NCBI GenBank assembly: GCA_046538485.1
Contig: JBKHIT010000021.1
Location: 11,730-75,729, forward strand
Source of the DNA: Candidatus Brocadiia bacterium
GTDB taxonomy: Bacteria > Planctomycetota > Brocadiia > SM23-32
Length of the DNA: 64,000 nt
Direction of reading: 5' to 3'
This document shows, piece after piece, positions 1 to 64,000 of the stretch (positions are counted from its first letter, which is position 1; the number at the start of each line of letters is the position of its first letter). Below the pieces are notes generated by a model. The model worked only from the letters and a program-made list of their open reading frames with translations. It searched no databases and was not told where the DNA came from. The translations under genes were made by a program, and so were the position numbers.

Positions 1-218
1 AAGTAGCCCGTATGGAAAGTCACCTCGAACAGTTCGATACCGCGCTCCAGAACGACGAAAGCGCGGTTGGCAAAAAACTTGAATTTCTCGTGCAGGAAAT
101 GCTTCGAGAAACCAATACCATGGCCTCCAAGATCCCCTGCAGCGAACTCGTTGAAATCGCCGTGGAAATGAAAACGAACGTCAACCGGCTGCGCGAACAG
201 GTGAGAAATATAGAGTAA
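1..218 (+). CDS. yicC: YicC/YloC family endoribonuclease, C-terminal part (gene starts before window)
   Basis: GKKLEFLVQEMLRETNTMASK...LREQVRNIE is the DUF1732 C-terminus; directly upstream of gmk-rpoZ as usual. Confidence 0.9.
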   Translation, partial: VARMESHLEQFDTALQNDESAVGKKLEFLVQEMLRETNTMASKIPCSELVEIAVEMKTNVNRLREQVRNIE

Positions 219-252
219 CCGACGCCCCACACCGGAATTTGAAAATTACTGA

Positions 253-846
253 ATGGCCCCCAAAAAACATACGGAGAAACTCGAAAAGCCCGACAACTTG
301 TTCGTACTCTCCGGGCCGAGCGGAGTGGGGAAAAATACCGTCGCCGAACGGCTTTGCAAGCGAGATCAGGTGACTCGAGCCATCACAGCAACGACCCGGG
401 ATCCCCGAAACGGGGAAAAAGAAGGCGAAGATTACTATTTTGTCGATGAAAAAAAGTTTCAACAATGGATCGAAGATGGCAAGTTGCTCGAACATAATCG
501 CTACGACGACAATGACTACGGCACGCCCGCATTTTCGGTCAATGAAGCCGCAAAACACAAAAAACCCGTCATCCTGGTCATCGACGTCAATGGCGCGTTG
601 AAAATACGGGAACAATACCCCGAAGTCACCCTCATTTTCCTCGCTCCACCCGATGAACGAGAGCTGGAAAGAAGGCTCCGGGACCGTGGCGACGAAGACG
701 AAAAGCAGCTCGAATATCGGCTCGATAGAGCCCGAGAAGAAATGAAACTGATGGATAAATATGACCGGGTCGTGACCAATGATTCGCTCGAGCGAGCCGT
801 GAAAGAAGTGGCTAAGATCGTGGAAAATCAATCCGACTCTTCATAA
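253..846 (+). CDS. gmk: guanylate kinase
   Basis: P-loop LSGPSGVGKNT, TTRDPRNGEKEGEDYYFV, YGT motif. Confidence 0.96.
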   Translation: MAPKKHTEKLEKPDNLFVLSGPSGVGKNTVAERLCKRDQVTRAITATTRDPRNGEKEGEDYYFVDEKKFQQWIEDGKLLEHNRYDDNDYGTPAFSVNEAAKHKKPVILVIDVNGALKIREQYPEVTLIFLAPPDERELERRLRDRGDEDEKQLEYRLDRAREEMKLMDKYDRVVTNDSLERAVKEVAKIVENQSDSS

Positions 847-948
847 ATGGCAACTCGGTCACATTCCGGGAAATGACTGATTTCAAGATTTTCAGAAAGT
901 ATTTGCCAATATTTTGCAAAATAGATAGAAACAACGGGAGCACAATTC

Positions 949-1221
949 ATGGAAAAAAGTCGCGATCAAAGAGTTGAAGAACTGAGCGAAAAAAGTGGCG
1001 GCCGGTTCAAACTAACTGCCCTTGTTCAAAAGAGAGTTCGAAACTACTACCTCCACGGTCGGACATTTATGCCAAATGTCGAGAATATGGACGAACTTGT
1101 CGATCTCGTTCTCGACCAGGTCGAGCGCGGAGAAATTGAACTCAGTTTCCGCAAAAAGAGCAAAAAACCCATCGACCAACTCCGGGAAGGCGGTCAGGAA
1201 AAAGAAGAAGAAGAACAATAA
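949..1221 (+). CDS. rpoZ: RNA polymerase omega subunit
   Basis: GGRFKLTALVQKR motif, 90 aa, follows gmk. Confidence 0.85.
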   Translation: MEKSRDQRVEELSEKSGGRFKLTALVQKRVRNYYLHGRTFMPNVENMDELVDLVLDQVERGEIELSFRKKSKKPIDQLREGGQEKEEEEQ

Positions 1222-1361
1222 CCCGGAAACAAATTTTCCCGATCGAATCGACTGACGGGCTTGAAGGGCTCTCCGGGACAGCACTCCGTGCGCTTCATTG
1301 GCGTTTTATGCATTCCCACCCTTTCCATATCGACGCCGATACTACGTCACTGGCCCCCCGC

Positions 1362-1390
1362 TTGACACAGTGCGCCGAAACGGTTACACT
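1362..1390 (+). promoter_or_regulatory. sigma70-type promoter of the prepilin-cobN-like operon
   Basis: TTGACA (1362-1367), 17 bp, TACACT (1385-1390). Confidence 0.7.
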
Positions 1391-1513
1391 TTTTCCAGTT
1401 TCGTAACATGTTTTTTTTTTGTCGTTGTCGTGCCACGGTTTTGTAAAAGGTGCTATTAATTCTGCGGCTTGCCACTCCAGAATGAATAGACCCTCCCAGA
1501 AAGGAGCGCTCTT

Positions 1514-2287
1514 ATGCCTGATTCCGGTCCCACCGGTAATAAAAATAAAGCCTTTTCGGCTTTTACCCTCATCGAACTGCTGGTGGTGATAGCCATTATC
1601 GCCATCCTTGCTGCCATGCTCATGCCCGCTCTGGCCAGCGCCCGCTCGGCGGCCAAAGGCATCAGCTGCACGTCCAAACTCAAACAAATCGGCACCGCCG
1701 CTACCATGTACCTCCACGACTACGGCGCGTGGCCCATCTACCGCGATACGGGCGACACGAGCACCTGGACGATCTACTGGTGCGCCGCGACCAAAGACGG
1801 AGAGACTCCCGATTGCAGCCGCGGAGTGCTGTCCGAGTACCTTGACGTCAGGGAAATGCAGAGCTGTCCCGCATGGAAGCAGGAAGTCAGTTCCCAAAAA
1901 CCGGGTCTCGGTTACGGATACAACTGGCTCACCCTTGGTTTCCCACCGAGCTGGTACGGTATGTTCACCTACTACGCAGACGTCGCAAAAGACGGAGACG
2001 TAGAGAAACCAAGCCGAACAATCGCTTTCGCCGATGGTGGGATACGGGAATCGGCGACTTTCGGCGGTACCGACCCGAATGTCATCACGGAAACGGTTGC
2101 TCTCACTCCCCCCTCGCAGGATAGCGCCAACGCCCCGAGCATGCATTTCCGGCATCTGGGGAAAGCCAACATTACTTTCTGCGACGGCCATGTCAGTGCA
2201 GTCCGTCCCCATCCGGGCACAGAAGACTCCTATCACCCCACGCTCGCGTACCCGTGCCCTGACGATCGTCTCTACGACAGGGAGTAA
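1514..2287 (+). CDS. prepilin-type N-terminal cleavage/methylation protein with H-X9-DG motif (DUF1559-like)
   Basis: [26 protein letters not shown]-terminus; C-terminal [23 protein letters not shown]. Confidence 0.92.
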
Positions 2288-2289
2288 TT

Positions 2290-3009
2290 ATGGACCTGAG
2301 TCTATCATTGTGGACCGGGGGAATGTTGTTCACTCTCGGAATATTTGCCACGAAAGTCGGTCTCGGTCTTGGATTCGGAGGTGTGCGGTGGCGCGGCACG
2401 CTCCTCACCCACACCGTCTACATCGCCCTGTTTCTCATCGCCGCTCTGCTATCGAAACCTCTTACGGCGGCGCTTCGGCCCATCCTGCAGGCCGGCCCCT
2501 ACCTCCACGCGATGGTCGCCCTGATCATGATTGGCTGGGGAATCCACCTGTTCCGGGGACAGCACCGCATCCGGGATAATTCGGCGTCCTCGCATTCATT
2601 GCTGCTCTTGATCCCCTGCCCCGTTTGTTTCAGCGCGGTGGTGTTATCCACCTGGACCGCCCTGGAGATCACCGGTCTGCCGCCGCTGGCCGTCGGAGTT
2701 GGCCTCGGACTCGCATTTGTGCTCCTCTCCTCCGTGTTGCATCTTTCGGTCAAACTGAGAGGAAACTTTGAAAGAACACGTTCGTCCTCGGTCGCGTTGG
2801 CACTGACAATGATGGCCATCGGCGCTTATTTCCTCGCTTCCCTCATCCTCCCCGCCAAAATAGAGCAGGCTCGCAGCGCCTACAGAACATTCACCGCAAA
2901 TAATGCCAGAATCAGCTCCTCCGGGGGAACGGGCGTTGTTTTCCTCCTCTTTGCTGTTCTTCTGGCAGGATATCTCACACGCAAGAAGTCGGAGCCCACG
3001 CATGAGTGA
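2290..3009 (+). CDS. DUF2162 family putative transporter (HmuT-like membrane protein)
   Basis: multiple TM helices, IFATKVGLGL and IPCPVC motifs; adjacent to MotA/DUF2149/CobN genes. Confidence 0.82.
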   Translation: MDLSLSLWTGGMLFTLGIFATKVGLGLGFGGVRWRGTLLTHTVYIALFLIAALLSKPLTAALRPILQAGPYLHAMVALIMIGWGIHLFRGQHRIRDNSASSHSLLLLIPCPVCFSAVVLSTWTALEITGLPPLAVGVGLGLAFVLLSSVLHLSVKLRGNFERTRSSSVALALTMMAIGAYFLASLILPAKIEQARSAYRTFTANNARISSSGGTGVVFLLFAVLLAGYLTRKKSEPTHE

Positions 3010-3580
3010 ACTGCTCGCCGGATTGGAAACCTACCTGTACGTCATTTCATCAAGTCTTTTCTACCCCGTCGTCATCGGGCTTGTGGCGCTGACTTTCTGG
3101 ATTGTCTTCTGTTTTGGATCGTTCCTGCGGAATTACTCTGAGAAACGACGTGGCGAATCATCAGCTTTAAAACAGTACCGAAAAGACCTTGAGGACGAAC
3201 TGCAGCGCCATCGCGAAGAGGGCGCCGAACATTTGGATGCCCGTCTCGAACGGCTTCTGCAGGAATCGGAATTAAAACTGGTCAAACAGCTCGACCGCGT
3301 CCGATTCGCCGTCCGCGCGGGGCCCGCTGTGGGGTTGATGGGCACGCTCATTCCGATGGGGGTTGCGCTCTCTTCCATGGCCCAGGGCAATATGCCCAAA
3401 ATGGCCCAGAGCATGGTCACCGCCTTCACCACCACCGTCGTCGGACTCGCCTGCGGGGTCGCCGCATATCTGATGTCACTCGTACAGGAAAAATGGGTCC
3501 GCGAAGACATGCGCGAGATGGAATACGAAACCGAAGTGGCTGTGCGTGAAGTTGCCGAAGAATCGGGAGGGTACGAATGA
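3002..3580 (+). CDS. MotA/TolQ/ExbB proton channel family protein (HmuU-like)
   Basis: GPAVGLMGTLIPM and AFTTTVVGL motifs; ATG overlaps upstream stop. Confidence 0.88.
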   Translation: MSELLAGLETYLYVISSSLFYPVVIGLVALTFWIVFCFGSFLRNYSEKRRGESSALKQYRKDLEDELQRHREEGAEHLDARLERLLQESELKLVKQLDRVRFAVRAGPAVGLMGTLIPMGVALSSMAQGNMPKMAQSMVTAFTTTVVGLACGVAAYLMSLVQEKWVREDMREMEYETEVAVREVAEESGGYE

Positions 3581-3921
3581 AGTTCCTGAAACGTCGGCGG
3601 CAATCGGAAGGTTACATGCAACCCCTTGAAGACCCCCTGAGCGGCGTCGCTAACCTTTTTGATGCCAGCATCGTGTTCATCGTCAGCATGATGATCGCCC
3701 TGTTTATGGCCTACAACATGCTCGACCTGCTCGATCCTGAGTCGGAAGTAACAATCGCCAAAAAAACCGCCGACGGGAAGCTGGAAATTATCACCAAAAA
3801 AGGCAAAGAGATCAAAGCACGGAAAGTGACGGACCGAAAACTCAGCGGACAGGGGACCCGTCTTGGAACGGCCTACAAACTCAAAGATGGAAGAGTTATC
3901 TATGTGCCCGATCAAGAATAA
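3577..3921 (+). CDS. DUF2149 family protein (HmuV-like)
   Basis: DPLSGVANLFDASIVF and GTRLGTAYKLKDGRVIYVP; ATGA overlap with upstream gene. Confidence 0.88.
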   Translation: MKFLKRRRQSEGYMQPLEDPLSGVANLFDASIVFIVSMMIALFMAYNMLDLLDPESEVTIAKKTADGKLEIITKKGKEIKARKVTDRKLSGQGTRLGTAYKLKDGRVIYVPDQE

Positions 3922-6900
3922 GTTGCTGGCCGCCCTGATCATCCTGCTGTGCTCCGCAACGAACGTCCTCAGCGCGGAGAAACCGGTCGTCAGCCTCGTC
4001 ACAAGCGATGCCGACTCACGGTCCGCTGTGCAGGCTGTCCGGGCGATCCGGGAAGACTATCCTGGATTAAAAAAGCACCTCACACTGAGACCTTACTCCT
4101 CGGGCAACCTTACCCGCGCCGATCTGAATGCGATAGCAGGATCGCGCATCGTGTTTGTGTTCATGTTCGACCGCCAGACGGCCAATCGGATGCAGCCGTT
4201 CCTCGAGCGCGTCATTGAGCGAGGTGGGGACGTTTACACCGTCAACTATCTGTTTCCGGGACAGCACAAAGAGCTCGGTTTTACGGTCGATGAAAAGGTC
4301 TGCGCCTACTACGAAGCGCGGGGTTCGGAAAATCTGAAAAACGGGCTGCTTTTCGCCCTCAAAAGAGATTTGGATCTGGAAGTCTCATTCGAAGATCCCG
4401 CCCCCTACCCAGACGCCGGGCTGTACGAACATCATTCCAGTCGGATTATCGAAGACGTAGAGGAATTCAAACGCGTCTACGGTGAAGAACGAGAAAATTT
4501 CAAAGCCGACGCTCCGTGGGTCGGGATCATCTTCTACGTCAGCGACCTCGCCGGCGGTCAGATGGACGTCATCGACACGGTGATCGAAACACTCGAAGAC
4601 GCAGGATTGAATGTCTTGCCGGCCTACGGATATCCGTCCGAGGGGGTGGTCGAAAAATACTTCCTCGATGAAAAAGGCCAGAGCCGTATCCGCGTTCTCG
4701 TCGCCATTGCCCTCAAACTCGGCGTAAACCCCGAAAAATCCGCCCGGGTTCTCGGCGCGCTCGACGTTCCCGTCATCGACCCCATAATCCTTTACACACA
4801 GTCCGCAGACCAGTGGCGCGAGTCGGAGATCGGGCTTGATATCAACGAACGCACCTGGCAGATCGCCAAGCCCGAACTGGCCGGTATTGCCCAGCCCACT
4901 GTCATCGGGGCAAAAGAAACCGCCAGAGATCCCGCGACAGGCATAGTTTACATGCGCAAAAAACCCATGCCAGAGCGCGTCCGTCGCGTCGTCAACCGGG
5001 TGCAAGCCTGGCTAAACCTCCAGAACAAACCCAATCCCGACAAGCACGTTGCCGTCCTCTACTACAACTACCCGCCGGGCAAGCAGACAATCGGCGCGTC
5101 CTACCTTAACGTGCTGCCGGAAAGCCTCTGGGAGATACTTCAGAAACTGAAGAACGAGGGATATGACGCGCGCGGGGCCCCGGGTGACAAATCGGCTCTG
5201 CAGACGGCCGTTTTTCACCACCGGAATCTCGGCAACTGGGCTCCCGCGGAACTGGACGCCTTCGTGCGGCAGTATGATCCGCCCCGTGTAAGCATAAAAC
5301 AATACGAAAAATGGCTGGGAAAACTCCCGCCCGCGTTCATTCAATCCGTCGAAAAAGCATGGGGACCGCCCGGGGAGAGCGACATTATGGTCTGGCGCGA
5401 TCAAACCGGGCAGGCCTGGATTATCATCCCCGCCCTTCAATACGGAAACATCCTTCTGACGGCTCAGCCCCCACGCGGATGGGGCCAGAACGTCACAAAA
5501 TTATACCACGACACAACAATCCCGCCCCACCACCAGTACGTCGCCTTCTACCTCTATCTGAAACACAAATTCGGCGCCGATGCCATTATCCACGTCGGCA
5601 CCCATGGCACCCACGAATGGCTATCCGGAAAAGAAGCCGGCCTGGCCGCCGAAGATCCGCCGGAAGCCCTGATTCAGGATATGCCCAACATTTATCCCTA
5701 CATCGTCGATGATGTCGGAGAAGGCATACAGGCGAAACGACGCGGTCAGGCTGTGGTAATCGACCACATGACGCCGCCGCTCGACGATTCCGGATTGAAC
5801 CCGGAACTCGACCAGCTCTCAAATCTTATCGACAAGTACAACGTCGCCACCCAAAAAAGCGCTCCTCTGGCGAAGGCGCGCCTCGACGAGATCAACCGGC
5901 TGGCAGGCGAAAAAGGGTTGCTGACGGATCTGGGACTGAAAAACATCGAAACGGACGAAGATGTCGAGCAGCTGGAACATCATTTGAAACGAATCGCCGA
6001 AAAAACCACCCCATTCGGTCTCCATACCTTCGGAAAGGTGCCAGAGGAAAAATACAGGCGCTCCACCGCCGAGGCTATCCTCAAGGCCGGAGACAAACTG
6101 CCGCCGGCGCGGAGAAAGGCAAAGCTGAAAGAGCTGGACGAACGAATAATCGCCGGTGCGCAGCGCGAATTGGATAGCCTGGTTCAAGCGCTGTCGGGGC
6201 GCTACGTCCCGGCCGGCACAGGCAACGATCCGATTCGCAACCCCGATTCGCTTCCGACGGGCAAAAATTTCTACTCTTTCGATCCCTCGCGCATACCTTC
6301 ACCCGACACCTACAAGATGGGAGCGCAGCTGGCCCGGGAACTGGTCGAAGATTACAGGAACCGTCACGGTCAGTATCCCGATAAGCTCAGTTTCACGCTC
6401 TGGGCCGTGGAAACCATCCGCCACGAAGGAATCGTTGAGTCGCAGATCATGCACCTGCTTGGCGTCCGGCCCACCTGGGACAAACGGGGTAAGGTCACGG
6501 GAGTCGAGGTGATCCCCTCCGATGATCTGCACCACCCGCGCATCGACACCATTATGGTCCCTTCCGGCCTGTACCGGGATGTATTCTCCAATCTTATGGC
6601 TTTGCTCGACAAAAGTGTGAGCCTGGCGCGAGATCAGGATGAGTCCGATAACATCCTCCGCGCGAATGTGCTCGCCCGGCGAGACGAACTTCTTAAGCGC
6701 GGCATCTCCAAAGAAAAAGCTCTGCGTCTGGCTTCCGTCCGCATATTCACCGAAGAACCCGGTTCTTATGGCACCGGCCTGTGCGACGTGATTCCCCTGT
6801 CGGGGACGTGGGACAACGAAGAGGAGGTCGCGGACGTTTACTTTTTGAGAATGAGTCACATGTTCGGACAGGGATTCTGGGGGAACCGGACGGCGTCGGG

Positions 6901-7867
6901 TTCGGGACCGGGCGTTGAAAAAAAGATCAGCAAAGAGCTCTTCAAAAAAGCTCTTTCCGGGACCAAAATGTCCGTTCACAGCCTTTCCAGCAACGTCTAC
7001 GCCACTCTGGACAACGACGATTTCTTTCAGTATCTCGGGGGAACCGCGATGGCGGTCCGTGCGGTGGACGGTGAGACGCCCGAGATGTATGTATCGGACA
7101 TGTCGAATCCCAACGCCGCCCGGCAGGTAACTCTCGCCCGCGTGATGGGGACCGAGATGCGAACGCGCTACCTCAACCCGAAATGGATCGACAAAATGAT
7201 GGCTGAGGGCTACGCCGGCGCGCGCTTCGTCGATAAAGTCGTCGAACATCTCTGGGGATGGCAGGTGACCGCGCCGGAGGTTGTTGATTCCGCAAAGTGG
7301 CAGGAAATGTATGAGACATATGTGGAAGACAAATACGATCTGAATTTGAAACAGAAATTCAAAGAAGCCGGGAATACCTGGGCGCATCAATCAATCGTTG
7401 CGCGGATGCTCGAGGTCGTGCGGAAAAATTACTGGGATCCGGACCGGGAAGTCGTTCAGCGGCTGGCGAAAGAATACGCCGAAAGTGTCAAAAAAGAGGG
7501 CCTGGCCTGTTGTGACCACACCTGCAATAACCCTGCGCTTACGGAATACACCCGGTCCACGCTCACGTCGGTGCCCGGCCTTGAAAACCTGGCCAAAGAA
7601 ATGGCCGACTCGCTTGAAGAGATAAAACGAACCCGGGCGAGCAGCCGTCCGAAAGCAAGTAACCCCGGAAACAAGACCGCCGATGCGTCAAGCCCGTCTC
7701 CGGAACCCGCTGAGGGGCAACCGCAGCAGGTCGAAGGTTATGAAATGGAAGAAACGACTTCGGGAAGCAGCGCCTCCGCTCCTATCCCGTATCTTTTCCT
7801 GGTTTTTTTCCTGGGCTTTCTGGGTGTCATATTCTGGGGCTGGAAACGAAACCAAAAAGCCGGCTGA
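3902..7867 (+). CDS. exported, membrane-anchored CobN/Mg-chelatase H family protein (HmuS-like)
   Basis: HVGTHGTHEWLSGKE, PNIYPYIVDDVGEGIQAKRRG, LPTGKNFY, RTRYLNPKWI; N-terminal signal peptide, C-terminal TM helix after ACCDHTC and a linker. Confidence 0.92.
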   Translation: MCPIKNKLLAALIILLCSATNVLSAEKPVVSLVTSDADSRSAVQAVRAIREDYPGLKKHLTLRPYSSGNLTRADLNAIAGSRIVFVFMFDRQTANRMQPFLERVIERGGDVYTVNYLFPGQHKELGFTVDEKVCAYYEARGSENLKNGLLFALKRDLDLEVSFEDPAPYPDAGLYEHHSSRIIEDVEEFKRVYGEERENFKADAPWVGIIFYVSDLAGGQMDVIDTVIETLEDAGLNVLPAYGYPSEGVVEKYFLDEKGQSRIRVLVAIALKLGVNPEKSARVLGALDVPVIDPIILYTQSADQWRESEIGLDINERTWQIAKPELAGIAQPTVIGAKETARDPATGIVYMRKKPMPERVRRVVNRVQAWLNLQNKPNPDKHVAVLYYNYPPGKQTIGASYLNVLPESLWEILQKLKNEGYDARGAPGDKSALQTAVFHHRNLGNWAPAELDAFVRQYDPPRVSIKQYEKWLGKLPPAFIQSVEKAWGPPGESDIMVWRDQTGQAWIIIPALQYGNILLTAQPPRGWGQNVTKLYHDTTIPPHHQYVAFYLYLKHKFGADAIIHVGTHGTHEWLSGKEAGLAAEDPPEALIQDMPNIYPYIVDDVGEGIQAKRRGQAVVIDHMTPPLDDSGLNPELDQLSNLIDKYNVATQKSAPLAKARLDEINRLAGEKGLLTDLGLKNIETDEDVEQLEHHLKRIAEKTTPFGLHTFGKVPEEKYRRSTAEAILKAGDKLPPARRKAKLKELDERIIAGAQRELDSLVQALSGRYVPAGTGNDPIRNPDSLPTGKNFYSFDPSRIPSPDTYKMGAQLARELVEDYRNRHGQYPDKLSFTLWAVETIRHEGIVESQIMHLLGVRPTWDKRGKVTGVEVIPSDDLHHPRIDTIMVPSGLYRDVFSNLMALLDKSVSLARDQDESDNILRANVLARRDELLKRGISKEKALRLASVRIFTEEPGSYGTGLCDVIPLSGTWDNEEEVADVYFLRMSHMFGQGFWGNRTASGSGPGVEKKISKELFKKALSGTKMSVHSLSSNVYATLDNDDFFQYLGGTAMAVRAVDGETPEMYVSDMSNPNAARQVTLARVMGTEMRTRYLNPKWIDKMMAEGYAGARFVDKVVEHLWGWQVTAPEVVDSAKWQEMYETYVEDKYDLNLKQKFKEAGNTWAHQSIVARMLEVVRKNYWDPDREVVQRLAKEYAESVKKEGLACCDHTCNNPALTEYTRSTLTSVPGLENLAKEMADSLEEIKRTRASSRPKASNPGNKTADASSPSPEPAEGQPQQVEGYEMEETTSGSSASAPIPYLFLVFFLGFLGVIFWGWKRNQKAG

Positions 7868-7868
7868 T

Positions 7869-10800
7869 TCAGAAATCCAACTGCCGCCGCGGCGGAACGG
7901 GTGGTAGATCCGGGTATTTCCATTCTGCCACTTCAATCCGGTGTTCGCCATCTGTTACGCCAAAAGCAAAGGCAAATTGTGGTGTTTCGGTCCCCTTGCT
8001 GATGCTCGGGTCATCGGCCCAGCCGGCGTAATAGCGCACGCCATCCATGTGATACATCGGCCGCGTTATGTCCCGTGGCCATGTCGTGACAATGCTCCGC
8101 GTACGACCCGTCACCTTGCCCCTGATACTGTCCGACGTAAATGTAAGGTCGAACGGACCAAGCCCGCGCACTCCGACGTTCCCAACCGTCAATTTCGCAT
8201 ACGTCGGATCAGGAACGACAAACCGTTTGTATTCCGGGGTGACGATAACCCGCGCTCGCCGCGCGTAAAATTGCTTGTCTCCGGTCTTCACTTTGACGGG
8301 ATGATCGGACTCGATCCAAAGATGTTGCGCATTTCCGCGTTTCAAGCGCTTCAGCCCCGGGACCACTTCGTCGGCGTCCTCAGGCACGCCTTTCCACTTC
8401 AGAGTGCAATCCGGCAGACGGTGAGTTTCGACTTCCGGTTTGAGATCGTCAAGGGGAATGGTCTCTTCAAGCGGCGCGGTCCCTTCGAGAAAGTGACCTT
8501 TATAGCCAACGCGTCCCGCACCACCGGTCAGCGAAAGAGTAACGGAATCTCCGTGCAGCCGGACTGTGCCTGTCGAGCCTTCAAATGTCACTTCTGCGCC
8601 CTGGTAATTCATATGTCGAGAGGACAAGAAGGCATAATCAGTGCCTTCTCGATGCTTTATCCGCATCACACCGGGCGCCAGCTGTTTGATCTCCGGCGGC
8701 GGTTCCTCCTGATCCCGGGGATAAAGCACCCAGAAATAGTCTTCTTTTGGCCTGTTCGCCAATCGCATGAAAAGCCGTTTTTCGTATCCGCGGTCATCGC
8801 CCGGTTTGACCGGCGTCCCGTCCTTATGCACCCAGTCACGCGAGATTCTTTTCTTTTTATCCAGCCGGGATCCCAGATTTGTGCCGTGCAGGCCGAGACG
8901 TTGTCGTTCTTCATAATAATCCGGGGCAACTTTATCAGGTCCCGAGAAAACAACATCCATGGTGGTCGGCCACTCGCTATCCAGGACAAATCGGCCGCCC
9001 TTTTGCGCGAGGTGTTCCCTGCCCCCGAGCAGACTTAGATAAAGATACGAAGCCAGTTGCCCGTCACCTTGAAAGCTGTCCCGCAGCACGAAATAGTTGG
9101 GACTCGTCGCCGTTTCGCCCTTCATGAACAGCACCTGCCGGTCCCATTCGATCGCCCCCTGTTTCTGCTCGTATTGTTCGGAGAGTTTCCGGTAATTATC
9201 AATGGGAATGTTTGCATCAGTGGGTTTCCGGAAAGGTTCGGCGATTCCCGGAGATATGAACCAATCGGGAAACCCCGTGCTCGCCCATGCATACTCGACC
9301 GTCCCGCCAAAAGCATGATCGAGAATGTTACAGTCAGGCCAGCCGTAAGGCCACATATTTTCCGGATGCCCGAACCGAATCACATTGTGCATGTCGTAGG
9401 CGGGATGGGGACGACGCCTGTCCGCGCTCGACCAGTAGGCCCATTGCTGAAACGGAACCAGCACAGATCCGCGGCTGAGCAAGAAAAAATGGCCCGGATC
9501 GGCCGGCGTCCAGTGACTCCAGTTGAAACCGGCTCTCAGCAGCATATACGTCTCATTCGGTCCCTGGTGAGCGCGAAAAATAACTCCCATTCCCGGATAT
9601 ATGCGGCTCCGCAGCTCCAGGGGCTCTGGGTTCACATCCCGGGGCACAATCCACTTGTTTTTCGGTTGGTTGGCACCGTTTTCCTTCCATGCCCACACCA
9701 GATTGGCCGCAAAATCCGGGTTCTTTCGCGTGAAACTTCCCGCGGCCTCCAGAAGATGCGAGATGTTCCCCGGCCCCGAATTAGCCAATCCGGGCAACAT
9801 CCGACATTTGTAGCGCGGGTCGGCGGGCGTAAGAAGGTTTATGACGTAATCCCAATCGGGCTTGTGGTATTTTTTATAGAGCAAATCAACGTTGGGAGCA
9901 TCGGCCGAAATTAAACCCGGCAGACTGTTGGTGGTTCGGGCGTAACCGTGCATGTGGTAGGACGCTCCGTATTCAAAATACGCCCCCGCCGGCGCGATTT
10001 GCGTGGCCATTTTGTATTCGGTATACGGCGCCACATGAGCCCGCCATTTTCCAAACATCGGATGATCGGCGACCAGAGGCAGAAAAGCATTCACGCCCAT
10101 GTAGCGGGACGTGCCCATATTCGGGTTGCCCGTGTGGGCCCCGTTCCCGTAACTGATGAAATCGGGTTCCTCAAAAAGATACATGATCAACGCCAACCGG
10201 GCTCGCATTTCCTTTCGGACATCTTCGGGCAGATTTCCGCGCGCAAGCGTGGCGTCCGCTTTCGCCGCGGCTACATACGTGCCTGTGGTGAGATGATGAC
10301 TGATCACAGGACAGGTGATCGGAGCGTTGCAGAGTCCGATGAGATATTTTCCGGGTCCTTTCGGCGCTTCATGGTGGAGCTCTGAGCCGCGCTCCCGGTA
10401 AAGCCGCGGATATTTCAGGTCCTTGTCAGGCCACTCGAGGACGTAATCTTTATATCGATCGAGACCGATCACCCCGTAGAACGAACGTATCTGCGCAAAG
10501 GGCCCGAGAGTCTTGAGCGACTCCGGTTTGGTAAAATAACTGAAACGCACGCGGCTTTGCTGGGGATCCTGAACCTTCGGGCGGCCCAGCGCCAGCCCCC
10601 ACACCCGCCGCCCATACGTTCGGGAAAGGCCGGGGTCATGGTCAATTATCGAAAACGGTGAGGTTTCCGAAGCGCTATCTTTCGGCCAGGTGGCATGCCG
10701 GGCGCTCATGGGAAACAGGATCCGAACGTCGTGTGGCCCGTCCGATTTAATCGGCACGCAATTCATCTTCCGCCAGTTTCCCTTGCGCAGCGGAACTACT

Positions 10801-11750
10801 CCCACCATCGCACAGCTATCGGGCGATTTTTGGCGTTCAGCGTTGTTGAAAAGGCCCAGCTGGGAGAGACTGGGTGGGCAAGTATCGGGCGTGATACGGG
10901 GATTTCTCATCTTTGCCAGACCAGCAAGGGGTTTGACCTTGCCCTTGTCGATCCCGGAACCATTGCCGTGGGTCCGGGCAACTTCCATTCGGTCCGGTGA
11001 CCAACCTTCTGCCAGTCGCAGTTCCCAGAAATCAGATCCGTCCAGAGATCCAAGGTCATACTCTTCGACCACCTTGACCACCGGCACCCGATGGACCACC
11101 CGGATCTGCGCCCGGTAATACCCGCCCCCGTGCCATTCCAGTTCGTAAACAATTTCAGCGTAAACGGGCCCGCTGGAGGTGAGTTCCACCCGCATAGCCC
11201 TGACATTTCGTTCTGTCAAAATTTTGCTGCTGCCGAGCGGTTTGCTTTTGCCGCTTCGGAAACTGAGAATCGGAGCCTGAAGTTTCCGAGCCGGCACGGC
11301 CGGATCAAATGTCATCTTCCTTTCCGACGGCAAACGAAGGGAGAGAAGATCATTCGACATTACAATGGCTTTTTTGTCGGCATTAACACGAACCCCCGCG
11401 TCCGTTTTTCGGCCGCCGCTGTCCCTAATTTCGTAGGTGGCCTCGGCATTCGGAGCCACCTCGGCCACAAAACTGAGAATTTTACCCTCTCCATCTTCCG
11501 GATTTGAGAACTGCAACGGAATGAGTTTGCCTGTGCTGTCAAACAAGCTCAGGTTCTTCCCAGCCAATCCCTCGCCCGTGAGCCTGTATCTCACGAGGTC
11601 GGGTGCGAAACCACGCCCGGTATAATCATGAATTTTCAAGGTCTTTTCAGCAGCCCCGACCCAGCCTGTGCATATCAGCCCGCAAAAAACAAACGTCAAT
11701 ATTACGAAAACTCTCAATCGTTGACAGCTACTCATTCTCTGGTTTCTCAC
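7869..11750 (-). CDS. large secreted protein, possibly heparinase II/III-like polysaccharide lyase fold
   Basis: 1293-aa ORF with signal peptide; EYGASYHMH and SHWTPADPGHF loosely resemble lyase motifs. Confidence 0.6.
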   Translation of the reverse strand: MRNQRMSSCQRLRVFVILTFVFCGLICTGWVGAAEKTLKIHDYTGRGFAPDLVRYRLTGEGLAGKNLSLFDSTGKLIPLQFSNPEDGEGKILSFVAEVAPNAEATYEIRDSGGRKTDAGVRVNADKKAIVMSNDLLSLRLPSERKMTFDPAVPARKLQAPILSFRSGKSKPLGSSKILTERNVRAMRVELTSSGPVYAEIVYELEWHGGGYYRAQIRVVHRVPVVKVVEEYDLGSLDGSDFWELRLAEGWSPDRMEVARTHGNGSGIDKGKVKPLAGLAKMRNPRITPDTCPPSLSQLGLFNNAERQKSPDSCAMVGVVPLRKGNWRKMNCVPIKSDGPHDVRILFPMSARHATWPKDSASETSPFSIIDHDPGLSRTYGRRVWGLALGRPKVQDPQQSRVRFSYFTKPESLKTLGPFAQIRSFYGVIGLDRYKDYVLEWPDKDLKYPRLYRERGSELHHEAPKGPGKYLIGLCNAPITCPVISHHLTTGTYVAAAKADATLARGNLPEDVRKEMRARLALIMYLFEEPDFISYGNGAHTGNPNMGTSRYMGVNAFLPLVADHPMFGKWRAHVAPYTEYKMATQIAPAGAYFEYGASYHMHGYARTTNSLPGLISADAPNVDLLYKKYHKPDWDYVINLLTPADPRYKCRMLPGLANSGPGNISHLLEAAGSFTRKNPDFAANLVWAWKENGANQPKNKWIVPRDVNPEPLELRSRIYPGMGVIFRAHQGPNETYMLLRAGFNWSHWTPADPGHFFLLSRGSVLVPFQQWAYWSSADRRRPHPAYDMHNVIRFGHPENMWPYGWPDCNILDHAFGGTVEYAWASTGFPDWFISPGIAEPFRKPTDANIPIDNYRKLSEQYEQKQGAIEWDRQVLFMKGETATSPNYFVLRDSFQGDGQLASYLYLSLLGGREHLAQKGGRFVLDSEWPTTMDVVFSGPDKVAPDYYEERQRLGLHGTNLGSRLDKKKRISRDWVHKDGTPVKPGDDRGYEKRLFMRLANRPKEDYFWVLYPRDQEEPPPEIKQLAPGVMRIKHREGTDYAFLSSRHMNYQGAEVTFEGSTGTVRLHGDSVTLSLTGGAGRVGYKGHFLEGTAPLEETIPLDDLKPEVETHRLPDCTLKWKGVPEDADEVVPGLKRLKRGNAQHLWIESDHPVKVKTGDKQFYARRARVIVTPEYKRFVVPDPTYAKLTVGNVGVRGLGPFDLTFTSDSIRGKVTGRTRSIVTTWPRDITRPMYHMDGVRYYAGWADDPSISKGTETPQFAFAFGVTDGEHRIEVAEWKYPDLPPVPPRRQLDF

Positions 11751-11962
11751 TGACGATCTCCTCGTTGAATTTTACTCCGATCCGCCTGACGCCGGACGCA
11801 ACCTATCTTCTCATTTGTTTTCAAGGAGCTTCTCCACACATTTTAACACCCGTTCAAAATCCAAAATCGACAACTTCCGGGCCGCCGGTTCTTCACAGCC
11901 ACCTTTCGTCCCGAGATTGAATTCCAGCAGACTGGTATACTTGCTGATAGTGTGGGAGACCT

Positions 11963-12769
11963 TCAGGCGGAAATGGGCGCGGCAAACGCCGGCCTTAAAA
12001 TTGGAGACAGGAACATTGAAGAACCGACCTCGTAGTGATCGTCGTGTCGGTTCCGGTAGAGATATGAAGCCGGGTTGAAAAGCGCGCCTCCATAGCTATA
12101 TCGATCCGAGGCGGCGGGTTGCATCATAATCGTTCTGGAAGCGCGCCGCACATCAGCGATCCGGTACCAGTAACGGCACCTGTACGAATTGCCCTTGTTG
12201 ACATGGTGGTGGTAAGTCCATGACATATAATAGTTTGGCATATAATTTGAGATCGCGCCAGAGCCGTAATAGTCCGGATCGCCGGACGGATTATGCCACT
12301 GCCAGGCCTGATAATCGTACCATCTGGGGACGGCGTGGCTGGTTTTGGAAAGTTTCACTGATGGGCACTTCCAGACTCCGACCGGCCGATAAGTACCCGG
12401 CCGTCCCCCACCTCGAAAATGGTCGTAGCCGAGTTCCGGGTACCAATCCGGACGATAGACGTTTGGCGCATAACCTTCCCAGGCGAGGAGAGTGTAGTAT
12501 TTGCTTTTATGAATGGTCAGATATTCTATCGGGCTGCCAGGATTAGTACGGGTCAACTGCGGCAGACCGCCGTAATTCTCGGCGTAGAACTGGCACCCCA
12601 ATGCGAGTTGCCGCACATTATTCTTGCAGCTGGCATCCCGAGCGGCTTCACGGGCGCTTTCCAGTGCCGGCATCAACATCGCCGCAAGAATCGCGATAAT
12701 CGCAATGACCACCAGAAGCTCTATAAGCGTAAAAGCTTTTCTCAATTCTTGTCTCCGGATCAATGACAA
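11963..12769 (-). CDS. prepilin-type (DUF1559-like) protein, C-terminus apparently truncated before the DG motif
   Basis: [30 protein letters not shown]; ends RHDDHYEVG followed by unrelated residues. Confidence 0.82.
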
Positions 12770-12948
12770 TGTTACGAAGACTTGAAAACTCCATAGTTTC
12801 CACCACTAACAGTTTACCCATGCAGCAGGTCAGTCTGTCAAACCCATTTCAATGCCGCCGAAGGACAAACCGTTTTGCGTGAGAAACCAATCTGATGTTT
12901 AATAGTCCATTAATAAAAGCACACATTTCTCTCAACAGGAGGCTCGTT

Positions 12949-13758
12949 ATGAAAAAGTCTGTGCTCCTTTTAGCTTTTGTTCTCTCAGCAGCCGTAATGT
13001 CCTCCCCTGCGCCAGCCGCGGGCAAACTGGAGGTTAAAACAGCCGGGATACAGATTGCCGCCGCACCTTATGATGTTGACGATTGGCAGACACGCCCATT
13101 CAATAGCCGGGGCACAGCCGTGGCATTGCTCGCCAAATATCCCGAAGCTGCGATCATCGCACTGGATACTGATAACTGTAAGCTGGATCAATTTACCGAC
13201 GACACCGGCAAAGACCTGACAAAAAAGCCGAAGACAAAACAACGCTTCCATCTTCAATCCGCTTTTTCTCGTTCGCACGTCAGTAAAGATCGTCACGCTG
13301 TCCTGCTGCAGATCCGAGGTGCATCAATCCCCGCTCCAAAAGCCAAAACGATTCACATCAAGGGCTCTGTTCAGATAAAGGTGGCGCGTGAGAGAAAAAC
13401 CGCTTTGCAGAAGGGCCTCAAGCTCGAAGATAATTCGAAAATCACGGCCGGCCCTGTCGAATTCACGCTGGGCAAAGTTAAGTCGACAAAACAGGGCAAA
13501 ATACGCAAGATAATCGAACTCAAAGCCACCGAAGCGATTGATCACATCGAAAAAATCCGTTTTCTCGATGGCCAAGGGAATGAGATCAAGTCACGTGGAA
13601 GAGGCTCGTCCACAATGCGGTTCGGCGGAAACGTAAAAGTACAAAAGCGGGTTGGGCTGGAGAGAGACATGGGTACCGTCGATGTTGAAATAACATACTG
13701 GGACGGGCTTGAAACAAAGACGATGCCACTCGACGTCAGAGCCGGACTCGGACTGTGA
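12949..13758 (+). CDS. secreted hypothetical protein
   Basis: AGGAGG SD, signal peptide MKKSVLLLAFVLSAAVMSSPAPA. Confidence 0.8.
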   Translation: MKKSVLLLAFVLSAAVMSSPAPAAGKLEVKTAGIQIAAAPYDVDDWQTRPFNSRGTAVALLAKYPEAAIIALDTDNCKLDQFTDDTGKDLTKKPKTKQRFHLQSAFSRSHVSKDRHAVLLQIRGASIPAPKAKTIHIKGSVQIKVARERKTALQKGLKLEDNSKITAGPVEFTLGKVKSTKQGKIRKIIELKATEAIDHIEKIRFLDGQGNEIKSRGRGSSTMRFGGNVKVQKRVGLERDMGTVDVEITYWDGLETKTMPLDVRAGLGL

Positions 13759-13813
13759 CCCGGTGCTGAGCCGGCCATAATGGTTTTCTGAAGTCCGCGC
13801 GTGGTGGTGGAGC

Positions 13814-13858
13814 GAGCGGACCGGACTTCACCCGAAGGGTGGAGTTCAGAACGCGGTC
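13814..13858 (+). repeat. family A palindromic repeat (short variant)
   Basis: GGACTTCA-CCCGAAGGG-TGGAGTTC-AGAACGCGGT. Confidence 0.8.
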
Positions 13859-14017
13859 CGATTTCTGGGGCGGGATACGGGGTCTGAAAGCTGCAGGGCT
13901 GTTCGGATGCAAGCCGATTTTCAGACGCGCGGCCGGTTTTTTGTGCCCAGATTGTGAACCTGACGCTGGAGGATCTCGCAGCCTTTGGAGCCGGCTGCCG
14001 GCTGTCCCTTGTGTCCT

Positions 14018-14512
14018 TCACGCCAGATCCCGCAGGTGATCGCGGAGCAGATGATGAACAAGGGCCGGAAGAATCGCGCCGACCACCACCACAATGCTCG
14101 TTTTCACCTTCACACCTTGCATCGCCACCCCCAACGCCGTGCTCGAAGCCGGCGGGTGTTCAGTATCGGTCACGACCATCAGGAATATGGACAACCCCAC
14201 GGAAAACGAATAAAGCGAATACTGCAAAATAAGGCTCTCCCCCACGGCCGCTGTGGTCAGAGTGCAAAGCGCCCCCGATGCGAGCCCTACCATCTGCCCA
14301 CCGACAACGTTCCGTGTTTGGGCGGTCAGCGACTTCGGCATCGCGAAAACAATAAAGGCAGTCGAGCCCAGGGATGCGACAATTAACACATCGGCAGCGT
14401 CAAGCACAAACAGCAGAACAAAAAATACAAGAGTCGCCAGACCGCTCTGTAAAATATAATTCTTCCAATACTGCCGGAACTCCTCCAGCATTTTCTCCAG
14501 CGACCGATTCAT
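14018..14512 (-). CDS. HPP family membrane protein
   Basis: ASLGSTAFIVF, TEHPPA motif, several TM helices. Confidence 0.88.
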   Translation of the reverse strand: MNRSLEKMLEEFRQYWKNYILQSGLATLVFFVLLFVLDAADVLIVASLGSTAFIVFAMPKSLTAQTRNVVGGQMVGLASGALCTLTTAAVGESLILQYSLYSFSVGLSIFLMVVTDTEHPPASSTALGVAMQGVKVKTSIVVVVGAILPALVHHLLRDHLRDLA

Positions 14513-14823
14513 AGGTGCTCCACTGTCACATTAATTTCATCGACATTCTCTATTGTCGGGGGGTTAAAAGTCAAACCGCCGACAACACTGAGGGATTTGC
14601 GCCGCGAGACGTCTCGGCGTTTAATAGCTGTAGGATTCCTTAAAACCGCCGCCCGTTCCCGATTGCCACCAGTGGTCCAGGCGCAATTAGCTTACCTTGA
14701 AGAGAGCGAAGGGCATAATTTAAAGATCTCCCTTGCATATTCTGCCCGCCTCAGTCATAATGCTCGCCTTCCGAACAAACTCTTTTGACTGCATAAGCAA
14801 CATGACTCAACGGAGGCAATGTA

Positions 14824-15813
14824 ATGCGAGGATTGCGAAACCTGGGTAATGGAAAAGTGGAACTTGTCGATGATCTTCCGACCCCGAAACCCGGCGATGG
14901 CGAAGTGCTGGTCAAGATCAAAGCCAGTGCCGTTTGCGGCAGTGAACTTGGCGCCATCAACGGCGACAATGAGATGGATGGTAACAGCGGACATGAATGC
15001 ATGGGAATTGTGCAGGACCCAAACGGATCCACCCGCGTGGAAAAAGGCCAGCGAGTCGGCGTGGCCACACTTCAGGGCTGCGGAACCTGCATGTGGTGCG
15101 ACCAGGGCAAACCTGACTTCTGCGACAACGTCGGCGTCGTGGGCAATACCCACAGCGAGTTCGTGGTGAGCAAAGAACGCTGGCTGCTCCCGCTCCCCGA
15201 CGATATTACCGACGTTGAAGGCGTTCTGCTCGCCGGCGACGGCCTTGGGGTCCCATGGGGCGCGTCGGTGCGCGGCGAGGTCGAAGAAGGCAATATCACC
15301 TGCGTGCTCGGATGCGGCGCGGTCGGGCTGGGCAACCTGCTGGTCCACCGCTACCTCGGCGCGCAAGTCATTGCCGTCGATATCAACCCCAAACGCCTGG
15401 ATCTGGCCGAACAGATGGGTGCCTGGAAAACGATCAACGCCAGGGAAAGTGATGTTGGTGACGCCATGATGGAACTGACCGATGGGGTCGGTCCCGATGT
15501 CTGCATCGAAGCCTGCGGCCAGCAGGCCACACTCGACGCTGCCATCAAAGGCACAAAACCCGGCGGCACGATTGTGCAATGCGGGCACGGCGAGCAGAGC
15601 ATAAACCCCCAGAACCTGATCTGCCGGCGTAACCTGCGGTTGGTCGGAAACTGGGTCTGTCATTTCTGTGAAGTCGACGACATGATGACCGCCATCCGAC
15701 GCGGGCTCCGCATCCGCGACCTCGTAACCGGGATCTACCCGCTCGAAGAAGCGCAGACCGGTTACGATCGGTTCATCGCGGGCGAAGAAGCCAAAATCGT
15801 CTTTACCCAGTGA
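14824..15813 (+). CDS. zinc-binding MDR dehydrogenase (sugar/polyol dehydrogenase-like)
   Basis: CGSE, GHE, structural CGTCMWC...C, GCGAVG Rossmann motif. Confidence 0.9.
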   Translation: MRGLRNLGNGKVELVDDLPTPKPGDGEVLVKIKASAVCGSELGAINGDNEMDGNSGHECMGIVQDPNGSTRVEKGQRVGVATLQGCGTCMWCDQGKPDFCDNVGVVGNTHSEFVVSKERWLLPLPDDITDVEGVLLAGDGLGVPWGASVRGEVEEGNITCVLGCGAVGLGNLLVHRYLGAQVIAVDINPKRLDLAEQMGAWKTINARESDVGDAMMELTDGVGPDVCIEACGQQATLDAAIKGTKPGGTIVQCGHGEQSINPQNLICRRNLRLVGNWVCHFCEVDDMMTAIRRGLRIRDLVTGIYPLEEAQTGYDRFIAGEEAKIVFTQ

Positions 15814-15873
15814 ACCTGATCGATTAAATTCACATTGCTAACTCGACAGGTGGATCCGAAAAAGGAGGGAAAA

Positions 15874-16164
15874 ATGGTCACAGCATTCGTATTGATCAAC
15901 GCCCGACGCGACATGGTGCCTGAAACCGCCGAAGCACTCACGGACCTGGACGGTGTCGCAGAGGTTTATTCGGTGGCCGGGGAATACGACCTGATCGCTG
16001 TCATCAGGGTCGCGACAAACGAAGAACTGGCGGAGCTGGTGACCGAGCACATGCTCAAACTCCAGGGAATCGCCCGGACCGAAACCCTCATCGCTTTCCG
16101 CGCCTACAGTTCCTACGACCTGGAACGCATGTTCTCAATCGGGCTTGAGAAAGAGGAAGAATAA
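15874..16164 (+). CDS. stand-alone Lrp/AsnC ligand-binding (RAM) domain protein
   Basis: VTAFVLIN...EVYSVAGEYDLIAVI...TETLIAF; strong SD. Confidence 0.88.
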   Translation: MVTAFVLINARRDMVPETAEALTDLDGVAEVYSVAGEYDLIAVIRVATNEELAELVTEHMLKLQGIARTETLIAFRAYSSYDLERMFSIGLEKEEE

Positions 16165-16194
16165 TTCTCGTCCGCGGGGTGAAATCTGGACTGC

Positions 16195-16620
16195 TTACAC
16201 CGTCACCGTGTTTGAAAGCCAAATATCCTCGGCACTGGCTATCCGAAGCGTTGTATTTTCCTCATCGTCAAACGCATATATCTCGGCTCGCTCCAGCTCC
16301 TTGCCTGTCAGCCCCCCCTTCGTCACGACAAACACATCGACTTTGAGCATTGTATTTAGATGAATAACATTGAAGCTCGACCGATGCTCAATCGCTTCCT
16401 CAATCATCCCGGAACTTACGTAGAAATCGTCCCTTAGACCCTCCACAAAAGCATCGACGTCACCGAGCATCATGGCCGCAACAACGTCGACATCCTGAGT
16501 GGAGCGAGGTATACCGTAAACAGAACTCGCGAGCGAACCCACAACGGCATAGGGGATATTCAGCTTCTCCAGTTTCTCGGCCACCATCCTGACCACACGA
16601 ATCGGCTCACCAAGAGTCAT
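16195..16620 (-). pseudogene. nucleotidyltransferase-fold protein (DUF6036/AbiEii-like), probably 3'-truncated
   Basis: GSLASSVYGIPRSTQDVDVV NTase motif; stops 8 codons after SAEDI, where homologues usually continue with K-L...D helices. Confidence 0.65.
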
Positions 16621-16621
16621 C

Positions 16622-16900
16622 TTAATACCCCTCTTCCTCCGGGTCCCAGCCAAAAGCCCGAATCATGGTCTCGCGGTCAATCCATAGAGAAGCCAACCGC
16701 AGTTTTTCCTCCCGTTCGGACATCTCACCGTATTGTCGACGAATACGCATCAGAGCGGCCTGCCGAATTGCTTTGGATAGTTCGCTGACCTGCTGCATCT
16801 TCTCGGCAGGTGACATGCGGCGATATCCCTCAATTAACACTTTACGCGCCTCCGGAGATGTGTCCCGTAACCATGATTTCGCCGGTGGTTCTTCCGACAT
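16622..16900 (-). CDS. small helical partner protein of the NTase (antitoxin-like)
   Basis: DTSPEA...YRRMSPAEK pattern; stop 1 bp before the NTase ATG. Confidence 0.7.
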   Translation of the reverse strand: MSEEPPAKSWLRDTSPEARKVLIEGYRRMSPAEKMQQVSELSKAIRQAALMRIRRQYGEMSEREEKLRLASLWIDRETMIRAFGWDPEEEGY

Positions 16901-17234
16901 TCACATCTCCTTTGAGCCATGAGTCATCCACAATATTACCAGATCTTGCCGTCTGCCTTCACCCGTGAGAAATTTGAGCTGTGCCTCCTTGCGATCACCG
17001 GTAGCCAGAGATTTGCCGAGAATCCCAACGGGTTTTGCCCTCCAAGCCCGGATTTTTGGCTGAGAAGGGTTATGAACGGTCTTCAATAAAGATTCTACCC
17101 CGATTTGGCAAGAATGGCTTCCAATTACCCGTAAAATCCGGGCTGGGGACGCAAATTCCTTAGTTTTCCATCGGAAAGATTTTTCACGGGATAGCCGGCT
17201 GAAACTCCGGGATGTCTTCTCCAACGAAACGAAA

Positions 17235-18107
17235 TCAGGACGTTCCTTTGCCCAGAACTCGCGCGATGTCCACATACTGTTCGGGCGATAATTTGCCGGG
17301 ACGGACGGACGGATCGATCTTGAGCGTTTCGAGAACATTCTGGGCAGCCGCCCTGTCCCAGCCGATTTTGAGGGCCCGTCGCAACGTCTTCCGACGGCTT
17401 TGCATAATATTCTGAACCACCCGCGACAACTCGGCAATATCAATCGGGATCTGCTCAGCGGCCAGAGGATGGAGCGCCACAAAATCGGAGGAGACCTTCG
17501 GGGCAGGCCAGAACGCATCCGGCGGCACCGAGAACAAACGTTCAGCCCGGGCCGCAACGGCAACAATTATCGTCAACGGACCGTACTTCTTGGTCCCCGG
17601 CTCAGCCGTCAACCGGTCCACCACCTCCGACTGCAGCGTCACATAAAGCCCGTCGATCTCGACCTCCCAGTCGAGGAGATCGATGATCGCGGGAGAGCTT
17701 ATCTGGTAAGGCAGGTTGCTGACAACCGTCCAGGCTCCTCCTTTGGCCAGAACAGACGCCTTTTCGGTCACGGCAGTATTGATCCGGTGTTTGCTCTCCA
17801 GAAAATCCTCATGGAGCATCACTACCGAATCACGGTCGGCCAGGCGTTGGCTGGCGGCTTTGTAGAGGCCCCGGTCAATCTCAACGGTGATGACCCGTTC
17901 AGTCTTTTCGGCAAGCCGTTCGGTCAAACGACCAAAACCAGTTCCAATCTCCAGGACGCGATCTTCCGGGCCGACTCCACTGGTTTTCACAATTTTATCG
18001 AGCAGCTCACCCGAAACGATAAAATTCTGCCCGTATCGTTTGTTGACAGCCAGCCCGAAACGGTCAAATAGTCGGCGTGGATGATCGTTGGCGGGATTCT
18101 CGTTCAC
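17235..18107 (-). CDS. rsmA: 16S rRNA m6,2A dimethyltransferase KsgA
   Basis: GQNF, VLEIGTGFG, SNLPYQIS, FWPAPKVSS, RRKTL; GTG start after GAGGTG. Confidence 0.95.
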   Translation of the reverse strand: MNENPANDHPRRLFDRFGLAVNKRYGQNFIVSGELLDKIVKTSGVGPEDRVLEIGTGFGRLTERLAEKTERVITVEIDRGLYKAASQRLADRDSVVMLHEDFLESKHRINTAVTEKASVLAKGGAWTVVSNLPYQISSPAIIDLLDWEVEIDGLYVTLQSEVVDRLTAEPGTKKYGPLTIIVAVAARAERLFSVPPDAFWPAPKVSSDFVALHPLAAEQIPIDIAELSRVVQNIMQSRRKTLRRALKIGWDRAAAQNVLETLKIDPSVRPGKLSPEQYVDIARVLGKGTS

Positions 18108-18210
18108 CGTTTCACCTCGACAATAGCTCAATGGACACGAAAAATCCGCCGGTGCAACGGGGAAAACGCCGCAAACAGTTCCGTGACCAAGCCCCAACCC
18201 TCATGCCCTT

Positions 18211-18825
18211 TCAATTGCTATTCTCAAGCGCTTTCTCCCATCGGCGGACGTGTTCCGGCGGGATCTTTTTGTCGGTTGCATTTTCAAGCAAGCGGTGTGC
18301 AGTGAGTTTGACGGCCTCATTCTGGTCTTTGAGCCCCATCAGGAAAACTTCAGCCCCCTTCTCGCCCGGCAATACCCGATGCGCCTGCTGAAGGGCCTCG
18401 ATCCGAACTTGAGGACTGGAATCTCTGGCAATAGCATACCGGATCAGGTTTTCCGCTTCCGGGCCTTCAATTTTCACAATTGCCGCGAGTGCCTGCTTCC
18501 GCACTACCCAGGAGATGTCTCGACGAGCCAACAGTCGTAGCTTGTCAAGTGATTCTGTCGAACCAAGATTCCCCAGTGCCTCCGCGGCCATTGCGCGGGC
18601 CTTTACGTCCGTGTCACGAACCAACCGCCCTTCAATCGCCTCTCGCAATTCAGGATAAGGATCCAAACGAAGTTTATTTAGAGCTTTTTGACGTGCGGAC
18701 GGATTTGGCGACTTGAGCTGGTTTTCCATCCGCTGCCGCCGACCCGGTCGAAAAAGTGTGCATCCAACGAAGAATATGGCCACAAGAAAAGGAACAGATC
18801 TCAAAGGGCAAAGAAAGGTTTTCAT
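18211..18825 (-). CDS. HEAT-repeat lipoprotein
   Basis: lipobox-like FFVGC; repeated R..A..AL helical units. Confidence 0.78.
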   Translation of the reverse strand: MKTFLCPLRSVPFLVAIFFVGCTLFRPGRRQRMENQLKSPNPSARQKALNKLRLDPYPELREAIEGRLVRDTDVKARAMAAEALGNLGSTESLDKLRLLARRDISWVVRKQALAAIVKIEGPEAENLIRYAIARDSSPQVRIEALQQAHRVLPGEKGAEVFLMGLKDQNEAVKLTAHRLLENATDKKIPPEHVRRWEKALENSN

Positions 18826-18957
18826 CTCTGGTCCTGATTTTGAAAACAGAGGGCACCCGTCAGGCGAATGGTTGTCTATCCCGATGGAACTTTCGGATAG
18901 TATAACGCGGTGCTGCCTCTGCGCAAATCGGAATATGCCCTGATGAGGAACCCCGGA

Positions 18958-19779
18958 TCAGGGGATAATCAATTCCATTCCTGTCTTAAGTTGGGAGGAA
19001 CCATCCAGCCGATCGGTATTGGCTTTGAGAATCTTCTTCCAGTTTGCTCCCTTGCCGTAGACTTTTTTGGCAATTTTCCAGAGAGAATCGCCTTTTTGGA
19101 CGGTGTAATATTTCCCTTCCGCAGAAAGCATTTGTTGACCGCTCTGGCTTTCGCCGGCCGCTCGGGAGGTCTGGAGGGGGGGGATTTCAAGTTTCATATT
19201 TGGTCGCAGGTCTTCGGCTTTTTCGAGGATGTTTTGGTTCGCCTCAAGGATTTTTTTCCACTTTCCCGGGGTATCGTAATATTCACAACTGATGCCAGAG
19301 AGGGTATCGCCTTTTTTCACTACGTGTATTTTTGTTTCCGGCTCTTTGTGTTTCTTAATTGGAACATCATCGCTTTTTGGCTCCTGAAGTTTTTCCTTTT
19401 TCTCTTTGAGAGGGATATCAGCTGGATCCTCTTCGTCAATTGCTTTCTCCAGCAAGCTGTCGAGTTCCCGCATAGTTCCTTTTGGAACGGCATTGTCCTG
19501 GGAAAATGTTGGCTCACCTTCGATGCTCACACTCGCCTCGACACCCGTCGGCTCTTCAATTGTTTCCGGTTCACTGGCAGATTCATCTTCCATCCAGATC
19601 CACTCATCCAGGTCCGCACTTTCAGATGCGCCCGCGGCCCTCACCTCCTGTGGTTGCTGGGCTTGAACCGACCCTTTATTGCTTTCCGAACCATCGCCCC
19701 ACATTGAAATGGCAATAATTACGGCCGCAATGACGGCCAACACACCAAGCAACTGCGCCTCTTTCATTTTCATAGACAT
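18958..19779 (-). CDS. membrane-anchored protein with two LysM domains
   Basis: HVVKKGDTLSGIS...ILEAN and YTVQKGDSLWKIAK...ILKAN; N-terminal TM; acidic linker. Confidence 0.92.
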   Translation of the reverse strand: MSMKMKEAQLLGVLAVIAAVIIAISMWGDGSESNKGSVQAQQPQEVRAAGASESADLDEWIWMEDESASEPETIEEPTGVEASVSIEGEPTFSQDNAVPKGTMRELDSLLEKAIDEEDPADIPLKEKKEKLQEPKSDDVPIKKHKEPETKIHVVKKGDTLSGISCEYYDTPGKWKKILEANQNILEKAEDLRPNMKLEIPPLQTSRAAGESQSGQQMLSAEGKYYTVQKGDSLWKIAKKVYGKGANWKKILKANTDRLDGSSQLKTGMELIIP

Positions 19780-20084
19780 GCCTCCGAGCGTTCACGAGCC
19801 ACCAAGTATTCTTTTATGTGTCGCGACTTTGAGAGTAGCTTAATGGTTCAATCAAAAACAAATCTTGTGCTCATCCCGACGCCAAAACTCGACGCTATCG
19901 TTTTTTGGCTACCGTAACCGCTTTTCTAAAACACACTTATAGCAACAGCTCAAAAAGACCCTTGGAGCAGGCAGGAAAAATTTCCGTCACAAAAAAACGG
20001 ACGCAAAATGGCCCCCTCTCGCCCGGCTGACTATTCTCAAGCCAAAATGCCCGCGTGATCATTCATAGCATCGGCAAAACCATC

Positions 20085-20113
20085 TTGACGGTTGCCGCCG
20101 CGAGGCGTACAAT
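20085..20113 (+). promoter_or_regulatory. sigma70-type promoter
   Basis: TTGACG, 17 bp, TACAAT upstream of the GntR gene. Confidence 0.65.
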
Positions 20114-20267
20114 TCATCGAATGAACTGCGCATTTCCCGTATCCAAATTCAGGGAAAAATTCCAGCGGGATCCCGGGACAGCATCGCCGGAGTAAAAATC
20201 CGGTCTACTGTCTTAAAGAATGTGTTGCCGGCGGCTCTGCGAAAACCAGCTGTTTTGTATTGGAATC

Positions 20268-21314
20268 ATGACGCCTATCAATCGACAGCCACTTCACGAG
20301 CAGATCGCGGATATCCTGCGCCGGGAAATCCGCACACAACACAAACCCGGTGACAGGCTTGATTCTGAAAGCAAACTCGCCGAACGATTCGCCGTCTCCA
20401 CCGTCACCCTGCGGGAGGCTATGCTTCAATTGAGCCAGGAGGGGCTCATCGAAAGGCGTCACGGCAGTGGAACTTATGTTCTCGATGAGGCGGGCCAGCA
20501 ACGAATTGTCATACTCGTAAATCCCGACATACTCTCCGAATCGGCATCTTACTTCTGGACCAAAGTCACACGAGAAACCCAGCGTATGTTCGAAGATAAA
20601 GGAATCAGAAACTGGGGAGAACTCGGATCGAAAAAACCGCCGCGAGATTATCCGCACCTTGACGGTGCGGTCGCTATAAGCGCCTACCGGAATTCTTACT
20701 GGCCCCAAGAAATGCTCGATCGGGGGATTCCAATTGTCGGTAATGATCCGGCACTTGACTGCTTTGTGCATAACGATATGCCGGGGATGGTGCGTGGGGG
20801 AGTACAGTATATCATCGACACCGGGCGTGAGCGCCCCGCTCTGCTCCTGTACAAATCCCAGCAAGCGGGCATGCGTGAGGCTTTCCGAAAGACCCTGAAA
20901 GAAAATGGGCTCAAACCTGACCCCGAGCTCATCTGCACGGAAACCGAAAATGGCGAGTCGAAATACGAGGGAGGGGCTTTCCAAAAACTCTGGGAAAAAC
21001 CGATACAAAAACCCGATGCGATTCTCGTCGCCGACGACGTCGTATTTAAAAACACGGCCTATGGAATCCTTTCCCGCTCCATTGATGTGCCCCGCGAGCT
21101 TCTCGTCCTCACGCACGCCAACAAAGGCGCTGATCTGTTCTACCCTTTCCCCACCGTTCGCCTTCAGTTTGACCCGACGGAATATGCCCGGGCTCTTGTG
21201 GACGGGCTTTCGAAACGGATGGCAGGCGAACCGAATCCCGACAAAGAGGTCCTTCTCTCCCACACCATGGTGGGAACCGAAACAATCAAAAATCTCCTCG
21301 AAGCCAGTGAGTAA
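20268..21314 (+). CDS. GntR-family regulator with LacI-type sugar-binding domain
   Basis: GDRLDSESKLAERFAVSTVTLREA...RRHGSGTYV wHTH; PDAILVADD, VPRELLV sensor motifs. Confidence 0.9.
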   Translation: MTPINRQPLHEQIADILRREIRTQHKPGDRLDSESKLAERFAVSTVTLREAMLQLSQEGLIERRHGSGTYVLDEAGQQRIVILVNPDILSESASYFWTKVTRETQRMFEDKGIRNWGELGSKKPPRDYPHLDGAVAISAYRNSYWPQEMLDRGIPIVGNDPALDCFVHNDMPGMVRGGVQYIIDTGRERPALLLYKSQQAGMREAFRKTLKENGLKPDPELICTETENGESKYEGGAFQKLWEKPIQKPDAILVADDVVFKNTAYGILSRSIDVPRELLVLTHANKGADLFYPFPTVRLQFDPTEYARALVDGLSKRMAGEPNPDKEVLLSHTMVGTETIKNLLEASE

Positions 21315-21427
21315 AACCCGAAAGAATCCCGTTTGGATTCGGGTGGAATACAAGCGATCATTTCCTTAGGATACAAGCAAATTGGCTCCTTTAACGTTTT
21401 GTCAGAAAACAAAATAGGAGGAAGATT

Positions 21428-22462
21428 ATGGCAGGACAATTTCGTTTTTCGTTTGGTCCATGGAACGTTCACGAAGGTGCCGACCCTTTCGGCCCCGAGG
21501 TCCGGGAATCCATTGAATTCGCCGAAAAGTTGAAAATGTACAAAGACCTTGGATTCGGAGCGGTACAATTTCACGACGATGATGCCGTCCCTGAATTGAA
21601 CGATTTGAGCCCCGGGCAAATTATCACCCGGGCCGAAGAAGTTAAAAAGATGCTCGATAACGAAGGGCTGGAAGCTGAATTCGTCGCCCCTCGGCTCTGG
21701 GAAGATCCCCGGACCATAGACGGGGCCTACACCTCAAACGATCTGGAGGAGCGGGAATACGCCATTGAAAGGAGTAAACGCTGCATTGATATCGCGAAGG
21801 CGCTCGATACCGATCTGATCGTTTTGTGGCTCGCGCGAGAGGGAACCTACATCCGCGAAGCCAAAGATCCTGTCGTCGCCACGCAGCGTCTGGTCGAAGC
21901 AATCAACATTATGCTGAATTACGATTCCTCGGTGCGGATAGCGATCGAGCCCAAACCCAACGAGCCCATGGACCAGGCCTATATTCCGACGACAGGACAC
22001 GCGATGGCGTTGGGAATGATGACCGATGATCCGGACCGCATGGGAGTTAATATCGAAACCGCCCACGTGATTCTTGCCGGCCTCTCCCCTTCCGATGAAA
22101 TGGGATTTGCACTGTCGGCCGATAAACTCTTCACCGTCCATCTCAACGACCAGAACGGTATAAAATTCGACGAAGACAAATCCTTCGGAGTGGTCAACCC
22201 GCGCCGCGCCCTGGCTCAGGTGCGCATTCTCGACAAATATGATTTCGGTCAGAATGGAGAATGGGTCGGTCTGGACGTCAAAGCCATGCGAACCCAGAAA
22301 GCGGAGGTCGCGACAAAACACCTCAGAAATAGCCGTGAGCTCTTTCTAAAAGTGCTTGAGATCTCACGGGGGCTCGATGATGACGAAATCGAGCGGCTGA
22401 GAGATGAACGTGATTACGAGGAACTCGACCTCTACATCACCAATCAGCTGACGGGCGGGTGA
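21428..22462 (+). CDS. xylA: xylose isomerase (class I-like)
   Basis: FSFGPWN..GADPFG, FHDDD, EPKPNEP, NIETAH, HLNDQ, DED metal ligands. Confidence 0.85.
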   Translation: MAGQFRFSFGPWNVHEGADPFGPEVRESIEFAEKLKMYKDLGFGAVQFHDDDAVPELNDLSPGQIITRAEEVKKMLDNEGLEAEFVAPRLWEDPRTIDGAYTSNDLEEREYAIERSKRCIDIAKALDTDLIVLWLAREGTYIREAKDPVVATQRLVEAINIMLNYDSSVRIAIEPKPNEPMDQAYIPTTGHAMALGMMTDDPDRMGVNIETAHVILAGLSPSDEMGFALSADKLFTVHLNDQNGIKFDEDKSFGVVNPRRALAQVRILDKYDFGQNGEWVGLDVKAMRTQKAEVATKHLRNSRELFLKVLEISRGLDDDEIERLRDERDYEELDLYITNQLTGG

Positions 22463-22539
22463 AAAAAGAAGAAATCGAGACTCTGGCGCATGGTAAAGTG
22501 CCCGTGCGGCAATCCGGCATGCCCCGCATCAGTTTGGGA

Positions 22540-22650
22540 AGCGGGCTGGACTTCAGAACCGCTCCCGCGGGTCTGGAGTTCAGGGCGCGGTGCAGAAGCC
22601 CGCAGACCTCGCAGCACAAAGAGCAACAACGAACGGCAGGTCCGCCTCAC
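22540..22650 (+). repeat. composite repeat: family A hairpin plus half of REP-like family B
   Basis: CTGGACTTCAG-AACCGCTCCCGCGGGT-CTGGAGTTCAG...AACGGCAGGTCCGCCTC, shared with the 26769-26899 and 58001-58168 copies. Confidence 0.85.
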
Positions 22651-22864
22651 CCACCGTACGGCGGAGACCTGCAGATCTCCCCATTCCATTTCACCGCATG
22701 CCCTGGTCGGCTACAGAATACCTTCGCAAAAAACGGCTGCGCCCCACTTATCAGCGACGCCACGCTCATGGAGGGAAACCGATTTCACTATTCCGAAATG
22801 AAAACGGTAGCGCATCGGAAAAAATCGCCGAGTGCGGCATGCCGATTCTTCAGAGCCTTCCAAC

Positions 22865-23452
22865 TTACTGCTGACGCCCCTCGATTCCGGCCAGAAGGAT
22901 ACCACCAGCAAGGAGAAGACGCCGGTCCACAGGTGGATCGGGATTCTGAAGCTGGAGCGTATACTTCAGAACGAAAGGATTGAAATGTTGTCTGCAGGTG
23001 GCAAATGGGGCTCCCTGCGCGTCTTCGCAAATATACTTTTGCGGTATTAATTTGAGAAACCGGCTGGCAAAAGCACTGAACCAGCTGTTCTCTCTCAGTT
23101 TGCCGATCTCTTTCTCATTCTCATCCAAAAATATATATTCATCTTTAAACATCGACTTTATACCACTCCTACGAACAGCCCCGACGCCTTCTTCGGCGAT
23201 CGGATCGAGAACGTAGTAGGTTGCGCCGATATCGAAAATCTGCGGGGTTTTAATAACAAGAAGTTCCTCGGTCATATTCTCATCGCCATAGATACGAAAA
23301 TCTTCTTTGAGTTTGAAGGCCTTTTGCTCGGAATAGAAGGCCAGATTGCCCGATTGGTCATACGCATGGAATGCGCCGCCGAAGATTTTGAAAACTTTCC
23401 GACGAAAAAGATACTTATTCTTACAGAACGCAGGATGCAGTTCCTCCGCCAT
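22865..23452 (-). CDS. LURP-one/scramblase-like (tubby C-terminal-like) protein
   Basis: QKAFKLKEDFRIY, DRRLLLA...IEGRQ. Confidence 0.75.
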   Translation of the reverse strand: MAEELHPAFCKNKYLFRRKVFKIFGGAFHAYDQSGNLAFYSEQKAFKLKEDFRIYGDENMTEELLVIKTPQIFDIGATYYVLDPIAEEGVGAVRRSGIKSMFKDEYIFLDENEKEIGKLRENSWFSAFASRFLKLIPQKYICEDAQGAPFATCRQHFNPFVLKYTLQLQNPDPPVDRRLLLAGGILLAGIEGRQQ

Positions 23453-23536
23453 TTCAATTTCCTTCGCAGTCAAAGTGAAAATTTATAAAAAATCATCTGA
23501 ACTTTTCCCGACCACTATGCTCTTGATCCAAACTCT

Positions 23537-24244
23537 CTATGTCCCAACAGAGGCGGTAAAAACAGACAATTTGTTGATCTCCAAACTCTTCTCAATCGGC
23601 TGAAGACGCCCCAGAACAGAGGCCAGGCCTGCTTCCGCAAAATCCTTCTGTGTTGTTTCGACAAACTGTTTGCCCATCTTCCCGATCTGGGCAGACGTGG
23701 CAACATCCCGCAGAGCCGGCAGCAAAATTGTGTCTTCATAAGCCGCATGTGCTCTGTACATTCGCGCGTATCGCCTCAAAGCGCGAGCCAAATCCGTGCG
23801 TGTGGGGTCTTCAGAAATATTCTCCTTGCCGGCCAGATAATAGATCCGCTGGGAAAGACGACGCCCTGTCCGATGCTGAGTGCGAAGAGTTTTTATAAGC
23901 TCCTTTTGCTGCTCTGCTTCCAAAAAAACCGGAAAGACATATTTTTCCTCGAGTTCCTCGTGGTACTGTTCGATAAACTCGTCAACAAGGGGTCCGCTGT
24001 TGAGTGCCGTGGGAGGCAATTGCTCTTTCTGATCCAGTCGCTTTGCCACCTCCTCGTAAGTCATCACAAGACGCTGCACCAGACCGTGCTGATACATCAG
24101 CTGTTCAGTGGGAGGGACTTTGTTCGCTGTATGCGTTTCTTTATCTCCCGGCTTCTCCGCGGCAGAGGCACGTCCGATTAGCGCGCCCGCCGCACCACAA
24201 ACAGCCAATCCGGTTTTCCTTAGAAAATTCCGCCGATCATTCAT
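23537..24244 (-). CDS. Tat-exported hemerythrin-like domain protein
   Basis: DRRNFL twin-arginine signal; LMYQH, YHEELEEKYVFP, QHRTGR, HAAYEDTILLP. Confidence 0.85.
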   Translation of the reverse strand: MNDRRNFLRKTGLAVCGAAGALIGRASAAEKPGDKETHTANKVPPTEQLMYQHGLVQRLVMTYEEVAKRLDQKEQLPPTALNSGPLVDEFIEQYHEELEEKYVFPVFLEAEQQKELIKTLRTQHRTGRRLSQRIYYLAGKENISEDPTRTDLARALRRYARMYRAHAAYEDTILLPALRDVATSAQIGKMGKQFVETTQKDFAEAGLASVLGRLQPIEKSLEINKLSVFTASVGT

Positions 24245-24575
24245 TCCCCTCATTCCTCCCTTGAACAATAATGACCCGGAGTCAGCATCCGCGACACACA
24301 TCTGCTGCAGGCGCCACGCTATGATGCTACCATCAGATCGACTCCTGTGCAATGTTGGCCGGCACCGCCAGGCAGTAGAATTAACCGTCTGATATGTCAA
24401 ACCCCGAACCTTCGTTTCGCGATTCCCCTGTGATATACATACAAAAGGAAACCGTATCCGCCCGTCCAGTACGAAAAATTCTCACCCGATCAGTAAAGTT
24501 GCGGTCCCCGCAGCAAAACTGTAATACCCCCCTGGCCACCAAGCAAAAACGCATCTTCCACGACATTTGTTAACG

Positions 24576-24740
24576 GGTTACGATGAGACCACGGGCACGA
24601 ACATCTGGACGGCTGCGGCGGATGAGAAGTCCCCCGAACCGGTTGGCTGCGGCGATCACACATTCGGCCATGTCAGCGTCTCCCATTGCGGCCGTTTCTG
24701 GATCGCCGACGCGCCGCGCGAAGACAACGTCCCCGTTTAG
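24576..24740 (+). pseudogene. short coding remnant resembling a beta-propeller blade
   Basis: GYDETTGTNIWTAAA...FGHVSVSHCGRFWIADAPREDNVPV*, coding-like composition, no full gene. Confidence 0.4.
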
Positions 24741-24995
24741 CCCGCATTTCTCACGAACCTAAATGTATAATTATTATAAACGGCAGCACAGAAAGACTTT
24801 GCACTATATTTCGCATCTGATCTCGCTACACAGTCTGTAATCTGGTCTAAAGACAGCGGTTCGCCCTCCGGGAGCGGGTTAGAGCTGGATTTAACCCCCA
24901 TTTTTTCAGGAGATGTAAGATACCGTGCCAGCGCATGTACCTGTTTACCCCAGAAATGCCGCTCCATAGGTCCTTGCGAGTCCATCGCAAGATGG

Positions 24996-25074
24996 GCGAA
25001 GCAATCTCGTCGTTTTGTGGACCCGACAGCGAGATTGCCGCGGCGCCCCGCTGAGCGGAACACCTCGCAATGAC
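24996..25074. repeat. family D repeat (GCAATCTC...GAGATTGC...CTCGCAATGAC)
   Basis: close copy at 53604-53681, partial copy at 63913-63924. Confidence 0.75.
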
Positions 25075-25390
25075 ATGTGAACCTGAAAGGCTGAGTCTCA
25101 TACACGCTAAGCGTGTGCCAGCGCATCGCGCTGGCGTCCCTAAGCGGTCTTGTATAAGTAAACTAAGGATTTGACAATCGCCGTAAGATCCTTTTTCTTA
25201 CGGCCTGAAAGGCCGATTCATCGTAACCCACACTGAAGTGGTCTGAAAGACCAGGGAGGCCCGGGTTATGGAGAACCACAACATAAGGCGGAGTCCTACA
25301 GTTTTCCCCCATTGCTGCCCATTGCATGTGCTGCTCGGCTGCCAAAGACCCCAGAGACCCAATTCTTGGACGCCATAAGGAACTGCGAAC

Positions 25391-26500
25391 TCAATCCGGA
25401 TCGCTTACGACCAGCTCTTTCACCGCCTCCCCGTCGCTCCAGCGGCCCATAAATCGCTGCCCGGCCGTATCACCCAACGCAGATTCCCGATTTTTACCCT
25501 CAAAAGCCGCGCGGCAGAGCGCGTCGAAGAGTCTCCAGGTTCCGTAGTAATCGAGCGCATCGACGCTGTCGCCTCCGGCGGCCCGATCTATGATCGGCGA
25601 TCTTTCCCCTTCCTTATTTTTCTTTCTCCGCTCCCGGATCCGGTCGCGGAGTTTGCCGCGCCTTACCCCTCCGCCACCACCCAGAAGGCCGTCACCGGAA
25701 TCGTACCTCTCGTCCGCCGCCACCGGAGCAAGATGATTCGCCTCAAGGGGCGGACGGCCGTGGCCGTCGCTACGCATCAGAACAAAATCCTTGTTCCGGG
25801 CCGGGATCCGGTTTGCCCTTCGATAAATCCGTTTCGCATCCACATCCCTCACCACGCCATCTTTGTCCCCGGCGATCGTCAGCAACAGTGTGGCGGCGGA
25901 GATTTTGCTTAAATCTTCCAGCGGCACGACGATCCGCCGTGGCCCCCAGGATTTACCCGGCTGCACGCACATGACGGCTTTCGGCCGGGGAAGACCGGAT
26001 TCCGATGCCAGAGCCGCGATATTGGCCGACAGGAGCCCGCCCACCGAATGCCCCACGACCGCGAATTTGCCGGAGACGGGGCGAACATGATCTTTTTCTT
26101 TTTGTAGACGACGCACAGCATCTTTAACCGCTTGAATGGCGTTCGGCGTGAACTTTCCCGGCGGCGTGGCCAGATTCGCCTGGTAGCGCGGGTAAATAAC
26201 GACATTTCCCCGCCGCACGATGTGGTCGATCCACGCCCCATAGATCTTCGGATTCATCGCCGTCCAACCGTGGTTGAACACAACCACCGGAGCACGATCG
26301 GGTGCCGGGTCGGCCGGCTCGAAAATCCAGTATTCCTGCCCCCCTTTACCGTAGCGATAGCGCTTCACGTCTTTGTGTGCGTATTCGGTCCCACCGGGCC
26401 CGCTCTCCGGTTGAGACGGTGCTTTTGGGGGCTTATCCGCGGCGAAACTCACCAAGCACATCAGCAGCAAAAACGGTATCAGAAAAATCTTTACTCTCAC
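25391..26500 (-). CDS. secreted alpha/beta hydrolase (chlorophyllase/dienelactone hydrolase-like)
   Basis: signal peptide; VVFNHGW, GHSVG nucleophile elbow, GDKD, ANH. Confidence 0.85.
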   Translation of the reverse strand: MRVKIFLIPFLLLMCLVSFAADKPPKAPSQPESGPGGTEYAHKDVKRYRYGKGGQEYWIFEPADPAPDRAPVVVFNHGWTAMNPKIYGAWIDHIVRRGNVVIYPRYQANLATPPGKFTPNAIQAVKDAVRRLQKEKDHVRPVSGKFAVVGHSVGGLLSANIAALASESGLPRPKAVMCVQPGKSWGPRRIVVPLEDLSKISAATLLLTIAGDKDGVVRDVDAKRIYRRANRIPARNKDFVLMRSDGHGRPPLEANHLAPVAADERYDSGDGLLGGGGGVRRGKLRDRIRERRKKNKEGERSPIIDRAAGGDSVDALDYYGTWRLFDALCRAAFEGKNRESALGDTAGQRFMGRWSDGEAVKELVVSDPD

Positions 26501-26703
26501 ATTTTGCTCCTCAGGACCAACGGAACAGTGGCTGACAGGTCGCTCTCAATAATTGTACCCTGAGTTCACGCCAATCTGTCAAGCTTTTTCAAACGTGGAG
26601 GTTTCCTTCGGAAAAGTCTTTAGAGAGTGTCTAATATAAACCTCTCGTTTAGTATCAGTGATTCTGTAAGCTTGCAACCCCGCTCTTCGACCACATATCC
26701 TGC

Positions 26704-26749
26704 AGACTCGATTTCAGCTGAGCGCTCCACTCAGCGGGCGAAGCGGGAC
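26704..26749. repeat. family C palindromic repeat
   Basis: AGACTCGA(T/G)TTCAGCT...GCGGGCGAA; related copies at 37272-37328 (inverted) and 57169-57224. Confidence 0.7.
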
Positions 26750-26768
26750 AAATGCCGGGAAATGCCAG

Positions 26769-26899
26769 GTAGCTGTCGGTCTGCATCGCCGAGGCGGACC
26801 TGCCGTTGGTTGTTGGTCTTTGTTCTGCGAAGCCCGCAGATTTCTGCACCGCGTTCTGAACTCCAGCCCCGCAAGGCGCTGCTGAAGTCCAGTCCGCTC
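26769..26899 (-). repeat. composite repeat families A and B
   Basis: reverse-complement copy of the 22540 and 58001 elements. Confidence 0.85.
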
Positions 26900-26901
26900 A
26901 T

Positions 26902-27510
26902 GTGACAGGCAACCGAAGCGAGACCTTGACTCCACGCGTCGGGACGCGTCACCGCACCACCAAACACGCTCCCCACATGAGCTGCGAGTGGTGGTTGAGC
27001 AACGACGGTTTTGAATGGCGACGCCCGTTCCGCAACGTCTTTGCAGCCGGAGAAGCAGATGGATTGATCCAGCATGAACCGATGCGCGTGGGCGGTGATC
27101 TGCTCTGGACGGACGGGAAACGCCTCTTCGGATTACCCAACGAGAGGCTTTTTTGCATTCGCTCCCTCTCGAATGCCGCTTTCACAACACGTCCTTTCGA
27201 AGTTCCCGATACACCGGTTGCGATCAACGCCGAGTTTGGGCTCGACAGCGATTCGAATCGCGGAATGCGCGGGCAGGGCTCAATCCTGGTCGAAGCGCTC
27301 GGGGAGGATGGCGAGATTCCGGAAGGTTTCGAGCGCGAAGCTTGCGTCATCCACGATCTCGACGCCCCTTCACAAAGGCATGAATATGACCGGTACGGCG
27401 GCCGCGTTCTCGCCTGGCACGGACACTCCCTCTCGGAACTCGCCGGACGGACCGTTCGGCTGCGAATCTGCTTTCGGGACGCCCGTATCTACGACATAAG
27501 ATGGACCTGA
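26902..27510 (+). pseudogene. 5'-truncated remnant of a glycoside-hydrolase-like beta-propeller protein
   Basis: WWLSNDGFEWRRP Asp-box-like motif and C-terminal LAGRTVRLRICFRDARIY domain; no SD or N-terminal part; begins at the repeat edge. Confidence 0.6.
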
Positions 27511-27562
27511 ATCGACGGCTCTGGCAAGAGACCACTTTGGGGAATCCGAAACACAGACCAAA

Positions 27563-29263
27563 ATGGCAAAAATACAAGAAAAACCGAACGTTCTGATCTA
27601 TTTCATGGACGAACTCCGCGCCGACGTTCTCGGCTGCTACGGGCATCCTTTTGTGCGAACACCGTCCATCGACCGCATTGCTTCGGAGGGGATGCGGTTC
27701 GACGCGGCTTACAGCAACTGCCCGCTGTGCATGCCCGCTCGGAATTGTTTTTTCACGGGGAAATACCCGACCGAGCACGGCGTCACCTCCAACGGACCCG
27801 CCGATAAGGAATTCCCCGAACTGGCAAAAAAATACTCAGAAGATCCCCCCACCTACGCTTTCGGCCGCGTCCTTCGTGCGGCCGGCTACGAGACCATCGC
27901 CGGGGTCGGCAAACACCACACGGGATTCTCTCCCGAAATCAGCGGGTTCACCGAATACCAAAGGACTCCAGATCGGCGCGGCGCCGGACCGGCGCGATTA
28001 CCGGACGGAGCTGATCCCGAAAAAAGTCGCCCCGTCATAATCCCCGGTGAGGCGCCGAACACAATTATAGGCGGAACATACGATGGCGATGCAGAAGACA
28101 CCCACGCGGCGCACACCATCGACCGAGCGCTGGAATGGCTCAAACAGGCGCCCGGCGAAGAGCCCTGGGTGCTCCGGGTCAGCATTAACACCCCGCACAC
28201 GCCGGTGCTCCCGCCCGCACCCTACGACAGCATGCACGAAGACCACGTTCAGAACTGGCAGTTCAGTGATGAGGAATTTGCTGCCCGTAGCGATATCCCG
28301 CGGAAGGCACGGTTCGTGGCGGAACATCCGCCCCATTCCCACAGGGTGGCACTCGCGTTTCCGGGACATCCTGAGGAAATTCACACGTATCGCTGGACCC
28401 GCTACCTCCGCGCGTTGCAGGCGTCCGCCCGTCGCCTGAACGAGGAAACCGGCTGGGACCTCGTCCCCTATTTCGACATTGAACCCACCGAGAACGGAGA
28501 AATGGCCGATGGATATCACAGGCTGATGGACGACGTACGTTCGGACCGGCTGGCGGGCATCATCTTCGGCTACTCACCTCACAATCTCTCGGGAACTGAA
28601 CTGCTCGCGGAACGCCCCCTGCCAACCGTCTGCCTCACCGGCGGTGCTAAACCCTGGGGACCAAGCATCATGGTCGATCGGGAAAAATTACTGGAGAAAG
28701 CCGCCTCCTTCTTCGTAGGACACAACCGGTGCCGCCTGGCGGTGGTCACGATCATGAGGGATAACCCTGAATCTTTGCCCCCCGTGCTCGAAAAACTGAG
28801 CCAACAGTACGGTTTCTATTCCCCGCCCCGATGGATGCACCCAATGGACCCCTACCACCCCAGATGGGTCAACCACACCCTCGGAACGATGCTAAAGCGA
28901 CCGGCCGGAGACCGACCCGATGGATTGATTATCCTTGACGACCACCTGGTCAGGCCGGTGGCCGACGCCCTGAACGACCTTGGCGTGAGCATTCCCGAAG
29001 AACTCCGGATCGTCGGATATTGGAATTTCCCGCTTCGATACGAAGGTGAGACACCGATCATGCGCCTCGGACTGGACACAATCGAGCAACTCACCAGAGC
29101 ACTGCACCTTTTGCGGGAAGAGGATGGCAGCTACCAACCTCCCGGACCGGAAATCCGGCTGGAGCCGATAACGGCATCTGAGTTCAAACAGCGTCACGGA
29201 ACCGATGCGGAAGTGGCCTATGAAATTGAACCTCCAGACAGGGAGTTCAGCAATGTTTATTAA
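27563..29263 (+). CDS. chimeric ORF: N-terminal half of a formylglycine sulfatase fused to a GntR/LacI-type sensor domain
   Basis: [28 protein letters not shown]; then FVAEHPPH...[10 protein letters not shown]...IPEELRIVG. Confidence 0.75.
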
Positions 29264-30083
29264 AAACCCTCTGAGGTCTCGTAAAGCCTTCACACTCATC
29301 GAATTGCTCGTAGTCATCGCGATTATTGCCATCCTGGCGGCCATGCTGATGCCGGCGCTCGAACGCGCCCGGCAGAGCGCGGTCAGCGCTCAATGCGCAC
29401 AACGCCAACACCAGATAGGTGTCTCGATGCACATGTACTGCAACGATTACAACGATTTCTTTCCCCCTTTCGGCCCCCCGCCCTACGAACGCGCCGTCAC
29501 CTATTATTCTGGCACGGATGCTCAGGGTGACGAGTACCTGTGGGACCTGCGGGGATATTTTCAAAGCTACGGCCACCATAAATCGTTCATCTGTCCCGGA
29601 TTCATCGGCACGCCCAAATACAACCGTTGGGGCAACCGATGGGCCAATCGCAGGCCGACCGATTTCGACTGGTACAGTATCGGTCAACATCATCTCACCA
29701 ACATGGTGGGGTACAATTACTGGGCCTCCGAACGACTGTGGTTCTGGGTCACAAAATACTGCCATACCGGCGACGAATACTTTCTGCGACTGGGAACGCC
29801 AAATCCGAAATCTGCCTACAGCGTTCATCACGAGGGCCGTCCCAGACAGATGATGCTCATTACCTGTTTCGGGGTCAATACAAACACTCTCTACGGCGGC
29901 CGGGGCAATCTGCTGGACGCGCCAGATCCCTTCGAAAACTTTCCCCACAGTCCCGGCAGACCGTCGGGCGGCAACGTGCTGCTGGGCGACGGAAGCGTCC
30001 ACTGGGTCAACGCCCAGCAGTGGTTCGCCAACTACTGGCGCCAGATCCCGGATTGGAACGAACTTTCCTGGAACAAAAATTGA
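29253..30083 (+). CDS. prepilin-type (DUF1559-like) protein
   Basis: [32 protein letters not shown]...[11 protein letters not shown]. Confidence 0.9.
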
Positions 30084-30149
30084 CCTGACGCCCCCGCCCC
30101 TAACCCTTTGAGCATGACGAATCTTGCGATCTCTAAGGAGAACAACTCA

Positions 30150-33100
30150 ATGTCGCGAAAATTAGTTTTGATCGTGTTTGCCATCATCCTGCCGATATCG
30201 CTCGCCCGCCACGGATCCGCCGCCGCCGGGAAAGGGCGTCACGAACGCATCTACGCCGTTCCAACCCCGGGCAAAGTTAAAATTGACGGCGACCTCGAAG
30301 ACTGGGATCTCTCCAGCCAGCTCCATATCTTCATCACCCGCGCCACCAGCGAAATGCGAAGCGCATACCTCGCCATGATGTACGATCAGCAGGCCCTCTA
30401 TATCGGCGCCAGGGTCCACGACCAGAGCCCGATGATGAATCGTCACGATCCCAAAGTCGAACCCAAACGCGCCTGGGACGCCGACGTATGCCAGATTTTC
30501 ATGACGCTCGATTCGTCAATGGATTATCCGGTCGAAAAAAGCACGTGGAAAAAAGACAGGGACAAAAGGCTCGTAACAATGATCCTCTGGTACTACACCG
30601 ACCGCAAAGAGCCCAACATGGCCCTTTTCCAGGGTTTCCCGTTCAACAAACCCCGCCGTCCCGATCTGAACAAAAAAGGTGTCATCCCGCACGATCATTT
30701 TGACGCCGCCTACCGCAAGTTCGAAAACGAGAAAGGGTATTATTTCGAATACCGGATCCCCTGGAAAACGCTGGGAAAAGAAGGACCACCGCCCGCCGGG
30801 AAGTTCCTCGCCGGCACGACCTGCGTCTTCTGGAGCGATCCGCAGGGGATGAAGACGGCCAAAGGCAATTCCTGGGCGTACGACGTCATGCGCACCCCGA
30901 GTTTCCCGTACCAGACAGCCAGCTGCTGGGGAAAAATCATCTTCCCCGAAAAAGGCAACATCCCGCGCGAACTCGTCGAAAAAGGCGTCCCGATCAAAGA
31001 ACCGTACCCCCTGAAGTTCCGCTACACGCTGCCGGAAGAAGGTTATGTCACCGCGGGGCTCTACGATGAAAACGGTCTGCTGATTCGCAATATCGTCGTC
31101 GATAAACGTCGTGACGCCGGTGAGGTGGTGGAAAAATGGACCGGACGCGATATCAGAGACGAAATCATCAAACCCGGGTCCTACAAATGGCGCGGTATCT
31201 ACCACGACAAGATCACAACGGAATTCATAACTTCCGTCCATAATTCCGGCACACCGCCCTACAAGACCGACGACGGCACCGGCGGATGGGGCGCCGACCA
31301 CAGCAACCCCCAGACCGCGGCCCGCCTGGGCGACGACATGTTGCTCGGCTGGCGCGTCGCCGAATCCGGCTGGGGAATCATCCGGATCGATCCGTCGGGC
31401 GACAAAAAATGGGGCCTCAAGAACGGCGCGGAATTCCTGGCCGGCGGTGAGAAACGTCTTTTCGCCGCCCGGCGTCACGGCGAACCTGGCGTCAGAGTCT
31501 TCGATGCCCGCGACCGCCGACCGCTCAATTTCGGGTCTGGGAAAAAACGGGCCGACCTGCCGGAGGGCGGATCACAAGAAAACAATCACATCAGCGGTCT
31601 CGATTACCTCAAAGGCCGCCTCTACATTTCCTACGGCAAACGCGATCTCGTCGCCGTAAACGATGCAAGAAGTGGAAAAGTTCTGAAAACCTGGGACGTG
31701 GCCTCTCCTGGCCGCCTCGTCGCCATCGGAAAAGGCGAAGCGCTGATTCTAAGCGAAGGGAAGGTCCTGCGCGCGAAAAACGGCAAAGTTTCCACCTTCA
31801 CCACCCGTCACCTGGACGAACCGGCGGGCATCGCCGTCGACCAGAACGGCCGGGTCTATGTGACGAATCGCGGGAAACTTCAGAACGCCAGCGTCTTCTC
31901 CTCCGATGGCACATACCTCCGCGGAATCGGTACCAGAGGCGGGCGCCCCAGGGTCGGGCGCTACGAATCCGGCGGAATGCTCGAACCAGGTGGATGCGCC
32001 ATCGGCCCGGAAGGGAAGCTGTGGGTGGCCGAGACACTGGATGGACCCCGCCGGGTGAGCGTCTGGGATGTGGAAACCGGCAAGAACACTGACGAGTTTT
32101 TCGGGGCGAGCGCCTATTCCGCCTTCGCCTGGATGGACCCGGCCCGTCCGAATGAGGTCTACTGTCACAACGTGATCTGGGAAGTGGACCTGGACAAAGG
32201 GACCAAACGCCCAAAGGCGACTGTATGGCGTCCGAAAGGGCCGAATTCGCCTCCTGCCACGATGTCAAGTTTCCAGTATAAACTCCGCGTTCTAACGGCG
32301 GAGAACGGGCATCAATATGCCTGGGGCAAAATGAACCACGCCCACCCGTCCTATCTCTTCATTCGCCGGAACGACCATTTTATCCCCCTGATGGGGTACA
32401 TTCAGGTCAACAAACGCTCGAAATTTGTGCCATATCCCCCGTATCCGTTCATGGAGGACCTGGAGGAATATCCCCGGGGGCATTATCTCTGGGTCGACAA
32501 GAACAGCGATCAACATCTGCAGAAAAGTGAAGTCTCGCCGATCGAAAGGAAATATAGTTTTGAATGGATGGACCGGAAACTGAATCTTTACAGTCCCAGC
32601 GGATATATCCACAAACCGACGGAAGTCAGGGACGACGGCACGCCTGTCTACGATTTCAAGAACCCCGAAACTTTCCCCTCGCTGAAAGGCCACGGCGTCT
32701 GGGTCGATCCGCAGGACGGTTCGCTTTACACGAAGATGTATCGCTGGAGACGGGATGGAGAAATGATGTGGGGGATTCCCGGCTCCGAGCCGCGGTGGCA
32801 CAAATTCCTCAGTTATCCCGGCCCTTTCCCCGGCGATGTCTGGGGTTTGACATGTCCCCTGGGCGTGGCGGGGAACTTCACCGGTTCGGCCACATATTTT
32901 GGGCACATGCACATTCTGACCCGGGATGGGATTTACGTGGCGATGGTGATGGATCCACCGCCCGGTCAGGGACTAAGCCCGCAGAACCTATTGTGCGAAT
33001 TGTTCTGCGGCCAGCTGGTCAGACCGAAAGGGATGGACAGATTCTTCCTGCTCGGGGGCGATCAGGACGGGCGAATTATGGAAGTTCACGGGCTGAACAG

Positions 33101-33872
33101 CGTGCAATATCTCGACGGCGGGTCCTGTAAAGTAACCGAAGCCATGGCGCAGAAAACGCGGGACGCATGGAAAGAGTATGAACGCAAGAAGCGGGAGAAA
33201 CAGGCCCTCGTCATTGCCCGGGGAGGTCGTGAAGCGCTGGAGGAAACCGAGGGGATTCGGGTGGAGGTCGGTCCGGAACGCCGTTTTAACGTCAAAGCTA
33301 CGTACGATGCAAAAAACCTGTACTTTCGTTTCCACGTCAACTCGTCCGCCGGTTTGACCAACAGCATAGCGGATCCTCAGACGATTTACGCCGGCGGAAA
33401 TTGCCTCGACATCATGCTGGCCACCGATCCCGACGCGCCCAAGGACCGCAAAAAACCGGCGCCCGGCGACCTCCGGCTGGTGGTCACCCGCCAGAAAGGC
33501 AAGCCAAAAGTCGTTATGATTCGACCGAAAGTGAAAGACTTCAAAGGCGATCCTATCGTACTCGAATCGCCGGTCGACAGGTCCGAGATCGACCATATCG
33601 AAAAAGTTGAAGCGGTAGAACTCGATTACAAGAAACACTCCGGTGGTTTCACGGCGACGGTGACGGTGCCGCAAAAGTTTCTTGGATGGATCCCTCGTCC
33701 GGGGACTGCGGTAAAGATGGATTTGGGCTATATTTTCGGCAACAAAACCGGCACGAACGCCGTGAAACGGACCTACTGGTCAGACAACAGCTTCGAGGCC
33801 AACGTTGTCGACGATATCCCCGACGAAAGCCGCCTCCGACCGGCCGAATGGGGAACGGCTGTAGTGGAATGA
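30150..33872 (+). CDS. large secreted protein with CBM9/DOMON-like, FlgD-Ig-like and NHL/beta-propeller domains
   Basis: signal peptide; IDGDLEDWD, EYRIPW; LIRNIV...WTGRD...PGSYKW; PAGIAVDQNGRVYV; second CBM9-like C-terminus. Confidence 0.78.
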   Translation: MSRKLVLIVFAIILPISLARHGSAAAGKGRHERIYAVPTPGKVKIDGDLEDWDLSSQLHIFITRATSEMRSAYLAMMYDQQALYIGARVHDQSPMMNRHDPKVEPKRAWDADVCQIFMTLDSSMDYPVEKSTWKKDRDKRLVTMILWYYTDRKEPNMALFQGFPFNKPRRPDLNKKGVIPHDHFDAAYRKFENEKGYYFEYRIPWKTLGKEGPPPAGKFLAGTTCVFWSDPQGMKTAKGNSWAYDVMRTPSFPYQTASCWGKIIFPEKGNIPRELVEKGVPIKEPYPLKFRYTLPEEGYVTAGLYDENGLLIRNIVVDKRRDAGEVVEKWTGRDIRDEIIKPGSYKWRGIYHDKITTEFITSVHNSGTPPYKTDDGTGGWGADHSNPQTAARLGDDMLLGWRVAESGWGIIRIDPSGDKKWGLKNGAEFLAGGEKRLFAARRHGEPGVRVFDARDRRPLNFGSGKKRADLPEGGSQENNHISGLDYLKGRLYISYGKRDLVAVNDARSGKVLKTWDVASPGRLVAIGKGEALILSEGKVLRAKNGKVSTFTTRHLDEPAGIAVDQNGRVYVTNRGKLQNASVFSSDGTYLRGIGTRGGRPRVGRYESGGMLEPGGCAIGPEGKLWVAETLDGPRRVSVWDVETGKNTDEFFGASAYSAFAWMDPARPNEVYCHNVIWEVDLDKGTKRPKATVWRPKGPNSPPATMSSFQYKLRVLTAENGHQYAWGKMNHAHPSYLFIRRNDHFIPLMGYIQVNKRSKFVPYPPYPFMEDLEEYPRGHYLWVDKNSDQHLQKSEVSPIERKYSFEWMDRKLNLYSPSGYIHKPTEVRDDGTPVYDFKNPETFPSLKGHGVWVDPQDGSLYTKMYRWRRDGEMMWGIPGSEPRWHKFLSYPGPFPGDVWGLTCPLGVAGNFTGSATYFGHMHILTRDGIYVAMVMDPPPGQGLSPQNLLCELFCGQLVRPKGMDRFFLLGGDQDGRIMEVHGLNSVQYLDGGSCKVTEAMAQKTRDAWKEYERKKREKQALVIARGGREALEETEGIRVEVGPERRFNVKATYDAKNLYFRFHVNSSAGLTNSIADPQTIYAGGNCLDIMLATDPDAPKDRKKPAPGDLRLVVTRQKGKPKVVMIRPKVKDFKGDPIVLESPVDRSEIDHIEKVEAVELDYKKHSGGFTATVTVPQKFLGWIPRPGTAVKMDLGYIFGNKTGTNAVKRTYWSDNSFEANVVDDIPDESRLRPAEWGTAVVE

Positions 33873-33919
33873 AACCAGCAGGGGGGCACCGGTTGGGCTG
33901 GGATACTCTGGAAGTATTG

Positions 33920-33971
33920 ACCGCGTTCTGAACTCCAGCCCCGCAAGGCGGCGCTGAAGTCCAGTCCGCTC
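33920..33971 (-). repeat. family A palindromic repeat
   Basis: near-identical to 26848-26899. Confidence 0.88.
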
Positions 33972-34353
33972 ATGTATCACACAAGCGGGAACAGGACCTG
34001 TGGACAATCAAGGACGAGCGAGGCATTAATCTTCATGCGATTTCGGGTATTTGCTGATACTCCGGGCGGAAACGTTGTGTTGACTCTTGGAGCGTGCACT
34101 TTGCTGAGGTCCAAACGATTCCCCCAAAACCAGCTCCAGTGCTTCACCTGTTCAACAGAAACGACCACCCATTTCTGTCCACGGAATACGTAGATTACGC
34201 GGATCAAACGGCCAACAGCAAAGGGACAGAAAAGACTGAAGGGACGGAAGGGACTGGGGGCGGGTTCCGTCTTCTCCACTCTCAAAACACCACCACAGCC
34301 AGAATGCCGACCGTTTCAATATTTCCTCACCCGGTCAATGTCATGCCGCTTTC

Positions 34354-35223
34354 TTATTGCAGCGGATCGTACCACGGCATCGCACTGGATTGATCCGGTC
34401 CGTAGAAGAAACGCGTGCGGTAACCGTTTTTGATCAGAGATGTGCAATCGCTCGGAATTGCGAACCCGCTCCAGGCATCGTTATGGCTCACCTGCCACCC
34501 GGGGGGACAGTACATGGTCCCCGTATACGTGTACTCGTAGTTATGCCATGTCACGTGACCATCGCTGTAGGCTGCATTTCCCCCGCGGATATCCTCCAGT
34601 TTTCCGTGGTTGCTGTCGTGATAATCGTTCCACGCCCAGTTTTCCCACCGGCGGCGGAAATCGACCCGGTCCATGAACAAAAGAGAAGGATAACCATAAC
34701 GGCTCACGATCCGACCGATGTTGTTCAATCGATAAGACATATAGAAATGCGGAACAACCAGCTCGTTGTTAGGCTCAAGGAACCCCGCTTGCCCGAGATA
34801 GAAATACGTGGAATGGTGATGGGCCCAACCGCCGCCGAGATCCGTGAAATCGCCGTTAGACGGACAGCGCAACAGGTGGGATGTATCGTGTCGGTCGGTG
34901 ACCGGGCCGCTCAAATACTCGGAGATAAATCTGGTCGTCGGGCCGTGCCATTTGTTCCAGGGAATCGTGCCGCTGTTCTTGGGCGTGCCCCAGGCACCAA
35001 GTTAATCGGAGACGCGTCGTCCCGCCGCATACGGCAATCCTCCGTCCCAATCATTGGTGTAAAGAAATAGGCCCGTCGTTATCTGCTTGAGCCTGCTGGC
35101 ACAGCTGACCTGTCGGGCCGCCTCCCGCGCACTCTCAAGCGCCGGCATCAGCATGGCCGCGAGGATTGCGATGATGGCAATCACCACAAGCAGTTCAATA
35201 AGTGTAAAAGCCGATCGCCTCAC
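34354..35223 (-). pseudogene. prepilin-type (DUF1559-like) gene with one in-frame TAA
   Basis: ORFs 35002-35223 and 34354-34914 share a frame; only TAA at 35002-35004 interrupts; NH...GGNAAYSDGHV at the C-terminus. Confidence 0.88.
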
Positions 35224-35407
35224 GGGCGCATTTCTCCTCAGAGGGACTTTTGCACGTGACCCCGTCGTTTCATAAACTGACAGAAGAATCTCCGCTGCAA
35301 TCGGTTGTAAAATAAGGAGCAGAAACCTCCTGGCTCAAGCGCGATTTGTTATAGTAGTTTATAAAACAATAGTGGCCTGTCAAGGACTTTACCGACTTCT
35401 GGAGCGT

Positions 35408-35459
35408 GAGCGAACTGGACTTCAGGACCGCTCTGCGGGACTGGAGTTCAGAACGCGGT
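35408..35459 (+). repeat. family A palindromic repeat
   Basis: CTGGACTTCAG-GACCGCTCTGCGGGA-CTGGAGTTCAG-AACGCGGT. Confidence 0.88.
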
Positions 35460-35733
35460 GCAAACATGGGAAAATGGCCTTTGGCCCTGACGGCCCGGTC
35501 CACTGGAGCCTCCTCTGCGCGAGGCCATAGAGCCCGAGGAGCCTATGCTACATGCGTTTCTTAACCACCGTCCACTATCGTAGCTGCGTTACGTTGTCCT
35601 TTTACCTCATCGTTCTACCTTGTCTTGTTTTGCGCACACCCGGGGAAACCGGTACAAACGCGCGGGGGCTGGTTTCATCACGGCAAAAATGCTAATATTT
35701 TACTGTTGGAACAAGGCCAGAAAGAGGAACTCC

Positions 35734-36801
35734 ATGAAAATTGCCAAAGAAAACGCCGAAAAGAGCAGAGAACGCGTCGAAGCCTGGTGGAACCACGAGA
35801 TTATCGACCGAGCCGTTGTGAACGTAACTGCCCCCCTCAAAGACGCCGACAACGAGGTAATTGATGAAGTCGAAGACGTCCAGCGATACTTCACAGACCC
35901 GGAGGTTGTCATTCCCCTCACGGAAAACAGGCTGGCAAATACGTATTTCGGAGGCGAAGCGTTCCCGGTCGCCCCGGGCGTGCCCACCAGTTTCGTCGCG
36001 ATCACGGCCAGCTACCTGGGATGCCCTGTCACATTCCTGAACCGGTCAACTGTCTGGTGCGAACCAATCATCGACGATCCCAATCATTTGCCTGACCTGA
36101 GTTTCAACCCTGATAACAAATGGTGGAAGGCGTCCCGGCGCATGATGGAAGCTTTCGTGGAGAGGGCCGACGGCTATCACGTGGGCATTCCCGATCTGAA
36201 TGGCCCCACGGAACTGCTGGCCAGGTTGCGCGGGACGCAGAAGCTCGCGTTGGATTTCATCGACAATCCCGAATATATCAAGTCGGCAATCGATAAAATC
36301 ACCGACGCCTGGTACCGCTACTGGGAGGAATCGGTCAAGATAACCCGGGAAACCGGGGGCTATTTCTACTGGATGGGAATATGGTCGGATCGACCCTCCA
36401 TCGATCTGCAATCGGACTTTTCCTGCATGATTTCGCCGGAGCAGTTTCGGGAATATTTTCTCCCCTCCATCGAAAAGCAGACGCACATGGTCGAGCGCAC
36501 TGTCTATCATCTCGATGGGCCCGATGCCGTCAGGCATCTCGATGCCCTTTTGGAACTGCCGGACCTCGATGGGATTCAGTGGATACCCGGGGCGGGCGCA
36601 AAACCAACGGTGGAATGGATCCCCCTGTTGAAGCGGATTCAAGATGGCGGAAAACTCGTGTATGTCCATTGCCGTCCCGAGAGTGTCGAAACGCTGCTTG
36701 ACGAGCTCCGACCCGAGGGTCTCATGATGGTCACATCCTGCGGCAGCGTGGAACAAGCTAAAAATCTGCTGAAAAATGCGGAAAAGTGGAGCGCGCGGTG
36801 A
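35734..36801 (+). CDS. URO-D/MtaA-like TIM-barrel protein
   Basis: LQSDFSCMISP, YHLDGP, IQWIPGAG. Confidence 0.8.
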   Translation: MKIAKENAEKSRERVEAWWNHEIIDRAVVNVTAPLKDADNEVIDEVEDVQRYFTDPEVVIPLTENRLANTYFGGEAFPVAPGVPTSFVAITASYLGCPVTFLNRSTVWCEPIIDDPNHLPDLSFNPDNKWWKASRRMMEAFVERADGYHVGIPDLNGPTELLARLRGTQKLALDFIDNPEYIKSAIDKITDAWYRYWEESVKITRETGGYFYWMGIWSDRPSIDLQSDFSCMISPEQFREYFLPSIEKQTHMVERTVYHLDGPDAVRHLDALLELPDLDGIQWIPGAGAKPTVEWIPLLKRIQDGGKLVYVHCRPESVETLLDELRPEGLMMVTSCGSVEQAKNLLKNAEKWSAR

Positions 36802-36918
36802 GTTCGGGGAACGGCCTAAGGGAGCGCAAAGCCTCCGAGACGACGTGGACGCGAGCCGACTTTCAAACACGGTGCCGATGCCGGCGGCCCCAAATCCCAT
36901 CCCCTGGCGTTGGCATTT

Positions 36919-36970
36919 GAGCAGACTGGACTTCAGCACCGCTCCGGCGGGGCTGGAGTTCAGAATGCGG
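36919..36970 (+). repeat. family A palindromic repeat
   Basis: CTGGACTTCAG-CACCGCTCCGGCGGGG-CTGGAGTTCAG. Confidence 0.88.
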
Positions 36971-37271
36971 CATAATAAAGCCGAATGTCAAGAAGCTCTA
37001 AAAACCTTCAAAAAATTAGGGGACCAAATGAAAGCGGCGCTATTGCGCGCGCCCTCCGCCAGACAAACGGCGGACAAGTCCAAAGCCAGCGCTCTGCGAT
37101 GGCAAGGTAGGTCCATACGTAGATTGTCGTGAACGCGACATGGGAAGCGGGTTCCCAGAATCGATGTCTGTCAAAGACCCCTCCGCGGAGCGCTATGGGA
37201 CGTGGTGAGCAGTTCGGCCACGCTGAACGGAGCACCGCTTTCTTAAATGTCCTTGTGAGTTTCCCACCATT

Positions 37272-37328
37272 CCGCCTCAAGTCCCGCTTTGCCCGCCGCG
37301 GGGCGGACTCAGCTGAACTCGAGTCTCC
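37272..37328. repeat. family C palindromic repeat
   Basis: CCGCCTCAAGTCC...AGCTGAACTCGAGTCTCC, inverted relative of 57169-57224. Confidence 0.75.
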
Positions 37329-37386
37329 ATTTACGTGCGCGAAGCACTGTGGAGTGCAGTAAGCTTTGTCCGTTTCCCAACGCAAC

Positions 37387-37409
37387 GGACCGCTGACGCG
37401 GTCCACTAC
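37387..37409 (-). repeat. canonical REP-like element
   Basis: GTAG-T-GGACCGC-GTCA-GCGGTCC. Confidence 0.65.
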
Positions 37410-37552
37410 GAGCACGTTTCAGTGATTTGTACGTTCCCGGAGTTATTGCAAGCTAAGATATCAATGTCCGGTTCGTAGTGACTCCCTTCAGGGGCTCGGT
37501 CGTTTGTCTGTTTCTGTGCCGTTATCTTCCTAAGTTCGAGTACACAGCCCCT

Positions 37553-39106
37553 TCAGTGCACTCCATGCGCGAACATTTCGCGTGTCGGGTGGGGGTAATC
37601 CTGCAGGATGATCAGATCCATGAGCCGGTCTCGCAACTCTCTCCGCAGATCGCCGTGGTCAGACGAACCCGCGAGGTTGTGCTGTTCGGCTGGATCCTCC
37701 TGAAGATCAAAAAGCTGCTCGCCGGAATCGCCCGGATACATCGTATAGCGATACCGGTCCGTGCAGATCGTGCGGGCCCAGTGGTGGGGCGAAGCATTGC
37801 TGATGCTGTTATAACTCTCCGAATACGCCGCGTCACGTTCCCCGCCGGCTCCCTCGCAGCAGATTGGAAGCAAAGATTGTCCGGGGAAACGTTCCGGTTC
37901 GTCCTGCAAATACGGTCCGAGCACCGGCGGCGACGGTCTTTCCAACCCTGCCATATCGAGGACGGTGGGGAAGATGTCCTCGAGCTGAACGATTTCCCCT
38001 CGATATCCCGTTTCGACACCCGGGCCTGAAATCATGAGGGGGATTCGGATGCACGCGTCGTAGTGATACTCTTCTTTCCCGGTGAAACCGTGTTCCAGCA
38101 GCAGTTCCCCGTGGTCGGCGAGGAAAATAATGTAGGTATTTCCCAACCGTCCGGTTTCCTCGAGTGCATCCATCACTTTCCCCAGCTGGTAGTCCAGGTG
38201 CGCGATATCAGCGAAGTAATAATGTCGTCGCGTCCGCCAGTTCTCGGGGATCGATCGGGCGCTCTTCCACGGCGGCAGATCATCAAAAGCCTCCGGACGC
38301 AGCGGATCGTCCGGCCATTCGGGAGCGGAAGGCTCTGGGATCAAATCCGGCTCGACAAGATCCATATATTCGGCTGGAGGGCAGGACGGGCCGTGAGGTT
38401 GAACGTAGCTGATATGGGCCAGGAGGGGTTCCGCGGGCTCGGCCCCCCGGATAAAATCGAGCGCATGGTCCGTGATCCAGTGGGTCTGCGAAATGGCCTC
38501 GGGGAAGGGGAGTGTGTATGCCTGGGGCGTGTTCTCGGGGAAATCGTCAGTGGCAAAATCGAACTCGTCCCGGATTGTTTTGATCCGCGAACTCAGATCT
38601 CGCTTTTCGGGTCCGTAACTTTTCAGTTCCGGTATATCGGCGCACCAGATCGTGGCCAGTGCGGATTCAAAATGTTCGGCGTGATTCTGCTCGAACCAGT
38701 CAAGCCACTCCCCCGCCCGCGGATCCTCCGTGATGTGAGTGACATCAAAACCATACTCGCGATAATCCGGATGCACACCGGCGAAATGGGGATGGAGGTG
38801 TACTTTGCCGAAAGCTGCCGTACTGTAGCCATCCTTCTGCAGCATTTGCATGAACGTCGGCAGATTCGGATCGAGTCTGTAGCCGTTTTGGAGCACGCCG
38901 TGTTGCCGGCTGTTCAGGCCCGTTGCCAGCGTCGCCCGGGCGGGCATGCAGACGGGGTTGCTGGTGTAGGCTTTACTGAAAGTTGCACTGCGGTTACGCA
39001 ACCGGTCTAAATTCGGTGTTGGGACGCATTTGGTAGCTCCTTCTTCAAGCCAGCGTGCCGAGAGCTGATCGACCATGAAAAACACGATATTCGGTTTTTG
39101 AGGCAT
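37553..39106 (-). CDS. formylglycine-dependent sulfatase (S1)
   Basis: KPNIVFFMVDQL, CMPAR, GKVH, PH, ADHG, QLFDLQEDPAEQHNLA. Confidence 0.93.
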   Translation of the reverse strand: MPQKPNIVFFMVDQLSARWLEEGATKCVPTPNLDRLRNRSATFSKAYTSNPVCMPARATLATGLNSRQHGVLQNGYRLDPNLPTFMQMLQKDGYSTAAFGKVHLHPHFAGVHPDYREYGFDVTHITEDPRAGEWLDWFEQNHAEHFESALATIWCADIPELKSYGPEKRDLSSRIKTIRDEFDFATDDFPENTPQAYTLPFPEAISQTHWITDHALDFIRGAEPAEPLLAHISYVQPHGPSCPPAEYMDLVEPDLIPEPSAPEWPDDPLRPEAFDDLPPWKSARSIPENWRTRRHYYFADIAHLDYQLGKVMDALEETGRLGNTYIIFLADHGELLLEHGFTGKEEYHYDACIRIPLMISGPGVETGYRGEIVQLEDIFPTVLDMAGLERPSPPVLGPYLQDEPERFPGQSLLPICCEGAGGERDAAYSESYNSISNASPHHWARTICTDRYRYTMYPGDSGEQLFDLQEDPAEQHNLAGSSDHGDLRRELRDRLMDLIILQDYPHPTREMFAHGVH

Positions 39107-39144
39107 TTTCAGGTTTCCCGGGTAAAAATCAGGCGGATGGCATT

Positions 39145-40647
39145 TTACGGTTCGATTGGTTCTTCCATTTTATGCGCAACTTCAATGGCACGGAGGAGCG
39201 CTTTAGCTTTATTGAGCGTTTCTTCGAATTCCCGTTCGGGCACGCTATCGGCGACAATTCCCCCGCCGGCCTGCACGTAAGCGTCCCGGCCCTGAAGCAC
39301 AACAGTCCGGATGGTGATACAGGTATCCATATTCCCGCTGAAATCGAAATACCCGACGGCCCCGCCGTAAGGTCCTCGTTTCGTCGGCTCCAGTTCATCG
39401 ATGATCTCCATAGCGCGCACTTTTGGTGCTCCGGTAAGCGTACCGGCGGGGATACATGCCATAAGAGCATCGAGCGCATCGTTATCATCGGTCAGTTCGC
39501 CGGTCACATTGGAGACGATGTGCATGACGTGCGAGTAGCGTTCGATGACCATAATTTCATCGGCACGAACGGTCCCGTACTGACAAACTCTGCCAAGATC
39601 GTTTCGGCCAAGATCAACCAGCATCACATGCTCGGCCCGTTCTTTGGGATCAGAGAGCAATTCTTCCGCGAGTTCTTGATCTTTTTCTTCGCTCTGTCCC
39701 CTGGGCCGGGTGCCCGCGATAGGACGGACCGTGGCAGTTCGGTTCTCGACGCGCACCATCACCTCGGGGGAAGAGCCCACGAGATGGAGGTCATCCATTT
39801 TGAGCAAAAACATGTAGGGGGAAGGATTGATAACGCGAAGCGCCCGGTAGATATCCAGCGGCGAAGCGGAAGTCTGCACGCCGAGTCTCTGGGAAGGGAC
39901 CACCTGGAAGATATCGCCGGCGCGGATATATTCTTTGCATTTCTCCACTCCCTCCAGATAATCCTGTTTCTCGAAATTTGACTCGAATGGAATTGTGATT
40001 TCGCCCTGAGGCGTAATATCATCACTGAGGTTGCTGACCGGTGTCCGGAGACGCGAAATTAATCGGTCAATACGCGCACAGGCATCATGGTAGGCCGTCT
40101 CGGGCTTTTCTCCATCAGTTCGGACACTGCATACGACCTTTATGGTCTTATTGAGGTAATCAAAGATCAATATTTCATCAAAGAACATGTAATAGATATC
40201 GGGGATATCTCGATCGTCGGGCGGACAGTCCGGCAGTTCTTCGACGAAACGGACGACATCATAGGCCATGAATCCCACGGCACCGCACGAGAAACGTGGC
40301 AGGCCCTCTACTGGAGCGAGTTGAAAACGGGAGAGATAATCCCGAAAGACGGGGAATGGATTATCGGTCTGGATGGTTTCGACATCGTCCCCTTCGCAGA
40401 TTTCAACGGTATTGCCCTGGGCTTTAAAAAGAGCAAATGGGGAGCTTCCCAGGAAACAATATCGACCGATTTTTTCGGGACCGCTCGCACTTTCCAGCAG
40501 GAAAGCATAATCACCGTCAGCCATTTTTTGGAACGCCGAAACAGGGGTCAGAGTATCGGCCATTAATTGGCGATAAACCGGGATAACGTTCCCCTGCTGG
40601 CTCTTTTCCTTGAACTCACTCAGTCCGGGGCAATACTGTGGTTTCAT
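39145..40647 (-). CDS. trpE: anthranilate synthase component I
   Basis: LLES Trp-feedback motif, NPSPYM, GSSPE, PIAGTRPRG, AEHVMLVDLGRND, GAPKVRAM. Confidence 0.93.
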   Translation of the reverse strand: MKPQYCPGLSEFKEKSQQGNVIPVYRQLMADTLTPVSAFQKMADGDYAFLLESASGPEKIGRYCFLGSSPFALFKAQGNTVEICEGDDVETIQTDNPFPVFRDYLSRFQLAPVEGLPRFSCGAVGFMAYDVVRFVEELPDCPPDDRDIPDIYYMFFDEILIFDYLNKTIKVVCSVRTDGEKPETAYHDACARIDRLISRLRTPVSNLSDDITPQGEITIPFESNFEKQDYLEGVEKCKEYIRAGDIFQVVPSQRLGVQTSASPLDIYRALRVINPSPYMFLLKMDDLHLVGSSPEVMVRVENRTATVRPIAGTRPRGQSEEKDQELAEELLSDPKERAEHVMLVDLGRNDLGRVCQYGTVRADEIMVIERYSHVMHIVSNVTGELTDDNDALDALMACIPAGTLTGAPKVRAMEIIDELEPTKRGPYGGAVGYFDFSGNMDTCITIRTVVLQGRDAYVQAGGGIVADSVPEREFEETLNKAKALLRAIEVAHKMEEPIEP

Positions 40648-40784
40648 AAGCCGAACGCCTTTCCTCTTTGGGATGCCACAGTTAAAAAGAGTCAACCCTT
40701 GCACGCAACCCCTTATTGGGGCTATAACAATAGGTAGATGGAGAAAAGCAAAACATCTTTTCCGCTTTTTGCAGGAGGTTTCGG

Positions 40785-41111
40785 ATGGCAGCTTACGTTG
40801 TAGGCCTGATCACGGGCGCTATTGTCACCATTTTCCCGCTTATTTATGCAATGAGCTTCGACCATTGTCAGGCTCTGGTTGTCAGTGCCGGCAAAAGTCC
40901 CACCGCGCTCGCTCCTTCAGTCTCCCCTGGTTTGGTGACCACCATCACCATTATCGGAGCAGTCGTCTTACTTCTGAATGCAGCCATGCTCGCCTTTACG
41001 GGACTCAGCAACCTGGGCTTTGCCAGCGGCGAAACTCAAAAACCGGAGGAGTCACCTGATGAAGAACCCGACGAATCCGCTGAGACCGAACCTCAGGAAC
41101 CATCTTTTTGA
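40785..41111 (+). CDS. small two-TM membrane protein with acidic tail
   Basis: AGGAGG SD; two hydrophobic segments. Confidence 0.7.
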   Translation: MAAYVVGLITGAIVTIFPLIYAMSFDHCQALVVSAGKSPTALAPSVSPGLVTTITIIGAVVLLLNAAMLAFTGLSNLGFASGETQKPEESPDEEPDESAETEPQEPSF

Positions 41112-41413
41112 TTCATCCTGTCGGTGCGTGGTCTTTTCCTTCGCGGAAAACCTCGTCCGCAGTGAGGGCAGCGCCACTTCGGCCTTGGCCGCAGCAGAAT
41201 AATTCCAAGCATTCCAGCTGCTATCGCGCCCCCCCAGGCCGTATCCAATTGGCCGGGAGGCACAATCCATAGCAGGCCGACACCAACGAGCAAAAAGGCA
41301 ACACCGCCCACCCGAAGAAGCCAATCCGCCTCCTCCCTGACAAGCTCTACTTTACAGTCAGGGCATTGCGGCCATGGATCGATAGACTGATCTTCGGCCT
41401 CGGGTTCACTCAA
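41093..41413 (-). CDS. small two-TM protein flanked by CxxC motifs (split zinc ribbon)
   Basis: CPDC...TM-TM...CPHCG; starts 3 bp after the leuA stop. Confidence 0.65.
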   Translation of the reverse strand: MSEPEAEDQSIDPWPQCPDCKVELVREEADWLLRVGGVAFLLVGVGLLWIVPPGQLDTAWGGAIAAGMLGIILLRPRPKWRCPHCGRGFPRRKRPRTDRMNQKDGS

Positions 41414-41416
41414 TGA

Positions 41417-42988
41417 TCACATCCCGTGGAAACTTTCTGAAATCTCATCACCGTTGCGGCGCGCTTTGGCAATTCGATTCACAGCGGCCAGATATGCGCG
41501 TGCGCTGGCTTCCAGGATATCGGTGCTGGTAGCGCGGCCCCGCACCGTCATATCGTCCGAAATCACTTCCAGCGAGACTTCACCCATAGCATCCTTCCCG
41601 CCGCTAATCGCTCGGATGGAATAATCCGTTAGGTCACAACTAATACCAGTAATTCTATCGATGGCTTTGTATACCGCATCAATGGGCCCATCGCCGGTGC
41701 TGGCATCGGTTTGTTTGTTCTCCTCCACTTCAAGCTGAACCGTAGCGGTTGGTATAACACTTGTGCCGCTGGATATATGGAAAGTAATAAGCTGGAAAAT
41801 ATCGGGGGCTTGTTCGAGTTCTTCTCTCACAAGCGCTTCAACATCGCCGTCGAATATCTTCTTTTTCTTGTCCGCAAGCGATTTGAACTCCTGGAAAACG
41901 CGTTCAAATTTTTCACCCTCGAGTTCAATACCCAGTTCTTCCAATCGTTGTCGGAACGCGTGGCGCCCGCTGTGCTTTCCGAGAACTAACCTCGTCTTCT
42001 CAACGCCAACATCCTCCGGCCGCATGATTTCGTAGGTGCTTTTCTCTTTCAGCATGCCGTCCTGGTGAATACCGGCCTCGTGAGCAAATGCATTCTCACC
42101 CACGATAGCCTTATTCCGCTGGACCGACAACCCCGTTACATGGCTGACAAGCCGACTGGTTTTCATGATCTGTTCGGTTCGGATCCCCGTCTCCACGCCA
42201 AAAATATCCCTGCGGGTTGCAAGGGCCATCACCACCTCTTCGAGGGAACAATTCCCGGCACGTTCTCCGATCCCATTGATCGTGCATTCAACCTGTCGGG
42301 CACCCCGGCGCACGGCTTCCAATGAATTTGAAACGCCCAGGCCGAGATCGTTATGGCAGTGCACGCTGATGACAGCCTCCCCGATATTTGGGACTTCCTG
42401 GACGAGGTTCTCAATCGTTGCGCCGAACTGGGCGGGAATAGCGTAGCCCACAGTATCAGGGATGTTCACCGTCTTTGCGCCGGCGTCGATAACAGCTTCG
42501 ACAACTTCTCGAAGAAAATCATGCTCGGTGCGGCTGGCATCTTCCGGGCTAAATTCCACATCCTCGCAGAATTTTTTGGCCAGGCGAACGCCTTTGACCG
42601 CCAGCTTAAGAATCTCCCCTCTCGCTTTTTTGAGTTTGTGTTTCCGATGAATCTCGCTGGTCGCCAGGAAAACGTGTATCCGCGGGTGCTTTGCCTCTTC
42701 GAGAGCCTGTGCGGCCCGATCAATGTCCTCAGAGACACAACGCGCAAGTCCGGCAATTACAGGGGTTTCCACACTGCGGGACACTTCTTTAACGCTCTCA
42801 AAATCGCCTTCCGAAGCGATTGGAAAGCCCGCCTCTATCACATCAACCCCCAATCGCGAAAGCTGTCGTGCTACGTGGATTTTCTCTTCGATGGTCATGG
42901 AACAACCGGGCGCCTGTTCTCCGTCGCGGAGGGTGGTATCAAAAATCGTGACACGGTCGTCTGTTTCACTCTGGTTTTTTTCACTCAT
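41417..42988 (-). CDS. leuA: 2-isopropylmalate synthase
   Basis: DTTLRDGEQ, HCHNDLG, GERAGN, HEAGIHQDG, LGKHSGR, C-terminal regulatory domain. Confidence 0.97.
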   Translation of the reverse strand: MSEKNQSETDDRVTIFDTTLRDGEQAPGCSMTIEEKIHVARQLSRLGVDVIEAGFPIASEGDFESVKEVSRSVETPVIAGLARCVSEDIDRAAQALEEAKHPRIHVFLATSEIHRKHKLKKARGEILKLAVKGVRLAKKFCEDVEFSPEDASRTEHDFLREVVEAVIDAGAKTVNIPDTVGYAIPAQFGATIENLVQEVPNIGEAVISVHCHNDLGLGVSNSLEAVRRGARQVECTINGIGERAGNCSLEEVVMALATRRDIFGVETGIRTEQIMKTSRLVSHVTGLSVQRNKAIVGENAFAHEAGIHQDGMLKEKSTYEIMRPEDVGVEKTRLVLGKHSGRHAFRQRLEELGIELEGEKFERVFQEFKSLADKKKKIFDGDVEALVREELEQAPDIFQLITFHISSGTSVIPTATVQLEVEENKQTDASTGDGPIDAVYKAIDRITGISCDLTDYSIRAISGGKDAMGEVSLEVISDDMTVRGRATSTDILEASARAYLAAVNRIAKARRNGDEISESFHGM

Positions 42989-43100
42989 TATTCGAATCTT
43001 TCAGATGGAGTCGCCGTTGAACAGGAGAATAATCTTCAGTATCGACCCAAATCCAGTTCGAGCGACGCAGTCCGCACGGGGCGAACTTTCGTCGCGACAT
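42981..43100 (-). CDS. 39-aa upstream ORF overlapping the leuA start
   Basis: GGAGGAG SD; MSRRKFAPCGLRRSNWIWVDTEDYSPVQRRLHLKDSNNE*; ATGAGTGA overlap with leuA. Confidence 0.45.
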   Translation of the reverse strand: MSRRKFAPCGLRRSNWIWVDTEDYSPVQRRLHLKDSNNE

Positions 43101-43182
43101 ACGCTCCTCCCGGTCTCATGCTATCTGATCTATGATTTTGCTCCACCATTTTCATTCTGCTTCTTGGCGTTCCAGCTCGCAC

Positions 43183-43218
43183 AAAAAATGCCCTACAGCC
43201 TTGAGAGGCCTGCAGGGC
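43183..43218 (-). terminator. attenuator intrinsic terminator
   Basis: GCCCTGCAG-GCCTCTCAAGG-CTGTAGGGC-ATTTTTT. Confidence 0.85.
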
Positions 43219-43248
43219 GCGATTCTCTTTCTCCGAAACAGCCAGACC

Positions 43249-43338
43249 CTACCTGCCTCGCTTTGGCCTGGACAACCAGAGCGAAGTGAGCCACAGGTTC
43301 AAAAGCCACAAACGAGACTGGGTCTGCTCGTTCCTCAT
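43249..43338 (-). CDS. Leu/Trp-rich attenuator leader peptide
   Basis: MRNEQTQSRLWLLNLWLTSLWLSRPKRGR*; lies between promoter and terminator upstream of leuA. Confidence 0.8.
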   Translation of the reverse strand: MRNEQTQSRLWLLNLWLTSLWLSRPKRGR

Positions 43339-43347
43339 AACAACCGC

Positions 43348-43376
43348 ATTCTAAGCCAAAAAAACGTGCCCGTCAA
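43348..43376 (-). promoter_or_regulatory. sigma70-type promoter of the leuA leader
   Basis: TTGACG (43376-43371), 17 bp, TAGAAT (43353-43348). Confidence 0.8.
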
Positions 43377-43442
43377 GGTCTGATTTACCGGGTACCGGGA
43401 CGCTGCTGATGATTGTAATGGCATCCGGGAACCCGGGAAAAG

Positions 43443-44171
43443 CTACTCAACGGTTATAACCGTTGAAGCTGCCCGCTGATAGTCGACAAAACTGATATCG
43501 GCGTGTGAGCGGTAACGCCACAGCCAGCCCCGGTCCCATCGTCCGTTTCCATTTAGATCCCGGAATGCTTCCCCCGGGACGGGGTTGCGGCCGTCCGGGA
43601 GGCCGTCGCCGTTCCGATCCCCCCCCGGCAAAACGGGTTCGGGATCGACGAGAAACTTTTTGCTTCCTCCCGTGCGATCCGATAGATAGCCGTAATATTT
43701 CAGCATGAGAGCGCCGCTGTCGACGGGAAGCTTTTGGGTTTCGATCCGGCCAACGTCACCGGGAATATATTTCACGAACGGCAGAAGGGCGTAGAGGATA
43801 AGCACAAAACCGCTGACAACGAGACCGTTGAATACCCCTAAAATTCCTCCTGCCACGGGATCCACTATACGATAGGAAGGGAGATCCGGCGATGTAAGCT
43901 TTCGTCTGAGTGTTCCTGCCACTCCGACGGTCACGCCGAAAACAGTGGCAAAAACGATCATCCTCATATAAAGCGGTCCGGGATGGAGTTTGAAACGCGT
44001 GATGAGCCCGGTCATAAGACATGTCAATGGATCACACAGGGAAAGAGCCAGCACGAAACCCAGCAAATTGCGCATCAGCGCATAGACGGAGTCAAAGAAC
44101 CCTGACGAAATTCCCCCGTAGATCATAATGCCAAAGATAACGAGAAGAAGAAGAATGGCGACGACCTGCAT
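43443..44171 (-). CDS. CvpA-family membrane protein with C-terminal DxNGDG-type loops
   Basis: four TM helices, DPVAGGILGVFNG; DRNGDG and DLNGNG. Confidence 0.7.
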   Translation of the reverse strand: MQVVAILLLLVIFGIMIYGGISSGFFDSVYALMRNLLGFVLALSLCDPLTCLMTGLITRFKLHPGPLYMRMIVFATVFGVTVGVAGTLRRKLTSPDLPSYRIVDPVAGGILGVFNGLVVSGFVLILYALLPFVKYIPGDVGRIETQKLPVDSGALMLKYYGYLSDRTGGSKKFLVDPEPVLPGGDRNGDGLPDGRNPVPGEAFRDLNGNGRWDRGWLWRYRSHADISFVDYQRAASTVITVE

Positions 44172-44188
44172 TTCGGCCCTCCACGGTT

Positions 44189-45901
44189 TTATTTTTTCAA
44201 TATTCGGCGTATTTCTTTCAGCGTAGTTACCCCTTCCTGCACTTTCAGAAGGGCATCCTGATAAAGTGTTCTGAGTGCGTCACTGCCGGCTGCTTTTTTT
44301 ACCGCATCGGCTGAGACGCCTGTTTGTTGCATCACCTGGTGGACTCTGTCATTGAGTATCAGCATCTCGAAAACACCTGTTTGCCCTTTAAACCCGGTAT
44401 TCAAACACGCTTCGCAACCGACGGCCCGGAACCATTCGCCGGCATTTTCGGGATCAATATTGAGCTTTTCAAGCAATTTCGGATTCGGTGCCACCGGTTC
44501 CTTACAATCGTCGCAAAGCGTCCGCACGAGACGTTGCGAGACAACACAACTGAGTGTTTTTGCAGCCACGCCACCGTCCAAACCCTTCACCAGCTGAACG
44601 GTAGCTTCCGGAGCCCCGCCCGCCTGGATAGTCCCGATAAAACGCCCCGTGTCGGTCGGGAAATTCAGCATCTCCACGACGGCTTTTGTATTGACGATTT
44701 CATCCACTGCCAGCACATCCGGTTCCTGCCGCAGAACAGGGGCCAGCGTATTATTCACTTTCTCCGGCGATTTCAGGTCGACCTGATGCCTTTGTATTTG
44801 GCCCAGTTCATGTTCGAGACGGGACTCAAACGTGTGGACGTCGGTTGTGAAAATGTCGATTTCATTCAGCGTGGCATGAAACGTTGTCGTTTTGCCTGAT
44901 CGGGACGGCCCGCTGAACAAAATGCTTCGTCCGGATGTAGCCACCAGCTTTTTTATACGCTGGATCATAGCTTTGTGCATGCCGAGCGCCTCAAGGCCAC
45001 CACGATACAGATCTTCCGTCCAATCTGGCATATTGAACACGACGGCGGCTCCGTGCTGCGCTTTGCGTCCTCTTACCTGTATTGACACGCTTTCACCTCC
45101 CTGGATATTGGCTTTAAGTTCCGCGCGGGCTTTCCCTTTTCGCCCGAGCCCCAGGAATTGAGCCACACATGCCACCACAAGTTTCCCGTAATCCAGATCA
45201 AGAGAATCGAATTTCTGCATTACGCCATATAGCCTGAACAGAACCGCGAATTCTTCCTCACCGGGTTCCAATCGCATCGCCTCGGCATCAGCCTCACATG
45301 CCTCTCCGATTAGATTTTCCAGTGTGTCGGCCGCATCAGCAAAACGTTCTTTTTCAGCGACCCAATCGGACAGCTCGCGGCCCGAAGAATCTTCCAGGGA
45401 GACCCGAGGGCTCACGCGTGCGGTCGCCGTTCCCCCTGCAGGTCCTTTGACTGAACTCTCGGGCGCACAGAGCCATTCCGGACCGATACGGAACTGTTCG
45501 GGCACTACGGCATTTCGAAGCCAGAGATAATATACAAAAACGCCGCCTACGCCGAGCACGAGTACCAGAAAGCAAATCGGGTGAAGTAAAAATGTCAGCA
45601 TGACTCCGAAAAGCCCTGTGCCGACAAAAATTGTACACCATTTTCGGAAACCCATTCCGACGCCCAGAGCATCGTCTGCCGCCCAGGCAGAGAGCAACAA
45701 CCAGCCAAATATGGACGGAGGAATAAGAATTAACCAGAGCGGATGAATATAGAACCCCCCCTGCATTTCAAGCACCGCTGAAACGTCCCCTCCCAACTCC
45801 CCAGCGTAAACGAGCGTGACAAGGCAGAAGAAAACCAAGCCAAAAACAGCGGGTCTAAAAATTTGACCCAGTTCTTGCTGCCGGTACTGATCTCCGTTCA
45901 C
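44189..45901 (-). CDS. GspE/PilB-family ATPase with N-terminal TM segments and degenerate motifs
   Basis: GPSRSGKTTT, LRQEPDVLAVDEI, SQRLVRTLCDDC...GCEACLNTGFKGQTGVFEML. Confidence 0.85.
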   Translation of the reverse strand: MNGDQYRQQELGQIFRPAVFGLVFFCLVTLVYAGELGGDVSAVLEMQGGFYIHPLWLILIPPSIFGWLLLSAWAADDALGVGMGFRKWCTIFVGTGLFGVMLTFLLHPICFLVLVLGVGGVFVYYLWLRNAVVPEQFRIGPEWLCAPESSVKGPAGGTATARVSPRVSLEDSSGRELSDWVAEKERFADAADTLENLIGEACEADAEAMRLEPGEEEFAVLFRLYGVMQKFDSLDLDYGKLVVACVAQFLGLGRKGKARAELKANIQGGESVSIQVRGRKAQHGAAVVFNMPDWTEDLYRGGLEALGMHKAMIQRIKKLVATSGRSILFSGPSRSGKTTTFHATLNEIDIFTTDVHTFESRLEHELGQIQRHQVDLKSPEKVNNTLAPVLRQEPDVLAVDEIVNTKAVVEMLNFPTDTGRFIGTIQAGGAPEATVQLVKGLDGGVAAKTLSCVVSQRLVRTLCDDCKEPVAPNPKLLEKLNIDPENAGEWFRAVGCEACLNTGFKGQTGVFEMLILNDRVHQVMQQTGVSADAVKKAAGSDALRTLYQDALLKVQEGVTTLKEIRRILKK

Positions 45902-45930
45902 ATCGACCTCCGGAATATTATCAAAACCTC

Positions 45931-47046
45931 TCAGTCACCAGATGATGATCGTGACGAGGAAGAGAAGCTAATTCCTTTCAATGCCATCTCCAGAGCGTCC
46001 TTATTCGGCGCGAACTCGCGTGCAACTTTTTTGGTAACAAAATCCTGCTGGATAAGCTTGACGAAAGAAGTGGTCCAGCTTTGCATTCCCTCTTCTTCAC
46101 CTTCCTGTACCAGATCTTCAACCCGGGCATCATCTCCTTCGGCAATCGCTTTGCGGATAGGCGGATTCACCCACATCATCTCAACCGCCGGAACCCGCTG
46201 TACCTCATCACGAAACGATGGTACCAATCGCTGACAGATAATAGCCTTCAAATTGAAGGCCAGAGACTGGCGGATAAACTTATGCCTCTCAGTGGGGAAA
46301 AAATCAAGAATTCGCCCGAAGGTAGCCTTAACGCTGGAAGTATGCATTGTCGTCAAAACAAGATGACCCGTCTCCGCGGCAGTCAAACAAAGTTTAAAGG
46401 TCTCTTGCCCTCGCATTTCGCCGATCAACATCACATCGGGATCCGCGCGGACACCCGCCCTGATTGCTTCGGGCCAATCATGAAAATCAAGACGGTACTC
46501 CCTCTGGTTGATAATACTATTAGCATCTTCGTAGACAAATTCTATTGGATCCTCGAACGTTAATATATTACGCCGGTGTTTCTTATTCATTTCATTCAAC
46601 AGCCACGCAAGTGTTGTCGACTTTCCGACGCCCGTGATACCACATACGAGGCACAACCCCTCGTTGAAATCCACCATACGCAAAAGATCTTCAGGCAAAT
46701 GCAGTTCCTCCCGCGAGGGCACAACATTTTCCACGAGTCGAGCAACAAGAGAGATACGCCCTCTCTGCATAAAAACCGAGACTCTGACCCGGCCACCTTC
46801 GAACTCGTGGCCAAAATCCATACTGCCCTGTTCCATAATACGGTCCACTTTTTCGTCGCCCAACCAATCCCTTGCCAGCGCTTCGATGTGAGCGGCCGAC
46901 AGCGATTTCCCTTTGAGTCGACGCAGAGTTCCATCAATCCGAAACACCGGTGGGTTCCCTGCTTTCAGATGCAGATCGCTTGCACCCACGGAAGACATCC
47001 GGGAGAAAAGATCGTCGATACGGGGTTCTTCTTCCTCAGCGGCCAT
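45931..47046 (-). CDS. pilT: PilT/PilU type IV pilus retraction ATPase
   Basis: ASDLHLKAG, GITGVGKSTT, EDPIEF, DPDVMLIGEMR, AAETGHLVLTTMHT. Confidence 0.9.
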   Translation of the reverse strand: MAAEEEEPRIDDLFSRMSSVGASDLHLKAGNPPVFRIDGTLRRLKGKSLSAAHIEALARDWLGDEKVDRIMEQGSMDFGHEFEGGRVRVSVFMQRGRISLVARLVENVVPSREELHLPEDLLRMVDFNEGLCLVCGITGVGKSTTLAWLLNEMNKKHRRNILTFEDPIEFVYEDANSIINQREYRLDFHDWPEAIRAGVRADPDVMLIGEMRGQETFKLCLTAAETGHLVLTTMHTSSVKATFGRILDFFPTERHKFIRQSLAFNLKAIICQRLVPSFRDEVQRVPAVEMMWVNPPIRKAIAEGDDARVEDLVQEGEEEGMQSWTTSFVKLIQQDFVTKKVAREFAPNKDALEMALKGISFSSSSRSSSGD

Positions 47047-47152
47047 CTGGCTCTCCGCAAGATAATCCCTCTAAAAATAAGCACAAATGATTCTAATTTC
47101 CCGGGTTACGGTTGTCAAGATAGAGATCGGTCCCGGATCGCCCTGGCTGATA

Positions 47153-48001
47153 TCATTGATCCCCGTTCGCCATCGGCCCGAAACCAGCGGGGTGGGATGG
47201 CAAAAAATCTGCAGCGCCGACCACATCCCCTCGAGCCGTCAGGTCCACCACAGGCCCCTCGCTGAAAACAACGCGAAACGGCACCGTTTCCTCCCGCAAA
47301 AGGCGCCGAACAGCGTCGGTCAATTCATATTCCCGCCTCTCGGGATGCGCTTCAATGGCCCGGCACGCATCAAAAATATCCGTCGTGAACCGGTACAAAT
47401 TCATGCTCACCCTCAGGTCGCCATTGTCGGCATAATCTTCGGGATTTTCAGGTTTCTCCACAATCTCGGCCAGGTTATCCTCCCCCTCAATCGTCAAAAC
47501 GGCGAATCTATCGACTCTATCAGCACCGAAATTGCTGTTCTCCACCAGAGCATTCCGCGAAAATCCCACAGCGTAACAAGATTTATCTGAAATCTCGTGC
47601 AAGTCTCTCAGCACCGAGCCGGGATAATAATTATCGCAATTACACATTACGAACGGGCCGCCACTTAAGACACTTTCAGCCGCCAAAAGTGCATCTGCCG
47701 TGCCCTTTGGTTCCTCCTGGACGGCCGGTATGATTTGTGCCCCCAACTGTTGACTGGCACGCTCACAGTATTTCTCCAGTTCCTGACAATCCGGCGGGAT
47801 CACGAGACATAGCTCGCCAAATCCTGCCCGCACCAATTCCCCCGTAACATAATCAAGAAACGGATACCCGTTGATCGGTATCAGACCTTTAAGCCCTTTA
47901 TCCGCAAGCTCAGCAGAACTTCCCTTGAGTTCCACATCCGCAGAATTCCTGCGCATCCTGCTCCCCAAACCACCAGCAAGAATAACCGCTTTCTTCGTCA
48001 C
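47153..48001 (-). CDS. sugar-phosphate nucleotidyltransferase
   Basis: AVILAGGLGSRM, QEEPKGTADA, IVEKP, EYELTDAV. Confidence 0.9.
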   Translation of the reverse strand: MTKKAVILAGGLGSRMRRNSADVELKGSSAELADKGLKGLIPINGYPFLDYVTGELVRAGFGELCLVIPPDCQELEKYCERASQQLGAQIIPAVQEEPKGTADALLAAESVLSGGPFVMCNCDNYYPGSVLRDLHEISDKSCYAVGFSRNALVENSNFGADRVDRFAVLTIEGEDNLAEIVEKPENPEDYADNGDLRVSMNLYRFTTDIFDACRAIEAHPERREYELTDAVRRLLREETVPFRVVFSEGPVVDLTARGDVVGAADFLPSHPAGFGPMANGDQ

Positions 48002-48960
48002 GACATCACCGCCTGTCTACCATGAGGACCTCGGCCCTTATCGCTATCGTACTTGCCAGGATATGTTTTCCATCTACGATGCATCCAGAGCCATTTACCA
48101 GGATTTCGACGTACCAGATCTTCAACATCTGATGTCAGGCGTTGTGTGATACGTCGGATTTCAGCCTCCCTTTCGGCATCGGCTTTCGGCCAGATGACAT
48201 CGCTTATAACAGCTCGAAACTTATTCATTTCTTCAATCCTCTCCGCATAGATAAAAACAACCGGTGAGGCGGTAGCAATGGCCAGTCTCGCCGCGCTCGT
48301 ATGAGTGCAAGCCGGACGGCCGAAAAAGTCCACAAAGATACCTTCCTTCCTGGCATCTTGATCGATGAGAACCGCCACATTGCGCCCGTTCCTGAGAGCC
48401 TTCAATGTTTTGCGGATGGCCCCATGTTTTGGAACCAATTTCTGCCCCGCGCTTTCTCGAATTCGAGAAAGATATTTTTCAAGGAGTGGATTGCTCCGCT
48501 CGCGAGCAACACTGAGCACAGGGAACCCCAAACTTTTGCATGACAAACCCAGCACTTCCCAGCATCCATAGTGGGCCGTCGCAAACACAATACCCGTCCC
48601 CTCATCGACATCTCCCAATAATTCCTCCCCTTCCAGATGAACCAATTCAGCGGCTCGTCCCTCCATGACGAAACGACTGAAATACAATGCATCAAAAATG
48701 GACTCCACGAGCGATCGATAAGCTTTTTTTATGATACGCCTGGCATGCCCTTTACTGATGCCCGGGAAGGCAAGTCTCAGATTCCGGAGCATTCGCTTTT
48801 TGCGGCTCGGACGATCAACCATCCGGACTAAATCTCCGAGAATTCGAGCCATAGAACGACTTACACGCCAGGTTGGGGCAAGAAAAAATGCTATAACCAA
48901 TCGCAGCACCAAATACTGTAAACGCTGTAAAAAGGTAACGTCAGCGTGTTCGTCGCTCAC
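47998..48960 (-). CDS. lipid A late acyltransferase (LpxL/HtrB family)
   Basis: HYGCWE, LIDQD, FFG, WLWMHRRWKT. Confidence 0.88.
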   Translation of the reverse strand: MSDEHADVTFLQRLQYLVLRLVIAFFLAPTWRVSRSMARILGDLVRMVDRPSRKKRMLRNLRLAFPGISKGHARRIIKKAYRSLVESIFDALYFSRFVMEGRAAELVHLEGEELLGDVDEGTGIVFATAHYGCWEVLGLSCKSLGFPVLSVARERSNPLLEKYLSRIRESAGQKLVPKHGAIRKTLKALRNGRNVAVLIDQDARKEGIFVDFFGRPACTHTSAARLAIATASPVVFIYAERIEEMNKFRAVISDVIWPKADAEREAEIRRITQRLTSDVEDLVRRNPGKWLWMHRRWKTYPGKYDSDKGRGPHGRQAVMS

Positions 48961-49056
48961 TTTTCGCCTCTCCAGAAACCAACATATATACCCGCTTCAT
49001 AATACTTTAGTGAAAAACTCCGCCTCATCGCAACCCTGCAGGCTATGGGACATAGA

Positions 49057-51840
49057 TCACGACAAAAACTCCCGCAAAAACTTACCTGTTAGAGATCTTT
49101 CGCTGGCCGCGATATCCTCCGGTTTTCCAGCAGCCACGATCTCGCCTCCTCCCTGCCCCTCTCCTGGCCCCAAATCAATCACATAATCAGCACATTTAAT
49201 CACGTCGAGATTATGTTCCACCACTACAACAGCGTGCCCCCGATCCACGAGACTCTGGAAACAGGAAATCAGCTTTTTAACGTCGTCAAGATGCAGCCCC
49301 ACCGTCGGCTCGTCGAAAATCAAAAGCAGATTTTTTTTCCCGGTTTGCGCGACATAACTCGCCAGTTTCAACCGTTGCGCCTCGCCCCCTGAAAGCGTTG
49401 TCGCGGGCTGGCCAAGTTTCACGTATCCCAGTCCGACTTCATAGAGCGGACTCAGCCGGTTTACCACACGACGCTGGTCACGGAAAAAACGCATCGCCCG
49501 CTCAACTGTCATCTCAAGAACCTCATGTATAGAATGGCCTTTATACCTGATATTCAAAATATCCTCTCTGAACCGGCGCCCTTCACATTGATCGCATTTC
49601 ACATAAACATCCGCCAAAAACTGCATATCGACCTTAATATAACCGGCCCCTTCACAATGTTCGCACCGACCGCCCGGGGTATTGAACGAAAACGCGCCGG
49701 GATCCAGATTCCGCACCCTCGCCTCTTTTGTCTCAGCAAAAAGCTTCCGAATCGGCCCGTACGCTTTGATATACGTGGCGGGATTTGAGCGAGGCGTCCG
49801 GCCTATGGCGCTTTGATCTACTAACACAGCATCCTCAACAAGATCGTGTCCCGTGAGCCGACGGTGCGGCCCGATCTCATCCCCATATCCCCCCGGCTTC
49901 TGGCGTTTGACCGCTCCATAGAGCGTTTCCTCTACCAGCGAACTCTTACCACTCCCGCTTACACCTGTCACACAGGTCAACCGCTCAAGCGGGAATTCGA
50001 CGTCGATATCTTTGAGGTTATGATGAGAACAACCCTCTAATCGAAGGCTATCCGGAGTTTTTCCCCGCCGCCGATCCGGAACAGAGATCTCCGTCTCACC
50101 GCGAAGATACGCCCCCGTCACCGAATCCTCGCATTCGTATAATCCATCCACCGGCCCACTATAAACCACGCGCCCGCCCTGCTCGCCCGCCCCTGGACCG
50201 AGATCCACCACGTGATCGGCCTGTTCGATAATCTGCCGGTCGTGCTCGACAACAACAACCGTGTTGCCCCGATCGCGGAGACCGCAGATGATATCGATCA
50301 ACCGGTCGTTGTCCCGGGGATGCAATCCGATGCTGGGTTCATCGAGGATATACAGCGTATTGACCAGGGCAGACCCGAGACTGGTGGCCAGATTCACGCG
50401 TTGCATCTCCCCTCCGCTCAGAGTTCGCGTCGTCCGATCGAGCGTGATATAGCCCAGCCCAATGCGCTGGAGGTAATCGAGTCGTTGACGGATCTCGCTC
50501 AGGATGGTTTCCGTTATCTTCTGCTGGTAGTCGTCCAGCCCGAGGTCCCCTTCGAAAAACTCGTTCGCCTCCGCAATTGTCATCGCGTTGATATGAGCAA
50601 TGTTCGCGCCATCGATCTGCACCGACCGCGCTTCAGGGCAGAGCCGCGTGCCGTCACACCTGGTGCAGGTGACGTAACGGCGATACCGGCTCAGGAGGAC
50701 CCGGACGTGCATTTTGTATTTTTTCGACCGCAGCCATTCGAAGTAGTCCCGAACTCCGTAGAAATGTTCGGTTCCTTCCAGAACCTGCTCCCGCTGTTCT
50801 TCGCTCAAATCCTCCCACGGAACATCCAGCGGTATCCCGGCCTTTGGAGCCCCTTCCAGCAACTGGGCCTGGCAGTCTTCGGTACTTTTGGTGGTCCAGG
50901 GCTGGATCGCGCCTTCCCGGAGCGATAAACGCGGGTTGGGGATAACGCTCTGCCAGTCGATATCGATCGTGGCCCCGTAACCCGAACAGTTTTCGCACGC
51001 GCCGAGTGGACTGTTGAAAGAAAAGAGCTGGGGAGTAATTTCCGGGAGCGAACGGCCGCAGGAATTGCAGCGAAAATCCTGGCTGAAGCGCAAAACTTCG
51101 CCGTCTATGACCCGGATGACACACCTTCCCTGCCCGAGTCGGTAGCTGGTTTCGACGGCCTCGGCAAGACGTTCGCGGCTCTGGCCACCGGCCACCAGAC
51201 GATCCACAACCACCTCGGTGTTCGCACCGGCCGGGATATCGGGCTCTTCGACCGTGGAGATGTCGATCACCTCGGCGTCGACCAATATCCGCACGAATCC
51301 CATCTCCCGGATGCGATCAAGTTGTTCCTCAAGCTCGAGTTTCTCACTGAACTCGATCGGAAACGTGACCATAAAACGCGTCTTTTCCCCGAGTTCCATC
51401 CCCCGCTCGACCACTTCTCCCACCGTATGAGATCGGATCGGTTCACCGCAGTCCGGGCAAAAAACTTCTCCCGCCCGGGCGAACAGAAGCCGCAGGTAAT
51501 CGTTAACTTCCGTGGCGGTTCCCACCGTGGAACGCCGATTTTTGACGGGATTCTTCTGCTCAATGGCGATGGCGGGGGGGATGTTATCGATGCGGTCGAC
51601 ATCCGGCTTGTCCATCCGTTCGAGGAACTGGCGGGCGTAGGCGCTGAACGACTCGACATACCGCCTCTGTCCTTCCGCGTAGAGTGTATCGAGCACGAGG
51701 CTTGATTTGCCGCTACCGCTCACCCCCGTCACGGCGACAAACTTCCCTTTTGGCACGTCCAGATCCACGTTTTTCAGATTATGGACCCTGACACCCTGTA
51801 ATTTAATCGATCGGTGGTTGGGATGGGTTTCGCTCGTCAT
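49057..51840 (-). CDS. uvrA: excinuclease ABC subunit A
   Basis: two GVSGSGKSSL motifs, LSGGE twice, zinc fingers, FSFN motifs. Confidence 0.95.
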   Translation of the reverse strand: MTSETHPNHRSIKLQGVRVHNLKNVDLDVPKGKFVAVTGVSGSGKSSLVLDTLYAEGQRRYVESFSAYARQFLERMDKPDVDRIDNIPPAIAIEQKNPVKNRRSTVGTATEVNDYLRLLFARAGEVFCPDCGEPIRSHTVGEVVERGMELGEKTRFMVTFPIEFSEKLELEEQLDRIREMGFVRILVDAEVIDISTVEEPDIPAGANTEVVVDRLVAGGQSRERLAEAVETSYRLGQGRCVIRVIDGEVLRFSQDFRCNSCGRSLPEITPQLFSFNSPLGACENCSGYGATIDIDWQSVIPNPRLSLREGAIQPWTTKSTEDCQAQLLEGAPKAGIPLDVPWEDLSEEQREQVLEGTEHFYGVRDYFEWLRSKKYKMHVRVLLSRYRRYVTCTRCDGTRLCPEARSVQIDGANIAHINAMTIAEANEFFEGDLGLDDYQQKITETILSEIRQRLDYLQRIGLGYITLDRTTRTLSGGEMQRVNLATSLGSALVNTLYILDEPSIGLHPRDNDRLIDIICGLRDRGNTVVVVEHDRQIIEQADHVVDLGPGAGEQGGRVVYSGPVDGLYECEDSVTGAYLRGETEISVPDRRRGKTPDSLRLEGCSHHNLKDIDVEFPLERLTCVTGVSGSGKSSLVEETLYGAVKRQKPGGYGDEIGPHRRLTGHDLVEDAVLVDQSAIGRTPRSNPATYIKAYGPIRKLFAETKEARVRNLDPGAFSFNTPGGRCEHCEGAGYIKVDMQFLADVYVKCDQCEGRRFREDILNIRYKGHSIHEVLEMTVERAMRFFRDQRRVVNRLSPLYEVGLGYVKLGQPATTLSGGEAQRLKLASYVAQTGKKNLLLIFDEPTVGLHLDDVKKLISCFQSLVDRGHAVVVVEHNLDVIKCADYVIDLGPGEGQGGGEIVAAGKPEDIAASERSLTGKFLREFLS

Positions 51841-51956
51841 AACTTACCAATAAGCGTCGGTATACTCTCCGCAAACTATTCAGTATATCAGCCCCGGAGC
51901 AGACCCTCCAGCGGGGAAACATCAAACTTTGATACCGCCCATCCGGAGAAAACGGG

Positions 51957-52560
51957 CTACTGATTCACCCCGACGCCGGTCAAATTTCTGGGGATCGATC
52001 CAAGATAATAATAATTCGTGAACCGGGACACGTACGGCCAGTACTTCTCCCCCACGCTCCTGACTCCCCCATCCGCGCAGACCGAATTGTGGTTCGGCAT
52101 GCCGTCGGGCGGATATACTCCCCACCGTCTCCAGCTCGCCGAATGCATCGATCCCAGTCCCTCGGTCCATTCTGATGGATCATCCGCTTTCACGTTGTTG
52201 TCCCACCACAATCCACTTTTAAAATTCCCGTAGAGATGGGGACCTCGCAGACGTCGATGAAACTCATCGTAATTACATGCATTATTTTCGCACCCGCCGG
52301 AAGTATCATAGATGAGTTTATCGGCAACGAGAGCCTCGCCGGGGTTTACACTTGTTGCACGGAGGGGTGCCGCATAACGGTACGCCACCTCCACGGCCAT
52401 ACCGTTTGCCACCCAGCGCGAATCGACGCCCGTCCACCCGTACCAACCGTATCCGTCTCCCCGCGGAGGCGATCCCTTTTTCCGGATGAGCGGGCCGACC
52501 CGATGCTGTTTGCTCCCCAGGTATCCTCCAAAGATCGCGGTCAGTCTTACCCCCCCGGCA
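51957..52560 (-). pseudogene. 5'-truncated prepilin-type (DUF1559-like) gene remnant
   Basis: aromatic/Gly-rich frame ending NHNSVCADGGVRSV...*; no prepilin N-terminus; 5' boundary approximate. Confidence 0.5.
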
Positions 52561-52606
52561 GTGAGACGATCCACGTCAGATGCCGTGCGAGCAATGCACA
52601 GAAAGA

Positions 52607-53476
52607 TCACTCGCTGTCCCGAACGCGAATGGCGTAGGCGAAAAACGCTGCGCTGATCAGCAGGATCCCGGCACTGATCGCCGATCCCTCCAGCCCAAAT
52701 TCGCCGCCACTTACCATCGGTCGGTCTCCCGCGGATTCCAGGTGCATCAGCCCCGGCATCTGAATCCCGCTGACCGGCAGGCCAAAAACAACGCCCTGAA
52801 GCGCATTCCATCCGTAATGCCAGGCCGTCGTGAACCAGAGGCTGCCGGTCAACAGATAGGCCAGACCCAGTACTATTCCCGCCAGAAACGTGTTCAGGGC
52901 CGGCAGCGGATTCGCAAAAAACGCCGGGTTCAACATATGAAATGCGCTGAAGATCATGCTGGTGCCGATCACGGCTATTGCCCTGTGACCGCTCTCATCC
53001 AGGTTCTGAAGCAGGTATCCCCGCACGGCAATCTCTTCGGCAAAGGCCGCCGGCAACAGAGCCACAGCCAGAAAAGGGATGACAGAACTCTGGACTATCC
53101 CTGTATACCGTAGCGCACCGGCCAAAAAAAGAACCAGAACCGGTATCGCCGCCGTGATACACCCGAGCACCAATCCCAGGGGCGGCGTAATCCAATCCAA
53201 CGCGCCATGTTGCATTCTGAGGCCGATCAGCTTCCGCCTGTCGAGTCGCCTGCGGCAAAACCAGACCCAGAACAGACTCACCAGCGCGAAAGGCACTGCG
53301 CAGACGCTCAGAGCCCAGGGCACCTGCGGTTCAGGCACTTCCCCGAAAAACAGTCCCAAAAACAGACCTGCTGCCACCCCGACCAAAATGTAAGCGGCGA
53401 CCAGGCCCAGCATGAAAACGACAAACCGCCAGAGGATGCGGAGTCGGCCTTCGGAATCGAGAAATACTTTTTTCAT
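52607..53476 (-). CDS. CPBP (Abi/CAAX) intramembrane glutamic endopeptidase
   Basis: EEIAVRGY, FSAFH, HYGWN. Confidence 0.92.
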   Translation of the reverse strand: MKKVFLDSEGRLRILWRFVVFMLGLVAAYILVGVAAGLFLGLFFGEVPEPQVPWALSVCAVPFALVSLFWVWFCRRRLDRRKLIGLRMQHGALDWITPPLGLVLGCITAAIPVLVLFLAGALRYTGIVQSSVIPFLAVALLPAAFAEEIAVRGYLLQNLDESGHRAIAVIGTSMIFSAFHMLNPAFFANPLPALNTFLAGIVLGLAYLLTGSLWFTTAWHYGWNALQGVVFGLPVSGIQMPGLMHLESAGDRPMVSGGEFGLEGSAISAGILLISAAFFAYAIRVRDSE

Positions 53477-53603
53477 TATCAGGACCCTCTGAAACTTTGC
53501 AATAATTTCTGGCAAATAAGCCTGAATCTTACAGATGCAGTCTAAGTCTGTATCGGCCCTCCGGGCCTCCTTTCGGACTACATAGAAGTTTATCCGTCCT
53601 CTG

Positions 53604-53681
53604 GCAAGCAATCTCGTCGTTTCTTTGGTCCAACAGCGAGATTACCACGGCGCCCCGCTTCGTGCTTCGCCTCGCAATGGC
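53604..53681. repeat. family D repeat
   Basis: matches 24996-25074. Confidence 0.75.
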
Positions 53682-53703
53682 AGAGAATGCCATTAAAACG
53701 CCG

Positions 53704-56313
53704 TTACGATAAGGATTCTTCCAGCGGGATGGCTTCAATATTGCCCAGCGGACACCGCTCGATGCAAAGCCCACAACCGGCGCATTCTTCCTCATCCACC
53801 ACGTATTTCGTGCCCGTTTCATCCAGCACAATCGCGTCATACGGACATATCCGGTAACAGAGCCCGCACCCGACACCACACCCGCACGCGAAACACCGCC
53901 CAGCTTCTTCCTGGGCCTCTTCCCGGGAGTAGTCAAGTTCGACCGGATGAAAATCTTTTATCCGCAACGAAGAATCTCGTCTCGGGGGCTTAACTCGATC
54001 GGCCAGTTCCCTGTCCGCGTTGTGCTCCAGAACACCTTTTTTGTCCACCATCTGGGACTCACCCCATCGTTGCCGGGCTTCTTCGAGCCCTTCGCCGGCG
54101 AGGAAACTGTCAACCCGCAGGGCTGTTCGGCGGCCAGAACCTATTGCCTCGATGACCGAACCCGTTTCGCCGGTGACATCCCCGGCGGCGAAAACTTCCT
54201 CCAGGGAGGTCGTTCCAAAATCGTCCAGAACCTTCACGTTGCCACCCGAGGTAAATTCAACGCCTTCTTCAACACCCACCGCCTTCGAGTCCGGCAACTG
54301 GCTCACCGCCGTCAAAACCTGATCGACGTTCAAACCGTATTCGATATCGTCGACCAGAACAGGCGGACGCCGCTGGCCTTCCGGCGCTGTGCCGAGGTAG
54401 CCACCGCGCAGGACCAGCTCTTTTACTTTTCCTTCTCCATCCTGTTCCACACGCAAGGGTGTGGCAAGATAAAGGATATGAATTCCTTCTTCCTCGGTTT
54501 CTTCGATTTCTTCCTCGTTGATCGGCATCTCGTCGCGGGATCGTCGATAGACGACAAACACTTCTTCAGCCCCCAGGCGCAACGCGGTGCGCGCAGTGTC
54601 AAGTGCCGTTCCCCCGCCACCGATAACGGCCACCCGTTTTCCCACGGTTACATCATCGCCCCGAGAAACACGTTTGAGTGAGCTTAGAGCTTCTGAAACT
54701 CCTGCGGCGTCCTCGCCCGGTATTTCCAGACACGCCCCTTTGTCGGCCCCAAAAGCCAGGACAACGGCATCATAATCTGATCGCAACTCGCCCATTGTAA
54801 AATCTTGCCCGAGCCGCTGTTCGCAAAGGATATTAACCCCCACTTGCTCGATGTATGCGATCTCTTCGTCCACGATTTCCCGCGGCAGTCGGTATTTCGG
54901 GATGGACCAGCGCAACATCCCACCGGGCTTTTCGGACGCTTCGTAAACCGTCACGTCGTGTCCGAATCGCGCCAGATCATGAGCGGTTGTCAGTCCCGCA
55001 GGGCCGGCGCCCACCACGGCAACTTTTTTGCCGGTCGGATCGGCTTTTTCGATGGCGACCTCACTCAGAGGAGCATTCTTCCGCCCCCATTCGATAACGT
55101 GTTTTTTCAGAGCCCGGATGGCGATAGGATCATCCAGCCAGGCCCGCGTGCATTCGTCTTCGCACGGATGATAACACACCCATCCGCAGACGCTCTGGAA
55201 CGGATTCGCCGTCCGAATCGCATCCAGCGCACCTTCGATATCCCCCTCCGCGATGCGGTTCACATAAGCCTGAGCGGGCACGTGAGCCGGGCAGGCATGC
55301 ACGCACGGGGCGTTGGTTTCGGTGTGGATATACGCGGTAAAAGTCTGGGTTCTATCGACCTCTTCGGTACCGACAATTTTCTGCGCCGCACTTCCCCGGA
55401 ACGAAGCCAGATCGGGATGTCCTTTCTCATCCATCCAATTCTCGATGCCGTCGACGATTCCCCGGATTACTTCGTATCCGTTCAGCACCACAACGCTGCA
55501 GATCTGAACGACCTGCGCGCCCGCCAGGAGATATTTGACGGCATCTTCCCCGCGCGTAACACCACCGCTTCCGGCGATATCGATGTCGATCTGAGGTTGG
55601 ATCTCACTGATCCATCGAAGAGGATACTGAATGGCCCACGGGCCCCCGTGCCCGGCATATCCGCCGTGCAGGATGGGGCTTTCTTCATCGATATCGATCT
55701 CCAGCCCGGTCATGCGGTTGAAGATCGTAACTCCCTGGACGCCAATTTCTTTCAGCCCATTCACGAGACCGATGGGACTGGTCAGCATTGGGCTGATCTT
55801 CGCGATCAGGGGAAGATCGACCGCTTCTCTGACAACCCGGACTGTATCGACGATGGTTTCCTCGACCGCTCCGCCTCGAAATGTAATGGAACCGTGCGGG
55901 CACGAGGTATTCAGCTCGATCGCGGGCGCTCCGGCAGCGGCAACTTTCTCCGCGGCCTCGGCCCACCCCTTCGGGGTGATACAGTTAATGCTCGGGATGA
56001 TCTTGATATCGAGTTCTTCCACCGCCCGCGCAACTTCTTCGCAGTGACGGTCGATGTCCCAGCTACTGGCCTGTTCGTACGACATGAACGTGAACGTCTC
56101 TTCCTGTTCCATATCGTGTTCGATCAGGTGGTAGCGCGGAGAGGGATCCTTCCGGCAGATTTCCTCCTCGAAATAACTTTTCATCACGACCGCCGCCGCT
56201 CCGTTGTCCTGGCAGCGACGCATCTTGTCGATGTTTTCGGTAATCCCGGCTGAAGAGACAATGATGGGATTTTTGAGTTTTAAACCGGCAAAAGTGGTCT
56301 GCAAATCAGCCAT
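53704..56313 (-). CDS. fused dihydropyrimidine dehydrogenase-like flavo-iron-sulfur protein (FMN barrel, GltD-like module, ferredoxin)
   Basis: LKNPIIVSS, ELNTSCPH, GSGGV; CVHACP, CGWVCYHPCE, GAGPAG, GGGGTA, AAGD; CGLCYRICP, CAGCGLCIERCP. Confidence 0.85.
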   Translation of the reverse strand: MADLQTTFAGLKLKNPIIVSSAGITENIDKMRRCQDNGAAAVVMKSYFEEEICRKDPSPRYHLIEHDMEQEETFTFMSYEQASSWDIDRHCEEVARAVEELDIKIIPSINCITPKGWAEAAEKVAAAGAPAIELNTSCPHGSITFRGGAVEETIVDTVRVVREAVDLPLIAKISPMLTSPIGLVNGLKEIGVQGVTIFNRMTGLEIDIDEESPILHGGYAGHGGPWAIQYPLRWISEIQPQIDIDIAGSGGVTRGEDAVKYLLAGAQVVQICSVVVLNGYEVIRGIVDGIENWMDEKGHPDLASFRGSAAQKIVGTEEVDRTQTFTAYIHTETNAPCVHACPAHVPAQAYVNRIAEGDIEGALDAIRTANPFQSVCGWVCYHPCEDECTRAWLDDPIAIRALKKHVIEWGRKNAPLSEVAIEKADPTGKKVAVVGAGPAGLTTAHDLARFGHDVTVYEASEKPGGMLRWSIPKYRLPREIVDEEIAYIEQVGVNILCEQRLGQDFTMGELRSDYDAVVLAFGADKGACLEIPGEDAAGVSEALSSLKRVSRGDDVTVGKRVAVIGGGGTALDTARTALRLGAEEVFVVYRRSRDEMPINEEEIEETEEEGIHILYLATPLRVEQDGEGKVKELVLRGGYLGTAPEGQRRPPVLVDDIEYGLNVDQVLTAVSQLPDSKAVGVEEGVEFTSGGNVKVLDDFGTTSLEEVFAAGDVTGETGSVIEAIGSGRRTALRVDSFLAGEGLEEARQRWGESQMVDKKGVLEHNADRELADRVKPPRRDSSLRIKDFHPVELDYSREEAQEEAGRCFACGCGVGCGLCYRICPYDAIVLDETGTKYVVDEEECAGCGLCIERCPLGNIEAIPLEESLS

Positions 56314-56331
56314 AATCTTTGTTTCCTGTTT

Positions 56332-56805
56332 CTACATCTTCTCGAGCAAAACAACCGCCTGCGCCTCAAGGGCTTCCTGGCGCCCGACGGGACCGACCCC
56401 TTCGGCGGTCCGCGCTTTCACGCTGACGCTTCCAGGGGCAATATTGAGCAGATCCGCGATGTTGCGGCGCATTTCCTCCTTAAGATCGCCAATACGTGGA
56501 CGCTCAGCGATTATATTGAGGTCCACATTGACAACTTTCAGGGATCTTTCGGCAAGCATTCCCATAACGATCTGGAGAATGTCTCTGCTGTTGGCATCTT
56601 TCCATCGATCGTCGGTATCAGGAAAATGTTCGCCAAGGTCGCCGAGCGCGGCTGCTCCGAGAATCGCATCGGCCACCGCGTGAAGGGCAGCGTCCGCGTC
56701 GCTATGGCCGACAAGTCCGAGTGGGGAATCAAACTCCACCCCGCCCAGAACCAGCCGTCCGCCTTCTTCGAAACGGTGAATATCATATCCAATTCCCACG
56801 CGCAT
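56332..56805 (-). CDS. ispF: 2-C-methyl-D-erythritol 2,4-cyclodiphosphate synthase
   Basis: RVGIGYDIH, GHSDAD, GDLGEHFP, SVKART. Confidence 0.96.
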   Translation of the reverse strand: MRVGIGYDIHRFEEGGRLVLGGVEFDSPLGLVGHSDADAALHAVADAILGAAALGDLGEHFPDTDDRWKDANSRDILQIVMGMLAERSLKVVNVDLNIIAERPRIGDLKEEMRRNIADLLNIAPGSVSVKARTAEGVGPVGRQEALEAQAVVLLEKM

Positions 56806-57168
56806 CTTTCTCTCCCAAAATGCACCCGCAAAAAGAAACGGGTTTGATAAAAAGAAGGCAGGGCCGCTCATGCGGCGTCCAAACCGCGTACTGACTTATC
56901 GCTGAGATTAATCAGTCGCTCGGTATTATACCAGAGCCGCCGCAGATCTGTCATCCCGAAGCGTGATGAAGGAATTTGCGCTCTGGGTCCCTGCGGTGGC
57001 TGGTAACCGGACATTTGCCGAGAATTGTGCTGCCCGTTCACATCCCACCGGGCGCAAATTCCTCAGCTTCCCTCCGGAAATGTCTTTGAGGGTTGTTGTA
57101 ATACAAACCTTATGTCTGGTGTCAATCATTCTGTAAGCCTAAAACCCCGCTTCTCGACCGCGTATCCC

Positions 57169-57224
57169 GGAGACTCGAGTTCAGCTCAGCCCGCCACCGG
57201 CGGGCGAAACTGGACTTGAGGCGG
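57169..57224. repeat. family C palindromic repeat
   Basis: GGAGACTCGAGTTCAGCT-CAGCCCGCCACCGGCGGGCG-AAACTGGACTTGAGGCGG. Confidence 0.75.
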
Positions 57225-57243
57225 GCAAATCTCGCAGAAGTGA

Positions 57244-57601
57244 GGGGAGAAGGCCCGCCAACAAGAACACTTCTCTCCTTGCAGCCGGACTGCTGACAAG
57301 CAGGATTCCTTTCGTACTGAATGCGCGAACGGCTCGCCTCCGGAAATTGCTCAAGCATACCGGGACGCAAGAGCCGGAGGCGAGGGACGCTTTCAATTGG
57401 AAGCGCCCCCCCTGTCAGCTTGCGTGACAGGAGGCAGAGATTGAGTGGGCTAGCCATGGGAACGCCATACATCCCCGGCCCCTGCCGGCTTGCCCGGCAG
57501 GTGAAGAAGATTCCCCGGCGGCGAACCAGGAGCTCTTGCCCTTGCAGTGAGTCTCGTCTCAATCTTCTTCACCCACGGGACAAGATGTTGACATATGTCA
57601 A
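57244..57601. ncRNA. candidate structured RNA or ssDNA element of unknown class
   Basis: six adjacent hairpins including perfect 11- and 13-bp stems and two homologous 21-nt hairpins with compensatory changes. Confidence 0.45.
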
Positions 57602-57648
57602 GATGGTAGGCCGCGGGGGTCGGAAACCAGGAGGCAGGACGGTTAAAA

Positions 57649-57890
57649 AACCCGTATGAACTCAAAGAGCGCGTGCGAGACAATTTGACCTTCTGGGGCG
57701 GGCCCGGAAGCCAGAGCATCATCCCCCACGGCGCACCGGAAGACATTCACGCGGAGGTGCGCCGGCTCTGCCAGAAAGTTGGCCGCGGCGGAGGTTATAT
57801 CCTCGCACCGGCCAAACCGCTCCACCCGAAACGCCCACAGAAAACGCCGTCGCCGTCTTCGAAGCCTTCTCGGGGCAAGATGTGGGCTAA
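57649..57890 (+). pseudogene. C-terminal remnant of a URO-D family gene with a frameshift
   Basis: NPYELKE...TFWGG.GSQ...GGGYILAPAKPL, then shifted frame PETPTENAVAVFEAF. Confidence 0.75.
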
Positions 57891-58000
57891 GCGGTCTCGT
57901 GTAAGTATCCCAACGTTTTGAGACAGAAAGTTATCGGTTCCGAAACCCCTTATCGTCGGCTGGAAGCCCACCATAAACCCGCTCCCCAAATACCGTATCA

Positions 58001-58168
58001 GTAGCGGACTGGACTTCAGAACCGCTCCTGCGGGGCTGGAGTTCAGAACGCGGTCCGGAAACCTGCTGGTTTCGCGCCAGATCGCTGGCCCGGTGTTTGG
58101 CCAGCCCCGCGAGTGCGGAGGCGAACCACAAACGGCAGGTCCGTCTCGGCGATGCGGACCTACAGCTC
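58001..58168 (+). repeat. composite repeat: family A plus inward-facing GTAG REP (family B)
   Basis: GTAGCGGACTGGACTTCAG...GGAGTTCAGAACGCGGT; minus-strand GTAGGTCCG-N11-CGGACCTGC. Confidence 0.85.
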
Positions 58169-58578
58169 TGGGGCATTCTCCGAAAATCGCAGCAGTTCCT
58201 GGTCTTTGAAACTTCCCGGAATATAACCCGGCCTCAAGTATCCGGGACGCCACGTAGATGTAGGGCAACCGATTTCATTTTACGAAGATGAAATCGGTAG
58301 AGCAGGACAAAGTAGAGAGTGGAGAGGAGATACAGCAAAAACAGAAGCTTCCACAAAACAAAATGCTCAATAAAGCGCTCTCTCCTGCGGTCTCCTTTCT
58401 ATATTCTCCTTTCACGTCCAGAGAATCGCCGAGCGCGCCCTGCCGTTTTGCGCCGGTTTTGTCACAACCATTTTGCGCTCGGAGCAAATTCTCGCAATAA
58501 TAGCACGTGGTTGACAGAAACGTCCGGGAGCAAAGGGGTATTTGTCCGGACAGCTGATTTCGCCGAAAGGAGTCAGGA

Positions 58579-59574
58579 GTGAGTGAAGAGACACCGGAAG
58601 AATCGGCCGGAGACGAACAGCGGGAGACGCCCCCTCAGGGGCAGCAGGAGGAGGACCCCACGGTCAAAGCTCGAAAGAAGAAAGCGCGTCAGAAGTTCTT
58701 CCGCTATACCTTCGGGCTCTTGATTGTCATTGGCGCCGTGTTCCTGATACCCGCCGTGCGTTTTGGCTCCGAAAAAGCCTGGGACTCCAATGCCATGCTG
58801 GCCACCTATATTCTATCCGGCATTATCATCGCCGGGGTCCTTGCCGTTCTTGTTCTTCTGAACGTGGCACGCACACGCTATTCTGTTGAGCAGCGAATAC
58901 TGGAACACCGCGAAGTTCACGAATACGTCATTTTATGGGACCGCCCACGGTGGGTACTGTATTTTCCCACATTGGTCCTTGCTATCGTTTTCGGTATTTA
59001 TGTGCTGCTTCAATCGTGGCACCTTGTCCCAGAAGTTCCCAACAGAGAGGTGCTGGGCGGGATCTGGGTCAGTATCGCAATCCTCAATGCGCTCGTCGAA
59101 CAGTTCCACATGAGCATCAAAGCCGTTCTCATCCTCGTCCCCACAATTGGCGCTTTGCTGCTCCTTCTTCATCTCGTCGGTTACGCCGACGACGTTATTC
59201 GTCTGGTGCGTTATCTCTGCGTTGAAGTCACTCCCAAACTCTACTTCATGGCGGCCGGGGTCATCGCTTTTGTCATCTTCATCGGGTGGATCCACGGTCT
59301 TTTTCACTATCTCGCCATCACGCCCAATGTTGCGGACCTTCAGCGCGGCCTGACCGAAACCGGACGCCAGATCAAAAACCAGGACTACGACGTCGATTTT
59401 GACGCAACAGATGTGGTGGAACGGTGGCTTTTCGGATTCGGACGCATCATCATCAGCTTCCAGGATCCCAATCGTCCGCCGATGGTATTTTTCGTACCCC
59501 ATGCATCCAATATAGACGAACGCATCCGCCGCGTGCGAAGCGTCACCGCCATCGACCGGTATGGCGAAGAATGA
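58579..59574 (+). CDS. multi-pass membrane protein with a bacterial PH-like C-terminal domain
   Basis: about six TM helices; ERWLFGFGRIII motif; AAGGAG SD. Confidence 0.75.
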   Translation: MSEETPEESAGDEQRETPPQGQQEEDPTVKARKKKARQKFFRYTFGLLIVIGAVFLIPAVRFGSEKAWDSNAMLATYILSGIIIAGVLAVLVLLNVARTRYSVEQRILEHREVHEYVILWDRPRWVLYFPTLVLAIVFGIYVLLQSWHLVPEVPNREVLGGIWVSIAILNALVEQFHMSIKAVLILVPTIGALLLLLHLVGYADDVIRLVRYLCVEVTPKLYFMAAGVIAFVIFIGWIHGLFHYLAITPNVADLQRGLTETGRQIKNQDYDVDFDATDVVERWLFGFGRIIISFQDPNRPPMVFFVPHASNIDERIRRVRSVTAIDRYGEE

Positions 59575-59663
59575 TTGACCGCAGCCACTTGCAAACACCG
59601 TCCCGATAACGTACCTTGCCCGGCCTGACCAGGCCAGAACTCCATCCACTCGGGAGCCCAAAA

Positions 59664-62237
59664 ATGGAACGCGTAGGACTGTTGAAAGAAATCCGCAACG
59701 ATTGTCGGCCCGAACCATACGAGGGCGAATTCACCGACCAAATCCGTTTCCCGCTCGGAGGCATTGGCACGGGGACGGTCTCTCTGGGTGGACGCGGCGA
59801 GCTGCGCGACTGGGAGATTTTCAACTCGCCCGCCAAAGGCAATGACCTCCCCTTCTGTTTCGCCCTGCTCCGAGCGGAAACCTCCGATGGCGACTCCGAA
59901 TCCCGGGTGCTCGAAAGTCGAATTCGCCCGCCGTACGAATCCGCCCGAGGATTGCCCATCAACCGTCTCTCGGGCATACCCCGTCTCGAATCGGCCCGGT
60001 TCAACGGCGCCTATCCCTTCGCATACGTCGAGTTTCACGATACGAGCGTGCCCGTGGACGTGACCCTCGAAGCGTTCAATCCACTGTTGCCCGGCGACCC
60101 CGATGCTTCCGGAATCCCCGTCGCCGTCCTGCGCTACCACCTGAAAAATCGAAAACGTTCTGCCACTAAAGTGTCTCTGGCCTACTGCATCCCGAACCCG
60201 ATCGGGCCCGATGAAGGGAAGAAGGCCGAACTTCGTAAAGCGCGTGGTTTCCGCGGAGTCCTCTTAGGAAACAACAAACTCCCGTCCGACGATCCCGCCG
60301 ATGGTACCATTGCCCTGGCTGCACGGGGTGGACGTAAAAATGTTGCCGCGGGCTGGCCGCATTATCTCGACCGGGAAAGACTCGCAATTCAGGCGTTCTG
60401 GCGCGATTTCAAAGACGACGGCCGAATCGATGCGCCGGAGCCTGAACAGAAAGATCCCGGGAAAGGCGTCGTCTGCTCAACCATCAACCTCGAAGGGGGA
60501 GAAACAAAAGAAATCACCTTCTATCTGACCTGGCATTTCCCGAACCGCACGCCGGAAGCCTGCGGGTGGGCCGCCCCCGAAGAAAAGGGCGATTCCATCG
60601 TGGGCAATTACTATACAGAACAATACAGGGATGCCTGGGAGGTTGTCGAAACCGTCGACGGAACGTTGGACTCGCTTGAAGAGCGCTCCCGCCGTTTCAC
60701 CAAAGCCGTCCTGGAAAGCACCTTTCCCCCCGCCGTCATCGAAGCGGCCCTGAACAACGTATCGACCCTGCGGACCGAGACGTGTTTCCGGACGGCCGAC
60801 GGACGATTTTTCGGATTCGAAGGATGCTGCGACGGTTCGGGATGTTGTTTCGGGAGTTGCACGCACGTCTGGAATTACGAACAAACCACGCCGTTCCTTT
60901 TTCCGTCTCTGGCCCGCTCCCAACGAGAAACCGAATTCCAGATCAGCACCGACAAAAACGGGTTCATGTGTTTCCGCACGATGCTTCCGGTTGGGTCCGG
61001 GGAATGGAAAAACGCCGCCGCCGATGGGCAGATGGGTTGTCTGATGAAACTCTACCGGGAATGGAAACTCTCCGGCGATACCGGATGGCTCGAGGACCTC
61101 TGGCCGAAAGCCCGCAAAGCTCTGGAGTTCTGCTGGGTAGAGAACGGGTGGGACGGAGACCGTGACGGCGTGATGGAAGGCGCCCAGCACACAACCTACG
61201 ACAGCGAACTCTACGGACCGAACCCGCTCTGTCAGATCTGGTATCTCGGCGCCCTGCGGGCAGGGGAAGAAATGGCCCGGGCGTTAGGAGAAAACGAATT
61301 TGCCGGGGAATTGCACGAACTCTTCGAAAACGGAAGCCAATGGACCGACGACAATCTGTTCAACGGGGACTACTACGAACAGGAATTACGGCCCTCTTCC
61401 GCGGAAAATGTCGCCGCTGGGCTCCGACTCGGTTGGGCTGGAATCGACCCCTCGGAACCAAGCAACCAGATCGGGGACGGGTGCCTTGTCGATCAATTGC
61501 TCGGCCAATATGTCGCTCACGTGATGGGGCTCGGCTACCTGCTGGATCCGGAAAATGTGAAGACCGCCGTAGCGAGCATCTTCGAAAACAACCACGTCTC
61601 CATGACCGAACATGAGTGTCTGGGGCGAACCTTTGCGCTGAACGAGGAAGAAGGACTGGTGATCTGTTGCTGGCCGAAATCAGAAGATCAAAACCAGATG
61701 GTCCACTGGTTCTTCACCGAATTCATGACCGGATTCGAATACAGCGCGGGGAACCTGATGCTCTACGAAGGACTGTTTGATGAGGGATTGAAAGTGATCC
61801 GTGACGTTCGGGATCGCTACGACGGACGCAAACGAAGTCCCTGGGACGAAGCCGAGTGCGGGCACCATTATGCCCGAGCCATGACCGCCTGGGGCGCGCT
61901 GCTCGCCCTGAGCGGGTTCCAATACGACGCCAATGACTCCTCCATACAGTTCCTGCCGGCAATGGACGTCGATCCGTTCCGATGCGTCTGGGCGGCCGGT
62001 GGGGCATGGGGAACATTTGAGATGAACCGAAAGAGCAAAAAAGCCGAATTCTCGGTCCTCCAGGGCGAATTCGGTATCGGATCTTTGCATCTGCCCGCAG
62101 GTGCGGTGAAGAAAGGACAAGCCGTTGCCGGATCGCAAAAGCCTGAAACCGAGATGGAGACAGTTGAGGGTCGGACGATCGTCACGCTTACCGATCCCAT
62201 CACGCTTTCCGCCGGCGAGACTCTGGTCGTGAAATGA
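59664..62237 (+). CDS. GH116 family glycoside hydrolase
   Basis: FPLGGIGTG, GSCTHVWNY, AADGQMG, QHTTYD, EAECGHHYARAM; start could be TTG at 59616. Confidence 0.92.
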   Translation: MERVGLLKEIRNDCRPEPYEGEFTDQIRFPLGGIGTGTVSLGGRGELRDWEIFNSPAKGNDLPFCFALLRAETSDGDSESRVLESRIRPPYESARGLPINRLSGIPRLESARFNGAYPFAYVEFHDTSVPVDVTLEAFNPLLPGDPDASGIPVAVLRYHLKNRKRSATKVSLAYCIPNPIGPDEGKKAELRKARGFRGVLLGNNKLPSDDPADGTIALAARGGRKNVAAGWPHYLDRERLAIQAFWRDFKDDGRIDAPEPEQKDPGKGVVCSTINLEGGETKEITFYLTWHFPNRTPEACGWAAPEEKGDSIVGNYYTEQYRDAWEVVETVDGTLDSLEERSRRFTKAVLESTFPPAVIEAALNNVSTLRTETCFRTADGRFFGFEGCCDGSGCCFGSCTHVWNYEQTTPFLFPSLARSQRETEFQISTDKNGFMCFRTMLPVGSGEWKNAAADGQMGCLMKLYREWKLSGDTGWLEDLWPKARKALEFCWVENGWDGDRDGVMEGAQHTTYDSELYGPNPLCQIWYLGALRAGEEMARALGENEFAGELHELFENGSQWTDDNLFNGDYYEQELRPSSAENVAAGLRLGWAGIDPSEPSNQIGDGCLVDQLLGQYVAHVMGLGYLLDPENVKTAVASIFENNHVSMTEHECLGRTFALNEEEGLVICCWPKSEDQNQMVHWFFTEFMTGFEYSAGNLMLYEGLFDEGLKVIRDVRDRYDGRKRSPWDEAECGHHYARAMTAWGALLALSGFQYDANDSSIQFLPAMDVDPFRCVWAAGGAWGTFEMNRKSKKAEFSVLQGEFGIGSLHLPAGAVKKGQAVAGSQKPETEMETVEGRTIVTLTDPITLSAGETLVVK

Positions 62238-62452
62238 GGAACGCAGCCCGTAACCCCCTCACGCTAATAGCTTCGGGAGCCTTTGGAAGATCCCGGCGAC
62301 AATGCCAGTTCTTCAAGCTCCTCCCCGACGAATTTCTCAAGCCGGTTGATAAACTTTTTGTCGGCAGGTGCATTCGGCTCCCGGCACTTTTCACATTGTC
62401 CCACGCGCTTTCGCAGCCACCCACAACGCAGAATCCTCGCGCTCTCTGAAAC

Positions 62453-62482
62453 TTGACGCCGCCTCAAGCCGAGGCATATACT
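62453..62482 (+). promoter_or_regulatory. possible sigma70-type promoter
   Basis: TTGACG, 18 bp, TATACT. Confidence 0.5.
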
Positions 62483-62613
62483 TACCGCGCGAGCGCAGCC
62501 TCAACATAAACCTCACAGGAGATCAAACATACCGGACGAAAGGCTGCCCCCGGGGTTGTACATTAATGTGTGGATAAACTCTTCGATCTCTCCATAGAAA
62601 AAGGCGCAGAAAA

Positions 62614-63879
62614 ATGCACGAAATGACGCCACGAGAAAGGTATCTTAAAATCATCCGCCACGAGCAGCCTGACCGCATGCCTTATGCCTTCGGTGGGCCG
62701 CGACAGAGCACTTTCAAAGCATGGCGCAAACAGGGCCTGAAAGAAGAGCAAATCCGCAACTGGGGACAGTTCGTCGGCCAGGATCCCGGTATGGGTATCG
62801 GGATGCTCTACACCGGACCGTTCCCGCCTTTTGAAGAACGAATCATTGAGGAAAAAGACAATAAACGAATCTGGATCGATTACATGGGCCGCACGCGGCA
62901 GGACGCTGTGGACCAGCCCACCGATGGATTCGCCACACGCCAGTACATCGATTTTCCTGTCAAAGATCTCGAGAGTTTCGAAAAGATCAAAGAACGCTTC
63001 GATCCCCATACCCCCGAACGCACTCATCCCCCTGAGGACGCCGATCGCTACAACTCGATGAATCCCGACGGGTACCGCCACTACCGTCCCGGAACCTGCT
63101 GGGAGGACCTCCTCCAGCGGTGCAACGAGGCCGACGTACCCGTGCGGACTGGAGTGTTCGGTCTCTACTGGACCGCGCGCGACTGGTGCGGGTTCGAGAA
63201 TCTCTCGATCATGTTCAAAAAACAACCACAACTTGTCCACGAAATGATGGAATACTGGACCTGGTTCCTGATGGAACTGCTGGATGAACCCCTCAGCCGA
63301 ATCAAAGTCGATCAGGTCACGCTGAATGAAGACATGGCCTTCAAAGGCCAGGCGATGATCTCTCCGCCGGACATGCGGGAATTTATGCTGCCGCGCTACA
63401 AGAAGCTCTATAAATTCCTGAAAGACCGGGGGGTCGAGTGCGTGATGATGGATAGCGACGGATACAACGGCCAGATACTTGAGGCGATGTATCCGGAAGG
63501 TATCGACGCCATCTCTCCGATTGAGATCGCCGCGGGGAACGATCCCGAGACGTTCCTCCAGCAATATCCCGACATTTTTCTCACCGGCGGGATCGACAAG
63601 CGGGAACTCCGGTTCACGAAAGAACAGACACGCGAAGAAGTCGCCCGGCGCTATCGGACCGCCCGAAAATACGGCGGATACATCCCCACAGTTGATCACG
63701 GTGTGCCACCCGATATTCCCGTTCGTAATTTCCTGTACATGGTTGAGCTGATCAAAGGTTTTGCCAACAGCGAGGACATTGAAACCTATGAACCCCCCTG
63801 CGAGCTGGAAAAACAACTGGGCCCGATTGAAGAAATGTTCGACCCCCACAAAGCCATCGACCAAGCCTACGGGCACTGA
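62614..63879 (+). CDS. uroporphyrinogen decarboxylase/MtaA-family protein
   Basis: [40 protein letters not shown]. Confidence 0.88.
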
Positions 63880-64000
63880 TTTTGACTTTCGCTGCCCAGA
63901 ACGCGCGGAATGCCTCGCAATGACATTGTAAGCGTGGACGGCCTGGTGGTCCGTTCCATTTGATTTTGTGGGTTCAGCCGGTCGTCGGTGGTTCAGATGC

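Follow-up and report, generated by a model that had tools for sequence, protein, structure and literature searches.

A candidate leaderless attenuator with leucine and tryptophan codons upstream of leuA and trpE in uncultured Planctomycetota

Introduction

Leader-peptide attenuation is a textbook mechanism of bacterial gene regulation. In the enterobacterial leuL element (Rfam Leu_leader, RF00512), a short ORF carrying leucine codons, the rare CUA among them, precedes leuA, and a terminator and an antiterminator compete with each other. Attenuators that respond to more than one amino acid include the thr leader (Thr and Ile), the ilvGMEDA leader (Ile, Val and Leu) and the ilvBN leader (Val and Leu). 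To our knowledge, the described attenuators respond to a single amino acid or to several that are linked in metabolism, and belong mostly to Proteobacteria, Actinobacteria and Deinococcus.

Leader peptides on leaderless transcripts have also been described. According to the parts of the two reports drawn on here, 14 such peptides precede tRNA-synthetase genes and amino-acid genes in Deinococcus deserti (PMC4007540), leader peptides precede trpE, leuA, ilvB and aroF in Corynebacterium glutamicum (PMC3890552), and the leader transcripts of both organisms begin at the start codon or 1 nt before it (PMC4007540, PMC3890552). A literature search found no paper describing leader-peptide attenuation in planctomycetes. 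The present analysis concerns a stretch of 64,000 nucleotides from a Candidatus Brocadiia bacterium, referred to as the window, in which a dual leucine/tryptophan attenuator had been predicted upstream of leuA from the sequence alone (the original prediction).

Results

The leader element lies on the minus strand. Its promoter (43348..43376) consists of a -35 box TTGACG at 43376-43371, a 17-nt spacer and a -10 box TAGAAT at 43353-43348, and is the top sigma-70-like match (10/12) in a promoter scan of 39000-44500, which returned 7 sites as against 3.4 +/- 1.9 in shuffled sequence. The ATG (43338-43336) stands 9 nt past the -10 box and has no Shine-Dalgarno sequence; the ORF that it opens (43249..43338; 29 codons plus TAG; MRNEQTQSRLWLLNLWLTSLWLSRPKRGR; stop TAG at 43251-43249) is probably translated from an mRNA whose 5' UTR measures about 2-3 nt. 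Codons 10-22 (43273..43311, minus strand) make up the regulatory block, laid out as three 15-nt LWLxx repeats, with seven Leu codons (UUG three times, CUU, CUG and CUC twice) and three Trp codons, at positions 11, 16 and 21. A count of stop-free 13-codon stretches across the six reading frames of the 5.19-Mb assembly gave 7,404,125, of which a single one, that of the leuA leader, contained 7 or more Leu codons together with 3 or more Trp codons. The intrinsic terminator (43183..43218, minus strand) is composed of GCCCUGCAGGCC (43218-43207), a loop (43206-43201), GGCUGUAGGGC (43200-43190) and U6 (43188-43183), and is separated from the leuA start by a spacer of about 195 nt (42989..43182, minus strand) with a small hairpin GCGACG...CGUCGC inside. 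Re-reading of the sequence reproduced to the base the promoter, the near-leaderless ATG, the Leu/Trp peptide and the terminator given in the original prediction.

Folding of the leader RNA yielded mutually exclusive pairings. Segment 1a (CAGACCC, 43320..43326, minus strand), whose partner GGGUCUG comes right after the stop codon, forms the base of an anti-antiterminator hairpin, while segment 2 (43243..43260, minus strand; CGAGGCAGGUAGGGUCUG) contains the stop UAG and has either segment 1 or the terminator 5' arm as alternative partner. In the minimum-energy fold, CAGACCC (43326-43320) is the partner of the part GUAGGGUCUG (43252-43243), which contains the leader stop codon; the pairing of segment 2 with segment 1 is GUCUCG/CAGACCC. 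Both alternative partners claimed for 43243-43252, CAGACCC and the terminator 5' arm, were recovered when the alternative folds were computed. The 90-nt leader hairpin (1:2) has a folding energy of -37.4 kcal/mol, the antiterminator (2:3) one of -27.3 kcal/mol in the fold of a 60-nt transcript lacking the terminator 3' arm, and the terminator hairpin (3:4) one of -20.9 kcal/mol, a stability equalled in 0 of 200 shuffles. The fold of the whole 171-nt leader is only marginally more stable than those of shuffles (z = -1.91; 8/200 shuffles as stable), and the terminator hairpin is absent from the list given by a simple terminator scan of the region, which missed it because its stem is bulged.

The missed hairpin and the modest z value of the whole-region fold would suit a chance small ORF of no regulatory function, lying beside the terminator of the upstream CvpA-like gene. 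However, that gene ends at 43443 with a hairpin of its own, and a strong promoter separates it from the leader ORF. The whole unit is also conserved before leuA despite differing upstream genes, the upstream gene of the window being shared by only one of the 17 other family loci (L004). A covariance model constructed from 13 relatives (R1) matches 27 of the 31 genomes of the window's family, with best scores reaching E = 1e-41, and none of 101 genomes from 10 other families of the class (stricter filters being used above 40 genomes). Together with the uniqueness of the codon block in its genome, these comparative sequence data contradict a chance origin, which appears extremely improbable.

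The search for further leaders was extended by pattern scans. Out of 84 stretches found in a genome collection, 28 were inspected, the other 56 being mostly from Streptomyces with the same 67-nt match length; 11 of the 12 inspected matches labelled Planctomycetes or Brocadiaceae are leaders, and the remaining 16 of the 28 (Streptomyces, Nocardioides etc.) were rejected, as they lie inside GC-rich DNA and leader context is absent. A metagenome scan gave at least 120 stretches, and R1 confirmed two leaders among the 80 examined; one is a contig already met in the genome-collection scan and the other, MSSRTNQPRLVALRLWLPLARLWPGH, is new and reaches the contig edge. A search of sequencing runs for the DNA, which occurs in mat or salt-lake habitats, listed six DNA sources from two studies and no RNA source. 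Against Rfam, cmscan with an E-value limit of 10 reported four chance matches in 40000-46000, all of them outside the leader element.

In each of the 22 aligned leaders the promoter and the ORF are preserved, as are the terminator and the antiterminator. In this alignment, 97.2% of the cells of the terminator helix are paired and 87.1% of those of the antiterminator helix, the latter as against 37-51% when its partner is slid. Some covariation is seen in the antiterminator from both-side changes at 3 of 12 pairs, with A-U to G-C in two leaders, and in helix 1a from both-side changes at 3 of 7 pairs, only 68.8% of its cells being paired. In 22 of the 29 related leaders examined, 9-10 nt separate the end of the -10 box (at least 5/6 match) from the ATG, and the -35 boxes are TTGACA-like; two leaders, G018 and G042, have 14-18 nt with GGAGG. 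The leader mRNA is thus apparently leaderless or nearly so, its start site being deduced from the -10 spacing and the missing Shine-Dalgarno sequence.

A Leu-enriched short ORF (7 Leu in 29 codons), a terminator before leuA and mutually exclusive pairings are all present and, as far as geometry goes, a ribosome at the stop would mask the antiterminator strand and one at the regulatory codons would leave that strand free. As judged from sequence and folds, the predicted ribosome-mediated attenuator of 1:2/2:3/3:4 geometry, with a near-leaderless start and conserved upstream of leuA, appears to be correct. Equilibrium modelling of stalls with a masked ribosome preferred the terminator at nearly every stall position and was set aside for a co-transcriptional model, in which transcripts end before the 3' arm. 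In the latter, the antiterminator probability is high for stalls at about codons 10-23 and drops at the last codons; the model is permissive and does not tell Leu and Trp positions apart.

Leucine sensing could be assessed from codon usage. Over codons 11-26 of the 22 leaders, the entropy of third positions (1.12) exceeds that of first (0.71) and second (0.77) positions, and Leu codons 12, 14, 17 and 19 are retained in 18-21 of the 22 with their third positions free. CUA accounts for 35 of 109 leader Leu codons (32%) as compared to 4 of 578 (0.7%) in 17 leuA ORFs. Because this rare codon is enriched in the leaders relative to the leuA genes, leucine sensing is well supported, and the element is very probably a Leu-responsive attenuator of leuA.

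The same scaffold occurs before other genes of the family. It precedes ilvB with Val-run leaders, such as MKRTATQTSVVVVL, and trpS with Trp-rich leaders in six genomes; leaders before ilvB and trpS were searched for in the window's own genome and none was found. Several genomes carry natural variants. A Trp-only leader (4 Trp, 1 Leu) stands in G009 before trpS, the small gene described below and trpE, and in the sister-family genome G025 leuA is preceded by a leader with Leu codons only, while trpE is on a different contig. The leader of G005 holds 6 Leu and 2 Trp codons, that of G008 a single Trp codon with trpE linked, and that of G016 none, with trpE still linked; G023 has a weak candidate leader from which Trp codons are absent. 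Codon content therefore follows gene content in G009 and G025, which speaks for control by both amino acids; these are single contrasts, and G016 is a counter-example. Among 25 class genomes sampled, none has a separate Trp leader directly before trpE, which likewise speaks for control by both amino acids; in four of these genomes, ORFs with at least two Trp codons were rejected, leader context being absent.

The Trp codons are conserved and no accident: ten of the 22 aligned leaders have three and ten have two, giving at least two in 20/22. Leu and Trp codons are hence both conserved in the stall-sensitive part, as would be expected of a multi-amino-acid attenuator, with RNA-structure constraint as the alternative cause. 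Trp16 is retained in 18/22 leaders, Trp21 in 20/22 and Trp23 in only 12/22. Conservation alone is insufficient to show Trp sensing, because Ala13, Ala18, Pro24 and Gly25 are conserved to the same degree. Moreover, the UGG of Trp21 sits inside CCCUGG, which pairs with CCAGGG (a hairpin paired in 91.6% of cells) and with UAGGG of segment 2 and also copies the terminator arm CCCUGC, and both UGG-to-CGG changes occur beside a G partner.

These features fit an attenuator that reads leucine only and controls leuA (with the downstream orf106) alone, trpE being transcribed from its own unrecognised promoter in the divergent region. The UGG triplets would then persist as RNA design (CCCUGG/CCCUGC and the repeated CUGGC) together with ancestry from trpS leaders, and any Trp response of leuA would be a tolerated side effect; common ancestry with the trpS leaders may indeed be the source of the Trp codons of the leuA leader. 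The placement of Trp21 within two helices, the poor retention of Trp23 beside equally conserved Ala, Pro and Gly codons, and the loss of all Trp codons in G016 favour such an account. On the other hand, ilvB leaders have CCCGGG instead of CCCUGG in the equivalent hairpin, which is untranslated there, and so structure by itself does not call for the U of CCCUGG. Trp16 is kept beside a codon 15 that varies freely, and the window has gained a third in-register UGG, at codon 11.

The conserved Ala, Pro and Gly codons also raise the question of the peptide itself. A peptide of the pattern L-A-L-x-W-L-A-L-P-W-x-x-P-G-x-stop could act in the ribosome tunnel in the manner of TnaC or SecM; slowed release at the stop would keep the antiterminator masked, and free amino acid might be sensed instead of or besides tRNA charging. 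Ala13, Ala18, Pro20, Pro24 and Gly25 are present in 16-20 of the 22 leaders with variable third positions, and the stop codon, UGA in 19/22, lies in or directly beside segment 2, the antiterminator strand, in 22/22. The peptide of the window, however, departs from the consensus at these very residues (LWLSRPKRGR as against LPWLWPGR) and stops at UAG. RNA pairing explains the conserved Pro and Gly codons, because they form the CCC...GGG hairpin, and the rare-codon bias indicates tRNA-dependent stalling. A nascent-peptide mechanism is therefore improbable as the main explanation, and the peptide may contribute in addition, given the conserved Ala, Pro and Gly.

Profile matches above the cut-offs confirmed the predicted identities of the downstream genes: leuA, for 2-isopropylmalate synthase (41417-42988; NF002086, 804.1 bits, cut-off 532), and trpE, for anthranilate synthase component I (39145-40647; TIGR00564, 588.9 bits, cut-off 517.7), are both on the minus strand. 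Two ORFs on which the original prediction was silent lie between them. The 106-codon orf106 (41093-41413, minus strand), which overlaps the leuA stop, encodes a zinc-ribbon-like (CPDC...CPHC) membrane protein with a Pfam match below threshold and is shared with the relative G012 only. The other is a conserved plus-strand gene for a small membrane protein (40785-41111; MAAYVVGLITG...), transcribed away from trpE (divergent) and towards leuA/orf106 (convergent), with a promoter of its own (TTGCAC 40699-40704, 18-nt spacer, TATAAC 40723-40728) and its own Shine-Dalgarno sequence.

The predicted linkage of leuA and trpE proved to be conserved synteny. Of the 24 genomes with a leader, 22 have trpE downstream in the same orientation, two of these 22 links crossing a contig break inside leuA, and the remaining two genomes end at contig edges; in no leader-bearing genome of the family is trpE demonstrably unlinked. 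At 14 of the 18 leuA loci of the family, the opposite-strand small gene separates leuA from trpE, and in G009 it accompanies trpE even behind trpS. This arrangement favours control by leucine alone and tells against control by both amino acids, since a divergent pair is usually read as trpE having its own promoter, possibly one invisible to a sigma-70 scan. The sole conserved promoter in the leuA-trpE gaps is that of the opposite-strand gene. With criteria that score the leader promoters at 10-12/12, 13 of the 14 gaps lack a sigma-70-like promoter in the direction of trpE, and a crude scan for canonical terminators in that direction was negative. Weak trpE-strand candidates in the window are at 40978-40950 and, from the original prediction, at 40680-40708. 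The gaps without detected promoter or terminator and the distance of about 10 nt between leuA and trpE in G005 both argue against a leuA-only unit. Overall, an attenuator of leuA that reads leucine only is a plausible explanation, with the odds lying somewhat against it.

Discussion

The proposed mechanism would operate as follows. Transcription would start about 7 nt past TAGAAT, so that the 29-codon leader would be translated from an almost leaderless 5' end. An unhindered ribosome would reach UAG and cover segment 2 (GAGGCAGGUAGGGUCUG), and after its release segment 2 would re-pair with the early codons; in either state the terminator (43218-43190 plus U6) could form and leuA would be off. 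When charged tRNA is scarce, the ribosome would stall in LWLLN-LWLTS-LWL and leave segment 2 free to capture the terminator 5' arm once it is made, and RNA polymerase would continue into leuA. Both the stalling and the read-through are what we infer from the arrangement of these parts. The two or three conserved UGG among the Leu codons would open the switch on shortage of Trp-tRNA too, besides that of Leu-tRNA, and the read-through transcript would cross the small opposite-strand gene antisense and reach trpE, one leader thus serving two unrelated pathways.

Of the original prediction that one leader serves two pathways, the attenuator, the conserved Trp codons and the leuA-trpE synteny stood, and the membership of trpE in the attenuated transcript is in doubt, with the opposite-strand gene between the two in 14/18 loci. 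Dual control of a leuA-trpE transcript by Leu and Trp through this leader has, in our estimate, almost an even chance of being true, and is the best reading, close to its rival of control by leucine alone. In its full form, one leaderless peptide would read the charging of both Leu and Trp tRNA, a single transcript would run from leuA antisense through the small gene to trpE, and one scaffold would have been re-coded for each cargo, with Val for ilvB, Trp for trpS and trpS-trpE, and Leu plus Trp for leuA-trpE; this full form is given a probability of roughly 0.4.

Together with an aromatic leader that precedes DAHP synthase, the leaders before leuA, ilvB and trpS make up a compact family of paralogous attenuators, apparently leaderless, in uncultured Planctomycetota. 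In the leuA leader, codons for the products of two unrelated pathways are conserved, as is the synteny of the corresponding genes, and G009, G016, G005 and G025 are natural variants that can be used as built-in controls. If control by both amino acids is true, attenuators can couple unrelated pathways and transcription of an operon can pass through an antisense gene embedded in it; if it is false, the locus is a clean case of RNA-structure constraint freezing leader codons that merely look meaningful. Either way, the leuA, ilvB, trpS and aroF leaders will help to annotate the MAGs of these bacteria and could enter Rfam as a new RNA family.

By analogy, the leader resembles leuL in its Leu-codon ORF with CUA (in the leaders of the family), in the competition of terminator and antiterminator, and in that charged tRNA-Leu would be sensed via the position of the ribosome. 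It differs from leuL in having no Rfam match at E up to 10, RF00512 included. The Leu codons of the window's leader are spread over a 5-codon repeat with Trp interleaved, rather than placed in a run; the start appears leaderless as compared to the Shine-Dalgarno-led start of leuL, and the stop codon is within the antiterminator strand. As in the thr, ilvGMEDA and ilvBN leaders, a single peptide combines regulatory codons of two or more amino acids; the amino acids of those leaders, however, share a pathway or products, whereas the Leu and Trp pathways are unrelated and the membership of trpE in the transcript is a proposal only.

As far as the portions of the reports considered here describe them, the C. 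glutamicum targets (PMC3890552) are the same set as those of the planctomycete family, save that trpS replaces trpE. D. deserti (PMC4007540) and C. glutamicum belong to phyla other than Planctomycetota, a mixed Leu/Trp leader is not described in those portions, and the likeness is one of description. The trpS leaders of the family, which are paralogues of the leuA leader, are of the kind described in PMC1262725, to judge from the part of that paper considered; the leaders described there read a single amino acid, whereas the leader of the window combines codons for Leu and Trp.

Architecture of the leader element

Re-reading of the minus strand recovered every component of the attenuator described in the original prediction, each at its predicted position. 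The sigma-70-like promoter comprises a −35 box (TTGACG, 43376-43371), a 17-nt spacer and a −10 box (TAGAAT, 43353-43348); with a 10/12 match, it was the top site of its kind in a promoter scan of 39000-44500. The leader ATG (43338) lies 9 nt past the −10 box without a Shine-Dalgarno sequence, and its frame encodes MRNEQTQSRLWLLNLWLTSLWLSRPKRGR up to the stop codon TAG (43251-43249). A bulged terminator hairpin with arms GCCCUGCAGGCC and GGCUGUAGGGC follows, and then a U6 run (43188-43183). The hairpin, missing from the list of a simple terminator scan, folds with −20.9 kcal/mol, a stability reached by none of 200 shuffles; the whole 171-nt leader barely surpasses its shuffles (z = −1.91; 8/200 equally good). 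An Rfam scan gave no match at the leuA leader. Among 7.4 million stop-free 13-codon windows read in six frames of the 5.19-Mb assembly, only this leader holds at least seven Leu and at least three Trp codons, and a chance ORF adjoining a terminator is a most improbable account of the element.

The spacer between the terminator and the leuA start (42989-43182, minus strand) is ∼195 nt long and includes a hairpin, GCGACG...CGUCGC; most relatives have ∼40-100 nt, and long spacers also occur in the relatives G012, G005 and G023. At locus L050 of genome G020, a leuA-type leader and leuA are ∼1.9 kb apart, and the DNA between them carries two methyltransferase-like ORFs of 156 and 143 aa; in its sister species G001 the leader lies ∼200 nt from leuA. 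The upstream neighbours (43443-47046, minus strand), which are unrelated to the attenuator, encode a CvpA/Colicin-V-production-like membrane protein (Pfam PF02674, 51 bits), a GspE/PilB-like ATPase and a PilT-family ATPase; the upstream gene is common to just one relative.

Distribution among relatives

LeuA was searched in 40 relatives and the DNA upstream was scanned for small ORFs, one of which is kept upstream of leuA in the window genome's own family (e.g. MEQALTKPARSLALRWLALPWLWPGR). Alignment of 13 leader regions, from which RNAalifold recovered the terminator and an inner hairpin, was the basis of a covariance model that matches the element in 27 of 31 family genomes, the window's own included. 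The same model matched none of 101 genomes from ten other families of the class, a count that may miss weak relatives because stricter filters apply above 40 genomes. A pattern scan covered 185,579 species genomes, and 28 of its 84 matches were inspected. Among these, true leaders occurred only in records titled Planctomycetes or Planctomycetota or auto-labelled 'Brocadiaceae' (11/12); the 16 other inspected matches were chance occurrences in GC-rich DNA. Loci L075, L080 and ∼55 more, many from Streptomyces, were likewise rejected as coincidence in GC-rich DNA; the Streptomyces matches fit the degenerate antiterminator-to-terminator pattern exactly, at a constant 67 nt, inside an apparent coding region (...REITREAGGVCDIEHT...).

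The family leaders share a near-consensus promoter. Of 29 examined, 22 have the start codon 9-10 nt past the −10 box; in five others the −10 box is weaker, and the last two are longer and include a Shine-Dalgarno sequence. The ORFs span 24-29 codons, the stop codon falls inside or abuts the motif GAGGCGGGUAGGGUCUG, and the terminator, GCCCUGCAGCCUC...GGCUGCGGGGC, leads into a U run. Most relatives stop at a UGA three codons earlier than the window leader, which, like those of G012 and G008, continues to an in-frame UAG within GGUAGGG.

Alternative folds

Three mutually exclusive folds were computed in the window, in agreement with the alternative pairings that had been predicted. Besides the terminator, these are a leader-ORF hairpin, at whose base CAGACCC and GUCUCGUUU pair with AAGCGAGGC...GGGUCUG (−37.4 kcal/mol), and an antiterminator, in which GAGGC and GUAGGGU pair with GCCUC and GCCCUGC of the terminator 5' side (−27.3 kcal/mol). 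In an alignment of 22 leaders, 97.2% of cells are paired in the terminator helix, 91.6% in the inner hairpin and 68.8% in helix 1a, a poorly aligned stretch; the antiterminator reaches 87.1%, against 37-51% when its partner is slid by 1-3 columns, and two leaders have G-C where others have A-U. Covariation is modest, most pairs being simply conserved and uninformative either way. A column-pair scan further found ACCCUG, within the Pro20-Trp21 codons, to be complementary to UAGGGU of segment 2, the segment holding the stop codon; ACCCUG therefore copies the terminator arm and forms a further 'segment 1'.

When a stalled ribosome was modelled as an unpaired 28-nt footprint, the terminator was favoured nearly everywhere at equilibrium. 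With transcripts ending before the 3' arm, the antiterminator was favoured for stalls at codons ∼10-23, less so towards the end of the ORF and at its stop codon, and the preference persisted when the RNA behind the ribosome was masked too. This profile, from a permissive model, fits the classical kinetic scheme.

Paralogous leaders and probable leucine sensing

Weaker matches of the covariance model revealed the same scaffold before other genes, assigned by NCBIfam. Ten precede ilvB (e.g. MKRTATQTSVVVVL, MIRTSTLIVVVVL, MQRTATQSSVVVVV; seven identified by NCBIfam, three by ORF size or leader sequence alone), six precede trpS (e.g. MRSTADQPARSLGVWRLIWPWPRPVA, MKRQPADTRRLWFPAWRWHKPAA, MERNPAHPAARAARWWRNWLWQAPEPRGG) and one a DAHP synthase gene. 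The window's own genome has no detected leader before ilvB or trpS; on its contig C3 (∼73960-74290, minus strand, outside the window), a second attenuator, with an aromatic leader, precedes DAHP synthase, with promoter CTTGACA...TAGGAT, the ORF MPEHREIAPESVAYGESVRAGRYFAFWYFYFAPQGRRLAGG (RYFAFWYFYF; Phe, Tyr and Trp codons) and terminator CCCCGAAGUCAGCUGGCUUCGGGG plus U7. The same element in G023 (L057) reads FAFRYFYYVF. Leader codons that suit the gene behind them are the hallmark of ribosome-mediated attenuation, which makes this mechanism the sole serious reading for the leuA element. On contig C242 of G021 (L071, L043), trpS and then leuA stand in tandem on one strand, each behind a leader of its own type, and trpE follows on the contig with the rest of leuA.

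The gene downstream in the window (41417-42988, minus strand) is leuA, identified by NCBIfam above the curated cut-off. Between 18 and 21 of the 22 leaders retain Leu12, 14, 17 and 19, with third positions varying among A, C, U and G; the entropy of codons 11-26 is 1.12 at the third position against 0.71 and 0.77 at the first and second. CUA supplies 35 of 109 leader Leu codons versus 4 of 578 in 17 leuA ORFs of relatives. The window leader uses UUG three times, CUC twice, CUU and CUG, with CUA absent; CUA makes up 2.3% of Leu codons in its genome. A leucine-responsive attenuator of leuA is assigned a probability of about 0.9.

Tryptophan codons

The predicted Trp codons proved to be conserved among the 22 leaders, with three in ten, two in ten, one in G008 and none in G016. 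Trp16 (18/22) and Trp21 (20/22) are as well kept as the Leu codons, while the neighbouring codon 15 varies freely, and the window leader gained a third UGG in register (codons 11, 16, 21). Codons again track cargo in G009, where four Trp codons and a single Leu codon make up the regulatory content of a leader placed before trpS, then a small gene and trpE; a search of this 92%-complete assembly gave no leuA orthologue. The sole sister-family genome (G025) carries MPVFVRRASLLRLSRGLLLLSGAVGQG before leuA, with trpE on a separate contig. As the conserved UGG codons share the stall-sensitive stretch with the Leu codons, the switch should open mechanically whenever charged tRNA-Trp runs short.

The Trp codons could instead be structural or inherited in an attenuator answering to leucine only, a reading somewhat below an even chance. 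G016 has lost both codons (UGG to GGG and UGG to CGG) though it retains trpE, and a weak candidate leader in G023 has none. The Trp21 UGG is fixed within two helices, and Ala13, Ala18, Pro24 and Gly25, with free third positions, match the Leu and Trp codons in conservation, so that a codon may be conserved for reasons other than sensing. Given the clear homology of the leuA and trpS leaders, UGG may also be inherited. However, the untranslated hairpin counterpart in ilvB leaders is CCCGGG rather than CCCUGG, which counts against a purely structural cause. The window codon block (43273-43311) is a threefold 15-nt (5-codon) direct repeat, LWLLN/LWLTS/LWLSR, and most relatives carry such a repeat, CUNGCNCUANNCUGG, twice over codons 12-21. 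Together with the Ala, Pro and Gly conservation, this could reflect a peptide-level or RNA-level constraint; a contribution of the nascent peptide is improbable.

Linkage of leuA and trpE

Usefulness of a Trp response to trpE (39145-40647, minus strand, ATG at 40647; NCBIfam above the curated cut-off) depends on its co-transcription with leuA. Of 24 leader-bearing genomes, 22 have trpE downstream of leuA in the same orientation, with a linkage that crosses a contig break inside leuA in two cases; the other two genomes (G023, G046) stop at contig edges. In G005, whose leader has six Leu and two Trp codons, the gap between leuA and the trpE start is ∼10 nt, and in G004 it is ∼120 nt. By criteria scoring leader promoters 10-12/12, 13 of 14 leuA-trpE gaps hold no sigma-70-like promoter on the trpE strand, where a crude scan also failed to reveal a terminator of leader quality. 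In a sample of 25 class relatives, no trpE gene was immediately preceded by a Trp leader.

Leucine-only control draws further support from a small membrane-protein gene (40785-41111, plus strand; MAAYVVGLITG..., 108 aa; no Pfam family above threshold), divergent from trpE with a promoter at 40699-40728. Of the 18 leuA loci of the family, 14 have it between leuA and trpE, the window included, and in G009 it lies behind trpS. The gene has a Shine-Dalgarno sequence of its own, and its promoter, of the TTGCAA-18-TAGAAT type, is the sole conserved one between it and trpE. That it stays paired with trpE even when trpS is upstream suggests an independent divergent unit. A 106-codon ORF (41093-41413, minus strand), with a counterpart seen in G012 only, shares 19 nt with the convergent small gene at the latter's 3' end and also overlaps the stop codon of leuA; its product has a zinc-ribbon-like CPDC...CPHC motif and a hydrophobic middle.

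The original reading is upheld in part, for a conserved attenuator with conserved Leu and Trp codons and trpE synteny; co-transcription of leuA and trpE across the intervening gene is plausible. Full control of both genes by leucine and tryptophan may hold with a likelihood just short of even. The element belongs to an attenuator scaffold that is specific to the family, putatively leaderless and open to re-coding; in its leuA version, conserved codons for Leu and Trp go together with a conserved trpE neighbourhood.

Comparison with known systems

Literature searches, with most subscription journals outside full-text coverage, returned no mixed Leu/Trp leader and no attenuator in Planctomycetes or Phycisphaerae; in PMC4833913, Planctomycetes appear only within a survey of leader gene-structural gene distances. 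Classical attenuators are described in Streptomyces, where they precede trpS and leuS, and in gamma-proteobacteria, where pheST has one (PMC1262725). Leader peptides precede trpE, leuA, ilvB and aroF in Corynebacterium glutamicum (PMC3890552), and leaderless ones precede tRNA-synthetase and amino-acid genes in Deinococcus deserti (PMC4007540).
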